A stretch of 12,018 nucleotides of DNA, taken from contig CAYVSA010000057.1 of NCBI GenBank assembly GCA_964454175.1, forward strand, positions 1 to 12,018, written 5' to 3'. Shown one piece after another: positions 1 through 12,018 of the stretch (within the stretch, counting starts at the first letter, position 1; every line of letters begins with the position of its first letter). The notes under the pieces are model-generated. The model saw only the letters and a list, made by a program, of their open reading frames with translations. It was not told the DNA's origin and did not search any database. The position numbers and the translations under genes are program-made. This DNA comes from an uncultured Pseudomonadota bacterium (GTDB lineage Bacteria > BMS3Abin14).

Positions 1-15
1 CGAAGAGGTGACCTA

Positions 16-960
16 ATGAAAAAAGTCGGCTCCTTATTACGATCGCTTACACTATTTGTCGCAGCACTTGTGTTCCTCGTGCAAGGCAGCCTGACCATGG
101 CGTCAGCGAGCCAGGTCAGCAGCGGTAAGATAGTCGCTGTTGGCGGGGTGGAGCATGATTGGGGTTTCATTGACATAAAGGGCGGCAACCTTAAGCACAG
201 GTTCACACTTCTGAATACCGGGAAGCAGGACCTGATTCTCAAAGGCGGTTTCACATCGTGCGGATGCACCAAAGTCAAGTTCACCCTGGCTGACGGTTCG
301 GTTTCCCCGGAATTCGGTATGTCTCTGATGTCGGATTGGGTCGGAGTTGTCAGGCCGGGTGAAAGCTTTGACGCAACAGCAACATTTGATCCGCTTGCCC
401 ACGGTCCGGACGCCCTTGGTCCTGTTGTGAGGAAGGTTTATGTTGTCAGCAGCGCTCCTCCAGACGGCCGCATAACAACGATAATGCCTATCGTCAGGGA
501 CGGCAGTGTCACGACCATGCAGCTATCCGGAAATATTGTTTCTCCTGAGGAGTTCAGGAGCAGCGCCGGACCGAAAAACTACGAGTATGCCCTGGGGAAT
601 TTCAAATTCCGCGAGACGGAACACGACCTTGGCCGCCTGAAGCAGAGTCAGGGGATCGTCAAGTTCGAGTTCCCGTTCGTCTATGATGGAAAAGAAGCAG
701 CAACTGTCACCGGAACACCAACAAGCTGCGGGTGTACTACTGCCTCAGTGTCGGTGAAAACACTGAAACCGGGCCAGGAGGGCGTACTCATGGTTGAGTT
801 CGACCCGAATTTTCACGAAGAACCTGCTGGAAAGTTCTTCAGGACCATATCAATTCTCACAGATCCTCCCCAAAAAGAGCGGGCTGAAGTACGTGTCTGG
901 GCTGAGATCGATAAGGACCTGGGGCACGAAGCGTATAAACATAAAGAACATGACGATTAA
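16..960 (+). CDS. Exported protein with two DUF1573-like (Ig-like) domains
   Basis: 314 aa. GAGGTG RBS upstream. Signal peptide (MKK, hydrophobic core, ASA site). Two repeats of the DUF1573 pattern (D-x-G-x-I/L ... F ... TSCGCT ... PG ... FDP). His/acidic C-terminal tail. Confidence 0.8.
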   Translation: MKKVGSLLRSLTLFVAALVFLVQGSLTMASASQVSSGKIVAVGGVEHDWGFIDIKGGNLKHRFTLLNTGKQDLILKGGFTSCGCTKVKFTLADGSVSPEFGMSLMSDWVGVVRPGESFDATATFDPLAHGPDALGPVVRKVYVVSSAPPDGRITTIMPIVRDGSVTTMQLSGNIVSPEEFRSSAGPKNYEYALGNFKFRETEHDLGRLKQSQGIVKFEFPFVYDGKEAATVTGTPTSCGCTTASVSVKTLKPGQEGVLMVEFDPNFHEEPAGKFFRTISILTDPPQKERAEVRVWAEIDKDLGHEAYKHKEHDD

Positions 961-1145
961 TTAACGGATCCATGTCCCAGGACCCAAGACCCATGTTGGT
1001 TAAATCAGAGTTTGAAAAATTGGCGATTGGCCCTTCGACTAAATCAGGGGCGATGCTCACGGCAGGCAATGGGTTAGAGGCCGTAGGCAAGGGGAAGAGG
1101 CAGACGTATCGGGGTAGAACATTGGAGCGTTGGGCATAGGAGCAG

Positions 1146-1457
1146 CTACTTATCGATCTCGAACCTGATATCAGTCACGACACCTTCTCCTACCTCACGA
1201 GCAAGCCTGGCCAGGAGTTCGCTTTTCATCATAGTGAGCTCCTGCATCCAGGTCGGGCTCTCCACGGTAATGACGAGGACAGAGTCCCGGAACCTGGAAG
1301 CCTGGGAGTATTGTGCGGCATCGCCGGCAATTACTTCCCACGCGAGCATTGCTCTGCCCCTGTCTGATGTTTCTTCCGGGAGCCCAAGGCTCTCCAGAAG
1401 ATTTTTTATAACACTCCCAATAGGCGTGAGCGGCTGTTTTTTTCGTCTTGAGTTCAC
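1146..1457 (-). CDS. DUF721 / DciA-family protein
   Basis: 103 aa, GTG start with AGGA RBS. Motifs 'PIGSVI', 'AWEVIAG', 'LVITVESPTWMQELTMMKSELLARL' and 'VTDIRF' are typical of DUF721. Confidence 0.85.
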   Translation of the reverse strand: MNSRRKKQPLTPIGSVIKNLLESLGLPEETSDRGRAMLAWEVIAGDAAQYSQASRFRDSVLVITVESPTWMQELTMMKSELLARLAREVGEGVVTDIRFEIDK

Positions 1458-1496
1458 TATCAGTCCTTGTAATTACCTAAAAATAGTCGTATTTTC

Positions 1497-1525
1497 TTGA
1501 CACTTCCGGGCAACAATACTAATAG
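1497..1525 (+). promoter_or_regulatory. Putative sigma70 promoter for the gntR pair
   Basis: Perfect TTGACA at 1497-1502. The -10 candidate TAATAG at 17-bp spacing (1520-1525) is imperfect. Confidence 0.45.
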
Positions 1526-1526
1526 A

Positions 1527-1554
1527 TATTGTGTATTGTATATTGTATACAATG
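1527..1554. promoter_or_regulatory. Putative GntR (FadR-subfamily) operator
   Basis: Perfect 12-bp palindrome ATTGTATACAAT (1542-1553) within phased TATTGT repeats. It fits the GT-Nx-AC GntR motif and lies between the promoter and the first gntR start. Confidence 0.65.
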
Positions 1555-1594
1555 TAACAATACCATCTCACCTCCGACTGGAAGACAATACGAC

Positions 1595-2281
1595 ATGAAG
1601 CTCAGAAAACACAAGACCCTAAGAGAGCAGATAGTCTTTTCCCTCCGCGAATCAATTATCAGAGGCGATTTAAAACCGGGGCAGAAGCTCACAGAGCCGG
1701 AACTGGCAAACCGCCTCGGCATCAGCAGGACCCCTATAAGGGAATCCTTCCGCCAACTGGAGAGCGAGGGGTTTCTAACGGTTGTTCCCCGTAAGGGGGC
1801 GGTAGTATCGAGTATCACCAGAAAGGATATAGAAGATTTCTATGAACTTAAAAGCCTGCTGGAAGGATATGCTGCGAGAATAGCTGCAGAGAGGATATCA
1901 ACAAAAGACGTGGAAAACCTGGTTAAACTCAATCAAAAGCTTAATGAGTTTGCGGATAAGGAACAGCTGGAAAAATTTTTTTCGAAGAACGAGGAATTTC
2001 ACAATTACTATTTAAACCTCTGCGGCAACGAAAAGCTGGTGGAGATCAGGGATTCGATGGTAAAAAGGTTCCTGGGCTTCAGGATGGCGGCCCTGTCGCT
2101 GCCCGGCAGGCTTGAAGAATCGGTCAAGCAGCACGAGCAGATCATTAAGGCATTCAAGAGGAAAGATGGCCGGCTGGCTGAGGCTGTTGTGGTTGAGCAC
2201 GCCCTTCTCGGGGGAGACTACCTTGCCGAGCAGGTGGACAGAAGCTCCAGGGAACAGACAGATCCTGAGAGGAAGAGATGA
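1595..2281 (+). CDS. GntR-family transcriptional regulator (wHTH + FCD domain), copy 1
   Basis: wHTH 'LKPGQKLTEPELANRLGISRTPIRESFRQLESEG...PRKGAVV'; FCD motifs NEEFH, QHEQI and EH. ATG 1595 (228 aa) is preferred over the track start at 1529, which lies in the operator. Confidence 0.92.
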   Translation: MKLRKHKTLREQIVFSLRESIIRGDLKPGQKLTEPELANRLGISRTPIRESFRQLESEGFLTVVPRKGAVVSSITRKDIEDFYELKSLLEGYAARIAAERISTKDVENLVKLNQKLNEFADKEQLEKFFSKNEEFHNYYLNLCGNEKLVEIRDSMVKRFLGFRMAALSLPGRLEESVKQHEQIIKAFKRKDGRLAEAVVVEHALLGGDYLAEQVDRSSREQTDPERKR

Positions 2282-2955
2282 AAGATTTCAAGATCAAGAT
2301 CGAAGAGCCCAAACTGCTTTCAGAAGACATTGCAGACTCTATCAAAACCGCTATCATCAAGGGCAAATTCAAGCCTGGGGAGCGCATATCCGAGGGAGAT
2401 CTGGCCGACACGATGGGTATATCAAGGACGCCGCTCCGTGAAGCCTTCAGGAAACTGGAAAACGAGGGCTTCATTACGATAATTCCCCGCAAGGGTGCTA
2501 TTGTGACAGAGATCGACCCGGAAGAAGCCAGAGATCTTTACATCATTAAGGGAACCCTTGAAGGCCTGGCCGCAAGGCTGGCAGCCCCGGTAATAAAAGA
2601 GAGGGATATCGAGAAGCTGGAAAAGATAAACGATGAGTTAAAGGGCCTGATGGATGGTAACGATCTGGAGAGCTTCTACAGGCTGCATCGGCGGTTTCAC
2701 ATGGTTTTTGTGAAGGCTTCCGGCAACACAAGGCTCATCCAGATGATCTCTAACCTCAACGATCATTTCAAGCGGATAGGCATTGTTTCCCTTACCCTCC
2801 CGGGACAGTTCGAGCAGACCATCCACCAGCACGAACAGATCATAAAGGCCTTCAAAAAAGGAAATGAAAAGGCAGCCGAGGAGAAGGTCAGAGAGAACGT
2901 CCAGACCGGTGGACAGGTTCTGCTGGATCATCTGTCGGAATCTGGTGATGAGTGA
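2278..2955 (+). CDS. GntR-family transcriptional regulator (wHTH + FCD domain), copy 2
   Basis: 225 aa. 'FKPGERISEGDLADTMGISRTPLREAFRKLENEG...PRKGAIV'; FCD motifs HRRFH and QHEQI. ATGA overlap with the upstream gene. Confidence 0.92.
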   Translation: MKDFKIKIEEPKLLSEDIADSIKTAIIKGKFKPGERISEGDLADTMGISRTPLREAFRKLENEGFITIIPRKGAIVTEIDPEEARDLYIIKGTLEGLAARLAAPVIKERDIEKLEKINDELKGLMDGNDLESFYRLHRRFHMVFVKASGNTRLIQMISNLNDHFKRIGIVSLTLPGQFEQTIHQHEQIIKAFKKGNEKAAEEKVRENVQTGGQVLLDHLSESGDE

Positions 2956-2967
2956 TGGTGATGATGA

Positions 2968-3207
2968 TCTGGTTTCTGGTTTCCAGTTTCTGGTATTCAA
3001 TCGACAGGGAGCCCGAACCTGGTAATCAGTAGTCGAAATGTTTATTATGGACAGGGTTCTTCTTCCATTTCCCACTCTCCATTTTCCAATTTTCATTACT
3101 CTGTTTACTAATGCTCTTATTTCTAATATCTAATTGTCTTGGAATAAATTTTCAATTTCCAATGTGCTTTTTAACTAACCCGGGATCTGGGTCCCGGGGT
3201 TTGGGAA
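2968..3207. repeat. Degenerate heptameric tandem repeat clusters
   Basis: tctggtt/tctggtt/tccagtt/tctggta (2968-2995); ttccatt/tcccact/ctccatt/ttccaat/tttcatt (3063-3097); ttctaat/atctaat (3121-3134); tttcaat/ttccaat (3150-3163); ccgggat/ctgggtc/ccggggt/ttgggaa (3180-3207). Confidence 0.6.
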
Positions 3208-3226
3208 TCTTTACAACCTGACAACC

Positions 3227-6049
3227 ATGAAGCGAAGAACATTTCTCAAGATAGGCGGAGCTGCACTGGCGGGTCTTCTGCCGCGAACGGGCAGGGCAGG
3301 TGCCAGGCCAGCCCAGGTCTCCCGTCCAACGGTCGTTTACGGTGAAGAAGTAGCCAGCCGATGCCCTCTCTGCTCCATGGGCTGCGGGACGATCTCGTTT
3401 CTGGACCCCTCGGGTCTTCTGAAAATAGAGGGGGACCCCGACTGCCCCATCGCCATGGGCAGTCTTTGCGCCAGGGGCGCTGCTTTTGTCAAGGTCAACG
3501 GGATATGGGAAAAACAAAAACCGTTGTACCGGCGTCCGGGCGCACTCGACTGGGAGGAGATCAGCCTGGATAGTGCCCTGGGCAGGGTCGCACGGCGCAT
3601 TAAGGATATGCGAGATGTAAGGATGAGGACGGCCAAAGGTAAGGGCAGCGAACGAAACCGCTTCGATTCCATGGCCCTTATCGCGGGGGGTAACCTTACC
3701 AATGAACAGGCCTACACAGCGGTCAAGCTCTTCCGTTCTCTGGGAGTAGTTCACATGGACACAACGGTCCGATCCTGCAGGGGGATGGCGGCTGCAGGCC
3801 TCATGGACACTCTGGGCCTTCCGGGCCCGACCCATTCAACTGACCAGGTCGCCAAAGCTGACGTAGTAGTCCTTTTGGGAACCAATCCCGGCCTCACATC
3901 ACCGGCCCTGGCGAGGTCATTGGAGGATGTGCGAAAACGAAGTGGAACAGTTATTATTCTCGACCCTCGAAGGACTGAAACAGCGCGGCCAGATGACATC
4001 TGGCTGAATGTTCGCCCCGGAAGTGACGCTGCCGTTCTTGGGGCCATGATATCCTGGGTGATGGAAAAGGGTAAGGTTCGCGTGGATGAACTCACCGGAT
4101 ACACGGACGCAAACTTCATGACAGTTACCGAGTTCGAAGGTGAATACGAGCGCTTCACATCAGGGAAGAAAAAAGGCGGACTCATTCGTGACAACACCCT
4201 CACTGAACCCTATTCAGTATATCAGCGTCTGAGGGCTCACTACTCGAGATATTCCCTCGAAAATGCATCGGCCATAGCCGGTATCGACAAGGCACTCCTG
4301 AGGAGGGCATGCCGACTGCTGGCCAGGACTGGAGAGCAGGAGTTTTCCGCCTGTTTCGTTCTTGGGTCGGGAGCAGTATCTGGTACCTCAGGGGCTGAGC
4401 TGACAAGGCAGGTGGCGATACTCCAGGCCCTCCTGGGTAATCTCAAGAAACGCGGCGGTGGAATAGTGATGGCTGCGGGAGCAGGCAACGCACAGGGAGT
4501 CTGCGATATGGGGCTGCTCTCGCCTTATCTCCCAGGTTATCTGCCCCTTCCCATTGTGGGCAGGGATCCACTGAAAAGCGCGGGGAGCAAAAGTGAAGGA
4601 CAAGCGATCCAGGCCCTTGCAAGGACATGGTTTGCAAGAGACGGTGGGGCTGAAGCGGCCTCCCTGCTGCCAGGAAGGTACAAGGGCGAAGACCTTACGG
4701 TTAACGGGATCATCCGCAATATAGCATCAGAGAAAATAAAGGCCCTGGTTGTCATCGGGGCCGAACCCTTTAACAGCCTGCCTGGCCGGAAGCGCCTTCT
4801 GGAGGCCATGGAAAAACTTGATCTCCTCGTAGTCATGGATATAGACCCTGGAAGCACCTGCAACTTCTGGAAGTCTGCAAAAAGGGGTTCACCCTCTGTT
4901 AAAACGGAGATTATGTTTATTCCTGTAGAGCCCCCAGCCCTACGCTTGGGAAGTGTTACCGATGGGTCCCGGCGAGTTCGCTCCCTGGCCTCAGCTCTGA
5001 AAATCCCGGAAGATGGGGCCTCACTCCTGGCAGTGCTGTCCGCACTGGGGCATGGGATTCAGACTATTTACAGACAGGAAAAGGGGTTTGCCGCAGGTCC
5101 TGTAGAGGCAATGATCTGGCCCTATAATATCACCGTGAAAAAAACCGCAGATGAGATAAACGGCGTCGTGGATCCATCTGAATCTACGCCTCGATTCCTG
5201 TCGCCTGGAAATAGCTGGCCCAGGGAGGCCCGCTGCGGAAACAGGCTTTACAGGGGCTGGATGACAGAGGAAGAATGGCTTCCCGAGCGCAGAGATAACT
5301 CCGATCCTTTTGGAAGGGGCTTTTTCGGCAGGTGGGGCTGGTTCTGGCCATGGGGGGTGCCTGATCCGTTCTCTCATGTCTATTTTGACAAGACAGACAG
5401 GTCTGTGCTCCTCCGCTGGGACGAACAGGGCAGCACAAGACTTAAGGCCAGGGATGTTTTGCCGCTCAGGCCCGGTTTACCCATCCTTTTCTGGAAGAAA
5501 GTGAGTAAAGGAACGGTTTTCCCTGAGCATTACGAGCCTTTTCACAGCCCCGTTCCTGATTTCTTCACGGGGGGAACATCTGATCCTTTCGTCAGGCTCA
5601 GGGATGGCGGCCTTAAAGAGTGGGACTATCTTTTCAGGAGACCGGAAAGGGTCCTAAGTAAATTTCCAGTGATCCTGACGTTTCGCCGTACCGGCAACAT
5701 CATGGGAAGCGGGGGCGTTCTTTCCAGGGTGGACTGGCTGGCCGAATTGGGTACGGTCAGGATCATGGAGATCAGTCCGGAATTTGCCGATGAACTGGGC
5801 GTCAAGGATGGGGCAAAGGTCAGCGTTACTTCTCCTGATGACAAGGCCGCCCTCACTGCGAGAGTTGCGGTGACCTCGAGGATAAGGGATTTTTCCTATG
5901 CTGGCGTGCGGCATCCTGTCGCATCCATGACTCTATTCGGTGGTGGGGACCTGTCTGCCAACACACTGATGACGGCTATCCAGAACACTTCCAACGGGGG
6001 CTTCGAAATGAAAGCATTCCTGGTGAGGGTTGAAAAGAAGGGAACGTGA
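3227..6049 (+). CDS. Divergent FdhA-like molybdopterin oxidoreductase (DMSO reductase family), Tat-exported, non-canonical active site
   Basis: 940 aa intact ORF. Tat motif KRRTFLK. [4Fe-4S] motif CPLCSMGC...LCARG. Collinear with the downstream FdhA (PLYRRPG, LDPR, FPEHYEP, EMKAFLV). Active site reads RSCR instead of RIUH. Confidence 0.85.
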   Translation: MKRRTFLKIGGAALAGLLPRTGRAGARPAQVSRPTVVYGEEVASRCPLCSMGCGTISFLDPSGLLKIEGDPDCPIAMGSLCARGAAFVKVNGIWEKQKPLYRRPGALDWEEISLDSALGRVARRIKDMRDVRMRTAKGKGSERNRFDSMALIAGGNLTNEQAYTAVKLFRSLGVVHMDTTVRSCRGMAAAGLMDTLGLPGPTHSTDQVAKADVVVLLGTNPGLTSPALARSLEDVRKRSGTVIILDPRRTETARPDDIWLNVRPGSDAAVLGAMISWVMEKGKVRVDELTGYTDANFMTVTEFEGEYERFTSGKKKGGLIRDNTLTEPYSVYQRLRAHYSRYSLENASAIAGIDKALLRRACRLLARTGEQEFSACFVLGSGAVSGTSGAELTRQVAILQALLGNLKKRGGGIVMAAGAGNAQGVCDMGLLSPYLPGYLPLPIVGRDPLKSAGSKSEGQAIQALARTWFARDGGAEAASLLPGRYKGEDLTVNGIIRNIASEKIKALVVIGAEPFNSLPGRKRLLEAMEKLDLLVVMDIDPGSTCNFWKSAKRGSPSVKTEIMFIPVEPPALRLGSVTDGSRRVRSLASALKIPEDGASLLAVLSALGHGIQTIYRQEKGFAAGPVEAMIWPYNITVKKTADEINGVVDPSESTPRFLSPGNSWPREARCGNRLYRGWMTEEEWLPERRDNSDPFGRGFFGRWGWFWPWGVPDPFSHVYFDKTDRSVLLRWDEQGSTRLKARDVLPLRPGLPILFWKKVSKGTVFPEHYEPFHSPVPDFFTGGTSDPFVRLRDGGLKEWDYLFRRPERVLSKFPVILTFRRTGNIMGSGGVLSRVDWLAELGTVRIMEISPEFADELGVKDGAKVSVTSPDDKAALTARVAVTSRIRDFSYAGVRHPVASMTLFGGGDLSANTLMTAIQNTSNGGFEMKAFLVRVEKKGT

Positions 6050-6081
6050 GCCTGGCAAGGTCAGGTTCGGGATGCGTCGGT

Positions 6082-6110
6082 TAGACATTGCGTGTCAGAT
6101 TGGATATAAG
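6082..6110 (+). promoter_or_regulatory. Possible sigma70 promoter for fdhE
   Basis: TAGACA-N17-TATAAG in the 111-bp gap before fdhE. Confidence 0.3.
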
Positions 6111-6160
6111 GATTGAATACCAAATTCCATCTACCTGAAGGCTGAACCAACGGGAGAGAC

Positions 6161-7048
6161 ATGAATAACTTTGAAAGCCGTGAAAAAACGTTCAGAGATG
6201 CTCTGTATTCCGGGGTAATGGATATTGAGGAGATGGAGGATGTCCTTGCACTCTACAGGGACCTTTATCCCGTAATATCAAAAAAGCTGGCAACGGCAGG
6301 AAAACAGAGGGAGCTGAGCTCCGAAGAGGCCAAAGTACGGCTCGGTGAGGGATTCACTCTCCTTGACCCCAAGGATCTGCTGCCAACCGAAAAGGGCATG
6401 GTCAAAAGGGCTGTGGCAGTGGCTGACGTTCTGGGAAAGCACTCTCAGGAAAATACGCCGTGGTCGGACGGCAGCCTTGACAGGCTTCTGGAGCCGGCAG
6501 TTTTGGCCAAACTGGTTTCCGAGTATCTGTCAGGAGGCGAAGAGACCCTGAAAAAGGAGCTGGCCAGAGTTTCTGTTGAGAAGGATCTTGGAGTATTCCT
6601 GGTCTTTAACGTTACGAAAGGAGTATTCCTTACAGCGGCAAGATCGCTCGGGGACGCCGACACCGAAAGCTGGGAGGGCGGCAGCTGCCCGGTTTGCGGA
6701 GGAGGACCCGCTGTGGCTTCGCTGGAGGAGGAGGGTGGCAAACGGTATCTCGTCTGCCACAGGTGCCATTGGAAATGGAGATATCCCAGGGTCCGCTGTC
6801 CCTTCTGCGACAGCACCGACCATGAGCACCTTGGCTACTTTACTGTTGAAGAAGAGCGGGAAAATGTGAGAGTGGATTTTTGCAGAAAATGCAGCGGATA
6901 TATCAAGACCTGGGACATGAGGGATGGCTCGGAAATTGTTCCGGAAGCCCAGGACCTTCTGACTGTGCGCTACGACCTTGCAGGAGAGGGAGAGGGTTTC
7001 ACCCGAAAGGCACCAAATCTTTTCGGGGTACGAGTGGGAACCGATTAA
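6161..7048 (+). CDS. fdhE: Formate dehydrogenase accessory protein FdhE
   Basis: 295 aa, GGGAG RBS. Four CxxC motifs in the FdhE arrangement: CPVCG, 'RYLVCHRC', 'RVRCPFC' and 'CRKCSGYIKT'. Adjacent to the fdh operon. Confidence 0.9.
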   Translation: MNNFESREKTFRDALYSGVMDIEEMEDVLALYRDLYPVISKKLATAGKQRELSSEEAKVRLGEGFTLLDPKDLLPTEKGMVKRAVAVADVLGKHSQENTPWSDGSLDRLLEPAVLAKLVSEYLSGGEETLKKELARVSVEKDLGVFLVFNVTKGVFLTAARSLGDADTESWEGGSCPVCGGGPAVASLEEEGGKRYLVCHRCHWKWRYPRVRCPFCDSTDHEHLGYFTVEEERENVRVDFCRKCSGYIKTWDMRDGSEIVPEAQDLLTVRYDLAGEGEGFTRKAPNLFGVRVGTD

Positions 7049-7193
7049 GAGTCAGGGTCTTTATGTGGTTTTTTACTCTGGTTACATGTTTTTAATTTAA
7101 AATTCCTTGAAATAAAATAGCGTTTGATGTAAATGTGATTATTGGGTTATTGACCGGGTAAAGTTCAGCTGTAGCTGCGGGAACCCACGGGGG

Positions 7194-7222
7194 TTGCTAC
7201 TGAGGTTTTAAACCAATACATT
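7194..7222 (+). promoter_or_regulatory. Putative sigma70 promoter of the fdh leader/operon
   Basis: TTGCTA (7194-7199)-N17-TACATT (7217-7222). The predicted start near 7229 lies upstream of the structured RNA. Confidence 0.4.
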
Positions 7223-7260
7223 ATTAGATAGCACGGTATTACCGTGCTTGACAGTCTAGT

Positions 7261-7353
7261 CGACTTCCGATCCCGTTTCGTCCCTCCGGGATGTTCGGGA
7301 CGATAGGGTTTGGCGAGCAATTGCCGAGCCTGCCTATCTTGCAAAGGAAGCCG
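7261..7353 (+). ncRNA. Moco/Wco (Tuco)-like riboswitch aptamer candidate lacking P3
   Basis: P1 CUUCC(GA) 7264-7270 pairs with (AAA)GGAAG 7343-7350. P2 is 7271-7300. AGGG leads into a 10-bp P4 (7307-7316/7321-7330) capped by a GCAA (GNRA) loop. The 3' segment GCCU-GCCUAUCUUGC-AAAGGA parallels the Moco motif GCCU-CCCGUAUUUGG-AAAGGA as recalled. Located directly upstream of a Mo/W enzyme. Confidence 0.65.
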
Positions 7354-7383
7354 TGACTTGCTCATGGCTTCCTTTATTTATTT
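7343..7383 (+). terminator. Intrinsic terminator in the fdh leader (attenuator)
   Basis: 14-bp stem AAAGGAAGCCGTGA / TCATGGCTTCCTTT (one G-U pair), 5-nt loop, running into TTTATTTATTT about 100 nt before the fdhA start. Confidence 0.75.
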
Positions 7384-7478
7384 GAGATCATGACCTTTTG
7401 AGGAAGGGAGGTTCAGGGGGCTGATCGGGGCGGCTTTCGGGCCGTAAATTTAATGTCTTAACCGTTACAGGAGAAAGG

Positions 7479-10400
7479 ATGGTGAAGGCTAGGATGAACG
7501 TAACCAGGAGAGATTTCTTAAAGATCTCTGGTGCCACAGTCTCAGGTGCGGCGCTGGGTGGTCTGGGTCTCAAGGGTACGGCCGCTGCTGCCGGAAGGTC
7601 AGGCAACGTTGCGGTAAAGTACTCCAGGGAGACCAATTCCATCTGTCCGTTCTGCGCCGTGGGATGCGGCATGGTCGTTCACTCCCACAACAACAAGGTG
7701 GTCAATATGGAGGGTGATCCGGACCATCCCATTAACATGGGTACCCTCTGTTCAAAGGCCCAGGCTCTCAGGCAGGTCTCTGAGAACCCGTGGCGGATCA
7801 CCAGTCCCCTTTACCGCGCGCCGAGAAGCAGCGAGTGGAAAGAGGTCAGTTGGGATTGGGCGTACAACGAGATCGCCAAAAGGATAAAGAAGAGCCGCGA
7901 TGCGGGCTTCACGAAAGTGAACTCCAGCGGTCAGGTAGTTAACCGAAACGACGGGATCGCATCCGTCGGTTCCGCCGCTCTGGATAATGAAGAGTGCTAC
8001 ATCCTCCAGAAGTGGCTTCGCGCCCTCGGCCTGGTGTATATCGAGCACCAGGCGCGCATATGACACAGCGCAACTGTAGCGGCTCTGGCAGAGTCGTTTG
8101 GGCGCGGCGCAATGACAAACCACTGGGTAGACATCCGTAATTCGGATGTGATCCTGGTGTCGGGCAGCAACGCTGCCGAGAATCATCCCATATCATTCAA
8201 GTGGGTGAAAAAGGCCATGGATAACGGGGCCAGGCTGCTTTCCGTGGACCCGAGGTTCACGAGGACTTCCTCCAAGGCTGATGTGTATGCACCTATGAGG
8301 TCCGGAACGGATATCGCCTTCCTCGGCGGTATGATCAAGTACATCCTGGACAACGAGCTGTATCACAAGGATTACGTGAGGCTCTACACAAACGGGCCAT
8401 TTATCCTCAACAGCAGTTTCAAGATGCCGGGAGACCTCGATGGTGTGTTTTCCGGATACGATCCCAAGAAGCGCAGCTACAACAAGAAGGCGTGGGCTTT
8501 TTCTGCGGACAGCAAAGGTGTAGTCAGAAAAGACCCGGACATGAAGGACCCCATGTGCGTCCTTCAGCTTCTCAGAAAGCACTTTTCAAGATATACGCTG
8601 GACAAGGTGTCGGCTATCACTGGTACGCCAAAGGACAAGCTGCTTGCTGTCTACAAGGAGTATGCGTCCACAGGCAAGGCCAACCGTACCGGTACGATCA
8701 TGTATGCCATGGGCTGGACCCAGCACACCGTGGGAACCCAGAATATTCGAACGATGGCAATGATCCAGCTGCTGCTGGGCAACATCGGGATGTCCGGAGG
8801 AGGGGTCAATGCCCTCAGGGGAGAGTCCAATGTTCAGGGCTCCACCGACCACTGCCTCCTGTTCCACATCCTGCCCGGCTATCTGAAGACTCCCAGGGCT
8901 TCCAACAGCACCTTCGCCAAATACAACGAGAAGTGGACACCAAAGACGAAAGAGCCGTATTCAGCAAACTGGTGGGGCAACTATCCCAAGTACAGCGCCA
9001 GCCTGATCCGGGCTCACTTCGGCACTGGTGCCGCCCTGTCAACTCAGTACCAGTGGCTGCCCAAGCTGGATGACGGTCAGAACGCTTCCTGGCTCATGCT
9101 GTTTGACGAGATGAGCAAGGGCAAGTTCACCGGATTCTTTGCATGGGGCCAGAACCCTGCCTGCTCCGGTTCCAACGCGGGAAAGGTTCGAAACGCCCTG
9201 GGAAAGCTGGACTGGATGGTCAACGTCAACCTGTTCGACAACGAGACGGGCTCCTTCTGGCGCGGACCTGGAGTAAATCCCTCGGAGATCAAGACCGAGG
9301 TGTTTTTACTTCCATGCGCCATGTCCTTCGAAAAGGAAGGCAGCATTACGAACAGCGGACGATGGGGTCAGTGGCGCTGGGCCGCAGTCAACGGACCCGC
9401 ACCGTCGGATTCGGAAATAATCAACGATCTCCAGTTCAGGGTCAGGAAGCTCTATGAGGAGCAGGGCGGCGTTTACCCCGACCCGATCCTCAACCTGGCG
9501 TGGGACTACGGTGCCAAGGGCCCAGACGGCAAAGTCAAGCGAGTGGATACGCACCTGATAGCCAAGGAGGTCAACGGATATTTCCTGGCCGACAAGGTTG
9601 TGAAAGGCAAACAGTTCAAGAAGGGCGACCTTGTGCCGTCCTTTGCCTTCCTTCAGGACGACGGATCCACATCCTCGGGTAACTGGCTGTATTGCCAGTC
9701 TTACAATGGCGATGGGAATAACATGGCCCGCAGGAGCACTTCCGATCCTTCCGGCATCGGCCTCTTTCCCAAGTGGTCATGGTGCTGGCCCGTCAACAGG
9801 AGGATCATCTACAATCGTGCCAGCGTGGACGAGTACGGTAAGCCCTGGGCTCCTCACAAGCCTGTCGTTTACTGGAACGGGAAGAAGTGGATCGGCGATG
9901 TTCCCGATGGCGGATGGCCTCCGCTTCGCAAGGCTGACGGCACGTGGAACGAGAAGACCAAGCTGGCCTACATCATGAAGCCTCACGGAGTCGGTCACCT
10001 CTTTGGCCCCGGCAGGGCGGAAGGTCCGTTCCCGGAGCACTACGAGCCTCTCGAGTGCCCCATCCAGACAAATCTCATGAACAAGCAGAGGATCAACCCG
10101 GTGGCCAAGATCTTCACGGGCAAAGAGGATGTGTTCCTCACCTGCGATGACCGGTATCCAATAGTGGCCACCACGTACCGCGTCACTGAACACTGGCAGA
10201 CCGGAGTTCTTACGCGATGGCTGCCCTGGCAGGCCGAGATGCAGCCGGCAAACTTCTGCGAGATCAGCAGAGAGCTTGCAAAAGAAAAGGGCATCAAGAA
10301 CGGGGATAAGGTAGTCGTTTCCTCGGCCAGAAACAAAGTCGATGCCATCGCGGTCGTCACAATGCGGTTCAAACCCTTCAAGATCGCGGGCAACACGGTG

Positions 10401-10586
10401 CATCAGGTCGGACTTCCGTGGTGCTTCGGTTGGGCAACAACCGAAAACGGGGTGAAGGCAAACAACATACCTTACAGCAATCCGACATTCGGTGATTCGT
10501 CGAACCTGCTGACTCCGTCGGTCGGTGACGCAAACACAATGATTCCAGAGACGAAGGCCTTTATGGTCAACGTCGTGAAAGCCTAG
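7479..10586 (+). CDS. fdnG: Selenocysteine-containing formate dehydrogenase alpha subunit (FdnG/FdhA type), 1035 aa, Sec195
   Basis: Track ORFs 7479-8063 and 8112-10586 are in frame and joined by TGA at 8061-8063: EHQARI-U-HSATVAALAESFGRGAMTNHW. Tat motif TRRDFLK; CPFCAVGC...LCSK; ALRGESNVQG; TTYRVTEHWQTG; PETKAF. AGGAG RBS; alternative start ATG 7494. Confidence 0.96.
8064..8098 (+). promoter_or_regulatory. Bacterial SECIS element
   Basis: Hairpin AGCGGCUCU-GGC-AGAGUCGUU (8078-8098) with a G-containing apical loop about 23 nt after the in-frame UGA. Confidence 0.8.
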
Positions 10587-10602
10587 AAAGGGGGTGATTT
10601 GA

Positions 10603-11436
10603 GTGGCTGATAAAATGATCGTTGTTGATACTTCAAGGTGTACTGCCTGCCGCGGCTGCCAGACAGCCTGCAAGCAGTGGAATAACCTATCAGCGGTTCG
10701 GACATCGAACCGCGGCGGCTACGAGAACCCCCCTGACCTCGGGTACAATACGTACCTGAAGATCCGCTTTAATGAGATCGAGTCAGGCGGAGAGGTCAAG
10801 TGGCTGTTCGGTCAGGCGAGGTGTATGCACTGCTCTGACGCAGGATGCATGAAAGCGTGTCCGGTTCCCGGCGCCATCACCCGCGACTCAAACGGGGCTG
10901 TGGTTATTAATCAGAACCTGTGCACAGGCTGCAAGTACTGTGTGTTCGGGTGCCCCTTCGAGATACCCAGGTATGATATGGGGAATGCGGAAGGCTACGG
11001 CAAGGACAAGGCCTTCAAGTGCACCATGTGTGCAGACAGGCAGGGACTGGGAATGTCTCCGGCCTGCACCAAGACCTGTCCCACGGGCGCCCTGTCTTTC
11101 ACCGACAGGTCAAAGCTGCCCGGTATTGCAGCTGGCGCCAAGAAGGCGGGAATGACCGTCTACGACGGCGGTGCTCTTCAGACCAATGTTGTCTTTCTCC
11201 TCGAGGATAAGGCTTCTGCTTATGGTCTGCCCGCCAAACCGTCCATTCCGACACCAACCTACCTGTGGCGCACAGTCATGAAGCCGGTTGGCGTGGCGGC
11301 ATTCGTCCTCGGGATCCTGGCAGCGATAACGCACCTGGTGACCGTTGGCCCCAAGGAAGTGGACGAAGGTGATGACGCCCCCGGCTCATCGCCATATCAG
11401 GGAGGAGGTGGCAGCGATGTCTCATCATCTAATTAA
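10603..11436 (+). CDS. fdnH: Formate dehydrogenase beta (iron-sulfur) subunit with C-terminal membrane anchor
   Basis: 277 aa, GTG start, GGGGGTG RBS. Four Cys clusters (CTACRGCQTAC, CMHCSDAGCMKAC, CTGCKYCVFGC, CTMC...PACTKTC). TM helix 'PVGVAAFVLGILAAITHLVTVGP'. Confidence 0.93.
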   Translation: MADKMIVVDTSRCTACRGCQTACKQWNNLSAVRTSNRGGYENPPDLGYNTYLKIRFNEIESGGEVKWLFGQARCMHCSDAGCMKACPVPGAITRDSNGAVVINQNLCTGCKYCVFGCPFEIPRYDMGNAEGYGKDKAFKCTMCADRQGLGMSPACTKTCPTGALSFTDRSKLPGIAAGAKKAGMTVYDGGALQTNVVFLLEDKASAYGLPAKPSIPTPTYLWRTVMKPVGVAAFVLGILAAITHLVTVGPKEVDEGDDAPGSSPYQGGGGSDVSSSN

Positions 11437-12018
11437 GCGCTTCACCTCCAGTGAGAGGTGTGTGCACTGGATAAACATGCTGGCTTTCATAGTCCTGGCC
11501 CTTACGGGTCTTGGTCTTTACAGCCATTCGTTCTTCGGTCTGACCTCCATCTTCGGCGGTGTGGACATGTCCAGGACCATCCACCATTTTACTGGCCTGG
11601 TGTTCATTGTCACTACACTGCTTATTTTCTTCCAGTGGTTGAAGGACTACTCGGCTGCTGCCGACGACTCCCTTGGAACTGTGATAAGCAGTTACATGGA
11701 TCACGACTTCAAGGGCCCTGCATCCGGCAAGCTTAACGCCGGCCAGAAGCTTCTTGGCTACACTGTGTTTTTATTCGGTGTTGTCATGGCGCTCACCGGT
11801 CTTGCGATGTGGTATCCGACAGTCCTTGGCCGAGGTATGCAGCAGTGGATGTATTTCCTGCACAACTTCGTGTTCACCCTGTTTATGCTGCTTATGGTGC
11901 TCCACGTCTACCTTGGTACAGCCGGCAACCCCGGAACATGGCGAGCCATGTCGAAGGGGACGGTTACCAAGGCTTGGGCGAAGAAGCATCATGGGGCGTG
12001 GGATGGTGAAGAAGCGTA
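11417..12018 (+). CDS. fdnI: Formate dehydrogenase gamma subunit (cytochrome b); stop codon probably cut by the window edge
   Basis: Not in the ORF track. GGAGGAGG RBS, ATG 11417: MSHHLIKRFTSSERCVHWINMLAFIVLALTG...RTIHHFTG...GKLNAGQK...FLHNF...VLHVYL...AMSKGTVTKAWAKKHHGAW. Four hydrophobic segments with heme His ligands. 200 codons, then 'TA' at the window end. Overlaps fdnH by 20 nt. Confidence 0.93.
   Translation, partial: MSHHLIKRFTSSERCVHWINMLAFIVLALTGLGLYSHSFFGLTSIFGGVDMSRTIHHFTGLVFIVTTLLIFFQWLKDYSAAADDSLGTVISSYMDHDFKGPASGKLNAGQKLLGYTVFLFGVVMALTGLAMWYPTVLGRGMQQWMYFLHNFVFTLFMLLMVLHVYLGTAGNPGTWRAMSKGTVTKAWAKKHHGAWDGEEA

Follow-up and report, generated by a model that had tools for sequence, protein, structure and literature searches.

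The window (the whole 12,018-nucleotide stretch of DNA analysed here) carries a formate dehydrogenase (FDH) gene cluster on its forward strand. Two tandem GntR/FCD regulator genes (1529..2955; individually 1529-2281 and 2278-2955), conserved at this place, lie upstream of fdhA' (3227..6049), which encodes a 940-residue FdnG-type paralogue among the molybdopterin oxidoreductases with what appears to be a dead FDH site. An fdhE-like accessory gene (6161..7048) begins 111 bp after fdhA'; its product matches PF24860/PF24859, contains four CxxC motifs and scores 72 bits with TIGR01562, under the cut-off of 187.65. A preliminary description of this DNA had placed fdhA' directly before fdhE and without a beta subunit of its own; indeed, no beta-subunit gene follows fdhA', the next gene (6161-7048) being the FdhE homologue, and we found no terminator-like site between fdhA' and fdhE in the window.

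Downstream of fdhE lies a Moco/Tuco riboswitch aptamer (RF01055; 7253..7365; 40 bits against a gathering score of 36, E 9e-07) without the P3 hairpin. The 5' arm of a terminator-like hairpin with a T-run (7343..7375) overlaps the 3' strand of aptamer P1, and the two together would form a putative ON-switch. The riboswitch precedes the gene for the true selenocysteine (Sec) FdhA (7479..10586; TIGR01553, 1386.5 bits), with the TGA for U195 at 8061-8063 and a SECIS-like match at 8058-8116. Then come fdhB (10603..11436), for an FdnH-type four-cluster subunit with no signal peptide and a C-terminal TM helix, and fdhC (11345..12016), for a cytochrome b subunit (TIGR01583, 132.9 bits against a cut-off of 115.85), which leaves the window and probably starts downstream of 11345. 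Hence fdhA' is upstream of the cofactor riboswitch, and fdhB and fdhC are downstream of it. The order gntR-gntR-fdhA'-fdhE-(Moco/Tuco riboswitch)-fdhA(Sec)-fdhB-fdhC was found at all seven loci long enough to show it; across related loci the gap from fdhA' to fdhE ranged from -17 to 256 bp, and the aptamer recurred in this position in 10 of 12. The cluster contains no conserved gene that hints at a substrate, be it for a transporter or for another enzyme.

The fdhA' frame starts with ATG and runs for 940 codons with no internal stop, as first reported. Its product aligns with the window's Sec-FdhA over the full length at 27% identity (BLASTP, E 3e-103), and its best matches among solved structures are FdnG (1kqf, E 1.7e-79) and tungsten FDHs (W-FDHs). 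The Tat (twin-arginine) signal and the four [4Fe-4S] cysteines were also said to remain, and both do. The signal region (3227..3328, residues 1-34, with a putative cleavage site) begins with MKRRTFLK, which matches the Tat consensus and is kept in relatives, RR being found in every one of the 26 family rows with an N-terminus; Pfam TAT_signal did not reach E 0.001 on FdhA', whereas it did on the window's FdhA. The FS0 motif (3362..3475; C46-x2-C49-x3-C53...C81) aligns with the FS0 cysteines of FDHs, and all four cysteines are invariant in the 27 aligned clusters of the family. After the fourth Cys, R83 is found in 27/27 FdhA' clusters, against Lys in 31/31 FDHs. FdhA' also shares the FPEHYEP and WxWP motifs with FdnG/FdhA, and scores 25.4 with Pfam Molydop_binding, slightly below the cut-off of 26.8.

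Modelled alone, as had been suggested, the protein has the fold of FdnG. An AlphaFold2 model from a 104-row alignment reached a pLDDT of 90.1 and a pTM of 0.93, with low pLDDT at residues 20-35; an earlier one from a 27-row alignment was unusable (pLDDT 61.8). Foldseek gave TMq values of 0.83-0.87 over the 22 listed chains of the D. vulgaris and D. gigas W-FDHs and E. coli FdnG (6sdr-type, 1h0h and 1kqf). FdhA' thus resembles FdnG/FdhA (TIGR01553; 1KQF, 6SDR, 1H0H) in fold (TM about 0.85), length, Tat signal and FS0 cysteines. It differs in the Lys to Arg change after the fourth Cys, in a TIGR01553 score of 384.9 bits against a cut-off of 814.2, and at the active site.

In the alignment with the window's FdhA, the codons TGC AGG of C184-R185 (3776..3781) stand under Sec195-His196, and the GCG codon of A417 (4475..4477; MAAGAGNAQG) stands under R447 (ALRGESNVQG), just as originally noted. 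We take R447 to be the equivalent of R446 of FdnG, the catalytic Arg. Reference FDHs are nearly uniform at these positions, with Cys or Sec as ligand in 31/31, His next to it in 30/31 and the catalytic Arg in 31/31. Over the 27 aligned FdhA' clusters, however, position 184 is Ser in 24, Gly in two and Cys in one (the present window only); position 185 is His in 18, Arg in eight and Tyr in one; and position 417 is Ala in ten, Thr in seven, Ser in five and Val in five, with Arg in none. With the catalytic Arg absent, the Sec/Cys-His pair not kept and TIGR01553 below its cut-off, FdhA' is, on sequence grounds, not a formate dehydrogenase, which upholds the earlier view that it is not a normal one.

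The preliminary description had gone further and seen a rewired site, with Cys at the Sec position and the Arg perhaps moved to that of the His. The family comparison speaks against both a retained Cys and a moved Arg. Cys184 arose by a one-base change, AGC to TGC, from an ancestral Ser codon on a long terminal branch: over 14 genomes the codon at 184 is AGC/AGT in nine, GGN in four (on three separate tree branches) and TGC in one, and the nearest relative of FdhA' (81% identity) carries Ser. Arg185 is common to seven other clusters, all of which have Ser or Gly at 184, so that no coupled rewiring is seen. Of the proposed RSCR/AGAGNAQG signature linked to fdhE/fdh, the linkage held (seven loci) and the Cys did not, the family having Ser or Gly. 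One could still suppose that in the present genome alone Cys184, unique at the ligand position (1/27 clusters, 1/14 genomes), restores Cys-type FDH or a related activity, with the adjoining Arg185 replacing the lost catalytic Arg. We regard this as very improbable, since Arg185 also occurs with Ser or Gly, one base change on a long terminal branch accounts for the Cys codon, the closest relative has Ser, and at position 417 and in the other 71 changed FDH-conserved columns the protein does not depart from its family. Cys184 would rather be a neutral, or almost neutral, replacement of Ser than a retained ligand.

The changes extend well beyond these three positions. Among 150 columns conserved in 31 FDHs, the FdhA' family retains 78, including N220, P226, D246-P247-R248, R263-G265-D267, R821, R885 and N912. 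The other 72 are changed, including the polar and possibly cofactor-binding H225, E572, D600, E824 and R833. Many changed columns are invariant yet different (N203H, G199P, R251E, T426C, Q585R and D600L), which argues for divergence and not decay. Around the former active site the family has invariant residues of its own: R182, H203, Q207, N421-A-Q-G and C426-D-M-G.

FdhA' belongs to a discrete family of 31 other protein clusters at 46-81% identity, the next match being at most 28% identical; a family profile gave 1504 bits on a single 50%-identity representative and 526 bits on the next protein. In the collections searched, the family is confined to one small uncultured phylum. Two open reading frames from the genome scan (L010 and L011, 918 and 904 residues) were rejected as members: they are 27-30% identical, and the match begins about 220-250 residues in. 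An ESM Atlas search with FdhA' returned only generic formate dehydrogenase clusters, and a search of sequencing runs listed no RNA run with the gene and two DNA runs containing just 0.06-0.07 of the sampled words. We found no prior description of the family or of its arrangement in the literature, a search with most subscription journals outside its coverage.

Among the 16 genomes of the phylum examined, Sec-FdhA is present in all and fdhA' is intact (926-940 codons) in 14. One of the other two, G006, has the order gntR-gntR-fdhE-fdhABC, with fdhA' deleted, and in G005 fdhA' is truncated to residues 514-937; no replacement was seen at either locus. For the three closest genome pairs, with only matched segments used, the NG86 dN/dS of FdhA' was 0.142, 0.163 and 0.151, compared with 0.087-0.121 for FdhA and 0.193-0.243 for FdhE, and two further pairs (with G013) gave 0.15 and 0.19. 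Mean pairwise identity over 11 genomes was 54% for FdhA', 84% for FdhA, 49% for FdhE and 75% for FdhB, FdhA' diverging about three times faster than FdhA.

FdhA' is, therefore, under purifying selection and not decaying, and the neutral decay that dN/dS had been proposed to reveal was not seen. A decaying pseudogene derived from a duplicated fdhA would account for the faster evolution relative to FdhA and for the deletion and truncation in G006 and G005. It is, however, hardly credible in view of the frame kept intact in 14/16 genomes, the low dN/dS (0.14-0.16 in the three closest pairs), more than 200 invariant columns in a family at 46-81% identity, and an AU test that rejects a clade of FdhA' with the neighbouring FdhA (p 0.017).

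The position of fdhA' next to fdhE raises the question of a role in maturation or assembly, as a scaffold, decoy or escort acting with FdhE in cofactor- or Sec-dependent biogenesis or in Tat export of FdhAB. Catalytic-subunit paralogues serve as comparable scaffolds in HupK of [NiFe] hydrogenase and NifEN of nitrogenase. The two genes are adjacent on one strand with the short or overlapping gaps given above, both come before the riboswitch in front of fdhABC, their products change at a similar rate (54% and 49% mean identity), and FdhA' is dispensable in G006 and G005. The strictly conserved Tat signal, on the other hand, points to export and not to a cytoplasmic scaffold, FdhE persists in G006, where fdhA' is deleted, and the genome has a gene for a normal FdhD at another locus. 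We are aware of no Mo/W-bisPGD enzyme with a paralogue as its scaffold, and our literature search found none. Taken together, we consider an assembly factor quite improbable. A narrower proposal, that FdhA' stands in for a missing FdhD, was rejected, FdhD being present at 275.6 bits.

Modelling with FdhB had also been suggested. The prediction for FdhA'(36-800) with FdhB(1-212) scored 0.59 (runs 0.22, 0.59 and 0.69), against 0.00 for the best of three controls, with a contact agreement between runs of at least 92% and a partner pLDDT of at least 85. The mark it passed is one that 116 of 157 solved complexes attain, as do 2 of 215 mismatched pairs; passes at or below 0.60 came from 18 of the 157 solved complexes and from both passing mismatches. 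This is a weak pass, obtained with a truncated chain, and complexes of the FdnG-FdnH type are among those solved, so memory of them is possible. The pair scores above its controls, which speaks for likeness and not for binding.

FdhA' could also be a neofunctionalised Mo/W-bisPGD enzyme, which would keep FS0, the conducting Arg and the pterins, act on another periplasmic substrate and pass electrons through the shared FdhB-FdhC. Its metal would have no fixed protein ligand (Ser, Gly or Cys), in a pocket enlarged by the loss of Sec and Arg. The metal of arsenite oxidase has no protein ligand, and in E. coli two alpha subunits, YnfE and YnfF, use one beta-gamma pair. The family-specific invariant residues around the old site (R182, H203, Q207, C426, E251 and R585) fit such an enzyme, and so do the invariant FS0 and R83, the retained main pterin-binding motifs and Tat signal, the dN/dS of 0.14-0.16 in the three closest pairs, the weak docking pass on FdhB (0.59 versus 0.00), and the presence of only small residues at 184 and 417, as if space were being kept free. 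However, none of the three first-shell positions is constant across the family, and Ser and Gly have replaced one another at least three times independently, a pattern unusual for a working site; divergence is about threefold faster than in FdhA; the gene is lost or truncated in 2/16 genomes with no replacement seen in the locus; and a conserved gene for a transporter or a further enzyme is missing from the cluster. On balance we think a new enzyme rather unlikely.

Catalytic residues are likewise missing from many other FdnG-like proteins of metagenomes. They match FdnG in length, carry an RR signal and the FS0 Cys, have no Sec/Cys-His pair and mostly no Arg, and are 21-32% identical to FdhA'. 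They group with it in the tree (SH-aLRT 96), a grouping that could be a long-branch artefact. Downstream of the gene for one of them, P0127 from Spirochaetota, are genes for its own four-cluster subunit and for a 433-residue protein without a Pfam match, and there is no fdhE nearby. Of 20 dead-site representatives, the few that carry names are from Spirochaetota and Planctomycetota, and none of these is from Dehalococcoidia. Dead-site FdnG-like proteins thus probably extend beyond the FdhA' family. The more specific proposal that FdhA' is a new FdnG-derived Mo/W-bisPGD enzyme whose metal needs no fixed ligand from the protein, feeding or drawing electrons through FdhB-FdhC, within a multi-phylum clade of this kind, seems to us decidedly unlikely.

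Our preferred reading, held tentatively and at somewhat less than an even chance, is that FdhA' is a catalytically silent, dead-site alpha-type subunit exported by Tat, in the manner of OmeA of Dehalococcoides. It would not oxidise formate, would still fold around FS0 and probably a bis-pterin cofactor (the cofactor being suggested by motifs only), would be exported by Tat, and would serve as a silent redox or structural subunit. Its likeliest partner would be the operon's FdhB(-FdhC), because FdhB, having no signal peptide, must ride on an alpha-type partner. Since fdhA' is deleted or truncated in two genomes, it would be auxiliary to FDH and not required.

In published accounts, OmeA (DET0187/CbdbA195) resembles FdnG, carries Ser where FDHs have Sec/Cys, has no FDH activity and plays an unexplained role, as does its pterin-binding site (PMC5736913, PMC6005880, PMC10772276). 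The likeness, as described, is that of a Tat-type FdnG-like large subunit; of the FdhA' family, 24/27 clusters have the Ser, and the present protein has Cys. The gene for OmeA comes with one for an NrfD-type anchor, OmeB, and the protein works with HupX, the Hup hydrogenase and RdhA. FdhA', by contrast, is accompanied by no beta or anchor gene, and its gene sits between two gntR genes and fdhE, ahead of a full Sec-FDH operon. A reductive dehalogenase search of the genome gave no match, and its control also matched nowhere.

QrcB and ActB are likewise described as catalytic-subunit homologues that no longer catalyse and act inside respiratory complexes (PMC6303296). Both are without the cofactor, which has been lost, and their partners are a cytochrome c, a four-cluster protein and an NrfD-type subunit. 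FdhA' differs in keeping FS0 and most pterin motifs and in its gene context, and the QrcB model (NF041783) gave 32 bits on it against a cut-off of 440. The genome has two cytochrome c-FCP-NrfD modules on other contigs, unlinked to fdhA'; multihaem cytochromes c precede both, and one four-cluster protein matches the Tat-signal model. Such a module was rejected as a partner of FdhA', being cytochrome c-preceded, unlinked and with at least one Tat signal of its own.

Several observations were counted against the silent-subunit reading. The invariant family-specific residues near the old site also suit a new active site, and Ser at 184 is still 89% conserved. An FdhA' bound to FdhB would compete with FdhA, with no evident benefit, and fdhA' and fdhBC are on opposite sides of the riboswitch. 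The rate of change of FdhA' is like that of the accessory FdhE and unlike that of structural subunits. Lastly, almost half of the FDH-conserved columns (72/150) are changed, and Molydop_binding is below its cut-off.

In the source databases, members of the FdhA' family are named 'formate dehydrogenase major subunit' or 'formate dehydrogenase-O major subunit precursor'. Because of these names, genomes of the lineage seem to have two periplasmic FDHs, of which one is plausibly able to oxidise formate; FdhA' probably, as its residues suggest, has another job. If the new-enzyme reading were true, there would be a multi-phylum clade of dead-site FdnG-like proteins, all now annotated as formate dehydrogenases. 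Throughout the history of a phylum, a protein that resembles the catalytic subunit has been retained next to fdhE and a Sec-FDH under riboswitch control. FdhA' is, thus, a natural test case for dead-site molybdoenzyme subunits, posing the same question as OmeA, and it may open a way to new accessory functions, or to new chemistry based on the FdnG scaffold.

The gene for FdhA' (fdhA'; 3227-6049, + strand) encodes a 940-amino-acid FdnG-type paralogue of the window's own selenocysteine-containing FdhA, with which it aligns over the full length (27% identity, E 3e-103, BLASTP). The frame has zero internal stops. In the alignment, C184-R185 of FdhA' (codons TGC AGG, 3776-3781, + strand) lie opposite U195-H196 of FdhA, and A417 (GCG, 4475-4477, + strand) opposite R447; the N-terminus, MKRRTFLK, fits the Tat consensus, and the cysteines of FS0, the [4Fe-4S] cluster of the alpha subunit, are C46, C49, C53 and C81. 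The preliminary description of the ORF was right on all these points. The database gene call for the same ORF (P0003, 890 aa, 95% coverage) begins 50 codons further in and so omits the Tat signal; that relatives share RRTFLK favours the ATG at 3227 as the start.

FdhA' is one of a family of proteins and no chance product. In 5.8 billion proteins, a word-indexed search that scored 8000 candidates gave 147 matches with E no higher than 0.001; besides the window's own entry, 31 clusters were 46-81% identical to FdhA', and the next match was at 28%. A family alignment of the window protein and 26 clusters (27 rows; five shorter or fragmentary clusters, P0029 and P0031-P0034, and the window's shorter gene call P0003 were left out) has more than 200 invariant columns. 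Against 1.84 billion representatives (50% identity), the family profile reached 1504 bits for the sole family representative, and the runner-up scored 526 bits. Counts over the 27 protein clusters or over the 14 genomes that carry an intact gene are not counts of independent events, since the two sets overlap and their members are mutually related.

Across the 27 rows, position 184 (Sec/Cys in formate dehydrogenase, FDH) is Ser in 24, Gly in 2 and Cys only in the window; position 185 (His in FDH) is His in 18, Arg in 8 and Tyr in 1; and position 417, the catalytic Arg of FDH, is Ala in 10, Thr in 7, Ser in 5, Val in 5 and never Arg. At the nucleotide level, codon 184 is AGC or AGT in 9 of the 14 genomes, GGN in 4 (G003; G009 and G010; G015), spread over three distinct branches of the family tree, and TGC in the window's genome, a single base change separating all of these. 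From these states and codons, Cys184 appears to be a local variant of Ser and no retained ligand, and Arg185 one of three tolerated states, uncoupled from Cys. The coupled rewiring proposed earlier, with Arg moved to the His position, thus did not hold. The (near-)invariant flanks of the old site are D178, R182, G186, G410-G412, N421-A-Q-G and C426-D-M-G. That FdhA' is an ordinary FDH is very unlikely.

We estimated dN/dS (Nei-Gojobori) for the three closest genome pairs. For G009-G010, values were 0.142 for FdhA', 0.107 for FdhA, 0.243 for FdhE and 0.171 for FdhB; for G001-G002, 0.151, 0.087, 0.193 and 0.150, respectively; and for G012-G014, 0.163 for FdhA', 0.121 for FdhA and 0.162 for FdhB, with no value for FdhE. 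Two further FdhA' pairs gave 0.153 (G012-G013) and 0.190 (G013-G014). At 0.142-0.190, fdhA' is under purifying selection; the neutral decay that would mark a pseudogene was not seen, and we regard that explanation as most improbable. Mean pairwise identity in 11 genomes was 54% for FdhA', 84% for FdhA, 49% for FdhE, 75% for FdhB and 68% for FdhC. FdhA' therefore changes at the pace of the accessory protein FdhE and not of the enzyme.

Of the 150 columns conserved in at least 90% of 31 FdnG-type FDHs with catalytic residues, the FdhA' family retains 78, including the FS0 cysteines, N220, P226, D246-P247-R248, R263-G265-D267, R821, R885, N912 and the PEHYEP motif. Others have changed and become fixed to another residue: K83R (27/27), G199P, N203H, R251E, T426C, Q585R, D600L and P902T. 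In DmsA- and NarG-type enzymes, too, the fourth FS0 Cys is followed by Arg, which there connects FS0 with the pterin. This pattern points to functional divergence on an intact scaffold and not to decay; most pterin motifs are kept, and from these FdhA' would bind a pterin. A model built from a 104-row alignment was confident (pLDDT 90.1, pTM 0.93), and among the 22 listed chains the tungsten FDHs of D. vulgaris and D. gigas and E. coli FdnG matched it with TMq 0.83-0.87.

Loss of the catalytic set extends beyond the family. Among 29 mostly full-length proteins aligned from the best 150 family-profile matches, Sec/Cys-His and Arg were present in 6, Cys-Cys and Arg in 1, and the set was missing in 22, a biased sample in which Sec-FDHs are under-represented because gene callers split them at TGA. 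Many proteins of FdnG length with an RR signal, from several phyla (among P0124-P0193), have neither Sec/Cys-His nor the catalytic Arg; their source annotations name such proteins formate dehydrogenase. In a 51-row tree (quick IQ-TREE, LG+G4) the FdhA' family had support of 100 and lay inside a clade made up only of proteins without the catalytic residues (SH-aLRT 96, with a program warning that long branches meet there); this clade nests within the FdnG-type FDHs, a placement exposed to long-branch effects. A tree constrained to unite the family with the window's FdhA was 68 log-likelihood units worse (AU p 0.017, for a group chosen after seeing the tree). One such protein, P0127 of a Spirochaetota genome (L044 8669-13745), is only 47-48% identical to the Sec-FDHs of its own phylum; downstream of its gene lie one for a four-cluster subunit of its own and one for a 433-aa protein without a Pfam match, with no fdhE nearby.

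The window holds eight genes, all on the + strand. Upstream of fdhA' are two tandem GntR/FCD regulator genes (1529-2281 and 2278-2955; 4-nt overlap), whose products are paralogous (~40% identical), and a gene for a DUF1573/HYDIN-type Ig-like protein (16-960). The latter product weakly matches the OS_HP2 (seleno)protein family (55 bits, cut-off 100); its gene is also upstream in L001 (58% identity) and is absent from other loci. Downstream are genes for an FdhE homologue (6161-7048), selenocysteine FdhA (7479-10586; TGA at 8061-8063), FdhB (10603-11436) and the 5' part of FdhC (11345 to the window end). A SECIS_3-like match (8058-8116; 30.5 bits, well under the gathering score of 63) begins at the fdhA TGA, consistent with Sec insertion there. 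The fdhE-fdhA gap contains a Moco/Tuco riboswitch aptamer (RF01055, 7253-7365, ~110 nt upstream of fdhA; 40 bits, gathering score 36) with no P3 hairpin, a class associated with tungsten-cofactor genes in the account of Regulski et al. (PMC2408646). Of 12 related loci, 10 have it at the same place at gathering score, the exceptions being L024 and L033. The 5' arm of a terminator-like hairpin (7343-7375) is common to the 3' strand of aptamer P1; together they look like an ON switch that would allow fdhABC transcription only with cofactor present.

When a single genome from each of 185,579 species was scanned by pattern, 9 loci with family members were found. The window's phylum comprises 16 genomes in the collection (one family, 9 genera); full-length fdhA' is present in 14 and Sec-FdhA in all 16. 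The order gntR-gntR-fdhA'-fdhE-fdhA(Sec)-fdhB-fdhC recurs in every locus long enough; gaps are -17 to 256 bp (fdhA'-fdhE) and 282 to 876 bp (fdhE-fdhA), and genes beyond this unit are not conserved. In G006 (L021 6397-8813) fdhA' is cleanly deleted, leaving gntR-gntR-fdhE-fdhABC with 160 bp at its place between gntR2 and fdhE. G005 (L020 5377-7267) keeps a 3' remnant (residues 514-937, frame still open); unrelated Hpt-domain and DUF4388 genes stand in place of both gntR genes and the N-terminal half. The two regulators, kept upstream of fdhA' in related loci and in G006 despite the deletion, probably control the cluster.

Elsewhere in the window's genome, contigs C107 (L046 1774-4347) and C36 (L047 1-2392) each encode a module, in this order, of multihaem cytochrome c, four-cluster protein and NrfD-type membrane protein, which lacks a molybdopterin subunit and is unlinked to the fdh cluster. 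Contig C1 (L015 826-3630; L016 874-3549) encodes two cytoplasmic NuoG/FdhA-type proteins (934 and 891 aa, ~6 kb apart), one just below the TIGR01591 cut-off (661.9 versus 666.25) and the other above the NuoG cut-off (496.1 versus 470.05).

A full-text literature search covering few subscription journals found no prior description of the FdhA' family or its gene arrangement. The nearest described case, going by its description, is Dehalococcoides OmeA, a subunit reported to be FdnG-like, to carry Ser where FDHs have Sec/Cys, to lack FDH activity and to have an unexplained pterin motif (PMC5736913, PMC6005880, PMC10772276); QrcB and ActB are described as cofactor-less homologues (PMC6303296). 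Unlike these, FdhA' lacks a beta or anchor gene of its own, is linked both to fdhE and to a complete Sec-FDH operon, keeps FS0 and most pterin motifs, and is limited to one phylum in the collections searched.

FdhB, whose first cluster Cys is residue 13, lacks a signal peptide, so that its export must depend on an alpha-type subunit. Modelled alone, FdhA' took an FdnG-like fold. The prediction for FdhA'(36-800) with FdhB(1-212) scored 0.59 (runs 0.22, 0.59 and 0.69; at least 92% contact agreement, partner pLDDT at least 85; best of three controls 0.00), passing a mark that 116 of 157 solved complexes and 2 of 215 mismatches also passed; with scores of 0.60 or under, only 18 of the 157 did so, along with both of those mismatches. 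Because complexes of FdnG-FdnH type have been solved, the passing score may come from likeness and not binding; it hints that FdhA' might dock on FdhB. Given the varying catalytic positions, the fast evolution and the two losses, we tentatively prefer a catalytically silent alpha-type subunit over a new enzyme, which we consider unlikely, or an assembly factor working with FdhE, which seems less probable still. Since the Tat signal, FS0 and the invariant basic residue behind it are conserved, FdhA' would be an exported Fe-S protein and would pass electrons to or from a partner.

Follow-up and report, generated by a model that had tools for sequence, protein, structure and literature searches.

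The fdhA leader described here is most probably (we put the probability at about 0.75) a transcriptional ON riboswitch, a P3-less RF01055 RNA predicted to gate expression of fdhABC, an operon for a selenocysteine (Sec) containing formate dehydrogenase. The leader and operon are located within the window, the 12,018-nt stretch of DNA from an uncultured Pseudomonadota bacterium that was analysed at its full length and that encodes, in order:

16-960: a DUF1573 protein
1529-2955: two GntR/FCD regulators
3227-6049: a formate-dehydrogenase-like molybdopterin oxidoreductase of 940 aa without a Sec codon (TIGR01553 384.9 bits, below the cut-off)
6161-7048: fdhE
7494..10586, + strand: fdhA, formate dehydrogenase-N alpha subunit (TIGR01553 1386.5 bits, cut-off 814.2)
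10603..11436, + strand: fdhB, 4Fe-4S subunit with an FDH-N transmembrane helix (Pfam Fer4_11, Form-deh_trans)
11345..12016, + strand: fdhC, cytochrome b subunit, start uncertain, running off the window (Pfam Ni_hydr_CYTB, 1.3e-25)

The fdhA product has Molybdop_Fe4S4, Molybdopterin, Molydop_binding and TAT_signal domains (Pfam), and the selenocysteine codon is an in-frame TGA at 8061-8063. As a candidate SECIS, the hairpin 3′ of this TGA folds no better than shuffled sequences (z -0.47). The ATG at 7494 is the conserved start of fdhA, an in-frame ATG further upstream at 7479 is window-specific, and the gap between fdhE and fdhA is 430 nt.

Comparison of the window with all of Rfam (cmscan) returned RF01055, the Moco/Tuco riboswitch, as the sole over-threshold match, at 7253-7365 (+ strand), where it scores 40.0 bits (gathering score 36) with an E value of 9e-07. 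The match spans the full model (1-135) with the P3 columns deleted, and its score is only 4 bits above the cut-off. The aptamer and the hairpin that precedes it consist of:

7253..7365, + strand: RF01055 aptamer, P3-less (cmscan)
7264-7268/7346-7350: P1 core, CUUCC paired with GGAAG
7271-7275/7296-7300 and 7279-7284/7288-7293: P2
7306-7316/7321-7331: P4, with a GCAA loop
7332-7333/7341-7342: P5
7343-7345: AAA of the P5/P1 junction
7230..7248, + strand: hairpin/palindrome directly 5′ of the aptamer, AGCACGGUA U UACCGUGCU

By this match, the element is an RF01055 member of the P3-less subclass; the original prediction had called it a Moco/Wco-like riboswitch and proposed the RF01055 model as the check, and the assignment agrees. 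The RNA shares P1, P2, P4, P5 and the conserved junctions with the E. coli moaA RNA and, like it, occupies the leader of a cofactor-related operon. In PMC2408646, a GNRA loop on P4 is reported to occur with a P2 receptor only when the loop is GAAA, a correlation matched by the window aptamer, which has a GCAA loop and no P2 receptor. The upstream hairpin folds with -11.8 kcal/mol (z -4.23), and relatives have a hairpin of other sequence at its position.

The aptamer runs directly into a predicted terminator:

7343..7383, + strand: intrinsic terminator, stem 7343-7356/7362-7375, loop 7357-7361, U-rich tail to 7383

This is the 14-bp terminator originally proposed at 7343-7375, recovered by a terminator scan as the one terminator-like site in 6900-7600. 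The stem has 14 pairs, 6 of them G-C, and a 5-nt loop, and is followed by ATTTATTT, with an interrupted U-tract (UUUAUUUAUUU). The left arm is made up of the AAA junction, the entire P1 3′ strand and 6 more bases. The P1 3′ strand had been placed at 7343-7350; GGAAG at 7346-7350 is P1, whereas the AAA at 7343-7345 is junction. P1 and the terminator are mutually exclusive, as had been claimed, because bases 7343-7350 belong to both. With either structure forced on 7253-7383, the computed energies are -45.9 kcal/mol with P1 and -58.5 kcal/mol with the terminator. The terminator hairpin alone has -20.6 kcal/mol. The region 7253-7390 folds with -59.6 kcal/mol against a shuffle mean of -39.7 (z -5.15; 0/200 shuffles equal it), and this minimum-energy fold holds the terminator without P1. 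For nascent RNA ending at 7353, the computed minimum-energy fold is the complete aptamer with P1. Since the terminator fold is computed as far more stable, termination would be the default outcome and, as modelled, could be averted only by a factor that keeps P1 and the junction in place.

The window's phylum was sampled with 16 species genomes of one family. An RF01055 match is present in 15 of them, and in 14 there is a short form of the aptamer (111-114 nt) with an overlapping terminator; the two genomes without the short form are 77% and 78% complete. Thirteen of the 14 short-form orthologues score above the RF01055 cut-off and one, in G001, is below it with 33.9 bits. All 14 are upstream of an orthologous Sec-FdhA gene (HQARI*HSATV with TGA in 14/14), and the terminator that follows begins in every case at AAAGGAAGC. 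Similarity to RF01055 and conservation of homologous leaders, on which the original prediction depended, are therefore both present, at 40.0 bits and in 14/16 genomes, respectively.

In the alignment of the 14 aptamers, pairing is kept in 94.7% of cells, and changes on both sides are seen in 10 pairs (3 in P2, 6 in P4), compared with 4.9 ± 1.4 in shuffles, none of 500 reaching this number. The P4 tetraloop is GCAA or GUAA in 14/14 with the P2 receptor columns deleted, and there is no variation in the junction bases (CCGA, AGGG, GCCUGCC and GCAAAGGAAGC), in the five pairs of the P1 core or in P5. The terminators are 96.4% paired, with 8 of the 14 pairs invariant and 3 varying on one side. No compensatory changes in P1 or in the terminator were found among these 14 orthologues. 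Within the window's lineage, the overlap is strongly conserved, without co-variation to prove it. This pattern bears on the suggestion that the element has decayed or is independent of ligand, a structured leader with a constitutive terminator or RNA-stability hairpin, leaving fdhABC under the control of proteins, for example of the GntR/FCD type. An Rfam score near the cut-off and the presence of two GntR/FCD genes at 1529-2955 are consistent with such an arrangement, but it is extremely improbable given the invariant junction bases and the co-varying P2 and P4 in 14 genomes, and given that the same build recurs before cofactor enzymes across many phyla (among the matches listed, as documented below). 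A constitutive 14-bp terminator before the operon would, furthermore, silence it.

RF01055 matches were also inspected in the phylum of genome G038, where they are present in 54 of the 93 genomes searched. Fifteen short forms were chosen by length alone (110-112 nt), and all 15 precede genes with AFOR_N and AFOR_C domains (AOR). A hairpin with a U-run, the left arm starting from AAAGG, follows in 13 of the 15 (-10.8 to -18.9 kcal/mol); of the remaining two, one lacks the U-run and the other lacks the hairpin as well. Many of the 117-122 nt matches inspected in this phylum have AAAGGAGG with a start codon 12-15 nt further on, before genes encoding signal-peptide proteins, and this is the arrangement predicted for an OFF build with the Shine-Dalgarno sequence in P1 (SD-in-P1).

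A reference collection with one genome per species was then scanned with a pattern that contained aptamer bases only and ended in GCAAAGG. This gave at least 119 stretches, with 80 loci among the matches listed. The latter originate from Anaerolineae/Chloroflexota, Caldisericaceae, Clostridia, Sporomusa, Moorellaceae, Ignavibacteria, Spirochaetes, Desulfobacteraceae and others, and have record titles that include the cultured strains Sporomusa acidovorans DSM 3132, Clostridium thailandense PL3 and Maledivibacter halophilus M1. A terminator was scored as overlapping when the GGAG of the shared strand was paired to bases in the 14 nt directly preceding a U-run, in a fold of -14 kcal/mol or lower that spans no more than 60 nt; this fold test over-calls weak hairpins, and the thresholds drop other weak long-range calls. 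Among the matches listed, 55/80 loci have an overlapping terminator and, in a control, 55/79 testable loci passed versus 10/395 with shuffled downstream sequence. With the class of the first downstream gene assigned by Pfam, overlapping terminators are distributed among the matches listed as follows, the counts being descriptive and given with no test because the loci are interrelated to varying degree:

AOR: 28/33 overlapping, 5/33 without
Bis-PGD oxidoreductase: 4/4, 3 of them from the window's phylum
4Fe-4S protein: 9/12
Rhodanese: 3/3
Moco biosynthesis: 0/2, both SD-in-P1
Transport: 1/7, 4 SD-in-P1
Cu_amine_oxidN1: 0/3, all SD-in-P1
CMD family: 3/6
Other or no family: 4/6
No ORF in locus: 3/4

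The three overlap calls in the CMD family (L101, L130 and L154) were rejected. Their hairpins are weak and resemble anti-terminators directed against a stronger terminator further downstream, and these loci were counted as OFF on that reading. Among the matches listed, the overlapping build goes with genes that use the cofactor rather than with genes that supply it.

Co-variation of the shared strand was evaluated in a pool of ON-type elements, 52 among the matches listed (CMD family removed) and 14 each from the window's phylum and that of G038. With 3 duplicates removed and 12 elements dropped (L086, L111, L116, L122, L123, L129, L143, L148, L150, L155, L063 and L069), in which the P2 closure was not found and the P1 5′ strand was therefore not placed, 65 elements were kept. 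The P1 5′ strand was positioned from the P2 closure, independently of P1, and the minimum-energy fold supplied the terminator partner. Among the matches listed and the two phyla, the shared strand takes the forms GGAAG (17), GGAGG (17), GGAGC (9), GGAGA (7), GGAGU (7) and four rarer forms. Given in the order P1 5′ base, shared base and terminator 3′ base, the triples in these 65 elements (the scan part again being among the matches listed) are C-G-C 33, U-A-U 16, C-G-U 8 and U-G-C 4 at position 4, and C-G-C 24, G-C-G 7, C-G-U 6, U-A-U 5, A-U-A 4 and A-C-G 4 at position 5. Both helices are paired throughout positions 3-5 in 50/65 elements (scan part among the matches listed), against an average of 9.6 such elements over 2000 shuffles, which never exceed 19, the terminator pairing being partly by construction since the partner was read from the minimum-energy fold. 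Related elements in the 65-element pool have states in common. The shared strand co-varies with both its P1 and its terminator partners in this wider sample. As P1 and the terminator have no compensatory change in the window's phylum, this co-variation comes from other lineages; the P1/terminator co-variation originally sought among orthologous fdh leaders was thus absent there and present more widely.

The genome that contains the window has a second RF01055 match (G000:C1:13998-14115, 63.5 bits), before moaA. The terminator in this leader begins 18 nt past AAAGG and is compatible with P1, and in the minimum-energy fold it coexists with the P1-closed aptamer. As long as the terminator right arm is still to be made, the best fold has CGAGCC of the aptamer paired with the terminator left arm. 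So modelled, the moaA leader is a textbook OFF design. P3 was considered as a marker of wiring and ruled out: the moaA leader, an OFF build, is also without P3 and the ON-type AOR leader L123 has P3, so P3 is not tied to wiring.

The fdhA leader could itself be an OFF switch if ligand favoured termination through another fold or through an unrecognised upstream anti-terminator, for which the hairpin at 7230-7248, with no assigned role, might be considered. The characterised member of the family, E. coli moaA, is an OFF switch, with the ribosome-binding site hidden in P1 and expression repressed (PMC2408646). In the accessible part of that 2008 paper, the sign of regulation is given for moaA only, repression of enzyme genes is suggested as a speculation and direct cofactor binding was not shown by Regulski et al. 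because the cofactor is unstable. Further evidence comes from Eubacterium limosum, in which all five Tuco riboswitches have been modelled as anti-sequestor or anti-terminator types (PMC11725836). Two of the five carry terminators, and their operons are up under tungsten limitation and so are OFF. As in the window, the E. limosum RNAs are P3-less RF01055 members and one precedes a tungsten enzyme operon (WOR1); others precede transporters. WOR1 operon transcripts were unchanged by tungsten limitation, and the leader was modelled as translational (PMC11725836). This transcript result counts against the ON reading, and E. limosum is the sole organism with published data. In the accessible part of the same source, the E. 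limosum models are, however, without the overlapping P1/terminator ON build and in this differ from the fdhA leader.

An OFF switch is nevertheless quite improbable at fdhA. The terminator requires bases 7343-7350, which the bound aptamer would hold; the genome's own OFF leader, at moaA, has a separate, P1-compatible terminator; the shared strand co-varies with its P1 and terminator partners; and the overlapping build, among the matches listed, is found with cofactor-using rather than supply genes. In moaA, P1 hides the ribosome-binding site whereas in the fdhA leader P1 competes with a terminator, and binding should therefore activate.

Several further elements flank the aptamer and terminator, the last three being identified from an alignment of 14 leaders:

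7107..7135, + strand: promoter-like element, low confidence, with -35 TTGAAA at 7107-7112, a 17-nt spacer and -10-like TAAATG at 7130-7135
7400..7411, + strand: conserved purine-rich box GAGGAAGGGAGG (relatives' consensus GGAAGGAGGUG)
7456-7463, + strand: conserved UCUUAACC box
7474-7484, + strand: ribosome-binding region AAAGGAUGGUG

A CTTGAAA box, with a TAnAnT-like box ~17 nt on, is aligned in most of the 14 leaders ~150 nt before the aptamer. A sigma-70 promoter scan of 6900-7600 called nothing at its thresholds. Public sequencing runs with matches to 6900-8100 number 24, each with 0.14 or less of the sampled words. Four RNA or possibly-RNA runs contain short contig pieces from relatives, mostly <95% alike and mainly covering conserved fdhA sequence at 7940-8100, and a 1130-nt contig from a run flagged 'probably DNA' overlaps 7264-7309 and 7472-7512 but differs in the spacer between them. 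These pieces reveal neither a transcript start or end nor transcription as such, and they carry no weight in the argument.

The ~100 nt of conserved leader 3′ of the terminator have no place in the ON model. The ribosome-binding region closely resembles the aptamer's AAAGGAAGC and nearly repeats the aptamer's AAAGGAAG. Such conserved boxes would be in keeping with a real aptamer coupled to a leaky attenuator, the main control being exerted on translation through competition among the pyrimidine-rich right arm of the terminator, the purine box (7400-7411) and the ribosome-binding region (7474-7484); a two-level switch is a variant of the same scheme. When the read-through leader is folded, the right arm released from the terminator finds its partner in the purine box at ~8/14 loci and in the ribosome-binding box at 4/14. 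The folds differ between orthologues, however, with neither pairing in the window itself, the leader folds no better than shuffles (z -0.24) and, among the matches listed, other phyla have the overlapping terminator without such boxes. Predominantly translational control is, on this evidence, rather unlikely. With transcriptional ON control as the preferred reading, the repeated GGAAG/CUUCC boxes in the window's phylum may add a second, translational layer.

According to the ON model, transcription would probably start near 7140, ~120 nt before the aptamer, driven by the conserved TTGAAA-17-TAAATG motif, and the aptamer, as computed, would fold first and be closed by the 5-bp P1. The polymerase would make the terminator right arm ~12-25 nt after the aptamer. 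In ligand-free RNA, the much more stable terminator would then displace P1 and transcription would end in the U-tract, near 7376-7383. Binding of the pterin cofactor would keep P1 and the junction in place and, provided that the ligand stabilises P1, would therefore block the terminator and allow the polymerase to read through into fdhA and on through fdhABC. The direction of control follows from this assumed stabilisation of P1, which we infer by analogy with E. coli moaA genetics. A costly exported Sec apoenzyme would, in this way, be made only with its cofactor available.

Tungsten cofactor is more likely to be the ligand than molybdenum cofactor. The P3-less form has been proposed as a tungsten-cofactor sensor (PMC2408646). 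There is an AOR gene in the window's genome, with a TupA-like gene (235.6 bits, below the cut-off of 400) and a TupB-like gene 2-4 kb from it, and no match to ModA or WtpA was found in this genome, which is 98.5% complete. Together with the AOR-linked build, these features are compatible with tungsten but are not proof.

To our knowledge, only one member of the Moco/Tuco riboswitch class has been characterised, an OFF switch. The overlapping design has a precedent in the B. subtilis ydhL/pbuE adenine riboswitch, reportedly described by Mandal and Breaker in 2004, in which the 3′ part of the aptamer is said to be the terminator left arm and the switch to be ON. It shares with the fdhA leader the principle that the bound aptamer prevents termination, and differs in aptamer class and ligand and in controlling an efflux pump, whereas in the fdhA leader a coenzyme would control an enzyme that uses that coenzyme. 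A hypothetical bis-MGD-dependent control, maybe through a 5′ UTR RNA, has been put forward for the torCAD leader of E. coli (PMC10845959). This proposal resembles that for fdhA in that a molybdoenzyme operon would be expressed only with cofactor, but in the accessible part of the source no RNA motif is defined, and the authors describe the sequence as unrelated to the moaA riboswitch and E. coli-specific.

The computed results agree with the original prediction, which set the opposite logic and the termination platform against the characterised Moco RNA. The second of these had been anticipated, as terminators were already noted in 2008 to follow some Moco RNAs, with both platform types possible in one organism (PMC2408646). 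The ON logic, in contrast, appears unreported: no statement of it for RF01055 was found in the openly searchable full-text literature and supplements, and reviews and regulon surveys on RF01055 in the openly searchable literature do not give the direction of control.

Taken jointly, the loci lead us to favour, with somewhat less confidence than the reading of the fdhA leader itself, a class-wide rule, valid in many bacterial phyla, with two directions, OFF before supply genes and a direct coenzyme-ON terminator before consuming enzymes, both of which could be present in one genome. As parts of this joint reading, the OFF side would employ SD-in-P1 or a separate terminator and include moaA, moaC and tungstate/molybdate uptake, and the ON side would include AOR/WOR, formate dehydrogenase and their Fe-S subunits. 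The supplement of PMC2408646 lists members before FDH-N-like and COG2414 genes, and an ON build would explain the presence of class members before cofactor-using enzyme genes, a puzzle since 2008. If true, the class would offer a rare example in which a coenzyme riboswitch licenses the making of its own apoenzymes, so that an expensive exported Sec/Fe-S enzyme would be made only with the pterin cofactor at hand. The split by gene class would also provide a structural rule for the sign of any RF01055 match, ON before AOR, FDH and their Fe-S partners and OFF before biosynthesis and uptake genes, and this rule would help to annotate tungsten and molybdenum metabolism in uncultured anaerobes.

Upstream of the riboswitch-fdhA unit, the window carries genes for two neighbouring regulators and a further oxidoreductase:

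1529-2955, two neighbouring GntR/FCD-family regulator genes, upstream of the oxidoreductase/fdh cluster
3227-6049, divergent second FDH-alpha-like molybdopterin oxidoreductase (940 aa), upstream of fdhE

The oxidoreductase scores 384.9 bits against TIGR01553, under the 814.2-bit cut-off of this formate dehydrogenase-N alpha subunit model, and its gene has neither an in-frame stop nor a riboswitch. The GntR/FCD pair may act on the locus as protein-level regulators. Elsewhere in the same genome, an AOR-family gene is accompanied, 2-4 kb away, by TupA-like, TupB-like and ABC-ATPase genes (contig C45, 10366-14793; L200). There is no RF01055 match at this AOR/Tup-like locus, and no match to ModA or WtpA across the whole genome.

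Riboswitches with the same core also precede other gene families. At three loci in Chloroflexota-titled records (L084, L085 and L158), such riboswitches, with overlapping terminators, precede genes for exported rhodanese-domain proteins, an association with no obvious connection to cofactor use. Small carboxymuconolactone-decarboxylase-family (CMD/AhpD-like) genes lie behind six more (L092, L101, L130, L134, L146 and L154), and most of these six leaders have a separate terminator, the OFF-type build. Two genomes from a single genus carry a similar ~120-nt insert, located 3' of both fdhA-type and moaA-type riboswitch terminators:

L018 (genome G015), fdhA-type copy, ~20-140 nt past the terminator
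L004 (genome G012), moaA-type copy, after the riboswitch

The insert, which has hairpins as well as a short ORF start (…GAGGAAAGUGAAAAUGACAC…), is possibly a small element of repeated or mobile type.

The riboswitch of the window is itself flanked by additional elements, one 5' of the aptamer and three in the ~100-nt leader (7384-7484) that separates the terminator from fdhA:

7230-7248, perfect 9-bp inverted repeat (hairpin), immediately 5' of the aptamer
7400-7411, purine box GGAAGGAGGUG
7456-7463, UCUUAACC box
7474-7484, ribosome-binding region AAAGGAAGGUG

The hairpin (-11.8 kcal/mol, z -4.23) could serve to stabilise the RNA or act as an operator for a protein; relatives also have a hairpin at this position, but its sequence differs. 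All three leader boxes are kept across the 14 orthologues. Within the conserved ribosome-binding box, the window has AAAGGAUGG whereas relatives have AAAGGAAGG, a one-base difference that creates an additional in-frame ATG at 7479, upstream of the conserved FdhA start (MNVTRRDF…) at ATG 7494. The 3' end of the aptamer is almost repeated in the ribosome-binding region, and either purine element is a possible pairing partner of the terminator right arm (CUUCCUUU), once freed. This potential pairing hints at a second, translational layer of control in the fdhA leader.

Follow-up and report, generated by a model that had tools for sequence, protein, structure and literature searches.

A P3-less Moco-family RNA with a flipped P5 pair and a predicted ON-type terminator in front of a formate dehydrogenase operon

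The Moco RNAs were described by Regulski et al. (2008; PMC2408646), who reported that 58 of 176 RNAs lacked P3 and linked these to tungsten metabolism, and who noted that "all four" RNAs with a GCAA loop had no receptor. In the supplementary alignment of that study, four GCAA rows (Mth-1-1, Tth-1-1, Tth-2-1, and Dre-1-1) all read GC at P5, and Mth-1-1, located before an AOR operon of M. thermoacetica, and Dre-1-1 had, as judged by eye, a terminator that starts within P1. In the available part of its main text, neither the P5 flip, nor a helical receptor, nor ON logic is mentioned. The only RNA tested there was that of E. coli moaA, which possesses P3, a GAAA loop and a ribosome binding site (RBS) within P1, and is an OFF switch. 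This Mo-responsive OFF switch was also the only one tested in the accessible parts of the literature, and the tungsten-cofactor (Wco) riboswitch was proposed from gene context. The loss of P3 and the GCAA loop without receptor were thus already described, and the P5 flip was in print, apparently unremarked. Neither an ON-type nor a P5-defined Moco class was found in the open-access literature as far as it was available, including PMC9971707, PMC5473149, PMC9481103, PMC3766115, PMC5651825, PMC9495176, and bioRxiv 2024.10.15.618519.

The stretch of DNA analyzed here (the window) comprised positions 1 to 12,018 of the forward strand of contig CAYVSA010000057.1, from the assembly GCA_964454175.1 of an uncultured Pseudomonadota bacterium. 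Family membership, secondary structure, the mutual exclusion of P1 and a terminator, conservation and gene association were computed. A subclass, new here, was marked by the flip together with a loop other than GAAA and a helical receptor of C-G pairs. On balance, we favor a transcriptional ON riboswitch that belongs to a distinct subclass of the Moco family and responds to a tungsten-pterin cofactor.

The aptamer and the flipped P5 subclass

A match to RF01055 (Moco/Wco riboswitch) was found at 7253-7365 on the plus strand (Rfam; 40.0 bits against the cut-off of 36, E = 9e-07). The Moco-family aptamer spanned 7264-7350 (+). Its parts on this strand, assigned from the sequence and the Rfam alignment, were the 5-bp P1 (7264-7268/7346-7350), P2a (7271-7275/7296-7300), P2b (7279-7284/7288-7293), the 11-bp P4 (7306-7316/7321-7331) closed by the GNRA tetraloop GCAA (L4, 7317-7320), and P5 (7332-7333/7341-7342). 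P3 was missing because P2 and P4 were joined only by the 5-nt linker CGAUA (J2/4, 7301-7305). The pairs of P5 were G7332-C7342 and C7333-G7341, followed by AAA and the P1 3' strand; the Rfam consensus reads CC...GG, and the outer pair was thus flipped from C-G to G-C. The 11-nt receptor CCUAAG/UAUGG was absent from P2. The missing P3, the flipped pair and the GCAA loop without canonical receptor had all been named in the original prediction and were borne out; the other core nucleotides agreed with the RF01055 consensus.

The aptamer fold had a z of -3.6. The leader preceded the same formate dehydrogenase (FDH) in 14 of 16 genomes of the taxonomic family to which the window belongs, and the two genomes without it were 77-78% complete. 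Two-sided changes occurred at three P2 pairs and six P4 pairs among these 14 orthologues, and P1 was invariant. All 14 read GC/GC at P5, with GCAA in 11 and GUAA in three. A wider set of 56 variant RNAs, pre-filtered for P1 and P4 pairing, showed covariation at two pairs of P1, five of P2a and eight of P4. The RF01055 cut-off was passed by 13/14 orthologues, and a covariance model trained on variants (R1), whose training set includes the window RNA, gave the latter 80.9 bits. P5 was not formed in the single-sequence minimum-energy fold of the window RNA, where 7302-7307 paired with 7333-7338 instead (-38.6 vs. -36.2 kcal/mol). This pairing was rejected as the conserved fold and taken as a local competitor, because L5 varied among the orthologues. 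The P5 helix is supported by the family-wide comparison rather than by energy.

The majority feature of RF01055, GAAA with the 11-nt receptor, was replaced in the window RNA by GCAA with tandem C-G pairs; since the GCAA exception without receptor has been published (PMC2408646), membership in the family stands. The gene context agreed as well, with a formate dehydrogenase alpha gene after all 14 family leaders (identified in the window by a TIGR profile and in the relatives by matching N-termini). It is virtually certain that the element is a genuine RF01055 member.

Scanning genomes for the flipped P5 gave at least 121 loci (122 matches, 100 kept by a filter for P1 and P4 pairing and 22 removed), and the flipped RNAs among the matches listed spanned Bacillota, Chloroflexota, Thermus, Caldiserica, Desulfobacteraceae/Syntrophaceae, and spirochaetes. 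A metagenome scan, in which each side of P5 could be C or G, also gave at least 121 loci; its 123 raw matches listed comprised 113 CC/GG, eight GC/GC and two mixed RNAs. After the pairing filter, 103 CC/GG, eight GC/GC and no mixed RNAs remained among the 111 listed, indicating that both sides flip jointly. The RNAs counted in both scans include related sequences. GAAA was found in 103/103 canonical and 0/8 flipped RNAs of the metagenome matches listed, and it was retained by 24/100 flipped RNAs of the larger genome-scan set listed. The idea that the absence of P3 defines the subclass was rejected: among the matches listed, P3 was absent in 91/103 canonical RNAs and present in 11/100 flipped RNAs (four of them before AOR), as counted with a rigid pattern (30-60-nt gap plus fixed spacing) that is biased against long P3 forms.

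A base-specific rule pairs the third base of a GNRA loop with the pair in its helical receptor. In the window, such a receptor was predicted in distal P2 (7282-7290, +), formed by the tandem pairs C7282-G7290 and C7283-G7289 in register with the canonical receptor. The receptor C-G pair was invariant in 56/56 variants. Canonical RNAs among the matches listed put the C of their receptor at P2 position 10 or 11 (74 and 14 of 103), and 68 of the 70 foldable short non-GAAA variants (of 73 listed) had a C-G pair at one of these positions. The pair next to it tracked the third base of L4. Among the matches listed, tandem C-G accompanied 50/52 GNAA loops, while C-G followed by A-U accompanied 13/18 GNGA loops vs. 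1/52 GNAA loops; the GNGA cases were mostly visibly related clostridial sequences and thus represent few independent events. The pattern agreed with the GYRA/helix rules in their general statement (PMC3300017). Docking of the GCAA loop had been predicted on the C-G runs of P2, and this held in part: the distal tandem was in register, and the proximal UCCCG/CGGGA run was rejected as out of register. The register suggests that the GCAA loop docks on the distal tandem C-G pairs.

Standard models were expected to score the variant poorly. This was true in part of the subclass but not of the window copy, which passed. RF01055 recovered 25 of 40 non-GAAA variants, with nine below the cut-off and six undetected (two batches of 20 drawn from the 76 among the matches listed, for the most part in the order of the list), and within the family it gave variant copies 33.9-48.1 bits vs. 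49.8-76.7 bits for canonical copies. The Rfam cut-off therefore overlooks part of the flipped subclass (15/40 tested variants). The linkage of GC/GC at P5 to loops other than GAAA and to a helical receptor upheld the distinct, divergent subclass that had been proposed, and there is little doubt that the window RNA belongs to it.

The terminator overlapping P1 and the downstream operon

The earlier sequence-only reading overlooked the expression platform, a P1-overlapping terminator, which is the most informative feature of the leader. This intrinsic terminator (7343-7383, +) had a 14-bp stem (7343-7356/7362-7375) and a U-rich tail to 7383 (-21.4 kcal/mol, z -5.6), and it was found in 14/14 orthologues. 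Its 5' arm contained J5/1 and the entire P1 3' strand. Terminator and P1 are therefore mutually exclusive, which predicts a ligand-ON switch; in the fold of the full leader, the terminator was formed and P1 was not. The likely RBS (~7469-7478) lay ~120 nt 3' of P1 and outside it. The window leader had neither of the OFF-type arrangements, an RBS within P1 or a terminator beyond P1 that is compatible with it.

An overlap was counted when at least three of the first five nucleotides of the P1 3' strand lay in a hairpin with an energy of at most -10 kcal/mol that was followed by a U-rich tail. All 14 family fdnG leaders had one vs. 1/12 canonical family copies (borderline, -11.3), and 10/12 canonical copies had a terminator 3' of P1. 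Among the matches listed, the overlap occurred in 60/99 flipped RNAs with enough flank vs. 2/101 canonical RNAs, or in 52/88 vs. 2/94 when counted by 70%-identity clusters; block-shuffled controls gave 84/1070. The metagenome sample allowing both P5 types had it in 6/8 flipped vs. 2/101 canonical RNAs among the matches listed. By gene class, the flipped RNAs listed showed it in 48/64 enzyme-type, 5/27 transport or biosynthesis and 7/8 unassigned cases. A simple equation of flip with ON was rejected, since 39/99 flipped RNAs among the matches listed, and 18/21 of those before transporters, had no overlapping terminator. As read from its base pairing, the window leader is very likely ON-wired.

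In the family alignment of the terminator, 98.8% of the cells were paired, with one-sided changes only and no two-sided covariation. Its support comes from elsewhere, where stems of unrelated sequence showed the P1 overlap again in several phyla. The terminator state was favored over the P1 state by 8-15 kcal/mol in 14/14 orthologues, so the switch could operate only kinetically. In aptamer-only transcripts, the P1 probability was at least 0.6 in 10/14 orthologues; both results would be expected of a kinetic ON switch. We propose that P2, P4, and P5 would fold during transcription, the GCAA loop would dock on the distal tandem C-G of P2, and the junction would be closed by the short 5-bp P1. 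If a tungsten-pterin cofactor were bound in time, P1 would be held and the terminator denied its 5' arm, giving read-through into the FDH operon; with no ligand, the downstream strand would nucleate beside P1, invade it and complete the 14-bp terminator. Apo-FDH would thus be made only when the cofactor is present, and the canonical copy before moaA would shut cofactor synthesis.

Another explanation is that the terminator is not controlled by a ligand, the leader being a constitutive attenuator, a site of read-through by a protein factor, or subject to translational OFF control as for E. limosum wor1. The large energy gap toward termination would fit this, as would the OFF model of the E. limosum authors together with the flat mRNA (PMC11725836). 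However, the aptamer core and the receptor register were conserved with covariation, the overlap with P1 recurred on unrelated stems in several phyla, and the likely RBS was outside P1. We regard this explanation as very improbable, and the ligand-dependent ON switch is kept in what follows.

The first gene after the leader (7479-10586, +; start at 7479 or 7494) encoded a formate dehydrogenase alpha with a Tat signal and selenocysteine, whose C-terminal part matched TIGR01553 (1102.5 bits, cut-off 814.2). It contained an in-frame UGA at 8061-8063 and, at this codon, a SECIS-like element (8058-8116, +; RF01989 30.5 bits, E 0.0016, below the cut-off of 63). When read with TGA as U, its best PDB matches were the Sec-FDH alpha subunits 6sdr/9qm0 (~1300 bits) and 1h0h (1285), which we take to be tungsten enzymes; the E. 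coli enzyme 1kqf scored 915. A formate dehydrogenase beta (Fe-S) gene followed in the same operon (10603-11436, +; TIGR01582 224 bits, below the cut-off of 334.7).

A sigma-70 promoter scan of 7000-7520 found none; a weak candidate seen by eye (-35 at 7194-7199, -10 at 7217-7222, 8/12) was below the scan threshold. A perfect 9-bp inverted repeat, a candidate 5' hairpin or operator, was located just 3' of it at 7230-7248. Its core was the only perfect copy among four near-matches in the genome and no near-match lay on the tup/AOR contig, so it was rejected as a regulon operator. By eye, a similar palindrome followed TATAAT in the leader of one relative (G015).

Three further regions of the window were recorded. 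A 314-aa protein (16-960, +) had two stretches like the OS_HP2 (seleno)protein model, below the cut-off, and a repeated SCGCT motif. Two tandem GntR-family regulators (1529-2955, +) were found upstream of the FDH cluster, where protein-level control of the operon is possible. A second, diverged FDH-alpha-like Tat protein of 940 aa (3227-6049, +; TIGR01553 385 bits, below the cut-off) had no in-frame UGA and was located upstream of fdhE (6161-7048).

Tungsten context and the question of the ligand

The genome, which was 98.5% complete, contained tupABC-like genes beside an AOR gene on contig C45. TupA (236 bits) and TupB (196 bits) were the best among tungstate/molybdate-specific models, below the cut-offs of 400 and 320, and modA had no match in the genome. 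The suggested comparison of tupABC with modABC thus came out for tupABC, and the Tup-like transporter, the AOR and the lack of a modA match fit a host that uses tungsten. Among 13 relatives, 12 had a TupA homologue (weak in one, partial in another), and modA passed the cut-off in none. A regulator with a helix-turn-helix-like and a molybdopterin/PBP domain (L276 2255-3172, - strand, contig C45), presumably TunR/TaoR-like, was located immediately before tupABC and in the vicinity of the AOR.

The other Moco RNA of the genome was canonical and P3-less, scored 63.5 bits with RF01055 and preceded moaA. Its terminator lay 20 nt beyond P1 and was compatible with the aptamer, and an alternative fold paired the 5' arm of this terminator with the aptamer 5' end. 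RF01055 and R1 found only these two copies in the genome (a third R1 match, E 0.87, was disregarded), and thus none before its AOR. The genome appears to pair OFF logic for cofactor supply (moaA) with ON logic for its use (FDH). Family-wide, canonical copies occurred in 12 genomes, variant copies in 14, and both in 11, where both were P3-less and on different gene classes.

Genes behind the RNAs were labeled by Pfam on 46/95 and on 68 first ORFs (long-flank loci), extended by local BLAST. Flipped RNAs among the matches listed mostly preceded aldehyde oxidoreductase-type operons: AOR was downstream of 47/100 and 6/8 flipped vs. 2/103 canonical RNAs, with 29 of these 103 left without a gene assignment. 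The predicted link to tungstoenzyme-type genes was therefore supported within the matches listed. Flipped RNAs listed were also found before tupA, wtpA, moaA, and moaC, without a P1-overlapping terminator. The non-Tup transporters tested behind flipped RNAs included two WtpA matches over the cut-off, and three flipped Thermus RNAs with P3 preceded ModA-like genes (two tested, both over the cut-off).

Several single loci were also observed. A flipped ON-type RNA of L046 (1201-1279, -) before a ferredoxin-AOR operon was missed by Rfam and stood back-to-back with a canonical-scoring RNA of 67.5 bits (1459-1584, +). Flipped, ON-type RNAs with GAAA in Chloroflexota (L045, L048, L049) preceded a rhodanese-domain lipoprotein-like gene and a 4Fe-4S protein. 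ON-type variants in L041 and L051 preceded a radical SAM protein with an HMPTM-type zinc ribbon, a possible cofactor maturase. Flipped RNAs in L072 and L085 preceded chromate-transporter (ChrA) genes, possible tungstate or molybdate transporters, followed by moaA.

Expression data pointed both ways. In S. ovata under 10x tungstate, aor1-2 rose 30-fold, aor4 14-fold and fdhA2 3.3-fold, and aor3, mop1, and fdhA1 did not respond (PMC4973070). Among 31 Sporomusa-genus matches inspected, 25 were flipped (10 by eye), 24/25 of these ON-type and 15 before AOR; the 31 were top-scoring for the variant-trained model and included three identical copies, so they give no fair ratio. The induction is tied to variant leaders at the genus level only, and GAF-domain regulators could be another cause. 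ON-type copies of this genus also preceded such regulators. Tandem variants (L287/L309, L291, L293, L303), each with its own P1-overlapping terminator, stood before AOR; in the upstream copy, P2 was shorter and the loop read GGAA or GGGA. The wor1 mRNA of E. limosum did not change significantly when W was limiting (-1.01 to -1.17-fold; PMC11725836). The other RF01055-controlled genes of that strain changed at most about 2-fold (PMC11725836), so the test had little range. Table S4 of this study, as extracted, has focA counts falling under W limitation, and its text says that they rise.

The ligand is probably a tungsten-pterin cofactor, a role proposed for P3-less RNAs from gene context (PMC2408646), and a preference for W over Mo would fit the gene associations described above. 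Here, two other explanations were considered. The first is a metal-blind ON switch that reads Moco, Wco, and metal-free molybdopterin alike, the flip and the GYRA loop being lineage markers that spread with AOR operons and were later co-opted for fdnG. The unresponsive E. limosum wor1 (PMC11725836), the flipped Thermus RNAs with P3 before ModA and the GAAA loops of 24/100 flipped RNAs listed would be expected from it; moreover, a two-sided helix swap can be neutral, and swaps of GAAA/11-nt for GYRA/helix are frequent in other RNAs (PMC3300017). However, the flip was nearly missing, among the matches listed, from the abundant class controlling transport and biosynthesis, the non-Tup transporters tested included two WtpA over the cut-off, tungstate induced genes in S. 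ovata (PMC4973070), and the canonical E. coli RNA discriminates Mo from W (PMC2408646). A metal-blind switch thus seems rather unlikely.

The second explanation is that flipped and canonical P3-less RNAs bind different mature ligands, such as a bis-pterin vs. a mono-pterin W cofactor, and that the cell reads precursor and finished cofactor separately. The mature cofactor of AOR is bis-MPT and that of FDH is bis-MGD. These enzymes share the variant despite this difference, the remaining core nucleotides agreed with the consensus, and flipped RNAs listed also preceded tupA, moaA, and moaC, all of which speak against different ligands. The 11 genomes with both copy types, both P3-less and on different gene classes, would be accounted for, as would the position of P5 against the conserved junction, the presumed ligand site (PMC2408646), and the behavior of wor1, which differs from that of focA/fetABC1 in E. 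limosum (PMC11725836). We consider this explanation improbable.

A wider reading is offered tentatively. RF01055 may hide a third class, defined by the P5 flip and the GNRA/helix contact instead of P3, which would sense the finished W cofactor and turn tungstoenzyme operons (AOR/WOR, W-FDH, activators) ON, often in tandem and in several phyla; synthesis and uptake would be turned OFF by the canonical copies of the same cell. This is possible but doubtful; if true, the flipped pair would act as a determinant of specificity, and the rule that assigns Mo vs. W by P3 would have to be revised. The window leader would offer a mechanism by which tungstate induces aor and fdh in acetogens, a point of relevance to gas fermentation. 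The predicted gain of signal, the short terminator and the presence of matched ON and OFF copies in one genome make the discrimination of W from Mo by the RNA directly testable.

Comparison with known systems

The window RNA shares P1, P2, P4, P5, the junction consensus, a GNRA loop on P4, and cofactor-related downstream genes with the RF01055 Moco RNAs. The E. coli moaA riboswitch has P3 and GAAA and is OFF (PMC2408646), whereas the window leader is P3-less, has GCAA and is predicted to be ON. Also close are the WOR1 'Tuco' leaders of E. limosum and M. thermoacetica (PMC11725836 SI Fig. S10), which are likewise P3-less, with GCAA, no 11-nt receptor, and GC at P5. These leaders precede a tungsten oxidoreductase operon (PMC11725836), whereas that of the window precedes a Sec-FDH. 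Their authors describe the E. limosum leader as translational OFF and label that of M. thermoacetica only as 'transcriptional' (PMC11725836). In contrast to these WOR1 leaders, the window terminator is short, strong, and fully overlapping P1. By eye, the E. limosum wor1 leader has a hairpin overlapping P1 and then a U-rich run, absent from the legend text (PMC11725836 SI Fig. S10B-i).

A loop-receptor swap within a family is also found in c-di-GMP-I riboswitches, about 35% of which have GYRA/helix (PMC3300017). Their aptamer is different, and in the Moco family the swap accompanies the P5 flip and the ON wiring. The pbuE adenine and ZTP riboswitches are kinetic transcription ON switches whose terminator strand-invades P1, as shown experimentally. 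Their aptamers are unrelated to that of the window, for which we infer the mechanism; they resemble it in a short P1 that lends its 3' strand to a far more stable terminator.
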